Of a DNA stretch of 64,000 nt, positions 1 to 64,000 are shown piece after piece (positions within the stretch are counted from its first letter, which is position 1; every line of letters begins with the position of its first letter). The stretch covers positions 9,142 to 73,141 of the forward strand of contig CBDHEC010000018.1 in the NCBI GenBank assembly GCA_965261975.1, given 5' to 3'. The stretch comes from Alphaproteobacteria bacterium. GTDB lineage: Bacteria; Pseudomonadota; Alphaproteobacteria; UBA6615. Both the position numbers and the translations under genes were made by a program. The notes beneath the pieces are model-generated. The model had not been told where the DNA came from. It did not search any database and was given only the letters and a program-made list of their open reading frames with translations.

Positions 1-303
1 GAATATCGCGATCTCCTCGACCCCGGCCGCCGTTGCACCTTCCAGGCCCCGCATGTTGGGCACGAGCACGGGATAGCGCGTCCCCGGCCGCCTCTGAATG
101 CCGGCGAGAACCTCGGCCGCATCGGCCATCTGCGGCACCCATTTCGGCGAGACGAACGCACCGGCCTCGACCGACGGTAACCCGGCCTCGGACAGCCGGT
201 CGATCAGCGCTATCTTGTCGGCCGTCGACACCATGCCCGGTTCCGCCTGCAGGCCATCGCGCGGCCCCACATCGACGATCTCCACCTTGTCCGGTCGTGC
301 CAT
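1..303 (-). CDS. liuE: Hydroxymethylglutaryl-CoA lyase, 5' part (runs off the left edge)
   Basis: Not in ORF track. Manual translation from ATG at 303 gives [21 protein letters not shown]...[16 protein letters not shown], with the HMGL GPRDGLQ and [10 protein letters not shown] motifs; directly downstream of the MCC alpha subunit. Confidence 0.93.
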
Positions 304-304
304 C

Positions 305-2284
305 TCAGTCTTCCACGGGTTCGAGTTGCAACAATTCGGCCCCCTCGGCCACCTGATCTCCCTCGGCGAAGTATACCGACGCTACCCTGCCATCCCCCGG
401 CGCGGTGATTGCATGCTCCATTTTCATCGCTTCGAGGACCATCAGGGTCTGCCCGCGGCTCACCTGTTCGTCCGGCACAACCATCACCCGGGATACCTTG
501 CCCGGCATCGGGGCATTCAACCCGCCGGACGCGCCCGCGCGCTCCGATGCCTCGTCGACGGCGACAATGCGTTCCAGGCGTATTTGGGTGCCTTCCGCAA
601 CGGCGAAGAACACGCCGCCCGACGCATACGCCGTCCAGCCGTCACGGCCGGTTTCCAGGTCGACGGCATGGCCTTCCGGCGACGCCAGCAAGACCCGGTC
701 CCGTTCATGGACCACGCGAACAGACATCTCGTCATCACCGTCGCGAAACCGCAGGGTTTCCACGTTCTGGAGGTTCGCACGCCAGCTGTCCGACGACGCC
801 CAGGGAGAGTTCGCTTCGCCGCGTGCGCTGGCCTTGTCTCTCGCCTGTTGCCCGCGTTGCGCCAACAAACAGGCGACAATTGATGCGAGTGCGCCATCGG
901 GCACACCGTCACGTCCCGGGATGAGTAGGTCGCGATGCCTTTCGATGAATCCCGTGTCCACCTTGCCGTCGACGAATTCCGGATGCGTGACGGCCCGGCG
1001 CAGGAACGCCTGGTTGGTCACCGGCCCCACGCAAACGAGGTCGGCCAGCAATCCATCCAGCGCCGCGATCGCACCATCACGGTCGGCGCCATGGGCGATC
1101 ACCTTGGCAATCATCGGGTCATAGGAAACGGCGATATCGTCTCCCGACCGCACGCCGGTGTCGACGCGTACCGATGAACCCATCTCCGGCACCTCGAATG
1201 CGACCACATGGCCGGGTGCCGGCAGAAAGTCGCGGTCCGGGTCTTCCGCGTAGAGCCGGGCTTCGATCGCATGACCGTTCAGCACGATGTCCGACTGTGC
1301 CAGCGGCAGGGTTTCGCCGTCGGCGACGCGCAACTGCCATTCGACGAGATCCAGCCCTGTGACGAACTCGCTGACCGGATGCTCGACCTGAAGCCGTGTA
1401 TTCATCTCCATGAAATAGAACGGTCCATTGGCACCATCGGTGGTCGCATCGACTATGAATTCGACCGTGCCCGCACCCGAATAATCGATCACCTTCGCCG
1501 CCGCGACGGCGGCCGCGCCGATCTCCGCACGGCGCGCGTCCGTCATGCCCGGTGCGGGTGCTTCTTCCACGACCTTCTGGTAACGCCGCTGCAAGGAGCA
1601 ATCCCGCTCGAACAGGTGAACCACGTTGCCATGGTCGTCGCCGAAGACCTGGACCTCGATGTGACGGGGAATGGTCAGATACTTCTCGATCAGCACCCGA
1701 TCGTTGCCGAACGCCCCGCGTGCCTCGCGCTGGGCAGCAGCGAGGGCCTCGTCGAATTCGGCCGCGGTTTCGACGATCCGCATACCCCGACCGCCGCCGC
1801 CGGCGGATGCCTTGATCAGCACCGGAAACCCGATTTCCGCCGCCTTTGTCGCCAACACCGCCGGGTCCTGATCGGCGTCGTGATAGCCGGGGACCAATGG
1901 TACATCTGCCTGCGACATCACGTCCTTGGACGCGGCCTTGTCGCCCATCGCACGCATCGCCGCGGCACTCGGCCCGACCAGGCGAATTCCAGCCGCCGCA
2001 CAGGCATCCGCGAAGTCTGCATTCTCCGACAGAAAACCATAGCCCGGGTGGATCGCGTCGGCCCTGGTCTCCCGTGCAGCGTCGATCACCGCTTCGATAT
2101 TCAGATAACTCTCGGCCGCCGTGTCCGGGCCGACCCGCACCGCCTCGTCGGCCGCCGCCACATGCATCGCCTCCGCGTCGGTGTCGGAATAGATCGCGAT
2201 CACGTGGACACCCATGCGCCGCGCCGTGCGCGCCACTCGGACCGCGATTTCCCCGCGGTTGGCGATCAGCAGACGCTCGATCAT
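305..2284 (-). CDS. liuD: 3-methylcrotonyl-CoA carboxylase alpha subunit (biotin carboxylase + biotin carrier)
   Basis: [29 protein letters not shown] and the biotin-attachment motif EAMKM; liu context. Confidence 0.92.
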
Positions 2285-3231
2285 TCATCGGCTCCAGGTT
2301 TACGGTCGGCCTCGCGGACGTAGCGCATAATCTCCGCGAACCCGAACAGGAACAGCAGGATACCGAGCATCACCTCGATCGCCGCGACGACCCGCACCGC
2401 CTCGCCCGCCGGCGTGATGTCGCCATAGCCGACGGTGGACATGGTGATGAGCGAAAAATACAGCCCATCGGAGAAGCTGATCGCGGACCGCGCGCCCTCG
2501 ACGAAGAAAATCGGTTCGGATGCAAGCCGGTCCATGATCCGGAAGATCATCGCAAACACAATTACGATGAACGAATAGAGGGTAAAAAAGGCAAATGCCG
2601 GACGGAACAATCGACCGGTGCGCACGAAGAACTGGTCGAACAGCAGTCCGGTATCAATCAGGAACAGGCAAATTTGCCGACTGACCGCGGCCACGAGGAC
2701 AGCAATGACCGCCATCGATCCCACGAGCACAAGGCTGATCGCGCCCCCATCAAGATCGAGACGCGGCAGCGCAAATGTCGCCGCAGCGATCGCAAAGACC
2801 GGAACGGTCCAGAGAAACTTCCGGGCGGACAGATGCGCGCGGCGCAACTCCTCAACCCGGGAAAGTTGGTGGATATCGTTTCGCTTCATGGCGACGGCGG
2901 CCATGAAAACAAGGATCGGCGAGAGATAGCCGACGGCAATCGCCCAAGGTGCTGCACCTACGAAATTGGTCAGCTGCAGGAACGAGTAGACACTAGTATA
3001 GATCGCCAGCGAGTTCACAAAGGCGAGCACGAAAAAGCGGCTACCGGGAAACATCCAGAGGAACAGGCCGGAAGCCCCGAAAACGGCGCCGAGAATGATG
3101 ATGGTCAGCAAGCCGAAGAAATCGGTTACCCCCACCGCAACCAGCAGCACGATAAGGGCGGAAAACCCGACCGCCCCCAGCCAACCCTGGTGACTGATAC
3201 CGACGCTCACGCTTTTGTCGTCGTCCGCCAT
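2281..3231 (-). CDS. Potassium channel family protein (multi-TM N-terminus, C-terminal 2-TM pore domain)
   Basis: Pore helix and filter YFSLITMSTVGYGDITP; several hydrophobic segments; 4-nt overlap with liuD and 25-nt overlap with liuC. Confidence 0.85.
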   Translation of the reverse strand: MADDDKSVSVGISHQGWLGAVGFSALIVLLVAVGVTDFFGLLTIIILGAVFGASGLFLWMFPGSRFFVLAFVNSLAIYTSVYSFLQLTNFVGAAPWAIAVGYLSPILVFMAAVAMKRNDIHQLSRVEELRRAHLSARKFLWTVPVFAIAAATFALPRLDLDGGAISLVLVGSMAVIAVLVAAVSRQICLFLIDTGLLFDQFFVRTGRLFRPAFAFFTLYSFIVIVFAMIFRIMDRLASEPIFFVEGARSAISFSDGLYFSLITMSTVGYGDITPAGEAVRVVAAIEVMLGILLFLFGFAEIMRYVREADRKPGADE

Positions 3232-4004
3232 TTCGGCCCCCGCTTTTCCAGAAAGGCTTGCACGCCTTCGCGACCCTCGTCGGTCGCACGGATATCGGCA
3301 ATCCGCTGCGCGGTATTCTCGACCATCGCGTCATCGACAGCCCCGGACGCGACCCGGCGGATCAGGTCCTTGGACGCCGCCATCGCCGCCGGCCCATTGT
3401 CGAGCAGGACATTGATCAGTTCGTCCAGCCGCCCGTCGAGCCGCTCTTGCGGCACCACCTCGTGCACCAGCCCGAGTGCGAGCGCCGTCTCGGCGTCAAA
3501 CCGTTCGGCCGTCTGGAAGTATCGCCGCGCGGCCCGCGCGCCGATCGCCTCAACCACATAAGGGCTGATGACCGACGGTATCAGGCCCAGCCGCGCCTCC
3601 GACAGACAGAAACTCGCGGCCTGGGAGGCCAGCGCAATATCGCAGGCCGCCACCAGTCCAACCCCGCCGCCGAATGCGGCCCCCTGGACCCGCGCGATCG
3701 TCGGCCGCGGCAGTTCGTTGAGAACCCGGACCATATCCGCGAGCTTGCGCGCGTCTTCAAGATTCTCGGCGTCGGAATAGTCGGCCATGCGTTGCATCCA
3801 GCCCAGATCGGCGCCGGCAGAGAAGCTCTTGCCCTCGCCCTCCAGCACGACCACCCGCACCGCATCATCCTGCCCGGCGGCCTCGAACGCCGCCGACAGA
3901 TCAGCGATCAGCCCGTCGTCGAACGCGTTGTGTTTCTCGGGTCGCGCCATGGTGATCCGGCCGACCCCGCCCGACACATCCAGTCTGATTGCGTCATCAC
4001 TCAT
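3207..4004 (-). CDS. liuC: Methylglutaconyl-CoA hydratase (enoyl-CoA hydratase family)
   Basis: FSAGADL, AFGGGVGL and SEARLGLIP crotonase motifs; start reassigned to ATG 4004, just after the liuB stop. Confidence 0.9.
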   Translation of the reverse strand: MSDDAIRLDVSGGVGRITMARPEKHNAFDDGLIADLSAAFEAAGQDDAVRVVVLEGEGKSFSAGADLGWMQRMADYSDAENLEDARKLADMVRVLNELPRPTIARVQGAAFGGGVGLVAACDIALASQAASFCLSEARLGLIPSVISPYVVEAIGARAARRYFQTAERFDAETALALGLVHEVVPQERLDGRLDELINVLLDNGPAAMAASKDLIRRVASGAVDDAMVENTAQRIADIRATDEGREGVQAFLEKRGPKWRTTTKA

Positions 4005-4006
4005 CG

Positions 4007-5614
4007 CTACATCCTGAACACGCCGAAGCGTGTCTCTTCTACCGGCGCATTCAAGGACGCGGACAATCCCAACCCGAGCACCCGGCGCGTATCCGCCGGG
4101 TCGATGATCCCGTCGTCCCACAATCGCGCGCTGGCATAATAGGGGTGTCCCTGGGTTTCATACTGTTCCTCGATGGGGCGCTTGAATTCCGCCTCATCCT
4201 CTTCGGTCCAGGTCTCGCCCCGGCCCTCGATATTGTCGCGCGTCACCTGGGCCAGCACGTTCGCGGCCTGGGGGCCGCCCATCACCGAAATCCGCGCATT
4301 CGGCCACATCCAGAGGAACCGCGGGCTGTAGGCGCGCCCACACATGCCGTAGTTCCCGGCCCCGAAGCTGCCGCCGATGATGACGGTGAGCTTCGGCACG
4401 TTGGCGCAGGCGACCGCCATGACCATCTTCGCGCCGGCCTTGGCGATGCCGCCGGCCTCGTATTTCTGCCCGACCATGAAGCCGGAGATATTCTGCAGAA
4501 AGACCAGCGGAATGCCGCGCTGGCTGCACAGCTCGATGAAGTGCGCACCCTTCTGGGCCGATTCCGAAAACAGGATGCCGTTGTTGGCAATGATGCCCAC
4601 CGGGTAGCCATGAATATGCGCCACGCCCGTCACAAGCGTCTCACCATAGCGCGCCTTGAATTCGTCGAACTCGCTGCCGTCGACGATCCGCGCGATCACC
4701 TCGCGCACATCATAGGGCTTGCGGATGTCGGCATTCACCACGCCGTACAATTCCTCGGCCGCGTAAAGCGGGTCGCGCGGCGCGGCCAGCTCCAGGCCCA
4801 CATGCTTGGGCCGGTTCAGGTTGGCCACGATCTGGCGCACCTGCGACAGGGCGTGGGTGTCGTCCTCGGCCAGATGATCGGCCACGCCGCTGATGCGCGT
4901 ATGTACATCCGCACCCCCCAGATCCTCGGCCGAGACGATCTCCCCCGTCGCCGCCTTCACCAGCGGTGGCCCGGCCAGGAAGATCGTGCCCTGATCCTTG
5001 ACGATGATCGCCTCGTCCGACATCGCCGGCACATAGGCGCCGCCCGCCGTGCACGAGCCCATTACCGCCGCGATCTGCGGAATGCCCGCGGACGACATAG
5101 TCGCCTGATTGTAGAAAATCCGGCCGAAATGCTCCCGGTCAGGAAACACGTCATCCTGCTGGGGCAGGTTCGCACCACCCGAATCCACCAGGTAGATGCA
5201 CGGCAGGTTATTCTCGCGCGCGATCTCCTGGGCCCGCAGATGCTTCTTCACGGTGATCGGAAAATAGGTCCCGCCCTTGACCGTCGCGTCGTTGGCCACG
5301 ATCACGCATTCGCGGCCCGACACCCGGCCGATGCCCGTCAGGATTCCGCCCGCGGGCACCACATCCTCGTACATCTCCCACCCGGCGAACTGGGAGAACT
5401 CCATGAAGGGCGCACCCTCGTCCAGCAGGGTGTTGATCCGGTCACGGGGTAACAGCTTGCCCCGGCCAAGATGCCGCGCGCGGGATTTCTCGCCGCCGCC
5501 TTGCTCGATCTGCCCGACTTTCTCGCGCAGATCGCCGACGACCGCGTCCATCGCCGCCGTATTTTCCGCGAACAGCTCGGATTTCGTATCGAGGCTGGAT
5601 TTCAAAACGGTCAT
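4007..5614 (-). CDS. liuB: 3-methylcrotonyl-CoA carboxylase beta subunit (carboxyltransferase)
   Basis: [32 protein letters not shown] and [11 protein letters not shown] motifs. Confidence 0.95.
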
Positions 5615-5682
5615 GCTAAACGGCTCCGGGTTGCGGCGAAGGCCCCCTTCAGTGAGAGGCTAGCTGTGGTAGAAACGCGGCA

Positions 5683-6648
5683 ATGAGCAATCTGCCGACC
5701 AAATCCGAGATCGAATCCGCCGCCGAGACGGTCTATGCGGGCATGGCGCCAACCCCGCAATATGCGTGGCCCCTGCTGGCCGCGGCGAGCGGCACGAATG
5801 TCTGGGTGAAGCATGAGAACCACACGCCCACCGGCGCCTTCAAGGTGCGCGGCGGGTTGGTGCACATGGCCAACCTGCGCGCCCGAAACCCCGGCATTCG
5901 CGGTGTCATCGCCGCCACGCGCGGCAACCACGGACAATCCATCGCCTACGGCGCACGGGCCAACGGCATCGACGCGGTCATCGTCGTACCCGAGGGCAAC
6001 TCGGCCGAAAAGAACGCCGCCATGCAGGCCTTCGGCGCGGAACTCGTCGTTCACGGCCACGACTTTCAGGCCGCGCTCGAATTTGCCGAGGGGCTGGCCG
6101 GCGAACGCGGCCTCGAGATGATCCCGTCCTTCGCCGTCGAACTCGCCCACGGCGTGGCGACCTACGGCATGGAACTGCTGACGGCCGCGCCGGAGATCGA
6201 AACCCTCTATGTCCCGATCGGTCTCGGGTCCGGAATCACCGGCTGCATTGCCGCGCGGGAAGCGCTCGGCCTGAAAACCGAGATCGTCGGCGTGGTTGCG
6301 GAGAACGCGCCGGCATATGCGCTGTCCTTCGCCAAGGGCGAGGCCGTGTCGACCAACAGCGCCGACACCTTTGCCGACGGGCTTGCCTGCCGGGTGCCGG
6401 CCGCCGACGCGGTACCCATCATCTGTGAACATGCCGCCCGGGTGATCACCGTCAGCGAGGACGAGATCCGGGCCGCGATCCGGCTCTATTTCAGCGCCAC
6501 CCACAACCTGGTTGAAGGCGCAGGTGCGGCGGCGCTCGCCGCGCTCATGCAGGAGCGCACCATCATGGCCGGGAAGACCGTGGGCGTCGTGCTGTCGGGC
6601 GGGAATATCGACCGCGCGCTCTACCAAGAGATCATCTCCTCCGACTAG
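5683..6648 (+). CDS. PLP-dependent threonine/serine dehydratase family protein
   Basis: KHENHTPTGAFKVRGG (PLP lysine), TRGNHG, PIGLGSG and LSGGN motifs. Confidence 0.88.
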   Translation: MSNLPTKSEIESAAETVYAGMAPTPQYAWPLLAAASGTNVWVKHENHTPTGAFKVRGGLVHMANLRARNPGIRGVIAATRGNHGQSIAYGARANGIDAVIVVPEGNSAEKNAAMQAFGAELVVHGHDFQAALEFAEGLAGERGLEMIPSFAVELAHGVATYGMELLTAAPEIETLYVPIGLGSGITGCIAAREALGLKTEIVGVVAENAPAYALSFAKGEAVSTNSADTFADGLACRVPAADAVPIICEHAARVITVSEDEIRAAIRLYFSATHNLVEGAGAAALAALMQERTIMAGKTVGVVLSGGNIDRALYQEIISSD

Positions 6649-6654
6649 ATCGAC

Positions 6655-7254
6655 TTACCAGCCGCCCGTCTCGAGCCAGCGCTCGACCATATCGAGCCGG
6701 TCCGCACCCCAGAAAGCCTCGCCGTCGACCACCATGAAGGGCGAACCGAAGATCTCCCGCGAGATGGCGTCATCGGTCACGGTCTTGAGTTGCTCCTTCA
6801 CGGCCGCGTCCTGGAGACCGGCGGCCAGCGCTTCGGCATCGAAGCCCGCCTTCGCCGCGATCGCGACGACCGCGTCGGGCGCCGCAATGTCCTGGCCTTC
6901 GCCCAGCGCGGCGTTGTAGAGCGCCAGCGTCATCTCCGCCGCCTTGCCGTCACCCTTCGCCCAGTAAACCGCCCGCGACGCGGCCACCGGCGAGAACGGG
7001 AAATCCTCAGGCGGGTTGTAGGTGACCCCGTGAAACCGCGCAGATCGGGCGAAATCATGGCGCGCATAGTCGCCCTTCATGGGCACATGGGGCAGCGGCT
7101 GCGCGCCTGTCACCTTGAAGACGGCGCCCAGCAGAAATGGTTTCCAATCAACGGTGCGGCCATGCTTCGCCGCCAGTTCGCCGATCTTGTGGGCCGCGAT
7201 GTAGCCGTACGGGCTGTTGAAGTCATAAAAGAACTCGATTGGTTCACCGGACAT
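6655..7254 (-). CDS. 2-hydroxychromene-2-carboxylate isomerase / GST-kappa (DsbA-fold) family protein
   Basis: FFYDFNSPYGY N-terminus and GSPFMVVDGEAFWGADR C-terminus. Confidence 0.85.
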   Translation of the reverse strand: MSGEPIEFFYDFNSPYGYIAAHKIGELAAKHGRTVDWKPFLLGAVFKVTGAQPLPHVPMKGDYARHDFARSARFHGVTYNPPEDFPFSPVAASRAVYWAKGDGKAAEMTLALYNAALGEGQDIAAPDAVVAIAAKAGFDAEALAAGLQDAAVKEQLKTVTDDAISREIFGSPFMVVDGEAFWGADRLDMVERWLETGGW

Positions 7255-7287
7255 TTTCCATTCCCCCTCTTTCTTGTTCTGGTTGCT

Positions 7288-8424
7288 TCAGGCCACCGCG
7301 ATGTCGCGGCCGATGATCAGCCGCTGGATATCGCTGGTGCCTTCATAGATTTTCGTAACCCGGACATCGCGATAGATGCGTTCCACCGGGAAGTCCTGCA
7401 GGTAGCCGTAGCCGCCATGAATCTGGATGGCATCCGAGCAGACTTCCTCGGCGATCTCCGACGCGTAGAGCTTCGCCATCGCCGCCTCGGTCAGGCAAGG
7501 CTCGCCCGCATCGCGCAACCGCGCGGCGTTATGAGTGAGCTGGCGCGCCGCCTCGAGCTTGGTGCGCATATCAGCCAACCGGAACGTCACCGCCTGATGC
7601 TCGATGATGGCCTGGCCGAAGGTCTCGCGTTCCTTCGCATAGGCCAGCGCGTGTTCGTAGGCAGCCCGTGCCATACCGATCGCCTGGGCGGCGATGCCGA
7701 TGCGGCCGCCCTCCAGGTTCGACAGCGCAATCCGGTACCCCTCGCCTTCCTCTCCCAGCAGGAGATCGGGGGTCAGCTCCATGTCGTCGAAGACGAGCTG
7801 GCAGGTATCGGATGCGCGCTGGCCCATCTTCGCCTCGACCGACGCGACCCGGTAGCCCGGCGTGTCCGTCGGAACGACGAAGGCGCTCATGCCCTTGCCG
7901 CCGGCCTCGGGGTCGGTCTTGGCGAACACGATCGCAATATCGGCGTTCTTGCCCGAGGTGATGAATTGCTTCGTGCCGTTGAGCACGTATTTGTTGCCGC
8001 GCTTCTCCGCCCGAGTGCGAATGGCCCCGGCATCCGACCCCGCACCCGGCTCGGTGAGCGCGAACGCGCCGAGCATCTCACCCGCCGCCAGCGGGCGCAG
8101 GAACCGCTCCTTCTGCTCTTCGCTGCCGAAGTTCAGGACGGGCAGACAGGCGACGGAATTATGCACCGCCATGATGGTTGAGCATGCGCCGTCGCCCGCT
8201 GCGATCTCCTCAAGTGCCAGCGCGTGAGTAAGCGTGTCGGCACCCGCGCCGCCCCAATCCTCGGGCACGACCATGCCCAGCAGACCCAGCTCGGCCATGC
8301 CGGTTACGGCTTCTTCGGGATATCGGGACTCCCGGTCCCAAGCCGCAGCATTCGGCGCGAGCTGCTCGGCCGCAAAGCTCCGCGCCATATCGCGGATCAT
8401 GACCTGTTCGTCAGTCAGCGGCAT
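7288..8424 (-). CDS. Short/branched-chain acyl-CoA dehydrogenase
   Basis: [26 protein letters not shown] and [10 protein letters not shown] motifs. Confidence 0.92.
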
Positions 8425-9067
8425 TGATCGTTGTCTCTCCCGCCACGAGTTCCGTCATCCCATCACCTTCCGGATCGATGCTGCACAGCCGACCGGCCTG
8501 CAGATCGACCCACCAGCCGTGCAGATGCAGCTCGCCAGCCTCCACCTTCTCCGCAACCCAGGGGAAACTCATCAGATTGCGCAATGACACCCTGATGCCG
8601 GCATGCTCCACGGTTTCCTGGTCCGGCACATTGCCGTCGGCGTCGCATGGGCAGGCATCCGCCGCAATCTGCATCCAGGGCGCGATGAAATCGCGCGGTA
8701 ATTCCTCGCCCGCGCTGGTGGCACGAAGCGCCCCGATGCCGCCGCAGGCCGAATGCCCGAGAATGACGACATGGCGAACGCCCAGGTCGCGCACGGCAAA
8801 CTCCATCGCCGCACTCGTTCCATGGGGGTGTCCGTCCGGGCCGTAGGGCGGCACCAGGTTCGCGACGTTGCGCACCACGAACAATTCGCCCGGCTCGCTG
8901 TCGAACAACAGGGCCGGATCGATGCGTGAATCCGCGCATGCGATGACCAACACATCCGGCGACTGCCCGTGCACCGCCAACTCGTGCATGCGCTCTGGGC
9001 GCTGCTCATAATACCGGGCGCGAAACCCCCGATATCCCGCGACCAAACGTTGAACTGCCTCTACCAC
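8411..9067 (-). CDS. Beta-class carbonic anhydrase
   Basis: CADSR and GHSACGG Zn ligands, RNVANLVPP; start reassigned to GTG 9067, preceded by AAGGAGG. Confidence 0.92.
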
Positions 9068-9729
9068 GCGACCTCCTTGCCTCGATAATCCAGAAACCGG
9101 CCGCTGTCCGTCGCGGACAGGCTGGCCAATACGTTGCGAATACCGCGTACGCTCTCTTCGGGTGATAGCGACGCATAGCTGCCGGTCATGTCCGTACGCA
9201 CATAACCGGGATGCAGCGCGACCGCGGTTACCCCCCGTGCCCGCCATTCGGGCTCATTCGCGCGGAACCGTTTGTTGAGTTCACCCTTGGAATCTCCATA
9301 CAGGTCCTGGCTTCCCCCGCGTGGCTTGCCCGAACCCTGGACGCTCGACATCACGGCCACCTTCCGCTCACGGCTGGCAACGACACTGTCGAGCAGGGCC
9401 GCAACCGTGGCGATTGGCGCTTCGGCGTTGATCCGCATGGAGAGCGCGGTCGTTTCCGCGTCGCCCGCACCCCGCCCGGCGTTGATACCGGCATTGTGAA
9501 TCAGAATATCGATCGCCTCGTCGGACAACGCATCGGCCAGCTCCGCGATCTGATCGTCCTCGACCACATCGAGCGGGTACAGGTTCACGTCCCCATCGAT
9601 GTCAGCCAGCGCGCCGGGCGCATCCGGCGTGCGGGTGGTCGCGAGCACCCGGCACCCATCGCCCGCATACTGGCGCGCGAGTTCAAGCCCGATTCCCCGG
9701 CTCGCACCGATCACCGCGACGGTGGTCAT
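9061..9729 (-). CDS. Short-chain dehydrogenase, CsgA/C-factor-like
   Basis: GASRGIG, HNAG, YGDSK and HPGYVRTDM motifs. Confidence 0.87.
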   Translation of the reverse strand: MTTVAVIGASRGIGLELARQYAGDGCRVLATTRTPDAPGALADIDGDVNLYPLDVVEDDQIAELADALSDEAIDILIHNAGINAGRGAGDAETTALSMRINAEAPIATVAALLDSVVASRERKVAVMSSVQGSGKPRGGSQDLYGDSKGELNKRFRANEPEWRARGVTAVALHPGYVRTDMTGSYASLSPEESVRGIRNVLASLSATDSGRFLDYRGKEVAW

Positions 9730-9757
9730 GTCCGCACCTGCCAGTTCGCCCCGTTGC

Positions 9758-10411
9758 TCACCATGGATGCTCCGCGCCCGTCCAGGTCAGGAACTTGCCG
9801 CTGTCAGCGGGTGATAAATCGGCGATCACGCGACGCATGCCGCTCACGCTCTCATCGATACTGACCGACGCACTGCGCCCGCCCATGTCGGTCGCCACCC
9901 AGCCCGGGTGGAAGACGACGGACGTAACACCCGCATCGCGCCAAACCGGTTCGGCCTCACGAAACCTGTCGTTGAGGATGCACTTGGACTCTCCGTAAAG
10001 ATCCGTCGGGATGCCGCCGCCGTGACGGGCCCCCATCTGGCTCGTCAGGACCGCGATCTTCTTTTCGTCACTGCGGGCCACCGCATCGAACAGCGCAGCA
10101 ACGATATTGAGCGGCGCGTCGGCGTTTACCGCCATCATCTCAGCCCGATCAACACCGCGCAGGACCCCGGCGCTGTTGATCAGATGATCGATAGCGCGAT
10201 CCGTAAAAAACCCGGCCAGCGCCGCGATCTGGTCTGCATTCCTTACATCCAGCCCATGGATGGTCACGTCGCCACCAATATCGCCCAATTCTCCGGGGCT
10301 TTCAGGCGTCCGCGTCGTCGCGTGGACCGTCCAACCGTCCTCGGCATAGGCCTGCGCAAACCCAAGACCAATGCCCCGGCTCGCGCCGATGATCACGACC
10401 GACGGCATCAC
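9758..10411 (-). CDS. Short-chain dehydrogenase, CsgA/C-factor-like (tandem paralog)
   Basis: GASRGIG, YGESK and HPGWVATDMGG; colinear with the neighbouring SDR. Confidence 0.87.
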   Translation of the reverse strand: MMPSVVIIGASRGIGLGFAQAYAEDGWTVHATTRTPESPGELGDIGGDVTIHGLDVRNADQIAALAGFFTDRAIDHLINSAGVLRGVDRAEMMAVNADAPLNIVAALFDAVARSDEKKIAVLTSQMGARHGGGIPTDLYGESKCILNDRFREAEPVWRDAGVTSVVFHPGWVATDMGGRSASVSIDESVSGMRRVIADLSPADSGKFLTWTGAEHPW

Positions 10412-10824
10412 TCGTTTCCCTTGCCGGAACTGCGGTTGCGGTTCGGGTTGGGCCGCCGCGCGGTGGCCTCAATCTCGATTTTGATACGCGGGTCAACGAG
10501 CTGTGCGATCAGTGCCGTCGCCGCGGGCGGGTTGGGTCCGAGATATTGCTTGAACACAGGCATCAGCGCTTCGTAGTCGTCCGCGTCGGCGATGTAGTAG
10601 GTCACGCGCACCAGATCGGCGAAGGAGACCCGCGCCGCGGCCAATGTGCGCGCGATGTTGCCGAAGGCCTGGTGGGCCTGCTCGACCACATCTTCGGAGA
10701 TGGTCATCGTCTCATAGTCGAAGCCGGTCGTGCCCGAGACATGGACATAATCGTCGTCGACGACCGCGCGGGAATAGCCGACGGCCTTCTCGAATTCGGA
10801 ATTGGTGGAAATGCGGCGCATCAC
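10408..10824 (-). CDS. Rid (YjgF/UK114) family protein
   Basis: [14 protein letters not shown] and KIEIEATA motifs; PAAT in place of the RidA PAR motif. Confidence 0.85.
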
Positions 10825-11993
10825 GCCGTCTCTTCAAACAGTTCACGGCCGATCAGCATGCGACGGATTTCCGACGTGCCCGCGCCGATCTCGTAGAGCT
10901 TGGCGTCGCGCAGCAGGCGACCGGTCGGGAACTCGTTGACGTAGCCGTTGCCGCCGAGGGTCTGGATCGCCTCGAGGGCCATCCAGGTCGCCTTCTCGCC
11001 CGCATACAGGATCGCGCCGGCGGCATCCTTGCGGGTCGTCTCGCCCCGGTCGCAGGCCTGTGCGACGGCGTATACATAGGCCTTGCAGGCATTCATGGTC
11101 ACATACATGTCGGCGAGTTTTCCCTGCATCAGCTGGAAAGTGCCGATGGGCTGGCCGAATTGCTCGCGCTCATGGACATAGGGAACGACGATATCCATGC
11201 AGGCCTGCATGATGCCGAGCGGGCCGGCGGCCAGCACCGCACGCTCGTAGTCGAGGCCGGACATCAGGACGTTCACGCCCTTGCCCACTTCGCCAAGCAC
11301 ATTCTCTTCCGGTACTTCGCAGTCCTCGAAAATCAACTCGCAGGTGTCCGATCCGCGCATGCCCAGCTTGTCGAGCTTCTGGGCGGTCGAGAACCCCTTG
11401 AACCCGCGCTCGACGATGAAGGCCGTCATGCCGCGCGGTCCGGCATCCGGGTCGGTCTTGGCGTAGATCACATAGGTCTCCGACACCGGGCCGTTGGTGA
11501 TCCACATCTTGTTGCCATTGAGGATATAGCGATCGCCCTTCTTCTCGGCCCGGGTGCGCATCCCCACGACGTCCGAACCCGCCCCCGGCTCGCTCATCGC
11601 CAGCGCGCCCACGTTTTTGCCCGACACCAGATCCGGCAGATAACGCGCCTTCTGCTCATCGGTGCCATTGCGGTGAATCTGGTTCACGCAGAGGTTCGAG
11701 TGGGCACCGTAGGAAAGACCGACAGACGCGGAGGCGCGGCTGACTTCTTCCATCGCCACGCAATGCTCCAGATAGCCCAGCCCGGTCCCGCCATATTCCT
11801 CATCGACCGTGATGCCGTGCAGCCCGAGCTCGCCCATCTCGGGCCACAGATCGATCGGGAACTCGTTGTCCCGGTCGATAGCCTCGGCGCGCGGGGCAAT
11901 CTTGTCGGACGCGAAACTGCGAACGGAATCCCGCAGCATGTCGGCGGTATCGCCCAGGTCGAAGCTCAGGCTCGGATATTCGTTGGGAATCAT
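10821..11993 (-). CDS. liuA: Isovaleryl-CoA dehydrogenase
   Basis: [31 protein letters not shown] and [12 protein letters not shown]; start at ATG 11993 with GGAG upstream. Confidence 0.95.
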
Positions 11994-12051
11994 ATGTCGT
12001 CTCCACCCCGGCGGGTTTCCCACCAATTTCAGTCAAAGAATAGCGGGATTC

Positions 12052-12450
12052 CTACTCCGCCGCCTCCCGGCGTGATTCAAGCTCCGCCAGGCGTTCCCGG
12101 CAGCGGGCCGCATACTTATCCATGTTCGAGATCGCCGCATCCAAATCACGGCGCTTGTCCTCAAGCATCTCTCGTTTCTCATCGAGTTTCTCAAGCATCG
12201 TCCGCAGTTGAAACGCCTCCCCCTGGGGTGCGGCATAGAGGTCGATGATCTCCTTGGCCTCGGCAAGAGAAAAGCCCAGCCGTTTACCCCGAAGCACGAG
12301 TGCCAGCCGCACCCGGTCGCGCCCGGAATAGATGCGACGCTGGCCCTCGCGCGCCGGCGCGATCAGCCCCTCCGCCTCGTAATAACGGATGGTGCGCGGG
12401 GTGATGTCGAACTCCCGGGCAAGGTCGGATATCGAGAAGGTTTGCTCCAT
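12052..12450 (-). CDS. liuR: MerR-family regulator of branched-chain amino acid catabolism
   Basis: FSISDLAREFDITPRTIRYYE HTH and RGKRLGFSLAE; directly upstream of liuA; LiuR box at its promoter. Confidence 0.9.
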   Translation of the reverse strand: MEQTFSISDLAREFDITPRTIRYYEAEGLIAPAREGQRRIYSGRDRVRLALVLRGKRLGFSLAEAKEIIDLYAAPQGEAFQLRTMLEKLDEKREMLEDKRRDLDAAISNMDKYAARCRERLAELESRREAAE

Positions 12451-12458
12451 GCCCCGTA

Positions 12459-12476
12459 GTTTACGTTAACGTAAAC
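12459..12476. promoter_or_regulatory. LiuR operator
   Basis: Perfect 18-bp palindrome GTTTACGTTAACGTAAAC matching the known TTTACGT-ww-ACGTAAA LiuR motif; overlaps a minus-strand TTGACT-N16-TAAACT promoter candidate. Confidence 0.88.
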
Positions 12477-12527
12477 GTCAGTCAATAGAGATAAGAATCC
12501 GACCCCATAACTATCTGTTTTCATTGA

Positions 12528-13004
12528 TTATCCGTGGTCGCGGAGGAGCCTGGCTTTTTGTCGATCCCAGTCACGTTGTTTCTCGGACTGGCGCTTGTCG
12601 TATTTGCGCTTGCCCGACGCGATACCGAGATCGACCTTGGCGATGCCGCGCTTGTTGAAATAGATCGACAAGGGCACAAGGGTCACGCCGTCACGATGGA
12701 TCTCTGCGAACAGTCGGTCCATCTCCCGGCGGCTCACCAGCAACTTGCGCGGCCGACGCTCCTCATGGGGGAAATTTTTCGCCGGTGCATATTTCGGGAT
12801 ATAGCTGTTGAACATCCAGAGCTCGTCGTCACGTTCACCGGCCCACGCATCCACGAGACTCCCCTTGCCCTCGCGCAGGGATTTCACTTCCGGCCCCGTC
12901 AGGACGAGCCCGGTCTCGATATTGTCTTCGATCGAGTAATCGTGCCGCGCCTTGCGGTTCTGGGCCGCAATGGTGCCCGGAGGCGCGTGTTTCTTTCCGG
13001 CCAT
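12528..13004 (-). CDS. smpB: SsrA-binding protein
   Basis: NRKARHDY, GLVLTGPEVKSLR, RKLL and GKRKYDKR motifs. Confidence 0.97.
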   Translation of the reverse strand: MAGKKHAPPGTIAAQNRKARHDYSIEDNIETGLVLTGPEVKSLREGKGSLVDAWAGERDDELWMFNSYIPKYAPAKNFPHEERRPRKLLVSRREMDRLFAEIHRDGVTLVPLSIYFNKRGIAKVDLGIASGKRKYDKRQSEKQRDWDRQKARLLRDHG

Positions 13005-13025
13005 CGACCCTGCGATACCGCGCCG

Positions 13026-13904
13026 CTAGTTGAGCAGCCCGGCCGACACCATCGCGTCGCGGACCTGCTTCTGGGTGTTTTCGTTCGCCGGTGTGAGCGG
13101 CAGGCGGACATCCATCGTGCACTTATCCAGCAGCGAGGTCGCATATTTGACCGGCACCGGGTTCGGCTCGACGAACAAGGCCGTGTGCAGCGGAAACAGC
13201 CGCGCGTTGATCTCCAGCGCGCCCTTCGCGTTCCCCGCCTGCCACGCGTCATGCATCTCGGCGCAGGCGCGCGGTGCGGCGTTGGATGTCACGGAGATGC
13301 AGCCATCGCCGCCATTGGCCAGGAACGACATGACGGTCGCATCCTCACCCGACAGCATGCAGAAATCCTCGCCGATTTCCTGACGCATCGCCAACGGGCG
13401 GGTCAGGTCCGCCGTCGCGTCCTTCACACCGATGATATTCGGGCAATCCGCCGCCAGTCGCGCCATGGTGGCCGTGGACATGTCGATCACGGAACGCGGC
13501 GGGATATTGTAGATGATGATCGGAATATCGACGGCATCGGCGACGGTCTTGTAGTGGGCATAGAGCCCATCCTGCGACGGCTTGTTGTAATAGGGCGTCA
13601 CGATCAGGGCCGCATCCGCCCCCGCGCCCTTGGCGTGTTCGGTCAGCCGCACGCATTCTTCCGTCGAATTGGAACCGGCACCCGCGATGACCGGGACGCG
13701 CCCGGCCGCAGCCTCGATGCACATCTCCACCACCCGCTCATGCTCCGCATGGCTGAGCGTGGGCGATTCCCCGGTCGTTCCGACCGGAATCAAACCGTCG
13801 GTGCCCTCGTCGATCTGCCATTCGACGAGCCCCTGATATGCTTTCTCGTCGACCTTGCCATCACGAAATGGCGTTATCAGTGCGGTCATCGATCCCTTGA
13901 ACAT
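13026..13904 (-). CDS. dapA: 4-hydroxy-tetrahydrodipicolinate synthase
   Basis: GTTGES, PYYNKP, IYNIP and GVKDAT; start reassigned to ATG 13904; conserved dapA-smpB synteny. Confidence 0.95.
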
Positions 13905-14082
13905 ATCGGCTCTCCTGCCCGCCAAGTGCGGGCGCTGCAACAATTGCGCGGACGATAACGGCTCGGCTTTGCCCGAACAAGGCGCAAACCACGCGAAAAA
14001 TCTTTCCAAATTGACACGATACTGGTCAGGCGCAGGACGCATCCCTACACTCTCGGGCCTGAAAACAGCCTTGGATTCGCAC

Positions 14083-16062
14083 GTGTTCGTACGCCCCATA
14101 CCCCGACGCGCTCTCGCACTAGTGGCTGCGGCCATGGTCGCATCCGGGTCGGCCCTCAACACGGCAGATGCCTCCGACAAGAACGCCCGGGACCTGATCG
14201 CCGCCGCAGAACAGGAAAACTGGGCCGCCGTCCGGCTCCATCGCGACCGCGGCGTCGAGCCGCTCGTCGCAAAATACGCGGCCTGGCTCGACCATCAACA
14301 AACCAACACCAAAAGCAGCTTCAGCGAGATCACCGCGTTTCTCACCGCGAACCCCGACTGGCCGCGCGCAAATGAACTGCGCCGCAACGCCGAGGAAGCC
14401 ATCGACGAAACGGTTTCGCCGGAGGCCGTGCGCGGCTGGTTCAGGGATCACCCACCCATATCGGGCGCCGGCGCATTGGCACATCTCGATGCCCTGCAGG
14501 CCAACGGCGATCGTGAACAGTTGGCCAGCCTCACGCCGCGTTACTGGCGTCAACTCAGTATCGATCGTCATACCGAAGCCGACTTACTGCGTCGGCACGG
14601 GACACATCTGGGGAAAGACGACCACCGGGCGAGGCTGGACCATCTGATCTGGACCCAGAATCACGGGGCGGCCCAACGCATGCTGCGGCGCGTCGATGCG
14701 CAAACGGCCGCATTGGGCCGCGCCCGGATTGCCTTGCTGCGACGAAGCGCCGGCGTGGATGGGGCCATTGCCAGGGTCCCGGACAAGCTCCGCGACGCGC
14801 CGGAACTGTGGTACGAGCGGCTTCGCTGGCGCCGGCGAAAGGGCAAGGACGACAGCGCACGGGATATCCTTTTTGAATTGTCGGGCATTCGCCCGCAGCC
14901 CCACAGATGGGCACAGGAAAGCCAAATCCTGGCGCGCCGGGCACTCGCCGACGGGCATTATTCCGAGGCCGCGCGCACCGTCACCGGCCACGGCCTCTCC
15001 CGCGGCGCGGCGTTTGCGGAATCCGAATTTCTCGCCGGCTGGATTCAGCTCTCATTTCTCAAAACCCCGACTGTTGCCGAGAACCATTTCGCCACGCTTT
15101 ATGAGGGCGTGCGCTATCCCATCAGCCGTGCGCGCGGGGCATTCTGGAAAGGGCGGGCAGCAGCCGCCCGCGGCGAACAGGCACACGCACGCGAATGGTG
15201 GCAGCGCGCCGCCGAACACCCGTCGACCTTCTACGGCCAGCAGGCGCTCTTGTCGCTCGACACCCAAACGCCGCGATTTGCCTTCGCCCGACCCTCCGAC
15301 CCACAAGTACGCGCGGCGTTCGTCGCGCACGAACTTGTCGTCCTGGTCCAACGGCTGCATGCGCTGGGCGCCGATGCCAGCTTGCGGACATTTCTTCTGC
15401 ATCTCTCCGGCCTGGCCGACAATGTCGACGAACGCCTTCTCGTCGCCCAGTTGGCGCAGGAAGCCGATCGGCCGCGTGAAGCCGTGCGGGCGGCGAAACG
15501 CGCCAACCAACTGGACAACATCATCGCCGCCGCAGGGTATCCGCTTTGGCCCCTGCCCAAACGTGACATCGACACGCCGCTCGAAGATGCGCTTGTGCTG
15601 TCGGTCATCCGACAGGAAAGCGGCTTCGACCGGACCGCCATCAGCCGGGCGGGGGCACGGGGCATGATGCAGTTGATGCCGGCGACGGCCCAGCAAGTCG
15701 CAAAGGGGCTTTCGCAACCCTATAGCCGCTCTCGATTGCTTACCGATCCCGGCTACAATATCCGCCTGGGCAGCGGCTATCTGGAACAGATGCTGGAGCG
15801 GTTCGACGGATCCGCCCCCCTCGCGCTCGCCGCCTACAATGCCGGTCCGCATCGCGTCGTTCGCTGGGTGCGTGAATATGGTGATCCGCGGTCGGGTGAA
15901 ATCGACATGCTCGACTGGATCGAGACCATTCCGTTCAGCGAGACGCGCAACTATGTTCAGCGCGTCCTCGAATCCGTGCCCGTTTACCGCCACCTCCTGA
16001 GCGACACGCAACTCGCCGAGACCGGCGCCATCCCGATTTTCAAGCAAACGCCAAACCGATGA
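14083..16062 (+). CDS. Soluble lytic murein transglycosylase (Slt70-like)
   Basis: [26 protein letters not shown] and ETRNYV motifs; signal-like N-terminus; start uncertain (14071-14133). Confidence 0.9.
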
Positions 16063-16748
16063 CCGATCAGCGCATAGAGAATGTACAAGCCTGCGTTTTC
16101 GACGCTTATGGCACCTTGCTCGACTTCACCTCCGCCGTCATGCAATGCCGCGACGAAATCGGTGATGACGCCGAACGTCTCTCCGACATCTGGCGCCAGA
16201 AACAGCTCCAATACACCTGGTTACGTAGCCTGATGGGAACGCACGCCGACTTCTGGCAGGTCACGGGGGAGGCGCTGGATTTCGCATTCGCGGCAACCGG
16301 GATCGATAATCCCGATCTGCGCGCGCGGCTCATGGCACTCTACCGCGAGCTCGACACATTCGCCGAAGTCACGGACACCCTCACCCGCCTCAAGGCCGCC
16401 GGCATGAAAACCGCAATCCTGTCGAACGGATCGCCGGATATGCTGAATGCCGCGGCTGTCGCGTCGGGCATCGATGTCCTGCTGGACGCCATACTGAGTG
16501 TCGAGGACGTCGGCATCTACAAACCCGATCCCCGGACATATCAGTTGGCCACAGACGGGCTCGGCGTGGCTGCGGAAAACATCTGCTTTATGTCATCCAA
16601 CGGTTGGGATGCCGCGGGGGCCGGCGCCTTCGGGTTTCGCGTCGTCTGGGTCAATCGCTACGGCCAGCCGGTCGAACATCTTCCGGCCAAACCGGACCTC
16701 GTTCTGGAAACGCTGACACCGCTTCCCGCTGTTCTGGGCCTCTCATAG
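16059..16748 (+). CDS. Haloacid dehalogenase type II
   Basis: FDAYGTL, ILSNG, YKPDP and SSNGWD motifs. Confidence 0.9.
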   Translation: MTDQRIENVQACVFDAYGTLLDFTSAVMQCRDEIGDDAERLSDIWRQKQLQYTWLRSLMGTHADFWQVTGEALDFAFAATGIDNPDLRARLMALYRELDTFAEVTDTLTRLKAAGMKTAILSNGSPDMLNAAAVASGIDVLLDAILSVEDVGIYKPDPRTYQLATDGLGVAAENICFMSSNGWDAAGAGAFGFRVVWVNRYGQPVEHLPAKPDLVLETLTPLPAVLGLS

Positions 16749-16750
16749 AC

Positions 16751-17737
16751 ATGACGACACCCGCTCCCCCTACCCTCGCCGATATCGAGGCGGCGGCGGA
16801 CAGACTGGCCGGCGTTGCTGTCTCCACCCCGCTGATCGAGAGCCCCGCGCTCAACGCGCGCACGGGCGGGCGTGTACTACTGAAAGCTGAGACCCTGCAG
16901 CGGACCGGTTCGTTCAAGTTTCGCGGCGCTTACAACTTCCTGTCCCAAATACCCGTAGAAGCGCGCAGGCTGGGGGTCGTGGCCTTCTCGTCGGGCAACC
17001 ACGCCCAGGGCGTTGCCGCAGCCGCGGAGATTTTTGGCGTGCCAGCGACAATCATCATGCCGGCCGACGCACCGCAGGCAAAGGTCGACAACACCCGGGG
17101 GTTCGGCGCAACGGTCGTCTCGTATGACCGTCAAAACGAATCTCGCGAAGACATTGCCGCGGCCATTGCCGAGAAATCCGGCGGCACGCTGGTCCCCCCC
17201 TTCGACCACCCCTGGACGATCGAAGGTCAGGGCACCGTGGGCCTTGAGATCGCGTCCCAATGCGCCGCCCTTGGCACCCAGCCCGACGAGGTCCTGGTCT
17301 GTTGCGGGGGTGGCGGCCTTACATCCGGGATCGCCATCGCGCTGGCGGACCGCAGCCCTGTGTCCCGGATCAGGGCAGTCGAACCGACCGGTTTCGATGA
17401 CGCCATGCGCTCACTCGCCGCCGGACAACGCCTCTCCAATGCGGCCGGCCCCTCATCGATCTGCGACGCTTTGCTGTCACCGAGCACGGGCGAGATCACC
17501 TTCGCTGCGATGCACGACCATGGCGTTACCGGCCTGTCGGTGAGTGACGACGATGTCCGTGCCGCCATGACCTACGCCTGGCGCACGCTCAAGCTCGTGC
17601 TCGAACCCGGCGGCGCCGTGGCGCTGGCCGCCATACTGTCGGGAAAGACCGAAACGAAGGATAAGACAATTGTCGCCATTCTGTCGGGCGGCAATGTGGA
17701 TGCAGCGCTCTTCAGCGCATGCATCGAAGCCGGCTAG
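16751..17737 (+). CDS. Threonine/serine dehydratase (serine racemase-like) family protein
   Basis: KAETLQRTGSFKFRGA, SSGNHAQG, GGGGL and LSGGN; start reassigned to ATG 16751. Confidence 0.88.
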   Translation: MTTPAPPTLADIEAAADRLAGVAVSTPLIESPALNARTGGRVLLKAETLQRTGSFKFRGAYNFLSQIPVEARRLGVVAFSSGNHAQGVAAAAEIFGVPATIIMPADAPQAKVDNTRGFGATVVSYDRQNESREDIAAAIAEKSGGTLVPPFDHPWTIEGQGTVGLEIASQCAALGTQPDEVLVCCGGGGLTSGIAIALADRSPVSRIRAVEPTGFDDAMRSLAAGQRLSNAAGPSSICDALLSPSTGEITFAAMHDHGVTGLSVSDDDVRAAMTYAWRTLKLVLEPGGAVALAAILSGKTETKDKTIVAILSGGNVDAALFSACIEAG

Positions 17738-18120
17738 CTCTTCTCGCCGACGACGAGATTGAGCCGGGACTGCTGCGCATCACGGCGCAGTAGCTTGCCT
17801 TCCATATAGGCGCCAGCCTCGATCGAAAGTTCTTCATGCTGGATATCGCCAGTAACCCGGGCGCTTGCCGAGAGGCTGACGCTGCGGGCACGAATTTCAC
17901 CGGTGACCGTGCCGTGCACGTGCACGGTGTCACACTCGACCTCGCCGCGCACCTGAGCGCCACGCCCGATGGTAACTTCCGCACAGCGGATATCACCTTC
18001 GACGGTTCCATCGACCTGCATCACGCCGTCGCCGGACAGATTGCCCGACACATTCATGTCTGCGCTGATGATCGAAGGCACACCGCTGCCAGCCCCCGGT
18101 CGGTCAGTTTTTGAAAACAT
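17734..18120 (-). CDS. Bactofilin (polymer-forming cytoskeletal protein)
   Basis: Beta-helix repeats VDGTVEGDI, VHGTVTGEI and VTGDIQH, LSIEAGA. Confidence 0.9.
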   Translation of the reverse strand: MFSKTDRPGAGSGVPSIISADMNVSGNLSGDGVMQVDGTVEGDIRCAEVTIGRGAQVRGEVECDTVHVHGTVTGEIRARSVSLSASARVTGDIQHEELSIEAGAYMEGKLLRRDAQQSRLNLVVGEKS

Positions 18121-19561
18121 ACTGCCCTGCCTTCATGAAGTTCGCCGGATCATTCTGACGCCCATCGACCAGAATCTCATAGTGCAAATGCTCGCCGGAG
18201 CTGCGGCCCGTGTTGCCGACAAGGCCTACCTTTTCACGAAAATCCACTTCCTGACCACGCTTGACGAAAATTGCCGACAGGTGGCCGTAACGCGTGCGCA
18301 CGCCCAACCCGTGATCGACTTCCACCATCTTGCCGAAGCCGCCCTTCCACCCCACAAAGGTAACGATACCAGGCGACGTTACACGCACCGGCGCACGCCG
18401 ACGGCTGGCCAGATCGATACCGGAATGGAATGCCAACCGTTTGGTGAACGGATCGACACGGCGTCCGAAGTTGCTGGTCACCCGAAATTCATCGAGCGGT
18501 GCTGCGAGCGGCAGGTGCTCCATCAGGGACTGCAGGCTTTGCAGGTCGTCAATCCGGCGTTCGACCGTGGCCAGTTGCACGGCAAGTCCGCCGCCCGGGC
18601 CGCTTTCGATCTCGTCGGCGTCAATCGACAGATAAGGGCCGCCGACGCCACGCCCCTCTCCCGCTGCGCGCGCCATCCGGTCCAGCAGGCGGTCCACATC
18701 CAGCCCTGCCAGGTCGAGTGTTTTGCGCAACGCTTCACCGCTTTGATCGGCGGTCTCGCCCAGACGCGACACGATACCAACCTGGGCGGTCTCGAGAGAT
18801 TCGAGCCTCGCCGACAGGTCTGCCACCTGTTCGCCGAGCGCCTCACGCTGCGTGGCGACTGCAAGTTTCTCATCTTCCGCATTGCGCAGCCGCTGATCGC
18901 TCGCGTTCAGGTCCGCCTGAAGATCAGCCCGTGCAATCTCGATCGAGACGACATTCGATTTGAGTTCGGCGAGCGCGTTCCTGGTCTCCGCCAACTGGGC
19001 ACTGAGCGCCAGGCGCGCCTCCTCCGTGGCCGCGAGTTGATCGGCACGGTCGGCCAATTGTTGCCGCATCTCGTCGCGCGAAAGCGCCAGAACTTCGGAC
19101 TCCGCCGTGATCCGCGCCTTGGCTTCCACTTCGCTCAGATAGGACAGCGCGAGCGCATCGCCGCGCAGTTTCTGTTCATCGAGCGCAGCCCGGAGTGTTG
19201 AAACCTCGTTGGACAAAGAGCGGTTGGATGTTTCCAGGTCGACGGTCGTTTGCTGGGTCGCGGTCAACGAGCGCCTCTGTATATCAACGCGGTCGCGCAC
19301 CCGCGCCAACTCTTGAGCAAATTGTGCATTCTGGTCGCGGAGTTCAGAAATCTGGGCGTTCCGGTCGGAGACGATGCTGTTGTGCGAGGTGAACTGCACG
19401 GTGGAGAAGACCGTCCAGGCAACCGCCGTAACCACCAACATGGCTGCGCCAATCTGGAAATTTCGGCCGACCCGCAGATACCGGACATGGCCGCCGGAGC
19501 GCACGATAAGTTCGCGCTGTTCCGGGAACAGTTTGCCCAGCTTCTTTCGCGCTGCGATCAC
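18104..19561 (-). CDS. M23 family peptidase with N-terminal TM segment and long coiled coil
   Basis: FHSGID, TRYGHL and GRSSGEHLHYEI motifs; overlaps the bactofilin gene. Confidence 0.9.
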   Translation of the reverse strand: MIAARKKLGKLFPEQRELIVRSGGHVRYLRVGRNFQIGAAMLVVTAVAWTVFSTVQFTSHNSIVSDRNAQISELRDQNAQFAQELARVRDRVDIQRRSLTATQQTTVDLETSNRSLSNEVSTLRAALDEQKLRGDALALSYLSEVEAKARITAESEVLALSRDEMRQQLADRADQLAATEEARLALSAQLAETRNALAELKSNVVSIEIARADLQADLNASDQRLRNAEDEKLAVATQREALGEQVADLSARLESLETAQVGIVSRLGETADQSGEALRKTLDLAGLDVDRLLDRMARAAGEGRGVGGPYLSIDADEIESGPGGGLAVQLATVERRIDDLQSLQSLMEHLPLAAPLDEFRVTSNFGRRVDPFTKRLAFHSGIDLASRRRAPVRVTSPGIVTFVGWKGGFGKMVEVDHGLGVRTRYGHLSAIFVKRGQEVDFREKVGLVGNTGRSSGEHLHYEILVDGRQNDPANFMKAGQYVFKN

Positions 19562-19692
19562 CCCTAAACTCCCCTCGCCGTATCAGGCGCATTCCCCGTC
19601 GTATTACGCTGCCAAGTTAAGTCCCGACTTACGCGATCGGACCACTGGCTGGCCAGCCTCAAATGCGATGCATTCGAAATCCAATATCGCCC

Positions 19693-20361
19693 TCAATCTT
19701 CGATATCGGCCGGCTCCAGCACATCACTAACACCGATCATCGCGTCGCGCGTGACCAGTTTCGCGAGTTTTTCCTGGTCCCAACCGTCCGTCCCATCGGG
19801 GCGCTGCGGCAGAACCAGATAACGCAAATCAGCATTGCTGTCGTGGACGCGAACCTGTTTTTGATCGGGAATATTGGTGCCGAATTCCTGCAAAACAGAG
19901 CGCGGCTCGCGCACCGCACGAGACCTGTAGTCGCGACGCTTGTACCAGGCCGGCGGAATACCGAGGACTGGCCGCGGATAGCAGGAGCATAGCGTGCAAA
20001 CGACCATATTGTGGACGTCGTCGGTATTCTCGACCACGCACAGCTCGGTCGGGCGCATATCGATGCCGAAATCCATCAGCGCCTGATCGCTATCGGTCAT
20101 CAGCATTTCCTTGAACGCCGGATCGTCCCAGGCGCGGGCCACGATCTTCGCGCCCAACGCCGGCGTGCGGCTCTCGACCTGGTCAATTGCGCGACGGACA
20201 TCGTCGGACGAAATAACGCCTTTCTCGATCAGGAGCTCGCGAACCGATGTCTCGAGGATCTGCGCCTCGAGAGACGGCAACGGGTCCTCCTGGATCGGCT
20301 TGCCGTCATGGGTGTGCGTCGGATGATCGTGGTCGTGGGAATGTTCGTGCGTATCGCTCAT
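19693..20361 (-). CDS. Cobalt-type nitrile hydratase alpha / thiocyanate hydrolase gamma-like subunit
   Basis: Metal-binding VCTLCSCY (Co-type T/Y signature), GAKIVARAW and RAVREPR; His-rich N-terminus; start at ATG 20361. Confidence 0.9.
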   Translation of the reverse strand: MSDTHEHSHDHDHPTHTHDGKPIQEDPLPSLEAQILETSVRELLIEKGVISSDDVRRAIDQVESRTPALGAKIVARAWDDPAFKEMLMTDSDQALMDFGIDMRPTELCVVENTDDVHNMVVCTLCSCYPRPVLGIPPAWYKRRDYRSRAVREPRSVLQEFGTNIPDQKQVRVHDSNADLRYLVLPQRPDGTDGWDQEKLAKLVTRDAMIGVSDVLEPADIED

Positions 20362-20383
20362 GTCATCACCAATCTGCATGCGC

Positions 20384-20668
20384 CTAGGCAGGCGCGAGCC
20401 AATGTTCGTAAATCTCGATCTCGAGCGTGTCGTCTGCCGGACCCTCATAATCGCCCCACAGCTCGTCCTGCCTGAAGTTCACGCGGTAGAGCATCTTGTA
20501 GGGCAATCCCGAATGGCCGACCGCAAGCAGCTCCGGGTTGGGAAACGAGCCCACGATGCGTTCGATCACGCCGGTCTTGCCGCGCACATACATCGGCGTG
20601 CGCACATGGCCGGGCTGGTCACGATGCAGTACCTGAACCCGATCGCCGGGCTGAAACCTAGGATCCAT
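20384..20668 (-). CDS. Nitrile hydratase beta C-terminal SH3-like domain protein (thiocyanate hydrolase alpha-like)
   Basis: RFQPGDRV, GHVRTPMYVRGKTG, YRVNF and ELW...IYEHWL; start at ATG 20668. Confidence 0.85.
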   Translation of the reverse strand: MDPRFQPGDRVQVLHRDQPGHVRTPMYVRGKTGVIERIVGSFPNPELLAVGHSGLPYKMLYRVNFRQDELWGDYEGPADDTLEIEIYEHWLAPA

Positions 20669-20984
20669 TGCCGTCCGCCTCCAGGCGCGTCTGGACCTCG
20701 GCCTTCTTGGCTTCGAGTTCTTCCTGTGAATAGACACCCTTCTCGAGCATCAGCCAGGAAATCGCCTGGAGCCAGCGCTCGTAATAGGGATATTTGTGAT
20801 AGTCGTCGCCCAAGGCCTCCTGCATCCGGCGCGACTCGTCAACGCGCGCCAGACGCCGGCGCTGATCGAAGAGCAACATCATCATCGCGTCGACCGACTT
20901 TTCCCAGTGGGTCGGCACATGCTCATGCTTATCGGGATCGACCGGCCCTGCCGGCATCCCTCCGTAATCTTGTGGACCGCGCAT
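20658..20984 (-). CDS. Nitrile hydratase beta N-terminal domain protein (thiocyanate hydrolase beta-like)
   Basis: QDYGG, WEK, DESRR..EAL, YYERW and LEKG; start at ATG 20984 after GGGGAGAG. Confidence 0.83.
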   Translation of the reverse strand: MRGPQDYGGMPAGPVDPDKHEHVPTHWEKSVDAMMMLLFDQRRRLARVDESRRMQEALGDDYHKYPYYERWLQAISWLMLEKGVYSQEELEAKKAEVQTRLEADGNGS

Positions 20985-21152
20985 TCTCTCCCCTCGCGTG
21001 GTGCGGGCGGCATTTTCGGGGTCCTGCCCGGTCAAGGCAAGGACTTCGTTAACGAAACTGCGCAAATGACGCCTGTATCCCTATCCCTTTATATTTCCTC
21101 AATAAATACTCATCAGAATGGGCCGGGTCAGAATCTCCGGAGTCCTCGTTCC

Positions 21153-22352
21153 ATGGCTATGAATCGGCAACAACTCGCCCGCGCAATCGATGTCGGTCGC
21201 TCATCGACCCTGAATTGCTTCGAAACGACCAAGGATATTGCCGGCATTGCGTCGACAATCGCCGACGATGACCCCCTCGGGCCGCTTTTTCGCAATCGTT
21301 ACCTGAACGATTCGATCATCTTCAAAGTCGTTGATTCCGTGACCGTGCGCGGCAAGCGCGAGTACGGCGTCGAGACCCTGGTCTATTTTCCCTACAACCA
21401 CGACAACATGTACGAGGGTGGCGATTCCATCCTGGTCAGCGATCCGCGTCGCGAGGAAAAGCTGCTGAACAAGTGCGGCCTCGACATGAATCGCGAAGAC
21501 AAAGCCGAAGACGGCCGGTGGGATATCCAGATCATGGACATGATCGACCAGCTGCCCACTCTCGACCCGTTCCTGCTCAAATGTAAGGCCCAACAGTTAG
21601 GCATCGAGGAGCGGTTGAACCCGGCCTATTTCAACATCAGCCTCGAGGAATGGAATCGCATCCAGAAACCCATCCGAGAAAAAATCGATGCGCTGGTGCG
21701 TAAGGCGCTCGGCATGGAAGGCGATGACGATGCCACCGATCCGGATCTCAAGCTCAAGATCGAGCAGAACATCTCCAAGTTCCTGAAGAAAATATGGGAA
21801 GCGCGCGACATCGACGGTATCGAGGATTTCGTCTACGGCATGGAAATGCCGCCCGAGCGCGCGCCGGAACTGTTCTTCGCCTGCAAAGCGATTTGCTACT
21901 ACCAGGTGCAGTTCTCCGGCGTGGAGCCGGCGCTACGGAAACTTTTCGCCTGGCTCGGCGATGCCAAGACGGCGTTGCCCGTCGATTTCGGTGGTCTGCG
22001 CACCGAGGTTCAGGGCCAGATCAAGCGCGACCTCAAACAACTTCGGACGCTGTTTCGCGAGAACTATCTCAGCATCGTCAGCATGCTGGAGACCTACGAG
22101 GACAGCTACCGACAGTTCATCGAGGAAAGCAATCCGGCACCGTTCAAGAGTTTTCTCGGACAGGCGGACACCCATTATGTCGAACTGGCGGCCTGCCTGA
22201 GCAGCAACTCACACGCCATCAACCTGCTGCAGGACCAGATTGGTCGTACGGGCGCGCAGATCAACAGTGACCAGCACCGCGAACTGCTCGATTGCATGCT
22301 CGGTGTGTTCGGTGTCGAGCCGCAATCGGCCGACCTTCTGATAGCCAGCTAG
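21153..22352 (+). CDS. Hypothetical protein (399 aa, soluble, largely helical)
   Basis: Long ORF with host-like codon use filling the gap between the NHase-like operon and tetR; GGAG upstream of ATG 21153; no catalytic motif recognised. Confidence 0.8.
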   Translation: MAMNRQQLARAIDVGRSSTLNCFETTKDIAGIASTIADDDPLGPLFRNRYLNDSIIFKVVDSVTVRGKREYGVETLVYFPYNHDNMYEGGDSILVSDPRREEKLLNKCGLDMNREDKAEDGRWDIQIMDMIDQLPTLDPFLLKCKAQQLGIEERLNPAYFNISLEEWNRIQKPIREKIDALVRKALGMEGDDDATDPDLKLKIEQNISKFLKKIWEARDIDGIEDFVYGMEMPPERAPELFFACKAICYYQVQFSGVEPALRKLFAWLGDAKTALPVDFGGLRTEVQGQIKRDLKQLRTLFRENYLSIVSMLETYEDSYRQFIEESNPAPFKSFLGQADTHYVELAACLSSNSHAINLLQDQIGRTGAQINSDQHRELLDCMLGVFGVEPQSADLLIAS

Positions 22353-22921
22353 CGCGACTCCAGGTCGGACGTCAGCAGTTTTAGTCGGTGCGCCGCGCGC
22401 TCCAGGCGCTCTTCGACCGAGCGCGGCGTGTCGCGGGTCACATGCTCGCCAACATCGTAGAAATACCAGAGCCGCGCACGAAAGGCGGCGTCGGCCTCGT
22501 TCAGGCCCGCCTCCTCGAATAAGGCGCACGCGGTCGCCATCCGGCGATCGTCGATCGCGGCCACCGCATCCGCGACCTCCGAATCGAACTGGGCCCATGC
22601 GCGCATCGCATTGTCATACTGGTCGGGATCTTCGCGGGCGATATACTCGAGGATGGCCCACATCCGCTCGATCGGGCCGCCCGGCGCGGCCTGGACATGG
22701 GCGAGCACCGGGTCCGTCTGGCGACGCACCCAGAACTCCGGCAGCGACTTCAGGAGATCCTGACGGTTTTTGAAGTGCCAGTAGAAGCTTCCCTTCGTCA
22801 CCCCGAGGCGTTGCGCGAGGGGCTCGACCTTCACATGGTCGATGCCGCGCTCACGCAGCAATTCAAGCGCTTCGGCGAGCCAGGAATCCCTGTCCAAAGT
22901 TGGTTCGCGTTTGTCTTTCAT
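22349..22921 (-). CDS. TetR/AcrR family transcriptional regulator
   Basis: LAQRLGVTKGSFYWHF helix-turn-helix. Confidence 0.92.
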   Translation of the reverse strand: MKDKREPTLDRDSWLAEALELLRERGIDHVKVEPLAQRLGVTKGSFYWHFKNRQDLLKSLPEFWVRRQTDPVLAHVQAAPGGPIERMWAILEYIAREDPDQYDNAMRAWAQFDSEVADAVAAIDDRRMATACALFEEAGLNEADAAFRARLWYFYDVGEHVTRDTPRSVEERLERAAHRLKLLTSDLESR

Positions 22922-22945
22922 TCGCCCGTCACACAATTATGGAAC

Positions 22946-23003
22946 CCATACGTCAACGTATTGACACCCTTTACCCGACACAATACCATACGGTTGCGTA
23001 TGG
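22946..23003 (+). promoter_or_regulatory. Sigma70 promoter bracketed by two putative TetR operators
   Basis: TTGACA (22961)-N17-TACCAT (22984); inverted repeats CCATACG-N4-CGTATTG (22946-22963) and CCATACG-N4-CGTATGG (22986-23003). Confidence 0.75.
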
Positions 23004-23112
23004 AAGGTGAGTCGTAAGGGTCACACCGGGCTAGAGGCTTTCCGAGCTGCGCCTGTTCCGTCTAGAGTAAACAGCCAAACCGCCAGCAACGGCAGGGCAG
23101 GAGGAAATTTGC

Positions 23113-24075
23113 ATGACTGAACCAATCATCAAGGTTGCCGATCTCGCTTGGGGACGTATCAAGTCGCCCGATCTGGATGTCCAGGAAGAGTTCCTGACCA
23201 ATTTCGGGATGATCAAGGTCGAACGTACGAACGACAAGCTGTTCATGCGGGGCACCGGCGCCAGCCACCATATTCACGTGACAGAAAAGGGCGACCCCGG
23301 ATTCGTCAGCCTCGCCTTCCAGGCAACCAGCGAAGACGATCTGCACAAGATCGCCGCCGAAGCCGAGAGCGCGTCCGGCGTCGAGAACATCGACGAGCCC
23401 GGCGGCGGCAAGCGGGTCCGCCTGACCGAGCCCAACGGTTACACCATCGAGATCGTGCATGGCATCGAGGCCGTCGACGAGATCCCGGTCGAGCGCCAAC
23501 AATATAATCTGGGCAACATCGACAAACAGAAGCGCGCCAACGAGCTCTGGCGCAAGTCACCGGGACCGGCCACGGTGATGCGGATCGGTCATGGTGTCAT
23601 CGGCACACCCAAGATGCATGAATGTACGGCCTGGATCCGCCACCATATCGGCCTGATCGCCTCGGATGAGGTCTTCGTCGAGGACGACAAGGAAAAAGTG
23701 ATCGCGAGCTTCAACCGTATTGACGGCGGCGAGCGTTATGTCGACCACCATGTGTTCCTCTATATCGGCAACGAGAATGCCGGACTGAACCACCTGTCCT
23801 TCGAGGTCCCCGACTTCGATGACGTGATGATGGGACACGAGCATCTGCGTGATTCCGGCGACTACGACCATGTCTGGGGCATCGGACGTCACGTGCTGGG
23901 CAGCCAGATCTATGATTACTGGAAAGACCCGTATGGCCGGGTGCACGAGCATTGGGCAGACTCCGACACGCTCAACGCCGAATTCGAAACACGCTACGTT
24001 CCCGCCGACGAGGGTCTCAAATCCCAGTGGGGCGAGCCGGCGCCGATGGAATTCATCCATCACGTCAGCCCGTAA
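23113..24075 (+). CDS. VOC-family extradiol dioxygenase (trihydroxytoluene oxygenase-like)
   Basis: Two VOC domains; IGHGV, DHH, HLSFEV and WGIGRHVLGSQIYDYWKDP...EH; GGAGG RBS. Confidence 0.85.
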   Translation: MTEPIIKVADLAWGRIKSPDLDVQEEFLTNFGMIKVERTNDKLFMRGTGASHHIHVTEKGDPGFVSLAFQATSEDDLHKIAAEAESASGVENIDEPGGGKRVRLTEPNGYTIEIVHGIEAVDEIPVERQQYNLGNIDKQKRANELWRKSPGPATVMRIGHGVIGTPKMHECTAWIRHHIGLIASDEVFVEDDKEKVIASFNRIDGGERYVDHHVFLYIGNENAGLNHLSFEVPDFDDVMMGHEHLRDSGDYDHVWGIGRHVLGSQIYDYWKDPYGRVHEHWADSDTLNAEFETRYVPADEGLKSQWGEPAPMEFIHHVSP

Positions 24076-24098
24076 GCGGTTCATAGCTTCAAATCGAG

Positions 24099-24133
24099 CG
24101 GCCCGGCAGTCCCTGCCGGGCCGTTTGCCTTTT
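24099..24133 (+). terminator. Rho-independent terminator
   Basis: 11-bp stem CGGCCCGGCAG-tcc-CTGCCGGGCCG followed by TTTGCCTTTT. Confidence 0.7.
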
Positions 24134-24217
24134 ATACGCCTTCAATAGCGGCGCCCGACTTGGCGCACCGGCTGTTTTCTGGCAGACAGGGCCTCTCATC
24201 GAAGGCCGTGACGATCC

Positions 24218-25897
24218 ATGACAGAAACAGACACCCCCGACGGAAACGAGACGGACGCAACCCCGCGCGATTTCATACGCGACCGGATCGCCACCGATCT
24301 CGAATCCGGACAGCATGAAGCGATCGTCACCCGGTTCCCGCCGGAGCCGAACGGCTATCTCCATATCGGCCACGCCAAGTCGATCTGCCTGAATTTCGGT
24401 GTCGCAGCGGAATTCGGCGGCACATGTAATTTGCGCTTCGACGACACCAATCCCGCGCGCGAGGACGCCGCCTACATCAAAGCCATCCAGGATGATGTGC
24501 GCTGGCTTGGTTTCGATTGGGGCGAGAACCTGTTCCACGCGTCCGACAATTTCGAACAACTCTATGACTGGGCCCGGCACCTGATCGAAAACGGCCTCGC
24601 ATATGTGGACGATTTGTCGGCAGAAGAAATGCGCGAGTATCGCGGCACCCTGACCGAGCCCGGCCGCCCGAGCCCTTATCGCGACCGAACCGTGGAAGAG
24701 AATCTCGACCTCTTCGCGCGCATGCGCGTCGGCGAGTTCGAGGACGGTGCCAGGGTGTTGCGCGCCAAAATCGACATGGCGTCGGGAAACATCAACCTGC
24801 GCGACCCGGTGCTGTACCGCATTCTCCGCGCCGACCATCCGCGCACCGGTGACGCCTGGTGCATCTACCCGACCTATGATTTCGCCCACGGCCAGACGGA
24901 CGCGATCGAGCATGTGACCCACTCGCTCTGCACCCTGGAGTTCGAAGATCACCGCCCGCTCTACGACTGGCTGATCGAAAATCTCCCTGTCCCCGCCCGG
25001 CCGCGCCAGTATGAATTCGGGCGCCTGAACCTTGGACACACGGTGCTGTCGAAGCGCCGGTTGATCCAGCTGGTCGAAGACGGCCATGTCGCCGGCTGGG
25101 ATGATCCGCGTATGCCGACCGTCTCCGGGCTGCGCCGCCGTGGCGTCCCGCCGGAAGCCATTCGCGATTTCATCGGCCGCCTGGGCATCACCAAGGCGGA
25201 CGGTCTCGTCGAGATGTCCTATCTCGAAAACACGATCCGCGAGCATCTCAACCAAACCGCGCCCCGCCGGATGGCCGTACTCGACCCGGTCAAGCTGGTG
25301 ATCGAGAATTACCCCGAGGGTCAGACCGAAGATCTGGACGGCATAAACAATCCGACGGACGAAAGCGCGGGCACGCGGAAGGTTCCGTTCGGGCGCGAGC
25401 TCTGGGTCGAACGCGACGACTATATGGATGATGCGCCGAATAAGTTCCGCCGACTGACAATCGGTCGGGAAGTTCGGTTGCGCTTCGCCTACTACGTAAC
25501 CTGTACCGGTGTGGTGAAGGACGCGGATGGTAACGTGACCGAGATTCGCTGCACCTATGACCCGGAAAGCCGCGGCGGCGACACCGCCGACGGCCGCAAG
25601 GTGCGCGGCACCATCCACTGGGCCTCAGCCGCACACGCCGAAACCGCGGAAGTGCGCCTCTATGACGAGCTGTTCACCGCCGAGGAACCAGGCAAGGAAC
25701 GTGACTGGCTGGACGACCTGAACCCGGCCTCGCTGGAGGTTCGGACCAATTGTTACCTGGAACCGGCCCTGGCCGAGGATTCCGGCGTTGTTCAGTTCGA
25801 ACGGTTGGGCTACTTCGCGGCCGATGCCGACTCCGCCCCCGGTGCGCTGGTATTCAACCGCACGGTCAGCCTGCGCGACAGCAAGCCCAAGGGCTAG
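24218..25897 (+). CDS. glnS: Glutamine--tRNA ligase
   Basis: [40 protein letters not shown] and QFERLGYF. Confidence 0.95.
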
Positions 25898-25923
25898 AAA
25901 CAACTTTCGATCGGAGCATTCGC

Positions 25924-26307
25924 ATGGAAATCAACATCCCCGAAGTCCTCGCCGAAGTGACGGCAGCACATGATCGGTATGAGGCCGCGCTGAGGACAAA
26001 CGATGTCGACGTGCTGAACGAACTCTTCTGGACCAACGATCTCACCCTGCGTTACGGCATCGGCGAGAATCTCTATGGTCACGATCAGATCGCCGGGTTC
26101 CGGGCCGCGCGCGACCCCAGCGACGTCGACCGCACGACCGGTCCCGTGATCGTCACCACCTACGGCCAGGATTTCGGCACCGCGAATCTTGAATTCTATC
26201 GCGAGAGCATGGGCGACGGACGCGGCCGCCAGAGCCAGAGCTGGGCACGCATGCCCGAGGGCTGGCGCATCGTTGCCGCGCATGTGAGCGTGATCCAGCC
26301 GAAATAG
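25924..26307 (+). CDS. AtzH-like / HpxZ (DUF3225, SnoaL-like) protein
   Basis: RYGIGENLYG, GRQSQSW and WRIVAAHVS; start at ATG 25924 after GGAG. Confidence 0.85.
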   Translation: MEINIPEVLAEVTAAHDRYEAALRTNDVDVLNELFWTNDLTLRYGIGENLYGHDQIAGFRAARDPSDVDRTTGPVIVTTYGQDFGTANLEFYRESMGDGRGRQSQSWARMPEGWRIVAAHVSVIQPK

Positions 26308-26332
26308 AAAAAGGCCGCGTGAGCGGCCTTTT
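26308..26332. terminator. Bidirectional rho-independent terminator
   Basis: AAAAAGGCCGC-gtga-GCGGCCTTTT between convergent genes. Confidence 0.85.
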
Positions 26333-26354
26333 CAATTCCATATCGCAGCCGCTG

Positions 26355-28184
26355 CTAGCTGGCGACGCGCCAGACTTCCGGTGCCTTTTCCATGCTCTCG
26401 AGCAACGCCCGCCGCTGGGCCTCCATGGCCTCCGGCAGACGCCCCGCGAAACTGTCGAACATCTCCTTCTGGGCCTCGGCCTCGTTGCTGCCCGCGTCGC
26501 GAGCCAGGTCCATGATCCCGCTGAACGCATCGGCGGTGAAGTCCAGGCCGGTCCAGTTCAGATCATCGTAGCGCGGCATGTTGCCGAGCGGGCCTTCCAC
26601 CGCGTCGCGATTTTCGTGGACCCGGTCACACACCCATTCGAGGACCCGCATGTTCTCGCCGAAGCCGGGCCAGATGAAGTTGCCGGCGTCGTCCTTGCGA
26701 AACCAGTTCACCCGGAAGATCTTGGGCAGCTGGAGCCCTTTCTCCGCGAACCCCAGCCAATGGGTCCAATAGTCGGCCATGTTGTAACCGCAGAAGGGCA
26801 GCATCGCCATCGGGTCACGACGAATTGCCGCCTGATTGTCCGCCGCCGCCGTGGCCTCCGACCCCATGGTGGCTGCCATGTAGACACCATGGTCCCAATC
26901 CTTGGCTTCGTAGACCAGCGGGAAGGTTGTGCTGAGCCGACCGCCAAAGACGAATGCATCGATGGGCACGCCGTTCGGGTCGTCCCAGGCAGGGTCCAGG
27001 CTGGGGCAGTTCACTGCCGCCACGGTGAAGCGCGCATTCGGATGCGCGGCGGGCGTGTCGCTGTCCGGTGTCCAGTCATTGCCGCGCCAGTCGATCAGAT
27101 GATCGGGCACGTCGCCGTCCTTGCCTTCCCACCAGACATCGCCATTGTCCATGAGCGCGACATTGGTGAAGATCGTGTCGCGCTGGATCATCGTCATGGC
27201 GTTCGGGTTGGTCTTGGTCGACGTTCCCGGCACCACGCCGAAATATCCGGATTCGGGATTGATCGCATGCAGTCGGCCATCGTCACCCGGCTTGATCCAG
27301 GCAATATCGTCACCAACGGTGCTGACCTTCCAGCCCTCATAGCCCGCAGGCGGGATGAGCATGGCGAGATTGGTCTTGCCGCACGCGCTCGGGAACGCGG
27401 CCGCGACATAGGTCTTCTCGCCCTTGGGCGATTCCAGACCGAGGATGAGCATATGCTCGGCGAGCCAGCCCTCTTCCTTGGCCATGATCGAGGCAATGCG
27501 CAGGGAGAAGCACTTCTTGCCGAGCAGCGCGTTGCCGCCATATCCGCTGCCATAGGACCAGATCGAGCGATCCTGCGGGAAATGCACGATGTATTTGGTG
27601 TCGTTACACGGCCAGACGACATCTTCCTGGCCGTCCGCCAGCGGGGCTCCCACCGTGTGCAGGCATGGCACGAACTCACCGTCATCGCCCAGCACATCGA
27701 GCGCGCCCTGCCCCATGCGGGTCATGATGCGCATGCTCGCGGCAACATAAGGTGAATCCGATAGCTGCACGCCGATATGGGCGATGTGCGAGCCGAGGGG
27801 CCCCATGGAGAACGGGATCACATACATGGTCCGGCCGCGCATGCAGCCGTCGAACAAACCGTCCAGGGTCTGGCGCATCTCGTCGGGCGCGACCCAGTTG
27901 TTGTTCGGGCCTGCGTCTTCCTCATTGTCCCAGCACACGAACGTACGATTCTCGACCCGTGCCACGTCATTCGGGTCGGAGCGTGCGAGGAAACAGCCGG
28001 GGCGCAATTCCTGATTGAGCGGAATCAGCATGCCGGACTCGACCATTTGCGCCGACAGGCGGTCGTATTCTTCCTTCGACCCGTCGCACCAATAAATGTC
28101 GTCCGGCTTCGTCAGCGCGGCGACCTCATCGATCCAGTTCAACAATCCCTGATTACGGGTTCGACCGTCTGCCGAATTCCCCAT
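26355..28184 (-). CDS. pckG: Phosphoenolpyruvate carboxykinase (GTP)
   Basis: [38 protein letters not shown] and [11 protein letters not shown]. Confidence 0.96.
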
Positions 28185-28329
28185 CTTGACGTCCCCTCCG
28201 GCGATCGTTGTCGCCTGTTTCCTATACGAGAATTATTGAACTATAAGCCAAAGGACTCGGCCCATGTAAACAGCCCAGAAAGATTATTCTGGGGGCGAAA
28301 TGACGCATATTTCACTGTGGAATTGTTCG

Positions 28330-29766
28330 CTATGCGCGCGGCCGGCGCGCTTCGGTACCGACGGTCGCAATGCGCAGGATATTGGTGCGGCCTGGCGTCC
28401 CGAAAGGCACGCCTGCGGTGATCACCAAACGGTCGCCGGTTTTGGCAAATTCCTCGCTTTCGGCCACCCGGCTGGCCCTTATGATCATGTCCAGGAAACT
28501 GGTCGTGTCTTCCGTCTCCACGCAATGCACACCCCAGGCGAGCGCCAGGCGGCGCGCCGTATGGACAACAGGGGTCAAGACCAGGATCGGCACCTTGGGA
28601 CGTTCGCGCGAAGCACGCAGCCCGGTGGACCCTGAAGCGGTGTAGCAGACGATGGCTGCCGCCTTGAGGGTCTCCGCCACCTGGCGTGCCGCCAGCGTGA
28701 TGGCGTCCGCCGACGTCGTCTCCGGCACCGTTCGTCCGGCATCGATGGCGTCGCGGAACTGCGGGTCTGCCTCCACCGAACGCGCGACCCGGTCCATCAT
28801 CTCCACCGCCTCGAGCGGATGCGCGCCCGCGGCCGACTCTCCCGACAGCATCACGGCGTCCGCGCCTTCGAACACGGCGTTCGCCACGTCCGACACCTCG
28901 GCCCGGGTCGGCACGGGGGCTTCGATCATGGATTCGAGCATCTGCGTGGCGACGACCACCGGCTTGCCGGCAATGCGTGCCGCGCGCGTGATGGACTTCT
29001 GAATACCCGGCACCTGCTCGACCGGCAGCTCGACACCCAGGTCACCGCGCGCGACCATCAACCCGTCGGCCACCTCGATGATTTCGTCCAGAAAACCGAG
29101 CGCCTGGGGCTTCTCGATCTTGGCCATGACGGCGGCACGGCCGGCGACGATCTTCTTTGTCTCGGCCACATCGTCCGGGCGTTGCACGAAAGACAGGGCC
29201 ACCCAATCCACATCGAGCGTCATGGCGAAGTCGAGATCGCGGCGATCCTTGGGTGACAGGGCCGGCACCGGCAGGGTCACGTCCGGCACATTCACACCCT
29301 TGTTCGATGAGAGAGGTCCGCCGACGATGACCTTCGTATCCGCATAATCCTTGCCCGCCTCGATCACTTCGAGCCGGAGCTTGCCGTCGTCGATCAACAG
29401 GTTCGCGCCGGCCTCGATCGCCTGGAAAATTTCCTTGTGCGGCAGCTCGGCCCCGCCGGCATCTCCCGGCCCGTGTTTGAGTTCGAGGCGGAAGGCAGCA
29501 CCCTCCTCCAGAACCGTGCCTTCGGCGACCTGCCCAACCCGCAGCTTCGGGCCCTGAAGATCGACAAGGATGCATATCGGGCGCCCGACCTCGGCCTCGA
29601 CCGCGCGGATCCTGGCGTGCATGGCGCGCACATCGTCATGGGTCCCATGGCTCATGTTCAAACGAAACGCGTCCGCACCGGCTTCAAACAGGGCGCGGAT
29701 CATTTCTTCCGATGAACTTGCCGGACCGAGAGTCGCCAGGACCTTTACATTTCGAACTCGCCGCAT
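28330..29766 (-). CDS. pyk: Pyruvate kinase
   Basis: ATLGPAS, RLNMSHG, DLQGPK, MVARGDLGVE, ATQMLESM and MLSGESA. Confidence 0.97.
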   Translation of the reverse strand: MRRVRNVKVLATLGPASSSEEMIRALFEAGADAFRLNMSHGTHDDVRAMHARIRAVEAEVGRPICILVDLQGPKLRVGQVAEGTVLEEGAAFRLELKHGPGDAGGAELPHKEIFQAIEAGANLLIDDGKLRLEVIEAGKDYADTKVIVGGPLSSNKGVNVPDVTLPVPALSPKDRRDLDFAMTLDVDWVALSFVQRPDDVAETKKIVAGRAAVMAKIEKPQALGFLDEIIEVADGLMVARGDLGVELPVEQVPGIQKSITRAARIAGKPVVVATQMLESMIEAPVPTRAEVSDVANAVFEGADAVMLSGESAAGAHPLEAVEMMDRVARSVEADPQFRDAIDAGRTVPETTSADAITLAARQVAETLKAAAIVCYTASGSTGLRASRERPKVPILVLTPVVHTARRLALAWGVHCVETEDTTSFLDMIIRASRVAESEEFAKTGDRLVITAGVPFGTPGRTNILRIATVGTEARRPRA

Positions 29767-29799
29767 AACGACCCTTCTCCAACTCCCGTTACGCCAAGA

Positions 29800-30138
29800 T
29801 CACTTCGCACAATCGACACATTGCGCCGCCGCCGGATCGACCTTGAGGCGCTTCTCGGGGATGTCGGTCCCGCATGTCATGCAATAGCCATACTCGCCTT
29901 CATCGAGCCGGGACAACGCCGCCGTTATGAGCCGCAGCCGCTGCTGACGACGATCTTCCTCGGCCTGGGCCATCGCCTGCACCTGTAGCGCATCCATCCG
30001 CGACAACCGGCCGACGCTCTGTTGATCCAACGTCACCGGCGAGCGGTTCCCGGACGTCGCGTCGCTCGATTCCGTGAGCGCGGCACGCTCCGCCAAAAGC
30101 GTCTCGCGCCAGCTTTCAAGATCCAGTTCCTCTGCCAT
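29800..30138 (-). CDS. TraR/DksA family C4-type zinc finger protein
   Basis: YGYCMTCG...RL...CVDC; coiled-coil N-terminus with VGRLSRMDA. Confidence 0.85.
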   Translation of the reverse strand: MAEELDLESWRETLLAERAALTESSDATSGNRSPVTLDQQSVGRLSRMDALQVQAMAQAEEDRRQQRLRLITAALSRLDEGEYGYCMTCGTDIPEKRLKVDPAAAQCVDCAK

Positions 30139-30257
30139 GGCAACATTGGGGGCCGACTCCCAGGCGAAATCAAGTCATGCGTGAGCGCAAGGCCGCTCCT
30201 GCATTGCACCGGTTTTTACGGCTACACTCGCCTTCAATGAAATTTCAGGAGGGGTGA

Positions 30258-31034
30258 ATGGAACGTTTCGACGACAGGGTCTGCATCATCACCGGGGGCG
30301 CGAGCGGCATCGGGGCAGAGACCGCGCGCCAGTTCGTCCATGAGGGCGGCAAGGTCGTCATCGGCGATGTCGACGACACGCTCGGCGAGGCGCTGGCCGC
30401 CGACATCGGCGAACACGCCCATTATGTCCACTGCGATGTCAGCGACCCGGCTGCGTGTACGGCACTTGTCGCGCGCACGATCGCGACCTTCGGGCGGCTC
30501 GACGGACTCGTAAACAGCGCGATCCGCATGGGAGCGGTCCCGTTGGTCGACCTGTCCCTCGACGACTGGAGCAAGGTCGTCGATGTGGGGCTGACGGGCA
30601 CCTTCCTGATGACCCAGGCCGCCGGGCGCTGGTGGATCGAACAGGGGCAACCGGGCGCGGTGGTGAACATGTCGTCAACCGGCGGGCTCCAGCCCTACAA
30701 TCTGGCCGGCGCCTACAGCACGACCAAGGCCGGCGTGATCATGCTGTCGAAGCAGTTCGGGCTCGAATGGGCGCGGCACAATATACGGGTCAACACGGTC
30801 TGCCCCGGCCACACGGAAACACCGCTGACCGCCTACATGCGCGACCCGGCTGTCAAACAGGCGCGTGCGGATGTCACGCCGGCGGGCCGGGTGGGCCAGC
30901 CCGACGATATCGCGGAAGGCATTCTCTATCTGCTGTCGGATGCAGCCAGTTACGTGACTTCGTCCGAACTCGTCATCGATGGCGGCATGTCGACCAGCCT
31001 GTTCAACCACATGCCCGGCCGGAAGTGGGACTAG
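30258..31034 (+). CDS. SDR family oxidoreductase
   Basis: TGGASGIG, YSTTK, IRVNTVCPG and DGG motifs. Confidence 0.9.
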   Translation: MERFDDRVCIITGGASGIGAETARQFVHEGGKVVIGDVDDTLGEALAADIGEHAHYVHCDVSDPAACTALVARTIATFGRLDGLVNSAIRMGAVPLVDLSLDDWSKVVDVGLTGTFLMTQAAGRWWIEQGQPGAVVNMSSTGGLQPYNLAGAYSTTKAGVIMLSKQFGLEWARHNIRVNTVCPGHTETPLTAYMRDPAVKQARADVTPAGRVGQPDDIAEGILYLLSDAASYVTSSELVIDGGMSTSLFNHMPGRKWD

Positions 31035-31043
31035 GCCCGCTCG

Positions 31044-32634
31044 CTAGACGGCCGGTCCCATTCTGAAGGTCACGTCGCCGTCGGCCGCGATCTGGTCAAT
31101 GAGCGCGATTTCCCAGTCGATATACTCCTGCATCCTCGCCTCGACGTCGGTATTCCGGTCATAGGCGCGCAGGTAGACATCGATGCAGTCTTCGTCGGCG
31201 GGATAGGCCGGGTCGGCCTCGGTCGAATGACCCGACGCGACCCAGGCGTTCGTGCCGCCGGATAGAACCAGCACCTCTGCCTTTGTGAGGGCACGCGCCT
31301 CGTCGACGGCAAGCGCGGCCAGCCGCCCGTCGTCCGAGGTGAGAACCAGCGTGCCGTTATCCGACAATGCGTCAGGCAGCACCGGACCGGTCTTGGCGAT
31401 CCGGGAGCGTACGGCCCATTTCGCACCCGGGACGTGTCCCTTTCGGAACACACGACTCTCGCCCAGGTCGAGCACCATCACGTCGCCGCCGGGAAGACGC
31501 TCGGCCAGCGCGTCGGAATCGATCACCGGGACGTCCACGGAGAGAAGGTCGGTGCGGGCGCCCGTTTCGAGCTCGCCGGATAGTCCGCCATCGAGCACAT
31601 ACACGTCCGGATAGCCCATCTGCACCAGCCAGTGGGCGGTCATGGTCGCGCGCACGCCCGTGTCGTCGATCAGGACGATCCGTCCGTTCGGCACGCCGAT
31701 CTGGAAGTCGGTGGCTTGGACCAGCTGCCCACCAGGCGCGGAACGCGAACCCGGCAAATGGCCCGCGGCGAACTCATCGGGGTCACGCACGTCGAGCAGA
31801 TAAAGCGTGCGGCGGTCGGCCTCGCCCTGCCAATCGGCGAGCCGGGTCCGGTCTATCGTCTCGACGGCATGATCCGTTGCGATCCGGTCGCGCATGGCGA
31901 TCGCCGCGTCCAGTGTCTCGGGATCGCCAGAGGAAAATCGGTCGGTCCGGCCATGTTCGAGTTCAAGCCCGGCGAGATGCCAGCCCATCGTACCGTTTTC
32001 AAGCGCGACGACCTTGTTGGCGATGCCCGCGTTGATGACCGACTGGGCGCCAAGAATGCTGCGAGTGCGCCCCGCGCAATTGACCACGACAAGGGTGTCG
32101 GGAGACGGCGCCAGGTCACGCACCCGGTAGGCGAGTTCGCCGCCCGGTACGCTGACCCCCTGGGGGATATTCATGTTGTGGTACTCGGCGAAGGTACGGG
32201 AATCGAGGACCACCAGATCGTCGCCGCGATCCTGCATCGCCTTGAGCTCGGATGCGTCCACCGACGGCGTGGCGTAGTGATGCTCCACCGCCTCCCCGAA
32301 GGCCTTGCTCGGCACGTTGATGCCCGAATAGATCGTAAAGCCCGCGGCCGCCCAATCATCGGGCGTGTCGGGACAGATCACGACATCCGCATATCCGAGT
32401 GCCGCCAGCGCCGCCGCGCCGCGCGCCGCAAGGTCCGCATCACCCGCCGTGACAACGACAACTGCGGTGCTTTTTCGCGGCACAAGCCGGGGCACCTCGA
32501 ACTCCAGCCGGCTCAAGGGCGCGTTAACCCGCCCAAAAAAGGTGACAGGCGCCAAACTCGCCCTGCTCACGCAGGTCGAGCAGCGCCAGTTCGTCTCTCG
32601 CCCCAAGGGCGGTGCGTAAAGTCACTGAATTCAT
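31044..32634 (-). pseudogene. Multi-domain rhodanese/sulfurtransferase with a +1 frameshift near the 5' end (real or sequencing error)
   Basis: From ATG 32634: MNSVTLRTALGARDELALLDLREQGEFGACHLFWAG*; removing one G at 32528-32530 gives ...HLFWAVNAPLSRLE, in frame with the long ORF (NCAGRTRS, LDVRDPDEFAAGHLPG). Confidence 0.8.
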
Positions 32635-32756
32635 GACGGCCATTCTACAGTAAATACGCGTGTATTGAGATTCGATGCAGGTCCGGTGCATGATAGCGTC
32701 AAGCTAGACAAATGCGACCGGCACGACGCCGGTGATCAATAAAGGAGGACCACCAG

Positions 32757-33260
32757 ATGGCGCTCACAGTTGACCAGTTTGCCGAGGATTGCCGCCAAAT
32801 CCTTTCCAATGATTCGAGCGAAGCCGGGCTGGACCAGGTTCGCCTTGTCGTCGAAAAGTTCCTGGCCGACCAGGAGTTCATTCAAGAGCATCTCGGCCCC
32901 GACAATGATGCAAACCGGAAGGTTCTGTATGAGGACCCCGAGCTCGAATTCTGCATCTGCGCCCATGTCTTCAAGGGTTCAAACGAAGCGCCGCCACACG
33001 ATCACGGCCCCACCTGGGCGATCTACGGCCAGGCCATGGGCCAGACGGTCATGACGGAGTTCGAGAAGATCGAAGCACCCGATGGTGACGCACCCGGCAA
33101 GGTGAAGCCGACCAAGTCCTACGACCTCGACCCGGGCATGGCGGTTGCCTACCCGATCGGGCGCCTGCATTCGCCCAAGCGCGCGGGCGAGACACGACTG
33201 ATCCGCATCGAGGGCAAGGACGTCACCAAGCTGTCGCGCGATTCCTACGAGCGCGCCTAG
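32757..33260 (+). CDS. Cupin-fold protein, cysteine dioxygenase-like
   Basis: PPHDHGPTWAIYG plus a distal LHSP (3-His pattern); AAGGAGG RBS. Confidence 0.7.
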   Translation: MALTVDQFAEDCRQILSNDSSEAGLDQVRLVVEKFLADQEFIQEHLGPDNDANRKVLYEDPELEFCICAHVFKGSNEAPPHDHGPTWAIYGQAMGQTVMTEFEKIEAPDGDAPGKVKPTKSYDLDPGMAVAYPIGRLHSPKRAGETRLIRIEGKDVTKLSRDSYERA

Positions 33261-33278
33261 CGGCTCTCGGGAAACGAC

Positions 33279-34667
33279 ATGACAGCCAGCCGCACAAGCG
33301 CGGTCGCGCGCGCGGCTGAGTATTTCGATACCGGTGCGTTCGTCGCAGGACTGGCACGGCTGGTCGCACACCCGACCCAGAGCCAGCTCCCCGATGCTCA
33401 CCCGGCGTTGCGCAGCTATTTCAGCGACGTCGTTGGTCCCGAACTTGGGTCTCTCGGCTTCGAACTGGAGATTATCGAAAACCCTGAGCCTGGCGCGGGG
33501 CCGGTCCTGCTGGCCACCCGCCATGAAGGCGACGATCTGCCGTCGGTCCTGATCTACGGTCATGGCGACGTGGTCGTCGGCCAGGACGAACGCTGGCGGC
33601 CAGGCCTCACACCGTGGGCCGTCACCGTCGACGGCGACCGGCTCTATGGCCGCGGCACCGCCGACAACAAGGGCCAGCACTGGACCAATATCGGCGGCCT
33701 GCGGGCGGTGATCGAAGAGCGGGGCAACCTCGGCTTCAACTGCACCATTCTTCTGGAGAGCGACGAGGAGATGGGCTCGCGCGGCCTGCGGGAATTTTGC
33801 CGCATCCACGCGGGGCGGTTACGCGCGGATGTATTGATTGCATCCGATGGCCCGCGCCTCGATCCGGCACGCGCGACCATCGTTTTGGGCTCACGCGGGC
33901 TGGTGAATTTCGAACTCGCACTCAAACTCCGTGAGGGCGCCCATCATTCCGGAAACTGGGGCGGCCTGATCCGCGACCCGGGTGTCGTCCTGTCTCACGC
34001 CATCGCCAGCCTGACGGACGCGCGCGGCCAGATCGCCGTGCCCGAATGGCGCCCCTCTTCACTCACGCAGGAGATTCGCGATCTCCTGGCCGATGTGAAG
34101 ATATCCGGCGGCGCCGGCAGCCCCGACATCGACCCCAACTGGGGCGAGGCGGACCTGAGCCCGGAAGAACGCGTCTATGGCTGGAACAGCTTCGCGGTTC
34201 TGGCACTCGAACTGGGCAACCCGCAGCGGCCCCAGAACGCCATCGCGCCCGAAGCCCGCGCGGTATGCCAGCTCCGCTACGTGGTCGGTACCGATCCGGA
34301 CGACATCCTGCCCGCGCTCCGGCGTCATCTGGACGCCCATGGCTTCCAAGATATCAACGTGACCCCGACCCGGATGGCCGGCATGCGCGCCACGCGCTCG
34401 GACCCGAACAACGAATGGGTGCAACGCGCACTTGCATCGGTGAACGAGACCCTTGGTGATACGGGAAAGGCTGCGCTCATACCCAACATCGGTGGCGGCA
34501 TTCCCAACGACATCTTCGCGGAAGGTCTCGGCATGCCCACCGTCTGGATTCCCCACTCCTATGCGGGCTGTAACCAGCATGCGCCCAACGAGCATTTGCT
34601 CGCCCCGGTCGCCCGCGAGGGTCTGCAGGTCATGGCCGGGCTGTTCTGGGACATTGGCGCGAAATAG
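33279..34667 (+). CDS. M20 family metallopeptidase
   Basis: YGHGDVV, GRGTADNKG, DEEMGS, SDGP and QHAPNEH. Confidence 0.9.
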   Translation: MTASRTSAVARAAEYFDTGAFVAGLARLVAHPTQSQLPDAHPALRSYFSDVVGPELGSLGFELEIIENPEPGAGPVLLATRHEGDDLPSVLIYGHGDVVVGQDERWRPGLTPWAVTVDGDRLYGRGTADNKGQHWTNIGGLRAVIEERGNLGFNCTILLESDEEMGSRGLREFCRIHAGRLRADVLIASDGPRLDPARATIVLGSRGLVNFELALKLREGAHHSGNWGGLIRDPGVVLSHAIASLTDARGQIAVPEWRPSSLTQEIRDLLADVKISGGAGSPDIDPNWGEADLSPEERVYGWNSFAVLALELGNPQRPQNAIAPEARAVCQLRYVVGTDPDDILPALRRHLDAHGFQDINVTPTRMAGMRATRSDPNNEWVQRALASVNETLGDTGKAALIPNIGGGIPNDIFAEGLGMPTVWIPHSYAGCNQHAPNEHLLAPVAREGLQVMAGLFWDIGAK

Positions 34668-34674
34668 CGGCTGA

Positions 34675-36564
34675 TTATTGCGCCGCCTCGGCGGCCTCCA
34701 AGGCCTCGCTCGCCTCCAGCCATGCCGCCTCGGCCGCGTCCAGTTTCTTCTCGATCTCGCCGCGCTTCTTCATCAGGTCGGTCATCGCCTGATCCTTGTA
34801 GGGCGCCTCGGCGCTATCGGGATCGAACATGGCCCGGTCAATGGCGGAGCGCTGGTCCGTCAGCTTCGTCATTTCCGTTTCCGCCTTGCGGGCCCGGGCG
34901 CGCAGATCCTTCGTCCGCTCGCGCGCCTCGGCGGCGGCGCGGCGGGCTTCCTTCTTGTTGCCGCGTTTTTCCTTGGGCGCGTCATCGCGGGATTTCGCCT
35001 GGCCGCGCCCCAGCAGATGATCGCGATAATCGTCGAGGCTGCCGTCGAACTCCCGGGCCGTGCCCTCGTCGATCAGGATCAGTCGGTCCGCCGTCATCTC
35101 CAGCAGGTGCCGGTCATGGCTGACCACGACGACCGCGCCGTCGAAGGCATTGAGGGCCTGGACCAGCGCCTCGCGAGCATCCACGTCGAGATGGTTGGTC
35201 GGCTCATCAAGGATAAGGATATGGGGCGCGTCTCGGGTGATCAGGGCCAGCGCGAGCCGCGCCCGCTCGCCGCCCGACAACTTGCCGACCTCGAGATGCA
35301 CCTTGTCGCCGGAAAAACCGAAGCGGCCGAGCTGGCTGCGCACCAGACCGGGCTTGGCATCAGGCAGCAGGCGGGTCATGTGATCGAGGGGCGTCTCCCC
35401 GACGCGCAACTCCTCGACCTGATGCTGGGCGAAGTAGCCGACCCGCAGCTTGCTGCTGGCCGTCACATCGCCGCCCATGGGGTCGAGCTGGCCGGCCAGC
35501 AGCCGCGCCAGGGTGGTCTTGCCGTTGCCGTTGCGGCCCAAGAGCGCGATCCGGTCGTCGGGGTCGACACGCAGCCCCAGACCGGACAGCACCGGCGTGT
35601 CCGCGACATAGCCCACTGCCGCGCGGTCCAGCACCATCAGCGGCGGGCGCAGTTCCTGGGGGCTCGGGAAGTCGAACACCAATGTCGGGTCCTCGGCGGC
35701 CGCGGCCACGGGCTCCATCTTCGCCAACGCCTTCATCCGGCTCTGAGCCTGGCGGGCCGTATGGGCCTTGTAGCGCCAGCGATCCACATAGGCCTGGAGC
35801 TTCGCGCGTTTTTCTTCCTGCTTGGCGCGCATCGCCGCGACCTGGCTGAGGCGCTCGGCGCGGATCTTCTCGAAGGCGTCATAGCCGCCGGGATAGAGCG
35901 TCACCTTGCCGCCCTGCACATGCAGGATGTGGTCGACCACGTTGTTGAGCAGATCGCGCTCATGGCTCACCACGACCATCGACGCCGGATAAGTCTTGAG
36001 GAAATTCTCGAGCCAGAGCGCGGCCTCCAGATCGAGATGGTTCGACGGCTCGTCGAGCAGCAGCAGGTCGGGCCGCGAGAACAGCAGTCCCGCGAGCGCC
36101 ACGCGCATGCGCCAGCCGCCCGAGAAATCCGACAGCGGCCGGTGCTGGTCCGCTTCGTCGAAACCGAGACCGGCCAGGATGCGGGCCGCTCGCGCGGGCG
36201 CTCCATGGGCGTCGATCAGCCCGAGCCGCTCGTGAATGTTGCTGATCCGATCCGCGTCGGTCGCGGTATCGGCCTCTTCAAGCAATTCCGTGCGTTCCGT
36301 GTCGGCCGCGAGCACCATCTCGAACGGTGACGTGCTACCGCCCGGCGCCTCCTGGGCGACGTAGCCGATGCGCGTGCCGCGCGGCGTCTCGACCGATCCG
36401 TCATCGGCCTCGAGCAGCCCGGCGATAATCTTGAGCAGGGTCGACTTGCCCGCACCGTTGCGCCCGATCAGCCCGACCCGGCTGCCCGTGGGCAGCATGG
36501 CAGTGGCGCCGGCGAGAATGGTCTCGCCGCCCAGACGCGCCGTGATGTTGTTCAGGTTCAGCAT
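34675..36564 (-). CDS. ABC-F family ATP-binding protein (YheS-like)
   Basis: Two ABC domains (GRNGAGKST/FSGGWRMR/LDEPSNHLD and GRNGNGKTT/LSGGE/LDEPTNHLD); no TM segments. Confidence 0.92.
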   Translation of the reverse strand: MLNLNNITARLGGETILAGATAMLPTGSRVGLIGRNGAGKSTLLKIIAGLLEADDGSVETPRGTRIGYVAQEAPGGSTSPFEMVLAADTERTELLEEADTATDADRISNIHERLGLIDAHGAPARAARILAGLGFDEADQHRPLSDFSGGWRMRVALAGLLFSRPDLLLLDEPSNHLDLEAALWLENFLKTYPASMVVVSHERDLLNNVVDHILHVQGGKVTLYPGGYDAFEKIRAERLSQVAAMRAKQEEKRAKLQAYVDRWRYKAHTARQAQSRMKALAKMEPVAAAAEDPTLVFDFPSPQELRPPLMVLDRAAVGYVADTPVLSGLGLRVDPDDRIALLGRNGNGKTTLARLLAGQLDPMGGDVTASSKLRVGYFAQHQVEELRVGETPLDHMTRLLPDAKPGLVRSQLGRFGFSGDKVHLEVGKLSGGERARLALALITRDAPHILILDEPTNHLDVDAREALVQALNAFDGAVVVVSHDRHLLEMTADRLILIDEGTAREFDGSLDDYRDHLLGRGQAKSRDDAPKEKRGNKKEARRAAAEARERTKDLRARARKAETEMTKLTDQRSAIDRAMFDPDSAEAPYKDQAMTDLMKKRGEIEKKLDAAEAAWLEASEALEAAEAAQ

Positions 36565-36617
36565 GGAAGCGCGGGGGATAGCACAGGCCGCCGCGCTGCG
36601 GAACTGGGTGGGTTTTG

Positions 36618-37580
36618 CTACTCCGCAGCCTGCCGCAATTCGAAGCCGTCGCGGGAAAGCCCCGCCGCGGTCATCGCCTCACCAATGCGTGCGATCTCCG
36701 CGTCCGGCAATTTCACCAGCGGCGGGCGGACAACCGCCCGGTCCTGGCGGCCGAGATGGACCAGCGCCTCCTTCATGCGGTTGTGCATGTCGCCAAAGGG
36801 ATTCGCGTAGAAGGCCTCGGTCGCGTGCCACATGCGGCCCGCCACCGTACGCGCTGTCGCGAGATCATCCGACTGGACGGCGCGGAACAACGCCACCTGC
36901 ATGTCGGCGATCACCGAGCCCGCGCCGGAGAGCAGGCCGTTCGCACCCATCACGAGGGACGACATGAGCCAGGCGGAGTTCGTCGACAGGATGTTCACCG
37001 GCCGCGGCAGGTTCTGCAGCACCTGGATGTGGCGTGCATGGACCTGGGGCGGCGACCAGTCCTTGGCCGCCTTGATCGTCGGGACCTCTTCCGTCAGCGC
37101 GACCAGCGTGTCGAGGGAATAGGCGAGCTCGTCGCCATACTGGAAGACGATCAGCGGCAGGTCGGTGGCGTCCGCGATGGTCTTGAAGTGGGCCATCGCC
37201 ATCTCGGGCCGGTGTTGAATGCCGCCCATGCCCATGGAGTGCGGCGGGAAACACAGCAGCGCCGACGCGCCGCCCGCCTCGGCCATCTTCGCGATCTTCG
37301 CAGCCTCATGGCTGCCGTCCGCATAGACGCCGTTGATGAGCGGGACGTCATCGCCGATCTCGTCCATGGCCGCGTCGAGGATCGCGCGTTGCTCGTCGAA
37401 AGAGCAGGCGTGGATTTCCGACGAGTGGCCGTTCACGGTTACGGCGGAGATGCCGTCGGTCGCGGCCACGAAGGACAGGTGCCGCCGGGTCTCGGCCTCG
37501 TTGATCCCGTAATCCTCGTCGAAGGCGAGGATCGCGGCGGGAATTACGCCTGCGGGTGTGTAGTCCTTGAATTTCGTCAT
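36618..37580 (-). CDS. DapA-family class I aldolase/lyase, non-canonical
   Basis: GVIPA, NGHSSE (for GTTGE), LIVFQY, Schiff-base Lys in AAKDW and VRPPL. Confidence 0.8.
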   Translation of the reverse strand: MTKFKDYTPAGVIPAAILAFDEDYGINEAETRRHLSFVAATDGISAVTVNGHSSEIHACSFDEQRAILDAAMDEIGDDVPLINGVYADGSHEAAKIAKMAEAGGASALLCFPPHSMGMGGIQHRPEMAMAHFKTIADATDLPLIVFQYGDELAYSLDTLVALTEEVPTIKAAKDWSPPQVHARHIQVLQNLPRPVNILSTNSAWLMSSLVMGANGLLSGAGSVIADMQVALFRAVQSDDLATARTVAGRMWHATEAFYANPFGDMHNRMKEALVHLGRQDRAVVRPPLVKLPDAEIARIGEAMTAAGLSRDGFELRQAAE

Positions 37581-37595
37581 ACCGGTTCCTCCTGC

Positions 37596-38804
37596 TTAGC
37601 CGTGATCATAGTCGGCAAGCGTCGTGCCGTCTTCCACATAGACCGTGTTGTTGTAGCCGTCGGGCCGGCCGTTGGTAAGTGATTCCAGCAGCCAATCGGC
37701 GATGCCGGGGTAGATCTGATTGGCGACCTCGCCCATGGGGTGGAACACACCCTCGTAGAGCCAGAGCTCCGTCGGCCCGCCGAGCCCGGCGCGGAACGTC
37801 GCGATATCGTCGGGCGAGCAGAGCTCGTCCATATCGCCCGCCACCAGCAGGTGGGGCACCTTCAGGTCCTTCGCCACATCCGGCAGGTGCGCGAGGCGAG
37901 AGACATATTCGTCGAACTCGGCCTCGTCCGAGTAGCCGGCCATGTACATGAAGATGCGTTTGAAGTTGGGCTGGGCCTGCTCAAAGATCATGTCGAACGT
38001 ACCGACATTGGCCATCTGGCCGCACACGGCGCTGATGCGCGGGTCCGCCGCGCCGATCAGCACGCCCCAGCGCGATCCCATGGACATGCCGAAGATGCCG
38101 ATCTTGTCGGCGTCCACATCGTCGCGGGTCACGAGCCAGTCGACGACCGCCGAGGCCGCCTGCTCGTAATTGTTTTCCGTCTGCCAGGTGCCGTCGCGGT
38201 TGCACGCCCCTTGCCCGGGCCCGTCGATGGCACAGACATTCATGCCCCGGGGGATGAATTCGTTGTTGAAGGGATTGCAGACGTCTTCCTTGACCTGGTC
38301 CATGCCCGGCAGCGCGATGATCGTCGGCTTGGGGCCGTCACCCGACGCCTTGTGGAATGTCGCGTAGGCATACTGGCCGGGCGCGAACTCGATAGCCTTG
38401 GATTCCATGGCCCCGTCGGACCATTCGACGACCTTGTCATAGCAACGGTAGAGCCCTTCGAACCACTCGACTTTCTGGGCCTGGCCGTGGATCGGGATCA
38501 GATGCTGGGCGCGACCGTAGCAAATGGCGGCACGATGGTTGAGTTGGCGAGCGGTATACAGCCGTCCGCGGGCCTCGGCGTCCTTTGCCATGCCCTCCAG
38601 AACGACGGCGCGCTTGGCCCAGGCTTTCGGAAACGACCGGCGGCCGGAAACCTTGGAGTAGACCGCATTCAGGTCCTCGAACTTGGTGCCGCGCTCGAGC
38701 CGGTTGCCCATGATGCCGGGATGCAGAACATCCTCGTTGTCCGACAGCATCAGGAAATTATCGAAGATCCAGCCCTGATCGGCGCGCAGTTGTGGTTTCG
38801 CCAT
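37596..38804 (-). CDS. Alpha/beta hydrolase (2,6-dihydroxy-pseudooxynicotine hydrolase/FrsA-like)
   Basis: PGMDQVKE, IDGPGQG, nucleophile elbow GMSMG, GDMDEL and FHP triad residues. Confidence 0.8.
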   Translation of the reverse strand: MAKPQLRADQGWIFDNFLMLSDNEDVLHPGIMGNRLERGTKFEDLNAVYSKVSGRRSFPKAWAKRAVVLEGMAKDAEARGRLYTARQLNHRAAICYGRAQHLIPIHGQAQKVEWFEGLYRCYDKVVEWSDGAMESKAIEFAPGQYAYATFHKASGDGPKPTIIALPGMDQVKEDVCNPFNNEFIPRGMNVCAIDGPGQGACNRDGTWQTENNYEQAASAVVDWLVTRDDVDADKIGIFGMSMGSRWGVLIGAADPRISAVCGQMANVGTFDMIFEQAQPNFKRIFMYMAGYSDEAEFDEYVSRLAHLPDVAKDLKVPHLLVAGDMDELCSPDDIATFRAGLGGPTELWLYEGVFHPMGEVANQIYPGIADWLLESLTNGRPDGYNNTVYVEDGTTLADYDHG

Positions 38805-38846
38805 TGTCGTTATTCCCCCTTCGTTTTCCGGATTCTTACCCCGGTA

Positions 38847-40574
38847 TTACATTCCTTCATAGCCGCCATCGCGCAGGCGATCGACCAGCACGTTCACTGC
38901 GTCGGGCGGCAATCCAAGGCCGGTCAGCACGAATGCACCCATCTGAAGGCTCGATTCCGCGAGTTCGGGGATCGTCCGCGTCGCGCCGGCGGCATCGAGC
39001 TCTGCGGCATGTTCGAGATCGCGCGCACGGGCATAGATCTGCACGCCCGGCCAGCGCTTGCGGATATCGCGCACCGCGTTCTCGGCGTCCCGTTCCACGT
39101 CGAGGGTCAGAACGATTGCGCTTGCACGTTCGGCGCCAACGCTGGCCAGCACCTCGGCGCGGCGCCCATCGCCATAGAAGACCGGTTCACCGGCCGCGCG
39201 CAGCTGAGAGACCAGCCCGGAATCCATGTCCAGCGCCACATAGTCGATCCGCTCTTCGCGCAGCAGCGCGGCGATGGCCGCCCCGACTCGGCCGTAACCG
39301 GCGATGACGACATGATGGCCGAGCTCCGCAATCTCGTCGGGATCCGGCTCGAACGAGCGGGTATGGCCACGCTCCAGCCGTGTGCCTATCCGTGCGCCCG
39401 CCACGGCCAGCGCGGGCGTGACCATCATCGCCAGGCCCGCGACGATGAGGAAGAATTGCCCGTCCGCATGGGGAATCAGCCCGCCGGCCATGGCCAGCCC
39501 GACGACCAGCAGACCGAACTCTCCGGCCTGCCCGAGCAGAAGTCCCGCATGGACGGCGCTGGCCAGCGGCAGGCCGAACATCCGGCCTAGAACCGCCATG
39601 ATGGCCGCCTTCAGGACGATCAGGCCGACGACGGACAGAACGATCAGCACCGCCAGGTCGGCGAATGCCTGCAAGTCGATACTCATGCCGACCGTCAGGA
39701 AGAACAGCCCCATGAGCAAACCCTTGAAGGGCTGGATATCGACCTCGATCTGGTACCGGAACTCGGTCTCGGCGAGCAACAGCCCGGCAAGGAAGGCACC
39801 CAGCGCCAAACTTAGCCCGGCCGCCGCCGTTGCGGCCGATGCGCCAATGACGGCCAGCAGGGTAATCGCCACAAAGAACTCCGGCGCGCGTGCCGACGCG
39901 GCCAGTCGAAACAGCGGCCGCAGGACGATGCGGCCGAGGATATAGATCGCGATGGCGGCGGCGATCGCCACCCCGAAACCGACGGCAAGCGCCTCGAGGA
40001 TGCTGTCACCCGCCGCGCCGGTGAAGGCCGATACGAGAATCAGGATGGGCACGACCGACAAGTCCTGGAACAGCAGGACGGAGAAGGACGCGCGACCGAC
40101 CCGGGTCGAGAACTCCCGACGCCGGATCAATTCTTCGACGACGACGGCAGTCGACGACAGGGCGAAGCTGGCGCCGACAAGAATCGCAGCATTCAGGGAA
40201 TTGCCCCATGCGAGCGCGACCCCGCCGATCACCAGCCCCGTCACCAGCACCTGTGACGCTCCGAACCCCAGGACCAGACGGCGCATGGACCAGAGCCGCT
40301 CAATGGAAAGTTCGAGGCCAATCAGAAACAGGAGAAAGACCACGCCGAACTCGGCGAGAATCCGCACGCTTTCGACTTCCGTGAACGTGACGTAGGCGAG
40401 CCACGGCAACCGGTCGGCAAATGCGCCGAGCCCGAACGGGCCGATCAGCACACCCGCGAGCAGGAAGCCCAGCACCGGGCTGACCCGGACACGCTGGAAG
40501 GCCGGCACCAGGATCGCCGCGATCACCAGAAACAGAACGATTTCGCGCAAGAATGGTATGGCGTGATCGTGCAT
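38847..40574 (-). CDS. CPA2 family cation:proton antiporter (Kef-type K+ efflux) with RCK/TrkA-N domain
   Basis: EFGVVFLLFLIGLE, LSSTA, LLFQD, GAFLAG and AGYGRVG. Confidence 0.92.
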   Translation of the reverse strand: MHDHAIPFLREIVLFLVIAAILVPAFQRVRVSPVLGFLLAGVLIGPFGLGAFADRLPWLAYVTFTEVESVRILAEFGVVFLLFLIGLELSIERLWSMRRLVLGFGASQVLVTGLVIGGVALAWGNSLNAAILVGASFALSSTAVVVEELIRRREFSTRVGRASFSVLLFQDLSVVPILILVSAFTGAAGDSILEALAVGFGVAIAAAIAIYILGRIVLRPLFRLAASARAPEFFVAITLLAVIGASAATAAAGLSLALGAFLAGLLLAETEFRYQIEVDIQPFKGLLMGLFFLTVGMSIDLQAFADLAVLIVLSVVGLIVLKAAIMAVLGRMFGLPLASAVHAGLLLGQAGEFGLLVVGLAMAGGLIPHADGQFFLIVAGLAMMVTPALAVAGARIGTRLERGHTRSFEPDPDEIAELGHHVVIAGYGRVGAAIAALLREERIDYVALDMDSGLVSQLRAAGEPVFYGDGRRAEVLASVGAERASAIVLTLDVERDAENAVRDIRKRWPGVQIYARARDLEHAAELDAAGATRTIPELAESSLQMGAFVLTGLGLPPDAVNVLVDRLRDGGYEGM

Positions 40575-40642
40575 CGGGCGGAATTCCTTTCCGTACCCAG
40601 ACTAGGACGTTTTCACCGTCCGATCACCGTGACGAATGCGCG

Positions 40643-41851
40643 CTAACCGTGGTCGTGGTCGGCGAGCGTCGTCCCTTCCTCCACATAAACGTCCGTGCGG
40701 CCACCCGCCGCGCGCCCGTCATTGAGGGTGGTGAGCATCCAGTCGGCCATCGCCGGGTAGATTTCTGCGGCGACCTCGCCCATGGGATGGAAAATGCCCT
40801 CGTAGAGCCACAGCTCGCTGAAGTCCGCGAGGTTCCCGCGGAAGGTCGCGATATCGTCGGGCGTACACAGCTCGTCCATGTCCCCGGCAACCAGCAGATG
40901 CGGCACGGTCAGTGACTTCGCCACGTCGGGCAGGTGATCGTGGGTCTTCATGTGCGCGTCGAACTCGTCCTCATCGGTACAGCCCGTCATGTACATGAAG
41001 ATGCGTTTGAAGTTGGGCTGGGCCTGCTCGAAGATGATGTCGAAGGTGCCGACATTGGCCATCTGGCCGATCACCGCCTTCACGCGCTTGTCGTGGGCGC
41101 CGACCTGCACACCCCAGCGCGAGCCCATGGACATGCCCATAACGCCGATCCGCTTGGCATCGACATCGTCACGCGCGACGAGCCAGTCGATCACCGCCGA
41201 TGCGGCCTGCTGGTAATTGTCGGCCGTCAACCATGTCTCGTTGAAATTGCACTCACCCTGCCCCGGCCCGTCCATGGCGCAGACATTCATGCCGCGCTGG
41301 GTGTAGTCGTTGTCGAACGGGTTGGCCACGTCCTCCTTGAGCGCATCCATGCCCGGCAGGATCAACACCGTCGGCTTGGGCCCGTCGCCCGGCGCGGCTT
41401 GAAAAACCGCATGGGCGCTGTGGCCGGGCGCAAACTCGGGGCGGACCTTCTCCATCGTACCGCCGGACAGCTCGATCAGCTTGTCGTAGTTGCGGTAGAG
41501 CGCCTCGTAGCACTCGTCCTTGTGGGGATTGCGGTGGACCGGCACCAGATGCTGGGCACGCCCGAAGCAAAGCGCGGCTCGATGATAAAGCCTGCGCGCG
41601 GTGACCAGACGGCCCTTCGCCTCAGCCTCCTTGGCCATGCCCTCGAGCACCACGGCACGCTTCTTCCAGGCCTTGGGAAAGGATCGCCGACCCGTCACCT
41701 TGGTGTAGACCGCGTTCAAATCCTGCATGGTGAAGCCGCGGCCCACGCGGGTGCCCATGATACCCGGATGCAGCACGTCCTCATTCTCGGACAGCATCAG
41801 GAAATTGTCGAAGATCCAGCCCTGATCGGCGCGCAATTGTGGTTTCGGCAT
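40643..41851 (-). CDS. Alpha/beta hydrolase, paralog of 37596-38804
   Basis: Same motifs (GMSMG, GDMDEL, FHPMG) and near-identical N- and C-termini; start at ATG 41851 after GGGGAGA. Confidence 0.8.
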   Translation of the reverse strand: MPKPQLRADQGWIFDNFLMLSENEDVLHPGIMGTRVGRGFTMQDLNAVYTKVTGRRSFPKAWKKRAVVLEGMAKEAEAKGRLVTARRLYHRAALCFGRAQHLVPVHRNPHKDECYEALYRNYDKLIELSGGTMEKVRPEFAPGHSAHAVFQAAPGDGPKPTVLILPGMDALKEDVANPFDNDYTQRGMNVCAMDGPGQGECNFNETWLTADNYQQAASAVIDWLVARDDVDAKRIGVMGMSMGSRWGVQVGAHDKRVKAVIGQMANVGTFDIIFEQAQPNFKRIFMYMTGCTDEDEFDAHMKTHDHLPDVAKSLTVPHLLVAGDMDELCTPDDIATFRGNLADFSELWLYEGIFHPMGEVAAEIYPAMADWMLTTLNDGRAAGGRTDVYVEEGTTLADHDHG

Positions 41852-42009
41852 GTTGGTCTCTCCCCCTAAAGCATTGTTTCGGGCCGCTATGCGAGCCTGT
41901 TTTTCCAAAACTACAATTAACTCTCAGCCACCGCCAGTCGCGCGGATGAAATTTGGGCAATCGCGTGAACGACGGCATAATCCATGCAAGATCAATCCAG
42001 CGGGGACTC

Positions 42010-42810
42010 ATGACCATCAAGACCGACCTTCACCCCGAACTGCGCCTCGACCTGTCGCCGCAGGTCGCGACGATCACCATCAACGCACCAGACAACGAGA
42101 ACCGGCTGAACCCCGAGAGCCTGCGCAACCTCGGCGCCGTCATCGACGAGTTGCGCACCCGCGACGACATCCAGGTGGTGATCTTCACCGGTGTAGGCGA
42201 CGAATGGTTCTCGGCGGGCCTGATGAACCCGGCAATCCGTGCGGCCATGACCAAGGACGAGGTGATCGCCTATGTGGTGGACGGCAACCGCATCTTCGAC
42301 GAACTGGAGGCCCTGCCCCAGATCACCATCGCCGCGATCAACGGCAAGGTCGTCGCCGGCGCATCGGAACTGGCGCTGGCCTGCGACATAAGGATCGCGG
42401 GTGAACACTCGACCCTGATGCTGCCCGAGGCGAAGTGGGGCGGCTTCCCGGGTGCCGGTGCACCCCACCGCCTGCCCATGGCGGTGGGGCACGGCCACGC
42501 CATCGAACTCATTGCCTCTGGCGCGGAGATCGACGCCGGCGAGATGGCGCGCATCGGTTTCGTGAACCATGTCCATCCCAAGGGTGAAGTTCTGGCAGCT
42601 GCCACCGAACTCGCACAAAGCATCGGAGCCAACGGACCGCTGGCAACCCGTGGTGCAAAACGCATCGCGCGCGCGCGTCGGGAACCGGGCTTCCGGGCGG
42701 CACGCGAGATGTCGGATACCTTGCGTTATGCGCTCGAATGGAGCCACGACGTGGACGAAGGCATCGCAGCCGCCAAAGAAGGTCGTCCGGCCAACTTCAC
42801 GGGCCGTTAG
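42010..42810 (+). CDS. Enoyl-CoA hydratase/isomerase family protein
   Basis: FSAG, IAAINGKVVAGASELALACDIRI and LPEAKWG; start at ATG 42010. Confidence 0.87.
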   Translation: MTIKTDLHPELRLDLSPQVATITINAPDNENRLNPESLRNLGAVIDELRTRDDIQVVIFTGVGDEWFSAGLMNPAIRAAMTKDEVIAYVVDGNRIFDELEALPQITIAAINGKVVAGASELALACDIRIAGEHSTLMLPEAKWGGFPGAGAPHRLPMAVGHGHAIELIASGAEIDAGEMARIGFVNHVHPKGEVLAAATELAQSIGANGPLATRGAKRIARARREPGFRAAREMSDTLRYALEWSHDVDEGIAAAKEGRPANFTGR

Positions 42811-42819
42811 GAGACATCC

Positions 42820-43146
42820 ATGACTCGGATCATCACCATCGCAGCCGTCATCCTGGTTCTCGCAGCCGCACCGGTGCGCGCCGATGCCATCGACGGCAAA
42901 TGGTGCAACCCGGAACTGGGGCGCATGGAAATTCTCGGGCCGCAGATCATGACACCCGGCGGCAACCGTATCTCCGGCGACTATGACCGGCACGGCTTTC
43001 GCCATATCATGCCTGACGGAGAAGACGGCGCGGGGGCCGACGTGGACATGGTGCTGGTAGACGACGACACCCTGCACCGGATCGTCGCGCCGCGCGCCGG
43101 TGCGAACATCGAGGTCTGGCGCCGCTGCCGCGCCCAGGTCAGCTAG
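42820..43146 (+). CDS. Small secreted hypothetical protein
   Basis: Signal peptide ending VRA-DAIDGKWC; second Cys near the C-terminus (WRRC); GGAG RBS. Confidence 0.7.
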   Translation: MTRIITIAAVILVLAAAPVRADAIDGKWCNPELGRMEILGPQIMTPGGNRISGDYDRHGFRHIMPDGEDGAGADVDMVLVDDDTLHRIVAPRAGANIEVWRRCRAQVS

Positions 43147-43236
43147 AACGCGACCATCGTGCGGACACCGGCAATTTGCTTTCGGCCGGCAACGGGTTAG
43201 CCTGCTTTCAGCAATCATCTGAGTAATTAAGGGGGA

Positions 43237-43941
43237 ATGACGATGGCGGAATTTACCGCTGCGGATCTGGCCGTCGAGGACCAGTACAAACTGATGAGCG
43301 GCGCGATCATCCCGCGGCCCATCGCCCTGACCGTGACGATGGGCCCGGACGGGCCCAATGCCGCACCGTTCAGTTTCTTCAACTGTATCGGCGTATCACC
43401 GCCCATGTTCATGATCGCCTGCAGCCCGAAATCCGGGCCCAAGTCCGGCGGCAGCACGGGCGAACTCAAGGATACGGTCGCCAACCTGCGTCACCATCCC
43501 GAGATGGTCGTCCATATCGTCGACTTCGAGTTGCGCAACCGGATGAACGCCTGCGCGCTGGACTACGGCAGCGACGTCAACGAGCTGGAGATTGCGGGTT
43601 TCAACACCGCACCGTCGAAACTTGTCTCGCCGCCACGCATCACCGACTGCCGGGTCGCACTCGAGAGCAAGCTGATCGATATCCACGAGATGGGGACCCT
43701 GCCCTATTACGTCATCTTCGGCGAGGTCGTGCATTTCCATATGGACGACGCGGTGGTGAATGATCGGTTGCATGTGGATCCCGAGGCGCTCGATGCGCTG
43801 GGCCGCATGGCGGGCAATGGCGGTTACACGAAGATCACCGACAAATTCACCATGCCCTTCCTGCACCCGCCGGGCTCGGCACCGCCCGAGGAGACCATCG
43901 CCAAGGCGCAGGAAATCGCGAAATCCGACCGCAGCGGCTGA
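43237..43941 (+). CDS. Flavin reductase-like FMN-binding protein
   Basis: IIPRPIA, NAAPFSFFN, KDT..N and LGRMAG. Confidence 0.87.
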   Translation: MTMAEFTAADLAVEDQYKLMSGAIIPRPIALTVTMGPDGPNAAPFSFFNCIGVSPPMFMIACSPKSGPKSGGSTGELKDTVANLRHHPEMVVHIVDFELRNRMNACALDYGSDVNELEIAGFNTAPSKLVSPPRITDCRVALESKLIDIHEMGTLPYYVIFGEVVHFHMDDAVVNDRLHVDPEALDALGRMAGNGGYTKITDKFTMPFLHPPGSAPPEETIAKAQEIAKSDRSG

Positions 43942-43960
43942 GCGCCGGGGAGACGAAACC

Positions 43961-44788
43961 ATGACCGATAGCAACACCGCGTTCGAATCGATCGATGCCG
44001 AACTGGTCTACGCCGTCGACACCGGCGAGAAACTGATCAACCAGACCATGCCCGCCGGCGACATGTCCCGGGTCGTCACCGGCACCTACGAGATGCATCC
44101 CCGGACCATTCGCAACGGGCGGCTGTCCCGGGACGAGTTCTCGCTCGACCGCAACGGGTTCGTGTTCTGCGACCACCCCACGGCGGTGACCGACTTCTTC
44201 GACAAGGATCAGGTCACCGACGTCTATTACGACGAAGCCTGCAAGCTGGTGGCAGAGATGAGCGGCGCATCACGGGTCGAGGTGTTCGATCACACCGTGC
44301 GTTCCAGCGACGAGGATACCCGCAAAGAGAAGCTGGTCCGCGAGCCGGTCCATTCGGCACACAATGACTACACCGAGAATTCCGGGCCGCGCCGGGTGCA
44401 GGAAATTTTCCCCGACGAGGCCGGCGATCTGCTGTCGCGCCGGTTCGCAATCATCCAGGTGTGGCGGGCAATCCGGAAACCGATCGAGCGGGATCCCCTG
44501 ACCATTTGTGATGCGCGAACGTTCCGGCCCGAAGACCTGATCACCGCCGAACGCCGCTATCCTCACAGGATCGGCGAAACCTACCGCCTGGCCTTCAGCG
44601 AGGGCCAGCAATGGTACTATTTCCCGGAAATGACCCGGGACGAGGCCCTGGTCTTCAAGGTTTATGATTCCGACACCAGCCTGGACGCGCGCTTCACGCC
44701 CCACACCTCGTTCGCCGACCCGACGAGCCCAAAGGACGGCCCGCCGCGCGAGAGTATCGAGATCCGGACCTTCGCCTTCTTCGACTAG
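43961..44788 (+). CDS. CmcJ/NvfI/AsaB family oxidoreductase
   Basis: FDHTVR, AHNDYT, IQVWRAI, DPLTICDA, TPHTSF and RESIEIR; start at ATG 43961. Confidence 0.82.
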   Translation: MTDSNTAFESIDAELVYAVDTGEKLINQTMPAGDMSRVVTGTYEMHPRTIRNGRLSRDEFSLDRNGFVFCDHPTAVTDFFDKDQVTDVYYDEACKLVAEMSGASRVEVFDHTVRSSDEDTRKEKLVREPVHSAHNDYTENSGPRRVQEIFPDEAGDLLSRRFAIIQVWRAIRKPIERDPLTICDARTFRPEDLITAERRYPHRIGETYRLAFSEGQQWYYFPEMTRDEALVFKVYDSDTSLDARFTPHTSFADPTSPKDGPPRESIEIRTFAFFD

Positions 44789-44793
44789 GCCCG

Positions 44794-46143
44794 CTACCTG
44801 GCCAGCGCGGCATCCACGAAAGCTGCGGCGGAACCCAGATAGTTCCCCGGCTCGGCCAATGCCTGCCAGTCCACCGTCGCGTCCGAGCGCGCAGACAGGA
44901 TTGCGATCAGGTTTTCACCGGTCCGTGAAACCTCGGCACAGGCCTCGCTGACGAGTTTCTGTGCGTCCGCGCGCGGCATATGTTCGGACAGTGCAAACGA
45001 GGCCGCTTCGGCCAGGCAAAGCCCATTCGTTGCGTCAATATTGGCGCGCATGCGTGCCCCGTCGACGACAAGCTCTGCGGTCAGGTGGTTTGCATGATTC
45101 AGGGCCCCGCTCGCGGCGAGTATCATGTTCGGCACCGTCAGCCATTCGAGCGACCAGGCCGCGCCGCTGCGTTCATGTTCGGCCAACTGCGCCTGGTGCA
45201 CCCCCGAGACCGCATTTGCGTTGTACCGGGCGAGTGTTACCAGCGTTTCGCTGCGAACCGGATTCGCCTTCTGCGGCAAGGTCGACGAACCGCCGCGCCG
45301 GGCTTCCCCAGTCTCTCGCACCTCACCCACTTCGCTCTGCGCGAGCAACCCGACATCCAGCCCGATCGTGCCCAGCGCACCCGTGAGCGAGGAAAGCCAG
45401 CTGGCCAACTCACCAATGCCGTCACGCTGTGTATGCCAGGGCGTCGCCGGTACGCCCAGGCCGAGCGCGTCCGCCAGGGCCTTGCGGACCGCGGGGCCAT
45501 CATCACCAAGCGGCGCAAGCGTGCCCGCCGCACCCCCGAACTGCACCATCAGCAATCTTGGACGAAGCTCCGCCATGCGGGCACGGACCCGCAGCAATGG
45601 CTCTCGCCAGCCGACAAGCTTCAAGCCGAACGTGGTAGGCGCGGCCTGCTGCAGACGTGTTCGCGCGAGCATCACCGTTTCGCGGTGCTCGCGCGCGCGC
45701 GCGGCGAGCGTATCGATCAGTTCATCAAGTTGCTTGTCGAAGCTATCGAGCACCTCGCGCAGGACCAACACCAACGCCGTATCGATCGCGTCCTGGGATG
45801 TGGCACCCCAGTGGAGGTAGTTCGCGGCTTCCCCACCGACCGCCGTGCGCAGTTGCGCGACCAGCGCCGGCACCGGAACCCCCGCGCCTTCCGTGCCGCG
45901 CCCGATCGCCTGCAAGTCAGGCGCAAACCCCTCAAGCCGTGCCGCGATATCCGTCGCCGCCGCGCCCGGGATTACGCCACAGGCGGCCTCCGCCTGTGCC
46001 AACGCAACTTCGAAGCGCACCATTTCGGCAATGCGACGTTCTTCGGATAGACGCGCGCGCATTTCGCCCGTGGCGAACAGATCGCCATGCGACATCGCGC
46101 CAAAGGGATCGCTGGTCATGTCAAACCGCCTGAATGTCGGCAC
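44794..46143 (-). CDS. pcaB: 3-carboxy-cis,cis-muconate cycloisomerase
   Basis: HWGATSQD, QFGGAAGT, GGSSTLPQKANPV and EHERS; downstream of pcaG. Confidence 0.93.
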   Translation of the reverse strand: MPTFRRFDMTSDPFGAMSHGDLFATGEMRARLSEERRIAEMVRFEVALAQAEAACGVIPGAAATDIAARLEGFAPDLQAIGRGTEGAGVPVPALVAQLRTAVGGEAANYLHWGATSQDAIDTALVLVLREVLDSFDKQLDELIDTLAARAREHRETVMLARTRLQQAAPTTFGLKLVGWREPLLRVRARMAELRPRLLMVQFGGAAGTLAPLGDDGPAVRKALADALGLGVPATPWHTQRDGIGELASWLSSLTGALGTIGLDVGLLAQSEVGEVRETGEARRGGSSTLPQKANPVRSETLVTLARYNANAVSGVHQAQLAEHERSGAAWSLEWLTVPNMILAASGALNHANHLTAELVVDGARMRANIDATNGLCLAEAASFALSEHMPRADAQKLVSEACAEVSRTGENLIAILSARSDATVDWQALAEPGNYLGSAAAFVDAALAR

Positions 46144-46742
46144 TAAACATCGAAGAAGACCGTCTCATCCGGCCCCTGCATGCGGATATCAAACCGGTAG
46201 ACCCGTCCGGGCAGGTTCACATCGCGTCTGGCGATCAGGGTTTGGCGCCGATCTTCCGGCACCGACGACAAGACCGGGTCGGCGGCATTGGCCTCACCCT
46301 CATCGGAAAAGTAGACACGGGTATAGGCGTGCAGGAGCAGCCCGCGCATCAACACCGTCATGTTCAGATGCGGCGCCTGTTTACCGTCCACACTGCCCGG
46401 CTTGATCGTATCGAAGCTGAAGCGGCTATCCGGTGTCGTGCCGGTGCCAACCCTGCCGAATCCCTTGAAAGCCGGATCGAGCAGATTGTCCCGGCGGTCA
46501 TCGGCAGGATGATTGTATCGCCCGTGACTGTTGGCCTGCCAAATCTCGATCAGGGCATCGGGCACGAGCTCGCCCGCCCCGTCGAAAACCTGGCCGGTGA
46601 GACGAATGTGCTGGCCCTCGATCGCTTCGGAGGCCATCTCTGCGCCGGCAATGCTGGCAAAGCCGTAATTGTATTGCTCCGGCACGAGCCCATAGGCAAA
46701 GAAGGGCCCGACGGTCTGCGAGGGTGTCTGTCCGCGCTTCAT
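46143..46742 (-). CDS. pcaG: Protocatechuate 3,4-dioxygenase alpha subunit
   Basis: TPSQTVGPFF, IEIWQAN, QAPH and RGLL...TRVYF. Confidence 0.94.
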   Translation of the reverse strand: MKRGQTPSQTVGPFFAYGLVPEQYNYGFASIAGAEMASEAIEGQHIRLTGQVFDGAGELVPDALIEIWQANSHGRYNHPADDRRDNLLDPAFKGFGRVGTGTTPDSRFSFDTIKPGSVDGKQAPHLNMTVLMRGLLLHAYTRVYFSDEGEANAADPVLSSVPEDRRQTLIARRDVNLPGRVYRFDIRMQGPDETVFFDV

Positions 46743-46745
46743 GGT

Positions 46746-47441
46746 TTAGCCCTCCATCGGCGTCGCTGCCGGGCCGCGCAGCACGATGTCGAAACGATAA
46801 CCCAGCGCGAATTCCGGCTCCGTCAGTTCCAGATCGAAGGCCGATACCATGCGGTCGCGCGCGCCATCCGGCACACCGTTGAAGATGGGATCGAACTCGA
46901 AGAGCGGATCACCCGGAAAATACATCTGGGTCACGAGCCGTGTCGCGATGGTCGGACCGAACAAGGAGAGGTGGATGTGATTGGGCCGCCAGGCATTCGG
47001 GTGATTGCGCCAGGGATAGGCACCGGGCTTGATGGTGCGGAACTCGTAACGTCCGTCGGCATCGGTCACGCAGCGCCCCGCGCCCAGAAAATTGAGATCC
47101 AGCGGCGCATCATGCTGATCGACCTCATGGACGTAACGCCCCGCCGAGTTGGCCTGCCATATCTCGATGAGCGTGTCGGGAATGGGCCTGTCATTCTCAT
47201 CGACGACCCGACCTGCCACGATGATGCGTTCACCGAGCGGTTCGCCGTTCACGCACGAATTCTTCGTCAGGTCGGCGTCCAGCGCTCCGAGCGCATCATG
47301 CCCATAGACCGGGCCCGTGATCTCGGACAGGGATTCCGGAATCGGAATCAGGGGTTTCGTGGGACCGCGCAGCTGCGTGGATTTATAGTCGGGGTGTTGA
47401 AAAGGCGGCTGGCTCGTCCAGTCACGGTTGGCGTCTGTCAT
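46746..47441 (-). CDS. pcaH: Protocatechuate 3,4-dioxygenase beta subunit
   Basis: GRYVH, PGAYPW and WRPNHIHLS (Tyr/Tyr/His/His Fe ligands). Confidence 0.95.
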   Translation of the reverse strand: MTDANRDWTSQPPFQHPDYKSTQLRGPTKPLIPIPESLSEITGPVYGHDALGALDADLTKNSCVNGEPLGERIIVAGRVVDENDRPIPDTLIEIWQANSAGRYVHEVDQHDAPLDLNFLGAGRCVTDADGRYEFRTIKPGAYPWRNHPNAWRPNHIHLSLFGPTIATRLVTQMYFPGDPLFEFDPIFNGVPDGARDRMVSAFDLELTEPEFALGYRFDIVLRGPAATPMEG

Positions 47442-47845
47442 ATCTCGTCACCCTCCGCATCACCCAGATCGAGACCCATCTCGGTATAGGTTTGCTTCGC
47501 CACCGCGATAGCGGCATTCGCCGCCGGAACACCGGCATACATTGCCACCATCAACAGCACTTCCTTGATGTCGTCCATCGAAGCGCCCGTGTTCGCTGTC
47601 GCGCGGATGTGCATCGCCAGCTCATCGTGATGGCCCAGGGCGGCCATGAACGCGACGACCAGCAAGCTGCGTTCACGCGTCGTAAGGCCGTCGCGGGTCC
47701 ATACCGACCCCCAGGCGGATTCGGTAATGAGCTTTTGGAAATCAGCGTCGAACCCGGTCTTGTTGGCCTCGGCTCGATCGACATGGTCCGCCCCCAGCAC
47801 CGCGCGCCGGACGGCCATGCCATCGCTGTGTCTATCGTCGCCCAA
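47438..47845 (-). CDS. pcaC: 4-carboxymuconolactone decarboxylase
   Basis: GMAVRRAVLG..HVDRA, AWGSVW and YAGVPAAN; TTG start at 47845 after GGAGAGG. Confidence 0.9.
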   Translation of the reverse strand: MGDDRHSDGMAVRRAVLGADHVDRAEANKTGFDADFQKLITESAWGSVWTRDGLTTRERSLLVVAFMAALGHHDELAMHIRATANTGASMDDIKEVLLMVAMYAGVPAANAAIAVAKQTYTEMGLDLGDAEGDEI

Positions 47846-48017
47846 AACGCCTCTCCATTCGCTGTATACCCTCACGATGGCCGGTTGCTCGCACCAAGGC
47901 AATTCGCAATCGGTATCGTAAAGATAACCTACTCGCGATCGATCACAATCAGGGCAGATGCGCCCGGTGGCGACGACAGGTTCGACGAGTGATCGCGCGG
48001 TGACGGCCGTCGGGCGG

Positions 48018-48563
48018 TTACTCCCAGCGGCCGCCGATCAGGACGAATGCGACCTTGGCCGGCTTGCCGGACCTGTTGGTCCAGGCATGGTTCGTGCCGC
48101 GCTGAATCAGGACATCGCCCGGCCGGAGAACCGTCTCTCCCTTTTCCATGATTGCCGTGAGCTCGCCCTCGATCACGATGGCATAGTCCACCGTCTCCGT
48201 CGTGTGCATGCCCGGATGCGCACCGTCACCACCCGGTCGATCCGCATCCTCGAACAACTTGCCGAACATCCCCTCAAACTGGCGCGCCAGTTCCTCCGGG
48301 TCTTCGGGGTCGGGCGGATACTCGATCACCCGCAAGACGGTTCCGCCCGGCGGCGGCAGCACGCCTTCATGGTCCTCGATACCGTCCGGCGCGCCGACCA
48401 CATCGGGCGCGGCGCCGGTAATCCAGATGTTGTTGACGACGTAGCCCGGCCGGGCGTCCACCGTACGCGAGGCCGGGGTCGGCCCGTCTTCCGCGATATA
48501 GGACTTCCCGTCCTCATCGATCGCCGTTACGACCCGCCGCGTTATCTTGTGATCTTGCGCCAT
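48018..48563 (-). CDS. Cupin domain protein
   Basis: RRVVT, MHTTETVDY and QRGTNHAW; start at ATG 48563. Confidence 0.85.
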   Translation of the reverse strand: MAQDHKITRRVVTAIDEDGKSYIAEDGPTPASRTVDARPGYVVNNIWITGAAPDVVGAPDGIEDHEGVLPPPGGTVLRVIEYPPDPEDPEELARQFEGMFGKLFEDADRPGGDGAHPGMHTTETVDYAIVIEGELTAIMEKGETVLRPGDVLIQRGTNHAWTNRSGKPAKVAFVLIGGRWE

Positions 48564-48670
48564 GTTTCCCCCTTTGCTTCGGATACTGGGCACGTGCCCG
48601 CCGCCATTCTACACGACACACGTCGTGTCACATTCTGATAGTCTGGGAAAACCGGAACGGGGGAAAACCA

Positions 48671-49633
48671 ATGAGTCAGACGATGCCGATAGAGGACGCA
48701 CACGCAACGGACATCACCGTGCGCAAGGTCGGTGCTGCCTGTGGCGCGGAAATCGAGGGTGTCGACCTTTCGAAGGAATTGGACGACGCCAGCCTTGCCG
48801 CGATCCACGATGCCCTCGTCGCGCATCAGGTGATCATTTTCCGCAACCAGGACATCACGACCGAAGACCAGAAGTCATTCGGGCGGCGGTTCGGCGAGCT
48901 GACCGTTCACCCCTTCGCGCCCAGCGACGCCGAAGCCCCCGACCTCATCGTCTTCGACAATGATGCCGACAATCCCCCATGGGGTACGGATGTCTGGCAT
49001 TCCGACGAGACGTTCCGTGAAGAGCCGCCGCTCGGCACGATGCTGCGCGCCCTGATCGTTCCCGACTATGGCGGCGACACGCTGTTCGCGAGCATGGCGG
49101 CTGCCTATGAAGGGCTGAGCGATCACATGCAGCAGTTCGTCTCCGGCCTGGAGGCGATTCACGATTTCAAGCCCTTTCGCCAGCTCTTCGACGACGACGC
49201 CGAGAGCCGCACCCGTCTGCGCCAATTCGAGGATCGCTATCCGCCGGCCGTACATCCTGTCGTGCGCACCCACCCGGTCTCGGGCCGCAAGGTACTGTTC
49301 GTGAACCCCCAGTTTACCGTTGCGATCAAGGGTATGGACGAAGCCGAGAGCCGGGCGGTGCTGGAACTGTTGTTTCATCAGGCCGAAATCCCGGAATACC
49401 AGTTTCGTCATCACTGGGAACCCAACACGCTCGCCTTCTGGGACAACCGGTCGGTCCAGCATTACGCGATCCACGACTACTATCCCAACCGTCGCAAACT
49501 CGAGCGGATCACCATCAAGGGGGACCGTCCCTTCTCCGATATCCCCGCCATCGATACCGACGTAATCCGCACCCGCAAGGGCGCGCGCGCCATCAGCCAG
49601 TCGGCCCATGGCGGGCACGCGCCGAAGGACTAA
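48671..49633 (+). CDS. TauD/TfdA family Fe(II)/2-oxoglutarate dioxygenase
   Basis: WHSDET, GGDT, HPVVRTHP and WDNRSVQHYA. Confidence 0.92.
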   Translation: MSQTMPIEDAHATDITVRKVGAACGAEIEGVDLSKELDDASLAAIHDALVAHQVIIFRNQDITTEDQKSFGRRFGELTVHPFAPSDAEAPDLIVFDNDADNPPWGTDVWHSDETFREEPPLGTMLRALIVPDYGGDTLFASMAAAYEGLSDHMQQFVSGLEAIHDFKPFRQLFDDDAESRTRLRQFEDRYPPAVHPVVRTHPVSGRKVLFVNPQFTVAIKGMDEAESRAVLELLFHQAEIPEYQFRHHWEPNTLAFWDNRSVQHYAIHDYYPNRRKLERITIKGDRPFSDIPAIDTDVIRTRKGARAISQSAHGGHAPKD

Positions 49634-49690
49634 AAGCCCTTAACCCCTGCCGAAGTAGCGCGCCCCGCCACCGGGCCGAAATGATTTGCC

Positions 49691-50596
49691 ATGACACTTC
49701 TCTGGATCCCCCTGACGATCGCCGCAGCGTTCCTGCAGAATGTGCGCTCGGCATTGCAGAAACATCTCAAGGGTGAGCTGGGGACAATCGGCGCCACCTT
49801 CGTGCGCTTCGGATACGGGTTTCCGTTTGCGATCCTGTATCTCGCCGGCCTGGTGCTGCTGTTCGACTTCGAATTGCCGGGCTTCAACAGCACCTTCCTT
49901 TTCTGGGTTGTCACCGGCGGGTTGGCACAGATCCTGGCGACCGCGCTGCTCGTCACCCTGTTCGACGCGCGAAACTTCGCCGTCGGCACCACCTACTCCA
50001 AGACGGAAACCGTCCAGGCTGCGGTGTTTGCCCTCGTATTTCTTGGTGAAAGCATCTCCGCGGCCGCGATCATCGGCATCCTCGTCAGCCTGGTGGGGGT
50101 GATCGCCATATCTGCGGCCCGCGCGCCGGCAGGGTTGGCCGGCATCGCCAAATCCTGGTTGGCCCGTCCGGCCTTGATCGGTCTCGCTTCGGGCGCGTTT
50201 TTCGGCGTGGCGGCAGTTTCCTATCGTGGCGCGTCGCTGTCGCTCGGCGGCGATGGTTTCCTTGTACAGGCCGCCTTTACGCTCGCAGTCGTACTGGTAT
50301 TTCAGACATTGGTGATGGCGGCTTTCATGGCCTTGCGTGACCCCGGCGAGATTTACCGTGTCATCAAAGCATGGCGCGTGGCCGGCCTGGTCGGCCTAAG
50401 CGGCGCGCTGGCCTCGATCGGCTGGTTTACCGCCATGACGATCCAGAACGCGGCGCTGGTGCGCGCCTTGGGCCAGGTCGAACTGGTCTTTACCATCGCG
50501 TCCTCGGTCCTGATCTTCCGCGAGAAAATTCTGCGCCTCGAACTGACCGGAATCGTCCTGATCGTTGCCGGGATCATCATTTTGCTGCTGTTCTAG
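49691..50596 (+). CDS. DMT/EamA family transporter
   Basis: About 10 hydrophobic segments; NFAVGTTYSKTE and LGQVEL. Confidence 0.85.
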   Translation: MTLLWIPLTIAAAFLQNVRSALQKHLKGELGTIGATFVRFGYGFPFAILYLAGLVLLFDFELPGFNSTFLFWVVTGGLAQILATALLVTLFDARNFAVGTTYSKTETVQAAVFALVFLGESISAAAIIGILVSLVGVIAISAARAPAGLAGIAKSWLARPALIGLASGAFFGVAAVSYRGASLSLGGDGFLVQAAFTLAVVLVFQTLVMAAFMALRDPGEIYRVIKAWRVAGLVGLSGALASIGWFTAMTIQNAALVRALGQVELVFTIASSVLIFREKILRLELTGIVLIVAGIIILLLF

Positions 50597-50616
50597 ACAG
50601 CGTAGGGAGACAAGAG

Positions 50617-51597
50617 ATGAAAGCCGTTCAAATCCAGACCTATGGCGGGCCGGAAGTGGTCGACGTCATTGAAATCGACATACCGTCACCCGGCCCGGGC
50701 CAGGTGTTGGTGAAGGCACATACCTTCGGCTTGGGCTACCCCGACGTTTTGTTGCGGACCGGCGTCTATAAATGGAAACCGTCCCTGCCCAGCATCCTCG
50801 GCAACGAGATGAGCGGGCATATCGAAGCGATTGGCGAGGGCGTCACGGGTCTCGAAATCGGCCAGCCTGTTCTCGTGTTCGGCACAGGCGGCGGACGACA
50901 CGCGGAATACAACGCCGTGGACACCGCCCTTGTCACACCGCTACCCGATAGCGTCGACCTCGAGGCCGCAGTCAGCATCCCCAACTACCTCGTCGCCTGG
51001 GCCATTCTCCACGACGTGGCGCGCACCGAGGATGTGAAAACGATCTATGTGAACGGTGCCGCCGGTGGCATGGGCACGGCGATTCTCGACATGTGCCGAG
51101 ACGCAGGCATCGCGACAATCGCGGGAGCAAGCACGGATGAAAAATGTGCCTTCGCAGCCGAACTGGGGACGCTAGGAACGGTCAATTACTCGACGGAGAA
51201 TATCGTCGAGAAAGTGCGCGACATCACCGATGGCCGCGGCGTCGATTTGAGCTTCGACCAACTCGGCGGGCCGGACCTCGTGAACAATCTCGACATGCTC
51301 GCCCCCATGGGCATGGTCGTGCTCTACAACGCACTTGCAGGGGCGCCGGATGAAGACCTGTATGAGGGACTGCGCGCGCGCCGCGGCCTGAGCCTCGGCG
51401 TTCAGTGCTTTTCGCTGCACGTTTATGACGAACAACCGGAACGCAAGGCTGCAATCTTCGAAGCGCTGATCGCAAAGTTCGCCGTCGGCGCGTATGCGCC
51501 CCCGACCTTCGACCGGTTGCCCCTGAGCGAAGCGCGCCGGGCGCATGAACTCATGGATGACCGTGCCATCCTGGGAAAGCTGCTGCTTAAACCCTGA
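50617..51597 (+). CDS. Quinone oxidoreductase-like MDR family dehydrogenase
   Basis: MKAV...GGPEV, LGNEMSG, GAAGGMG and GKLLL; start at ATG 50617. Confidence 0.87.
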   Translation: MKAVQIQTYGGPEVVDVIEIDIPSPGPGQVLVKAHTFGLGYPDVLLRTGVYKWKPSLPSILGNEMSGHIEAIGEGVTGLEIGQPVLVFGTGGGRHAEYNAVDTALVTPLPDSVDLEAAVSIPNYLVAWAILHDVARTEDVKTIYVNGAAGGMGTAILDMCRDAGIATIAGASTDEKCAFAAELGTLGTVNYSTENIVEKVRDITDGRGVDLSFDQLGGPDLVNNLDMLAPMGMVVLYNALAGAPDEDLYEGLRARRGLSLGVQCFSLHVYDEQPERKAAIFEALIAKFAVGAYAPPTFDRLPLSEARRAHELMDDRAILGKLLLKP

Positions 51598-51630
51598 TAA
51601 ACGATGGCTGTTTCGCGGGAGCGAGGCAGA

Positions 51631-53547
51631 CTAGTCCGATGCGGATTGCCGAAGGTTATTCTCGGGCACACCAATCGGGCGCACGCGTTCGGCCGGGAAC
51701 CGGACTGTCACGATGGTTCCTTCGTTTACCCCGCTTTCGATCTCGACGTCGGCGTCGTGCATTTCTGCCATCGATTTAACCAGTGCCAACCCAAGCCCGG
51801 TTCCCTCGTATTTGCGATTCATGCCGCTGTCGACCTGAACGAAGGGCTGCATGATGCTCTCGAGTTGCTCGGGCGAGATGCCGATACCCGAATCCTTCAC
51901 CTGGATCACGCAGTCACCGCTCTGGTCGAGCCCCGCACTCACGACGACTTCGCTTTTCTCGAACGAAAATTTGACCGCGTTGGAGAGAAGATTAAGCACG
52001 ATCTGCCGGACGAGGCGTTCGTCGGCGTAAATCTGCGGGAAACCGTCGGGCACAACGACAGTGATCCGCACATCATCGCCTTCACCGCGATCGGCCATCA
52101 TTCGCGTGCAACTGTGCAGAATATCCTCGAGATCGACCTCGGCCTCCAGGAGTTCCATTTTACCGGCTTCAATTTTCGCCATGTCCAGAACATCATTGAT
52201 GATATCCAGCAGATGGCGGCCCGAGCCATGGATGTCGCCCAGATACTCCATATATTGCTCGGCCCCGAGCGGCCCGTGAATCTGGTTCCGCATCAGCTCC
52301 GAGAAACCGATCACGGCATTGAGCGGTGTGCGCAGTTCATGGCTGATATTGGCCAGGAAATCCGACTTGGCACGGTTTGCAGATTCGGCCTCCTCCTTCG
52401 CCGCGCGCAGGCCGGATTCGCGTTGCGAAAGCTGGTTGACCATGCGGTTGAAACTCTTCGCCAGAACACGCAATTCGCGTGGCGCATGTACCGGCAACTC
52501 AGCCACGCGTGTGTGCAATCCATCGGCGGCAACTTCACTCGCTGCCTTGGAAACCGACACGATCGGCGCCGCCATATAGTTTGACAACAACCAGCCGATC
52601 ACCGCCGCAGCCAAAATGCCGATGAGCGCCAGTGCGACCGCAATTCTGCGCACGCCGCTCGCCGTCTCCTCGAGTTCGCTGAAGGGCTGCGGCACCATGA
52701 CCCCCCACCCGACGCCGGGAACAGATGTGTGGCCGGCAATCATGTCGGCCGCCATCGGCGGCGAATAGAATGTCGCGACACCTGTCTCGCCACGCATCAT
52801 CTTCTGGACAACCGACAGGCCCGATGCGTCCTTCGACGTCGCTTCCCAATCCTTGTTCGGATGCGCCACAACCTGGCCCTTGCTGTCGACAATCATCGAA
52901 TGGCCACGCTCACCGAACACAATCGCGGCCTGCACTTCGCGCAGGAACGCGGTCTCGAGTGCCCCGAGCGCCAGGATTCCGTCGTCGAAGACGCGCATAA
53001 CAAAAAATATTGGCTCGCCATCCACGCGGATCAAACTCGATATGACGATCCCGTCGGGGTCCGCTTCGGCCATTTCTCGTAAGTTGGCGACATCTTCTCG
53101 GGCCATCGTCATGCCGTTCCGCATTTCAAGCGGCGGCATCACATAATTTTTCAGCTCGTTTGCGGGACCGACCAGCGCGACGTAGCGGAAGTTCAAAGTC
53201 CGCAGCAGCTGTTCGAAGCCTTTGAGTTCATAGGAATCATGGCCGTTATACGCGGCAACGCGAAAAGCCTCTTGCACATCGGTCACGTAACGTTCGAGGA
53301 CACCGCTCAGATTTCGCGCAATCAGGAGATGCTTCTCGGTGACCGATTCAACTTCCTTTTCCAGCGCGTTCGATTGCACCCAGCCCGCCAGCAGAAAAAC
53401 CGGCACGGCCGAGATGAAAACCAGCGCGGTAAAGAGAATCAGTTGAACCCGATAGCCCTTGGCGATCCGTGACGCGAAACGACGCAGCGCACCCCGCGAG
53501 CGTTCACCCGCAGTTACCCCGTCCGCGCGGATATCGTCATTCGCCAT
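51631..53547 (-). CDS. Membrane sensor histidine kinase (Cache-like periplasmic domain, HAMP, HisKA, HATPase)
   Basis: [12 protein letters not shown]-box, [14 protein letters not shown] and GTGLGL; two TM segments; start uncertain. Confidence 0.92.
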
Positions 53548-53789
53548 ATGCTGTTTCAGCCCGCAGTTTAACCCCACGGCTAGACTGCCAGAATTCACTG
53601 CAAATGTCTGTTCCAACGCCTAAAAATTGATAAAGGCGGGCCAGAAAGCCCGGTCAACGGTCGTCTGTTGTGACACCGTGCCCGGGCGGCACATGTCATC
53701 TGACAGATCACTGGGTGTTTGGGATCGGTTCGACGACTAGCTTGCTCTCATAAACTTAAACATCAGCTCCCCAGACTTGGAGAATCAAC

Positions 53790-54668
53790 ATGCACATCCG
53801 TGTGATTGGCATCGTAATGGCCGCGTTTGTCTTTTTCGCCGCCCCGTTCACCGCCACACCCGCCACCGCCCAAGATAAGTTCGTCTTCACGGCCATCCCC
53901 GATCAGGACGAAACACGCCTGCGAACCCGGTTCGATAAGGTCGCCTTGTATCTGTCGGAAACCCTCGGAATCGACGCCGAATATGTTCCCGTCAAATCCT
54001 ACGCTGCCGCCGTCACTGCCTTTCGCAATGATCAGGTTCAGCTCGCATGGTTCGGTGGCCTGTCCGGCGTGCAGGCACGCGGTGCGGTCGAGGGTTCACA
54101 AGCACTCGCCCAAGGCGCCGAAGACCTGGAATTCGTTACCTACTTTATCGCGCACACCAGCACCGGCCTGACGGAAAGCGCCGAATTTCCGAAATCAATT
54201 GCCGGGAAGACATTCACCTTCGGCTCGAAAGGCTCCACCTCCGGACGCCTGATGCCGGAGTTTCACATCCGCAACCAGTTCGGAAAAGCACCCGACGATG
54301 TGTTCTCGCGTGTCGGGTTCAGCGGCGATCATTCCCGCACGATTGCTTTGGTGCAATCGGGCGCGTTCGAGGTGGGCGCGCTGAGTTTCGCGGTCTGGGA
54401 GAGCGAATTGCGAGAGGGCCGGATCGACCCCGAGAAGGTGCGGGTCATTTGGCGAACACCGACCTATCCGGACTATCAATGGTCGATCCGCGGCGACGTG
54501 GACCGAAAATTCGGACCGGCGTTTGCCGAGAAGGTGCGCAATGCATTGCTGGCGATCGAGGACCCCGCACTGCTTCAGGCGTTTCCGCGCTCGCGATTCA
54601 TCCCCGCAACCAACGATGACTATGAACCGATCGTGCGGGTGGGCAAGGATATCGGCCTGATCGACTGA
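53790..54668 (+). CDS. PhnD-like ABC substrate-binding protein, putative selenate subfamily
   Basis: Signal peptide; AIPDQD, LAWFGGLSGVQAR, FTFGSKGSTSGRLMP and YPDYQW. Confidence 0.8.
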   Translation: MHIRVIGIVMAAFVFFAAPFTATPATAQDKFVFTAIPDQDETRLRTRFDKVALYLSETLGIDAEYVPVKSYAAAVTAFRNDQVQLAWFGGLSGVQARGAVEGSQALAQGAEDLEFVTYFIAHTSTGLTESAEFPKSIAGKTFTFGSKGSTSGRLMPEFHIRNQFGKAPDDVFSRVGFSGDHSRTIALVQSGAFEVGALSFAVWESELREGRIDPEKVRVIWRTPTYPDYQWSIRGDVDRKFGPAFAEKVRNALLAIEDPALLQAFPRSRFIPATNDDYEPIVRVGKDIGLID

Positions 54669-55324
54669 TGCACGTCCTCGACCTGGCGGGTGTCCCCGCC
54701 GGCTATGCAGGCCGGCGGGTGCTCGAAGACATTCATCTGCATGTCGAACCCGGCGAACGGATCGCAATCGTCGGAGAGAGTGGTGCGGGCAAGACAACCC
54801 TGCTGCGCCTGATGCGCGAGCACTGCACCGCCCCGGCGGCGATCATCCCGCAGGATCTCGGGCTCGTACAGGCGCTGACCGTTTTCCACAATGTCTATAT
54901 GGGTCAGCTCCACAACCGTTCGACGCTGCACAATCTGCGGACGTTGTTCTGGCCCGCCGGGCGCGACATCGAAGCTGTTCGTGATGTCCTGCAGCCGTTG
55001 CGCCTGCCCGATGAAATGTTTTCCGCGGTACGGCGTCTGTCGGGCGGTCAACAGCAACGCACGGCGGTCGCGCGTGCATTGTTCAACGATGGGCCCGTCC
55101 TGATCGCCGACGAGCCTGTCTCCGCCGTCGACGACCATCAGGCCCGCGAAATCCTGTCCCTTGCCGGCACGCAGAAAGAAACCATCATCGTCGCGCTGCA
55201 CGATCGCGCGCTGGCCCTGTCGTTTGCGGATCGCATCATCGGCCTGAAGGACGGGAAGGTCGCACTCGACACCCTCACGGCCGGACTGCAGCCGGGTGAC
55301 CTGGACGGGCTCTACAAATCGTGA
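54668..55324 (+). CDS. ABC transporter ATP-binding protein (PhnC-like)
   Basis: GESGAGKT, LSGGQQQR, ADEPVS and LHD. Confidence 0.9.
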   Translation: MHVLDLAGVPAGYAGRRVLEDIHLHVEPGERIAIVGESGAGKTTLLRLMREHCTAPAAIIPQDLGLVQALTVFHNVYMGQLHNRSTLHNLRTLFWPAGRDIEAVRDVLQPLRLPDEMFSAVRRLSGGQQQRTAVARALFNDGPVLIADEPVSAVDDHQAREILSLAGTQKETIIVALHDRALALSFADRIIGLKDGKVALDTLTAGLQPGDLDGLYKS

Positions 55325-56811
55325 GTGCCGCGACGCGCCTCTACCGGCACTCGCCCCTGGCAAGAACGATTTTCTCGTTTATCACGGTCGCGCTGCTCTT
55401 TCTCGTCTTCGCCGATCTGGAAATCGCGACTGTCGACCCCTGGGACGAGTTCGGGCGGCTGCTGATCGGCATCGTGACCCCGGATTTCTTCGCAACGGAG
55501 AACCTGGTATCGGCGCTCGTCAACACCATGGCCTTCGCGTTCCTGGGCGTCGCGTTCGGCGTCGGATTCGGGTTCCTGCTCGCCCTCGGGTTCCATAGCC
55601 GGATCATTCGAATCTTCTGCGTCATCGTGCGGGCAGTCCACGAACTCTTCTGGGCACTGATCTTCCTGCAACTCTTCGGGCTGTCGCCGCTGACCGGTAT
55701 CCTGGCGATCGGCATTCCCTATGCCGGGATTGTCGCCAAGGTGTTCGCCGAGATCCTCGAAGAAGCCGATGGCCGCGCCCTCGACGCGGCCCCTTCGGGC
55801 GCCGGCCGACTATCGACCCTGCTGTTCGTACGACTTCCCGATGTCTGGTCGCATTTTCGCACCTATGCGCTGTACCGCCTGGAGTGCGGGCTGCGTTCGA
55901 GCGCGGTGCTGGGTTTCGTTGGCCTGCCCACATTGGGTTTTCACCTCGAGACCGCGTTCCGCCAGGGAGAATATTCCGAGGCCTCCGCACTGCTGATCCT
56001 GTTCTACGTGATCATCGCCAGCCAGCGGCTCTGGGCCCGGCGCCGGCTGGTTCCCGTCTACCTGATCTGCGCCGCGCTGGTCCTGCCCTGGGCGACATAC
56101 ATCTCCGGGGCAAACATCGTCCGCTTCCTGACGGTCGATATCGTCCCCTTCCCGTTGCGCAACGGCGACGGCATCGCGGGCCTGATGGACTGGCTATGGC
56201 TGCTCACTTCCACCCAGGCGCTCCCCGGCTCCATCGCGACGGTCCAGCTCACGATGATCGCCCTGGTCGCCACCGGGCTGCTCTCGACCTTGATGTTCCC
56301 GTTCATCTCACCACAGATGTTCGGCCGCCCCATGCGCGGATTTTCCCATTTGGTTCTGGTCGTGACACGCTCGACGCCGGAATACATCCTCGCCTTCATT
56401 TTCCTGCAGCTCTGGGGGCCGTCGATGCTGCCCGCGATCGTTGCGCTGGCGCTTCATAACGGTGGCATCATCGGGCATCTGATCGGCCGACACACCGAAA
56501 TCCTGACATTGCGGCCCGACGCACCAACCGGTCTCAACCGATACGCGTACGAATTGTTGCCGCGCGTCTATCGCAACCTGCTCGCCCTGCTCTTCTATCG
56601 CTGGGAAGTCATCATGCGGGAAACGGCGATACTCGGAATTCTGGGGATCGCGACGCTCGGTTTCTATGTCGACAGCGCCTTCGCCGAGCTGCGCTTCGAC
56701 CGCGCGATATTCCTGATCGCGCTGACGGCGGCTTTGAACATCGCGATCGATGTTACATCACGTCGGGTGCGCGCCTATCTGCGGCTCCGCACCGCGCTGG
56801 AAGGTCGCTAG
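55321..56811 (+). CDS. ABC transporter permease with two fused PhnE-like domains
   Basis: Two repeats (RAVHEL...YRLECGLRSSAVLG and RSTPEY...YRWEVIMRETAILG). Confidence 0.88.
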   Translation: MSAATRLYRHSPLARTIFSFITVALLFLVFADLEIATVDPWDEFGRLLIGIVTPDFFATENLVSALVNTMAFAFLGVAFGVGFGFLLALGFHSRIIRIFCVIVRAVHELFWALIFLQLFGLSPLTGILAIGIPYAGIVAKVFAEILEEADGRALDAAPSGAGRLSTLLFVRLPDVWSHFRTYALYRLECGLRSSAVLGFVGLPTLGFHLETAFRQGEYSEASALLILFYVIIASQRLWARRRLVPVYLICAALVLPWATYISGANIVRFLTVDIVPFPLRNGDGIAGLMDWLWLLTSTQALPGSIATVQLTMIALVATGLLSTLMFPFISPQMFGRPMRGFSHLVLVVTRSTPEYILAFIFLQLWGPSMLPAIVALALHNGGIIGHLIGRHTEILTLRPDAPTGLNRYAYELLPRVYRNLLALLFYRWEVIMRETAILGILGIATLGFYVDSAFAELRFDRAIFLIALTAALNIAIDVTSRRVRAYLRLRTALEGR

Positions 56812-57638
56812 AACAGTTTCTCGCGGGCCACGCGGGCGGCATCTTCCATGGTCATGAATTCCGCCCCGTCGGCGATCAACTTGTCCACCAGCTTCTCGAA
56901 CGAGTACATCCGAAAGCCGCGACCGATCACATAGGGGTGCATGGTGTAGGTCAGCACCCCCCACTCCTCATTCGCCTGCATGTAGACGAACTCGTCATAC
57001 CAGCTGTCCATGACCTCGCGCGCCGGGCGCAGGCCGGGCATGAGGAAGGTCGGTGTGCGCATATATTCGAAATGGGGATGATCATCGAGGGTCCAGCTGA
57101 TCGGCATCTCGATGATGGAGGAATCCTCGCCATACTCGATCGGCTTGCCGAGCTCCGCCTTGTCGCCGCGGCGCGCCATCATCGGAATGTAGTCGCCGGC
57201 CATCAGGCTGCTGTCGTACTCCATGCCCTGAGCCTCGAGCAGGTCGAGTGTGTTCTCGCTCAGATCCCAGGACGGGGAGCGATAGCCGCGCGCCCGCTTG
57301 CCGGTCAGCTTCTCGATCGCCTCGTTGGCACGCTCCATGTCTTCTTCTTCCTCGGCCCGGCTCTGCTCGGCAGGCGGGACATGGGCCCAGCTGTGATGAG
57401 CCACTTCGTGGCCACCTTCGACAACGGCGTCGCAGGCCTCGCGATGGCTTTCGATGGTGAAACCCGGAATGAACCAGGTCATCGGGATACCGCGCGACTT
57501 GGCGAGATCGAGAATCCGCCGCGCTCCGGTGAGCCCGAATTCGCCGCGCGACAACATGGTGGGCGTGGCGAGACCGCGGGCGATGAAACCGCTCTCGGTA
57601 TCGAAATCAAATGTCAGGCAAACGATATGGCGCGGCAT
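56808..57638 (-). CDS. Polysaccharide deacetylase family protein (PgdA/PuuE-like)
   Basis: LTFDFD, HEVAHHSWAH, GYRSP, YDSS and MHP.VIGR; start at ATG 57638. Confidence 0.87.
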   Translation of the reverse strand: MPRHIVCLTFDFDTESGFIARGLATPTMLSRGEFGLTGARRILDLAKSRGIPMTWFIPGFTIESHREACDAVVEGGHEVAHHSWAHVPPAEQSRAEEEEDMERANEAIEKLTGKRARGYRSPSWDLSENTLDLLEAQGMEYDSSLMAGDYIPMMARRGDKAELGKPIEYGEDSSIIEMPISWTLDDHPHFEYMRTPTFLMPGLRPAREVMDSWYDEFVYMQANEEWGVLTYTMHPYVIGRGFRMYSFEKLVDKLIADGAEFMTMEDAARVAREKLF

Positions 57639-57735
57639 GGTCTTCCCCCCGAAAATCCAGAGCCATTGGTTAGCGCATTCGGACCCGAGAGTGTAGTAAG
57701 AGCGAAAAGAAAATACGTAAGCGGGGGAGATCACC

Positions 57736-58899
57736 ATGGCGACGAAAACACTCGGCATCATTCTGAATGGCGCGACGGGCCGCATTTGCAGGACCCAGCA
57801 TATCCGCGGCGGACTGGCCCAGATTTGCGCGGAAGGCGGGCTGCCCGTCGGCGATGACGTGATCATGCCCCGCCTGTTGCTCGCCGGCCGCAACGAGGCA
57901 CGCCTTGCCGAGGTCGCGCAGGAGTTCGGGATCGAGGAATGGACGACCGACCTTGATGCGGCGCTGGCGGACCCGGATTTCCCCGTCTTTTTCGACGCCG
58001 CAGCGACCCATCTGCGTCTCGACACGCTCAACCGCGCCATCGACGCGGGCAAGCATATCTATACCGAGAAACCCATCGCCCCCAGCGTGGCCGAGGGCCT
58101 CGAGCTGATGCGGCGCGCCGATGAAAAAGGCCTGCGCCACGGTGCGGTCGAGGACAAACTCTTCCTGCCAGGCTTTCGCAAACTCGCACATCTCGTCGAA
58201 CAGGGATTCTTCGGCCGCGTCGTCGGGTTCCGCCTCGAGTTCGGCTGGTGGGTGTTCGATGGTAGCGAGGCGGAATCTCAGCGCCCGAGCTGGAACTACA
58301 CCAAGGCCGGCGGCGGCGGATTGCTGTCGGACATGCACCCCCACTGGCGCTACGTGATCGAAGGCATTCTCGGGCCAATCTCACGCGTGGCCTGTTCCGC
58401 CTGGACCGCGCAACCCGAACGCATCGACGAAGACGGCAAGCGTTACGACGTCGATGTGGAAGACGCCACCGCGACCCTGCTGGAACTGGAGAATGGCGCC
58501 CGGGGCGCGATTCTCAGTTCCTGGGCACGTCGGGTGCGCGGCGACGACCTTGTGACCTTCCAGATCGACGGGACCGCGGGATCGGCGGTCGCGGGGCTGC
58601 GGCAATGCTGGGCCCAGTCCGCCGCCGATACGCCGCGGATCGAGGGTTTCAACATGGGCCCCGACGCGGCGACCATGGATTTCGCCGCCGATTATGACGC
58701 CCAATGGACAGAGGTGCCCGAAACCGCGCCGTACAAGAACCCCTACCGCTTTGGCTGGGAAGGATTCATCCCCCATGTCGTCTCCGGTACACCCTTCGCG
58801 CACAGCCTCGCCGCGGGCATTCGCGACGTGCAGATGGCAGAGGCAAGCGCAGATGCATCCGACAATCACAGCTGGGTGGACATGCCGGTGCTCACCTAG
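57736..58899 (+). CDS. Gfo/Idh/MocA family oxidoreductase
   Basis: NGATGR, GKHIYTEKP and DMHPHW. Confidence 0.87.
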   Translation: MATKTLGIILNGATGRICRTQHIRGGLAQICAEGGLPVGDDVIMPRLLLAGRNEARLAEVAQEFGIEEWTTDLDAALADPDFPVFFDAAATHLRLDTLNRAIDAGKHIYTEKPIAPSVAEGLELMRRADEKGLRHGAVEDKLFLPGFRKLAHLVEQGFFGRVVGFRLEFGWWVFDGSEAESQRPSWNYTKAGGGGLLSDMHPHWRYVIEGILGPISRVACSAWTAQPERIDEDGKRYDVDVEDATATLLELENGARGAILSSWARRVRGDDLVTFQIDGTAGSAVAGLRQCWAQSAADTPRIEGFNMGPDAATMDFAADYDAQWTEVPETAPYKNPYRFGWEGFIPHVVSGTPFAHSLAAGIRDVQMAEASADASDNHSWVDMPVLT

Positions 58900-58958
58900 A
58901 AGCGCACCCATCGTCCAACTGCTATACTCAACAGAACTGAAGACCGCCGGAGCCCCCA

Positions 58959-60098
58959 ATGGCCGACCTTCCCATACTCGATCTTGGTGACGATCCCTAT
59001 GAACGCGGCCTGGTCCATGGCCGTTCTCAACGCACTCAGATCGCCGAGAATATCGACACCTATCTGGCGCGTTTCGCCGCCGGCGGCCTGAATGCCGAGA
59101 CCGCCCGTAAGGAAGGCGAGACATGGGTCGATATCATGCGCGCGCAGAATGCCGACTATGCCGAAGAGATGCGCGGTATCGCAGATGGCGCGGGATTGCC
59201 GCTGGGCGACATTTCCATGCTCAATGCCCGCTACGAGATCACCTTCGGGCTATTCGGCGATGAGGCCAAGGCCAACGACAACCCGGCACTCGCCGACGAC
59301 GCCGATGGCTGCTCCACCTTCGGCTTGATGCCGGAAGCATCGGCGAGCGGACACACTATTCTGGGTCAGAACTGGGACTGGCTGGCCGGCGTTCACGGGC
59401 GCTGCGTGGTACTGCGTATCACGCGCAAGAACGGAACGAACCTGATCTGTTACACCGAGGCCGGCATCGTCGGCGGCAAGATGGGCGTGAACGAGCATGG
59501 GATTGGGCTTGTCGAGAACGGCCTGGTATCTGATCATGACGGTCGCAACGCCTATGAAAAGCCGTTCCACATGCGCTGTCGGGAAGTTCTCGACGCCGAA
59601 ACCTACGACATGGCGCTGCTTCCCATCGTATCGACCAAGCGTGTGTGTTCGGCCAACTTCGTGGTCGGCCATGCAGACGGCGAGATCATCGATGTCGAGA
59701 CCAGCCCCGATGCGGTGTCATATCTCTATCCGCGCGACGGGCTCGTGACCCATTCAAACCATTTCATGGACCCGCGCCACGGCCCGTCCCAGATGGAGCG
59801 GATTTCGACCAGCACCCTCTACCGGGCCAACCGCCTCGACAGGTTACTGCGCGCCCATATGGGTAAAATCGACGATGCCGTCATCCAAGAGGCACTATCG
59901 GATCACTTTGGCTATCCAAACTCGATCTGCCGGCACCCCGACGAACGCCAACCGGAAGCCAAGCGCACCATGACGAACGCGGCATTCATCTTTGATCTGA
60001 ACGCACGCAGCATGCGCGTGGCTAACGGCCCGCCCTGCTCGACGCCATGGGAACTGCACATGCTGGATGGCGATGCCGTCGAACAGGCAGCGGAATAG
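58959..60098 (+). CDS. Peptidase C45 family Ntn-hydrolase/acyltransferase
   Basis: LNARYE, autocleavage site DG|CS, GQNWDW, GVNEHG and HSNHF. Confidence 0.87.
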   Translation: MADLPILDLGDDPYERGLVHGRSQRTQIAENIDTYLARFAAGGLNAETARKEGETWVDIMRAQNADYAEEMRGIADGAGLPLGDISMLNARYEITFGLFGDEAKANDNPALADDADGCSTFGLMPEASASGHTILGQNWDWLAGVHGRCVVLRITRKNGTNLICYTEAGIVGGKMGVNEHGIGLVENGLVSDHDGRNAYEKPFHMRCREVLDAETYDMALLPIVSTKRVCSANFVVGHADGEIIDVETSPDAVSYLYPRDGLVTHSNHFMDPRHGPSQMERISTSTLYRANRLDRLLRAHMGKIDDAVIQEALSDHFGYPNSICRHPDERQPEAKRTMTNAAFIFDLNARSMRVANGPPCSTPWELHMLDGDAVEQAAE

Positions 60099-60106
60099 CC
60101 CTGACG

Positions 60107-61522
60107 CTAAACCCCCATCGGTGACGGGCCGAGCCGTTCGCGCGGCGTGCCCAGCACGTTCTCGGCTGCCAATGCGACGCCGAGCGCCGTCTCTTCGAAC
60201 CCGTCGCGGCAGACGATCTGCATACCCACAGGCATGCCCGCATCATCCAGCCCCACCGGGATTGTCGCGGCACACTGGTTCAGCAAGCTGACCGTCACCG
60301 TGTTCTGCACGAACAGCGTGTTCGCCTTGAGATGGGTCTCCGGCGTGGCGATGTCCGCCATCTTCGGCGGCGTGATCGGGATCGTCGGTCCGACAATGGC
60401 ATCGAACGGCCCAAACGCCGCATCGACGGTCGCCGCCATGGTCGCGACGTCACGCACACGGCGCAAATGTTCGGCGGCGGTGTAGTTTTCCGCCGCGGCC
60501 AGCCGGATCGCCACCGCAGGGTCCAGGTCGTCCTTGTAGTCGATCATCTCGTGGTTGATGAAGCTGGAGAACTCGCCGATATGCAATCCGCCCGCATCGT
60601 TGAGGGCGGTCACATCATCCAGATGGGGCAGCGTCGCTGATGAGACCCGTGCCCCCGCCTTCTCGAGCTCGGCGAGCGCTTCGTGGACACGTTCCGCAAC
60701 GCCGGGGTCACAGTTTTCGAAATACCAGTCACAGACGCCTATCCGGAAGTCGGCCATATCCACCTCGGCCAGCACACCCAGGAACCCCGACACGTCGCCG
60801 CCCAGCAGCGGATCGATCGCCGCGAAGCCAAAGGCGAGATCACCCGCGCTCCGCGCGATGGGCCCCGGTGTGTCGAGCGACGGGACGAGCGGCACAATAC
60901 CATCGATAGACCAACGGCCCGGGGTCGGGCGAATACCGGCGGTGCCCGTCACCGTTGCGGGCATCCGGACAGAGCCGGCCGTGTCCGTGCCGATGGCGAG
61001 CAGTGCCGAGCCCTCGTGCAGGCTCACCCCGGCGCCGGAACTCGAGCCTGCCGGCGAGCGGTGATCCTTCGCGTCCCAGGGATTGCGTGGCGGCCCCCAA
61101 TGTCGGTTCGCCCCCATGCCGCCGAAGGCAAACTGCACCGTATGCGCCTTTCCCGAGATGACCCCCAACTGTTGACGAATGGCGCGCACGACCGGCCCCT
61201 CGTTCTGCCACTTCTCCGGCAACTCGCGGGGACAACCGGCGAAGGTCGGGTATCCGGACACGCCGATCAGATCCTTGATCGAAACCGGGATACCCTGCAG
61301 CGGGCCGAGGTCGATGCCCGCAGCAAACGCTGCATCCGCCGCCGCAGCCTCACCACGAAGCTTGTCGGGCACCCAGGTCTTGTAGGCATGCAACGCCTCA
61401 CCGCGCTGGTCATGGTTATCGATCGCCCATTCCGCGATACCGATCGCGGTCTGGCTGCCGTTTCGCAGCGCTGATGCAATTTCCACGAGCGATGCGGTCG
61501 CAAGATCCGGTGTCGATGTCAT
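60107..61522 (-). CDS. Amidase signature family protein
   Basis: GIPVSIKD, PAGSSSG and GTDTAGSVRMPA (Lys-Ser-Ser triad); start at ATG 61522. Confidence 0.9.
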   Translation of the reverse strand: MTSTPDLATASLVEIASALRNGSQTAIGIAEWAIDNHDQRGEALHAYKTWVPDKLRGEAAAADAAFAAGIDLGPLQGIPVSIKDLIGVSGYPTFAGCPRELPEKWQNEGPVVRAIRQQLGVISGKAHTVQFAFGGMGANRHWGPPRNPWDAKDHRSPAGSSSGAGVSLHEGSALLAIGTDTAGSVRMPATVTGTAGIRPTPGRWSIDGIVPLVPSLDTPGPIARSAGDLAFGFAAIDPLLGGDVSGFLGVLAEVDMADFRIGVCDWYFENCDPGVAERVHEALAELEKAGARVSSATLPHLDDVTALNDAGGLHIGEFSSFINHEMIDYKDDLDPAVAIRLAAAENYTAAEHLRRVRDVATMAATVDAAFGPFDAIVGPTIPITPPKMADIATPETHLKANTLFVQNTVTVSLLNQCAATIPVGLDDAGMPVGMQIVCRDGFEETALGVALAAENVLGTPRERLGPSPMGV

Positions 61523-61607
61523 GCTGTTCTCCCCCGATTTGGTCGCTATTGTTCCATCAAACGCCCCCACGGGGCCACCAGCCATTGCCGCCTACGGACC
61601 GACCTCA

Positions 61608-62249
61608 ATGAACGCCGAGAAACCAGTCAAAGAATGCCGGTTCGACACGCTGAGCCAGTCGCAGACCGTGGCGGCCATCGACCTCATCGCGGACGTCTTC
61701 AGCCGTCACGAACCGCTGGCGCTAACGGTCGGGCAAACCCATGACGAATTCACCGCGATGCTCGGCGTATTTTTACCCGCCGCATTGCCCGAAGGGCTGA
61801 CGATGGGAGCATTCGACGTCGACCGGCTGGTGGGAATCGCGCTCACCACCCCGTTCACCTTCACCCCGCCGCCGGAGATCGAGGGTACATCGCCGAACTA
61901 CCCACCGATCGGTGCACTTATCGAAGCACTGGAACACGGATATGAACACCGGAATGCCGGCCGGCTGGACCGCTGCGCCCATATTCACATGCTGGCGATC
62001 GACGATAGGGCGCGCGGGCGCGGGGTCGCCCAGGCGCTGGTGAACGCGACGGCGCAGAACGCGCGCGCAAAGGGGTTCGAGGCGGTCCTGTCGGACGCGA
62101 CAAACCCCACATCACAGCGGGTTTTCGCCAATCTGGGTTTCGAGACCCGCAACGAAATCCGCTACGACTCGTTCGAGCATGACGGCGTCCGGACGTTCGA
62201 ATCCATTGCGAATCTGGGCGCCATCAAGCTGGTCGAAAAACGCGTCTAG
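61608..62249 (+). CDS. GNAT family N-acetyltransferase
   Basis: LAID..ARGRGVA acetyl-CoA motif A, ATN..SQRVF..LGF and FSRHEPL; start at ATG 61608. Confidence 0.83.
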   Translation: MNAEKPVKECRFDTLSQSQTVAAIDLIADVFSRHEPLALTVGQTHDEFTAMLGVFLPAALPEGLTMGAFDVDRLVGIALTTPFTFTPPPEIEGTSPNYPPIGALIEALEHGYEHRNAGRLDRCAHIHMLAIDDRARGRGVAQALVNATAQNARAKGFEAVLSDATNPTSQRVFANLGFETRNEIRYDSFEHDGVRTFESIANLGAIKLVEKRV

Positions 62250-63464
62250 ATTTCCTGTCCGTTCAAGCTGATCTTGACGTCGGCCACCACGGAATCGGCC
62301 AGCGTCGCATGCAGATAGCAAACCGTCGCGGCGATCTTCATGAGCTTCTCATGGGTCTCGTCGTCCTCGTCACCCGACAGGAACAGGTGGGTATCGACCG
62401 GCTCGATATCGCCGTTCCACGACCCGTCGGCCGGATCACCAGAAAGCATGAAGGGCGTGTACTGGACCAGTCGCGCGCCGCGAATGTTGAACTTCTGGTG
62501 GATCGTGTAGCGCTCGACCTGCGTCAGGTAACAGAACGCGATCCCCGCTGCGATCAGGGCCAGGCCGCTCGGCGCACGGTCTCCATCTTCCCGTTCGTCG
62601 GTCTTGAACTTGAAGTTGCTCATCCCCGGCAGACCCAGGACGGCATCCGTTTCGACCACGCCTGCGGGATCCAGCAACTCGCTGTTGCCCGCGATCGTAC
62701 GCACGATGCGTTTGACCTTGTCGTCCGTACCGTTGATTGCGGGCTGTATCTCGCCCTCGTTCGCCGCGCCGGTCTTCCAGATGATGTCCGTCAGTTCGTC
62801 CGAACCTTCCAGGGGTGTCGGCACTGCACTGTAAGTCTTGTAGGGATCAGGCACATCCGGTGTGTCGGAGTTCGGCAGCGACGCGACGACCCGACGGCGG
62901 CCGTTCACGTAGATCGCGAAGGTGCTGGTCACCGGTGTCTGCATGGTCGCCATCGCCGGCGACGCCTTGATTGCATCATCGACCAGCTTCGAGATCACAT
63001 CTGCCGGTGCCGGCGAGGAAATTTCGGCATGGATGCGCGACGGCTCCACATGCCCCTTGGCGTCACCGCGCACGAATGAACCGATGATGTAGTAGCCGTT
63101 CTTGAGATCCAGCTTCAGGTCATCGATCTGGATACCGCGCACCGCCGCGATTCTCAGGAGACGTCCAATCAGATCGGAATCCAGGCCTGCATTGAAGAAA
63201 CCCAACGGGAACGGTGCGACATCGGCGCCGCCGAGGTGAAGCCCTTCATCAGTCGCCAGCCGCCAGACGCTTCCGGTTTCTCCTTCATGGACGATGCCTT
63301 CCTTCTGGTAGCCCGAAAGCGCGCGCCTCGGTCACATAGACATCGCGCGCGGGACCCGCGCCGATAATATCCGGGCGCGCCGTGCCCTGCCGGAATTTGA
63401 AGCCAATCGGGTATCCCGACCCTTCGATTGTTTCCACGGTTTCGGTCGCTTCCATCGTGCTCAT
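62246..63464 (-). pseudogene. Double OsmC-like domain protein with a frameshift (real or sequencing error)
   Basis: Frame from ATG 63464 reads ...YVTEARA then stops at 63285. A second frame, closed upstream by TGA, reads LSGYQKEG...WRLATDEGLHLGGADVAPFPLGFF into the 319-aa ORF (FCYLTQ, CYLHA). Confidence 0.72.
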
Positions 63465-63566
63465 CTGTCGCCTGTCCTGTCTCTGCTGGCTTGGTTTCCA
63501 GTCTGATCGCATGAAACCCGGACCGTGTCGACGCATGGCCGGATTGAACCTGGTGCATGGCGGGCG

Positions 63567-64000
63567 TCAGTCGACGGGTTCGCGCTTGCTGAACCAGTCC
63601 GGCAAATCCTCTTCCGCGGTGCCCGAGAAGATGCACTGCCGGATCGCTTTCGCCTCCTCTGCCGTGACCGTCCCGACATCCTTGGCCGCATCCGTACCAG
63701 ACGTGAAGGCGGGCGGGGGTGCGAAGCAATCCGCACATCGCCGCTTGAGCAACTTCAGGGGCGGCTCACCCTTGAACGTTTCCACAAGGTCGATGGCCGC
63801 GCGCACCGCCGCATCTTCTCCCGTCACCGAAATCACGACCGTGCCTTCCGAGCCTGACACCCCGCCGCCGCCGACATGGACCGCCGTCAGGCCGAACAGG
63901 ATGTCGAACGCCTGGATTTCCGTGATCACCATCGCGTTCATCAACGGCAGCATGCCGATCTTGGTACCGTAGAAGTAATCCGCCTTGGCATGACCGAGCT
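63567..64000 (-). CDS. Hypothetical protein, 3' part (runs off the right edge)
   Basis: Frame is open to the window end: ...GHAKADYFYGTKIGMLPL...ITEIQA...GGGGVSGSEG...KGEPPL...CADC. Confidence 0.7.
   Translation of the reverse strand, partial: LGHAKADYFYGTKIGMLPLMNAMVITEIQAFDILFGLTAVHVGGGGVSGSEGTVVISVTGEDAAVRAAIDLVETFKGEPPLKLLKRRCADCFAPPPAFTSGTDAAKDVGTVTAEEAKAIRQCIFSGTAEEDLPDWFSKREPVD

Follow-up and report, generated by a model that had tools for sequence, protein, structure and literature searches.

Nitrile hydratases are major industrial catalysts. A role for these enzymes in marine nitrogen cycling has been suggested in a 2026 mBio paper. The enzyme of Streptomyces canus CGMCC 13662 is encoded in the gene order anhD-anhE-anhA; its description reports no activator, cobalt binding, hydration of acetamiprid, thiacloprid and benzonitrile, and maturation without an activator, with AnhD acting as a swapping and metal chaperone (PMC7329996). 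ToyJKL is built of the Pfam families PF02979, PF02211 and PF21006, according to a preprint (bioRxiv 10.64898/2026.04.15.718813). For thiocyanate hydrolase, a review gives the gene order alpha, beta, gamma, activator. Here we analyzed a 64,000-nucleotide stretch of alphaproteobacterial DNA (the window) containing three genes whose products, judged from sequence comparison, probably form a three-subunit nitrile hydratase of the cobalt type that needs no activator (probability about 0.72).

Organization of the operon

The operon occupies positions 19693–20984 of the minus strand in the order betaN-betaC-alpha, and every feature lies where the original prediction had placed it: a beta subunit split into two overlapping genes, followed by an alpha gene with VCTLCSCYPRP and a His-rich tail. 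The first gene, betaN (20658–20984, minus strand; 108 aa), has its ATG preceded by a ribosome-binding site (GGGGAGAGA) and corresponds to the N-terminal half of a nitrile hydratase beta subunit (PF21006 NHase_beta_N, E 1e-17). It is followed by betaC (20384–20668, minus strand; 94 aa, starting with MDPRFQPGDRV), the SH3-like C-terminal beta half (PF02211 NHase_beta_C, E 7.4e-22), whose closest solved structure is the P. putida cobalt-type beta at residues 122–219. Against the beta model TIGR03888, betaN covers positions 1–100 of 226 (55.2 bits) and betaC positions 127–226 (79 bits), both far below the cutoff of 152.2, which is no surprise for half-length proteins; betaN is also matched weakly by the accessory-protein model TIGR03889 (E 0.0053). 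The third gene encodes alpha, the catalytic metal-binding subunit (19693–20361, minus strand; 222 aa, starting with MSDTHEH; PF02979, E 9.5e-81), which narrowly passes the nitrile hydratase alpha model TIGR01323 with 256 bits (cutoff 249.85; 317.8 for the classical L076 alpha).

The betaN and betaC genes overlap by 11 nt (ATGGATCCTAG, 20658–20668), which suggests translational coupling, and 22 nt separate the betaC stop from the alpha ATG. An A+T-richer intergenic region (20985–21152) between the operon and the divergent gene is a probable promoter region on inspection of the sequence; a promoter scan of this region returned one sigma-70-like match (plus strand, 21066–21095), no more than in shuffles. 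A pattern scan 3′ of alpha found no terminator, and the fold there was no better than that of shuffles (z 0.34).

The three-subunit family

Species genomes were scanned with two patterns, one of which matched all cobalt-type alphas, yielding at least 569 confirmed matches, from which 80 loci were kept. Beta is split into separate, mostly overlapping betaN and betaC ORFs in 70 of these 80 loci, and 66 of the 70 show the order betaN-betaC-alpha. This recurrence bears on whether the window holds a beta gene that was frameshifted and is now decaying or without function, a reading favored by nothing but the single beta gene of classical enzymes. Since overlapping start and stop are retained across the 70 loci, the split is not a frameshift artifact. 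Furthermore, the relative L001 is 78–79% identical in both beta halves (betaN, 78%), with an overlap equal in length to that of the window, and the catalytic and second-shell residues of the window are intact. A remnant is thus hardly credible. Among betaN cluster representatives, 129 of the best 150 are shorter than 170 aa and therefore stand for stand-alone betaN.

In a tree built from uncharacterized three-subunit alphas and four classical alphas, the three-subunit sequences are set apart from the classical ones (SH-aLRT 99). The window falls in a well-supported alphaproteobacterial subclade whose matches bear generic names only. L001 is the sole close relative among the genome-scan matches listed (71% identity), and the genomic context of the window subfamily accordingly covers two related genomes. 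Of at least 569 matches, the 80 loci with the greatest similarity to the window are nearly all of one form, with Arg in the motif, a split beta and no activator. Annotation pipelines give the parts of this form no more specific labels than ‘nitrile hydratase subunit alpha’ and ‘SH3-like domain-containing protein’, and judging by the names on the matches, almost none of it has been studied. Taken singly, the window locus is unremarkable within this very large three-subunit family; it falls in a subfamily not previously studied.

Metal site and pocket residues

The metal-binding and pocket motif, V121-CTLCSC-YP-R130-P131 (19969–20001, minus strand), comprises alpha residues 121–131 (VCTLCSCYPRP). 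Threonine in C-T-L-C-S-C is a marker of the cobalt type. In alignments, VCTLCSCY of the window alpha is identical to that of solved cobalt enzymes, in agreement with the cobalt-type motif claimed in the original prediction. R130 comes after C127-Y128-P129, three residues past the last Cys ligand, and aligns with the Trp of CSCYPW in solved cobalt enzymes; the proposed replacement of Trp by Arg is therefore borne out. Residues V121 to R130 are invariant across 26 subfamily sequences, and residue 131 is Pro or Ala.

On the beta side, D49-E50-S51-R52-R53 of betaN (20826–20840, minus strand) places the conserved second-shell Arg52 between Ser51 and Arg53. This DESRR segment aligns with DEFRH of P. 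putida beta and, via the related locus L083, with E88-E89-R90-R91-R92 of thiocyanate hydrolase beta (window to L083 by MAFFT, then L083 to 2dd4_B by HMMER). In this transitive alignment, Ser51 occupies the position of beta Arg90, which we take to be the thiocyanate hydrolase residue that matters, and the extra Arg is indeed lacking, as had been anticipated. DESRR is retained in all six of the closest betaN cluster representatives. Ser51 is specific to the subfamily, being found in the window, L001 and these six; most other loci have Leu. The alignments also display conserved CTLCSC, betaN Arg52, PYYERW and YVRGK. The predicted pocket exceeds that of classical enzymes in polarity and basicity: Trp is replaced by Arg130 in alpha, Phe by Ser51 in betaN, and His or Phe by Arg53 in betaN.

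Both alpha Arg130 and betaN Arg53 are family-wide. At the R130 position, 72 of the 80 nearest loci, which were partly chosen by a family motif, have Arg and 5 have Lys; with none of the 80 reaching the cutoff of the NCBIfam thiocyanate hydrolase model TIGR03887, the view of this Arg as a signature of that enzyme does not hold. Nor is the ‘missing’ beta Arg distinctive: position 51 is simply variable over the family, with Leu in 51, Met in 8, Asn in 3 and Lys in 3 of 75 loci, besides other residues. Given a family-wide Arg and a variable position 51, the pocket described as a hybrid is the ordinary state of the very large three-subunit family. Nor is the operon a rare hybrid: among the best 80 loci (of at least 569 matches), beta is split in 70 and the Trp/Arg position is occupied by Arg in 72. 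The activator-free order betaN-betaC-alpha is known from the S. canus enzyme.

Some of these features would also fit a thiocyanate hydrolase-type enzyme, which forms carbonyl sulfide and ammonia from thiocyanate: the Arg after CSCYP, presumably equivalent by numbering to gamma Arg136; the alignment of the two betaN arginines with beta R91 and R92; and a gamma chain that can be aligned with the alpha N-terminus from residue 4. The succession of N-half, C-half and alpha-like genes equals scnB-A-C, an order that comes from the original prediction and that we take to be that of the thiocyanate hydrolase genes; the layouts do match, for thiocyanate hydrolase as for ToyJKL. Weaker support comes from carbonic anhydrase and rhodanese genes 10–12 kb away. 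Opposing this assignment, alpha scores 217.9 bits against TIGR03887, for which the cutoff is 291.45, and by NCBIfam the predicted enzyme is not a thiocyanate hydrolase. In searches against solved structures, all three subunits are nearer to cobalt nitrile hydratases than to thiocyanate hydrolase (alpha, 202–235 versus 189 bits; betaN, 30.3 versus 22.8; betaC, 62 versus 43.9). In addition, the beta Arg90 position is Ser, and the 108-aa betaN covers residues 45–145 of the 157-residue 2dd4_B, so that the N-terminal extension is missing. The Arg itself is common to the nearest loci of many bacterial groups (72 of 80), and the window has no downstream activator, which the review places in the thiocyanate hydrolase cluster. 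Taken together, a thiocyanate hydrolase is very unlikely. Separately, P0330, a protein labeled ‘thiocyanate hydrolase subunit gamma’, reaches 247.1 bits against the same cutoff and was set aside as not a true one.

Activator, histidine-rich tail and gene neighborhood

A betaN profile run against 896 ORFs from all six frames of the 64-kb window found no second betaN-like ORF and none resembling an activator, the next best match having an E-value of 4.6. The same profile matched the alpha ORF, an artifact caused by four of its rows in which betaN and alpha are fused. Besides the weak match of betaN itself, no match at the level of TIGR03889 was found in the window. The amidase-family gene closest to the operon lies about 40 kb off (60110–61585), consistent with the earlier statement that neither an activator nor an amidase is adjacent; the operon itself is without a partner gene for an amidase, an aldoxime dehydratase or a transporter. 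No cobalt transporter was detected among the window ORFs scanned, a crude choice of ORFs; plasmid-borne relatives adjoin HoxN or CbtA/CbtB cobalt transporters, in favor of a link to cobalt.

The N-terminal tail of alpha is rich in His and Asp (MSDTHEHSHDHDHPTHTHDGKPIQ; 20290–20361, minus strand, by sequence reading), with seven His within the first 40 residues (MSDTHEHSHDHDHPTHTH). At least three His precede the first conserved helix in 98 of 105 alphas of the three-subunit type, and at least four are also present in three of the four classical alphas examined. The idea that this tail delivers cobalt is thereby weakened, since His-bearing tails extend to classical alphas and since, according to a review, metal insertion into the Monosiga enzyme does not require its His17 linker.

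The operon lies in a housekeeping neighborhood and looks to have been inherited vertically. The divergent neighbor gene (21153–22352; 399 aa) had no match in Pfam, NCBIfam or Atlas, and its AlphaFold2 model, from a two-row alignment, has a mean pLDDT of 38. A beta-class carbonic anhydrase gene (8414–9247) and a rhodanese gene (31047–32606) are located 10–12 kb from the operon and are not adjacent to it. To look for conserved neighbors, we grouped the ORFs around the 80 operons by similarity and compared 27 cluster representatives with Pfam. Recurrent neighbors are lineage-specific housekeeping genes, encoding DUF1223 (13 of the 80 loci), aconitase (10) and an ABC ATPase (10); no amidase or aldoxime dehydratase was found among the 27 representatives. 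EamA transporters (6 loci) and HupE/UreJ (3 loci) were the only neighbor hints among the 80 loci.

Predicted function

For the proposed three-subunit nitrile hydratase, homology indicates that the CTLCSC claw of alpha holds the metal and that betaN and betaC jointly stand in for the usual single beta subunit. By the same homology, the two halves supply the conserved second-shell arginines (betaN Arg52 and the Arg of YVRGK in betaC) as well as the Tyr and Trp of the PYYERW motif. The predicted reaction is the conversion of a nitrile (R-CN) to an amide. By analogy with the S. canus enzyme, betaN probably doubles as a cobalt and subunit-swapping chaperone, a role that would account for the missing activator gene.

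The basic and polar pocket could accept a substrate other than an ordinary nitrile. One version of this idea is a nitrile hydratase specialized for a small polar or anionic compound with a C-N triple bond, for example cyanamide or a nitrile that carries a carboxylate, and not for neutral aliphatic or aromatic nitriles. In line with it, three residues (alpha Arg130, betaN Ser51 and betaN Arg53) raise the polarity or basicity of the predicted pocket over that of classical enzymes, Ser51 is specific to the subfamily, and stand-alone operons without an amidase suggest that the amide product enters general metabolism. However, Arg130 and Arg53 are found throughout the family, no transporter or pathway gene indicates a given compound, and the studied enzyme of the same architecture, set beside the window by that architecture, takes neutral, bulky nitriles. 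We therefore consider such a specialization unlikely. Tentatively, the window subfamily of uncultured Alphaproteobacteria (tail end HDGKPIQ, CSCYPR(P/A), betaN DESRR) might be a functionally distinct hydratase, with a pocket lined by Arg and Ser that suits some small nitrile-like metabolite, polar or anionic, which no studied nitrile hydratase has as its substrate. On a wider scale, stand-alone three-subunit Arg-type operons (at least 569 scan matches) might serve an unrecognized housekeeping turnover of nitriles or cyanide adducts and not xenobiotic breakdown. The natural substrate of one stand-alone operon, once known, would help to interpret all of them, and maturation without an activator is a convenient trait for expression.

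Comparison with known systems

Classical cobalt nitrile hydratases (Pseudonocardia thermophila, Bacillus, P. putida and the Rhodococcus plasmid clusters) share CTLCSCY with the window, and the top solved cobalt alphas align well; on the beta side, Arg52, the Tyr and Trp of PYYxxW, and YxRGK are common to both. They differ in having a single beta gene of about 220–230 aa, Trp in place of Arg130 and an accessory-protein gene, which is present in all three classical plasmid clusters examined and absent from the window. Rhodococcus and Parageobacillus clusters have an amidase nearby, and Rhodococcus also a cobalt transporter, none of which occurs at the window locus. E. adhaerens CnhA and PnhA were considered as three-subunit enzymes and dropped, as the paper shows alpha-beta-activator clusters.

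The thiocyanate hydrolase of Thiobacillus thioparus (PDB 2dd4 and related entries) resembles the window in its three subunits, the Arg after CSCYP, a His/Asp-rich alpha-type N-terminus and the Arg pair at beta R91 and R92. It is distinguished by an extended 157-aa beta, Arg90 and an activator gene, and the window falls below the TIGR03887 cutoff. ToyJKL of Streptomyces rimosus, acting on toyocamycin, comprises the same three Pfam families, a likeness at the level of families; it belongs to a 7-deazapurine biosynthetic cluster, whereas the window has no such genes.

Neither S. canus nor S. rimosus is named among the best 120 matches listed per alpha search, most of which are nameless. L015 (‘uncultured Streptomyces’) was dropped as a stand-in for S. 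canus, its named relatives being from Burkholderiales and Betaproteobacteria. The S. canus enzyme, compared here through its published description, is actinobacterial and was studied on insecticide nitriles, unlike the window. In architecture the two agree: AnhD-AnhE-AnhA likewise consists of an N-half, a C-half and alpha, is of cobalt type and is described without an activator gene. By its architecture, the window operon thus belongs beside a system that has already been studied.

Results

The minus strand of the window carries three consecutive ORFs in head-to-tail arrangement, encoding betaN (20658–20984, 108 aa; PF21006, E 1e-17), betaC (20384–20668, 94 aa; PF02211, E 7.4e-22) and alpha (19693–20361, 222 aa; PF02979, E 9.5e-81). 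The betaN ATG is preceded by a ribosome-binding site (GGGGAGAGA), the betaC ATG and the betaN stop share an 11-nt overlap (ATGGATCCTAG), and 22 nt separate the betaC stop from the alpha start; homologs of alpha begin at MS(D/E)xH and leave the longer upstream ORF starts unused. On the 226-position NCBIfam beta model, betaN matches positions 1–100 and betaC positions 127–226, so each gene encodes one half of a single beta subunit. The alpha sequence includes VCTLCSCYPRP and the tail MSDTHEHSHDHDHPTHTHDGKPIQ, and betaN has D49-E50-S51-R52-R53. Our checks of ORFs, family matches and motifs bore out the coordinates and all features that the original prediction had listed for the operon. Judged by its sequence, the operon is genuine and intact and encodes a three-subunit nitrile hydratase of the cobalt type.

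In searches of solved structures, alpha scored 202–235 bits against the best cobalt nitrile hydratases versus 189 bits against thiocyanate hydrolase gamma, and betaC 62 bits against the best cobalt nitrile hydratase versus 43.9 against thiocyanate hydrolase alpha. The corresponding betaN scores were 30.3 bits (P. putida beta) and 22.8 bits (thiocyanate hydrolase beta), with 30.0 bits against the iron-type Rhodococcus beta. Alpha lies just above the NCBIfam nitrile hydratase alpha cutoff (256 vs 249.85) and below that for thiocyanate hydrolase gamma (217.9 vs 291.45). Alignments with solved enzymes showed conservation of the metal claw, the betaN second-shell Arg52, the Tyr and Trp of PYYERW, and betaC YVRGK. 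Where solved cobalt nitrile hydratases have CSCYPWP, the window alpha has CSCYPRP. Two variant chains probably bear on this position: 3vyh, which we take to be a W-to-R swap in Pseudonocardia alpha (205.6 vs 201.9), and 3vyg, presumably an R-to-W swap in thiocyanate hydrolase gamma (185.5 vs 189.1). Their scores against the window alpha shift in the directions expected of such swaps.

Among 120 alpha homologs listed (61–93% identity), named matches were nitrile hydratase (subunit alpha), the organism names given were Alphaproteobacteria metagenome bins, 119 carried CSCYPR, and those sampled had His-rich N-termini. Scanning one genome per species with an alignment of 26 of these homologs yielded at least 569 confirmed matches, the best 80 being retained as loci; of the two scan patterns used, (V/L)RVHDS(N/T)AD is specific to the window's type, and these loci are therefore of the window's kind by construction. 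Within these best 80, betaN and betaC occupied separate ORFs in 70, ordered betaN-betaC-alpha in 66 and betaC-alpha-betaN in 4; nine showed one beta half or none, reflecting contig ends or betaN-alpha fusions, and one (L076) had a classical fused beta. The alpha Trp/Arg position was Arg in 72, Lys in 5, Trp in 2 and Val in 1. None of the 80 alphas reached the thiocyanate hydrolase cutoff (top score 234.2); most scored near the nitrile hydratase cutoff, with classical L076 at 317.8. An exhaustive betaN search (E ≤ 1e-3) returned 625 clusters at 50% identity, and 129 of the best 150 are shorter than 170 aa, hence stand-alone N-domains. On these homology counts, the operon is a member of a large family and no oddity.

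Several variants were observed. Locus L056 (7320–8618) has a split beta, yet its alpha reads CSCYPWP: splitting of beta and replacement of Trp by Arg do not always go together. In L004, L008, L049 and L070 (about 7690–8660 each), betaN and alpha appear to be joined in one open frame of ~320 codons, and tblastn detected no betaC in these loci; they may represent a bacterial betaN-alpha fusion form, and their rows contaminated the betaN profile. Four betaN homologs of about 190–210 aa (P0367, P0368, P0387 and P0428) showed two matched stretches, the second-half one better, and may be tandem N-domains or an activator-like part fused to betaN.

We then placed 109 alphas (the window, 21 database relatives, 80 loci, 4 plasmid three-subunit and 3 plasmid classical) in a quick IQ-TREE run (LG+G4; SH-aLRT support only) that included neither characterised three-subunit enzymes nor a true thiocyanate hydrolase. 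The 105 three-subunit-type rows split from 4 classical rows (support 99), and the window fell in a 20-row subclade (support 99) with its close relative L001 and database relatives; deeper branching within the three-subunit family was poorly resolved. By this tree, the operon belongs to an unstudied alphaproteobacterial subfamily. Locus L015, titled 'uncultured Streptomyces sp.', sat among Burkholderiales rows, and the named relatives of its alpha (79–81% identity) were only Burkholderiales and Betaproteobacteria; mis-binning or mislabelling may account for the title.

A supported sub-group of the alpha tree comprised the genomic loci L010, L026 and L031 and the plasmid loci L081 (Burkholderia sp. 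PAMC 26561), L083 (R. leguminosarum) and L087 (Azospirillum, alpha only). The five with all three genes mapped share the order betaC-alpha-betaN, CSCYPRP and a betaN E-E-K-R-R whose Lys falls on Arg90 of thiocyanate hydrolase; a twin-arginine-like N-terminal extension (RRSWLK...) is present on the Burkholderia betaC. Annotated neighbours across the sub-group include HoxN or CbtA/CbtB cobalt transporters, cyanase, cytochrome P460 and sulfite oxidase. Compared with the window, the sub-group looks closer to thiocyanate hydrolase, though it falls below the NCBIfam cutoff.

The L083 betaN aligned best with thiocyanate hydrolase beta (2dd4_B), its E-E-K-R-R pairing with E88-E89-R90-R91-R92. A MAFFT alignment of 79 betaN sequences placed the window D-E-S-R-R on the same columns, and this motif also pairs with D-E-F-R-H of P. 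putida beta. Arg52 and Arg53 thus match R91 and R92, whereas Ser51 occupies the position of Arg90 or the classical Phe; the predicted absence of this thiocyanate hydrolase Arg from DESRR was upheld. Across the 75 of the best 80 loci with a betaN row, position 51 was Leu in 51, Met in 8, Asn and Lys in 3 each, Ala and Val in 2 each, and Ser, Thr, Phe, His, Gly or a gap once each; position 52 was Arg in 74 and position 53 Arg in 66. Alpha Arg130 and the betaN Arg pair thus characterise the family as a whole. Ser51 occurred only in L001 among these loci and in 6/6 of the closest betaN cluster representatives; these occurrences mark it as characteristic of the subfamily, at a variable position with a probable role in tuning specificity. 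From homology, we infer that alpha Arg130 and betaN Ser51, Arg52 and Arg53 line the pocket. The proposed hybrid nitrile hydratase/thiocyanate hydrolase pocket thus loses its special status, being the norm in the best 80 loci, and retains a subfamily-specific Ser51.

Synteny between the window and L001, an Alphaproteobacteria metagenome-assembled chromosome, spans at least 14 genes, including GlnRS, an extradiol dioxygenase, TetR, an unknown gene, the three hydratase genes, M23 peptidase, bactofilin, threonine dehydratase-like, HAD hydrolase, lytic transglycosylase and DapA. Such synteny points to vertical inheritance of the operon within a housekeeping region, the context of its own subfamily being these two related genomes. 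A 168-bp intergenic region separates it from a divergent 399-aa gene (21153–22352, plus strand), 54% identical to an L001 gene at the same position (6007–7176, minus strand); this gene had no match in Pfam, NCBIfam or Atlas, and its mostly helical AlphaFold2 model was unusable (mean pLDDT only 38). A TetR-family regulator (22349–22936, minus strand; 72% identity in L001) diverges from an extradiol (catechol-type) dioxygenase homolog (23113–24075, plus strand; 73%), both conserved beside the operon in L001; the TetR gene more likely goes with the dioxygenase gene, probably as a separate regulatory pair. Genes for an AtzH-like protein (25750–26304, plus strand), a multi-domain rhodanese (31047–32606, minus strand), a beta-class carbonic anhydrase (8414–9247, minus strand) and an amidase-signature enzyme (60110–61585, minus strand) lie 5–40 kb from the operon, none adjacent. 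No activator-like ORF was found anywhere in the 64-kb window, and no generally conserved neighbour across the best 80 loci. Plasmid three-subunit relatives adjoin HoxN or CbtA/CbtB cobalt transporters, supporting cobalt use in the family.

Discussion

By homology, and with good confidence, the window enzyme would hydrate nitriles to amides after betaN-assisted self-maturation. Its architecture is widespread and already described. In S. canus, as described in PMC7329996, the gene order is anhD-anhE-anhA, AnhD corresponds to the N-terminal part of beta and AnhE to the C-terminal part, and no activator gene was found in the genome. Cobalt is inserted directly under reducing conditions, AnhD acts as a metal and self-subunit-swapping chaperone, and the enzyme accepts acetamiprid, thiacloprid and benzonitrile and is inactive on indole-3-acetonitrile (PMC7329996). 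Our literature search on three-subunit nitrile hydratases found no paper on proteobacterial members. Neither S. canus nor S. rimosus was named among the 120 best matches listed in each of three alpha searches, and most of these matches carried no name.

According to a review, the thiocyanate hydrolase cluster includes an activator, and metal insertion in the Monosiga enzyme does not require its His17 linker. Classical plasmid clusters contrast sharply with the window operon, being ordered beta-alpha-accessory or alpha-beta-accessory, with an amidase in the Rhodococcus and Parageobacillus clusters and a HoxN transporter in the former. The S. canus enzyme branches with that of S. rimosus, according to a 2026 review, and ToyJKL, the toyocamycin nitrile hydratase of S. 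rimosus, combines PF02979, PF02211 and PF21006 in a 2026 preprint (bioRxiv 10.64898/2026.04.15.718813), the same three Pfam families as the window operon. Three-subunit architecture and activator-free maturation are thus already in print.
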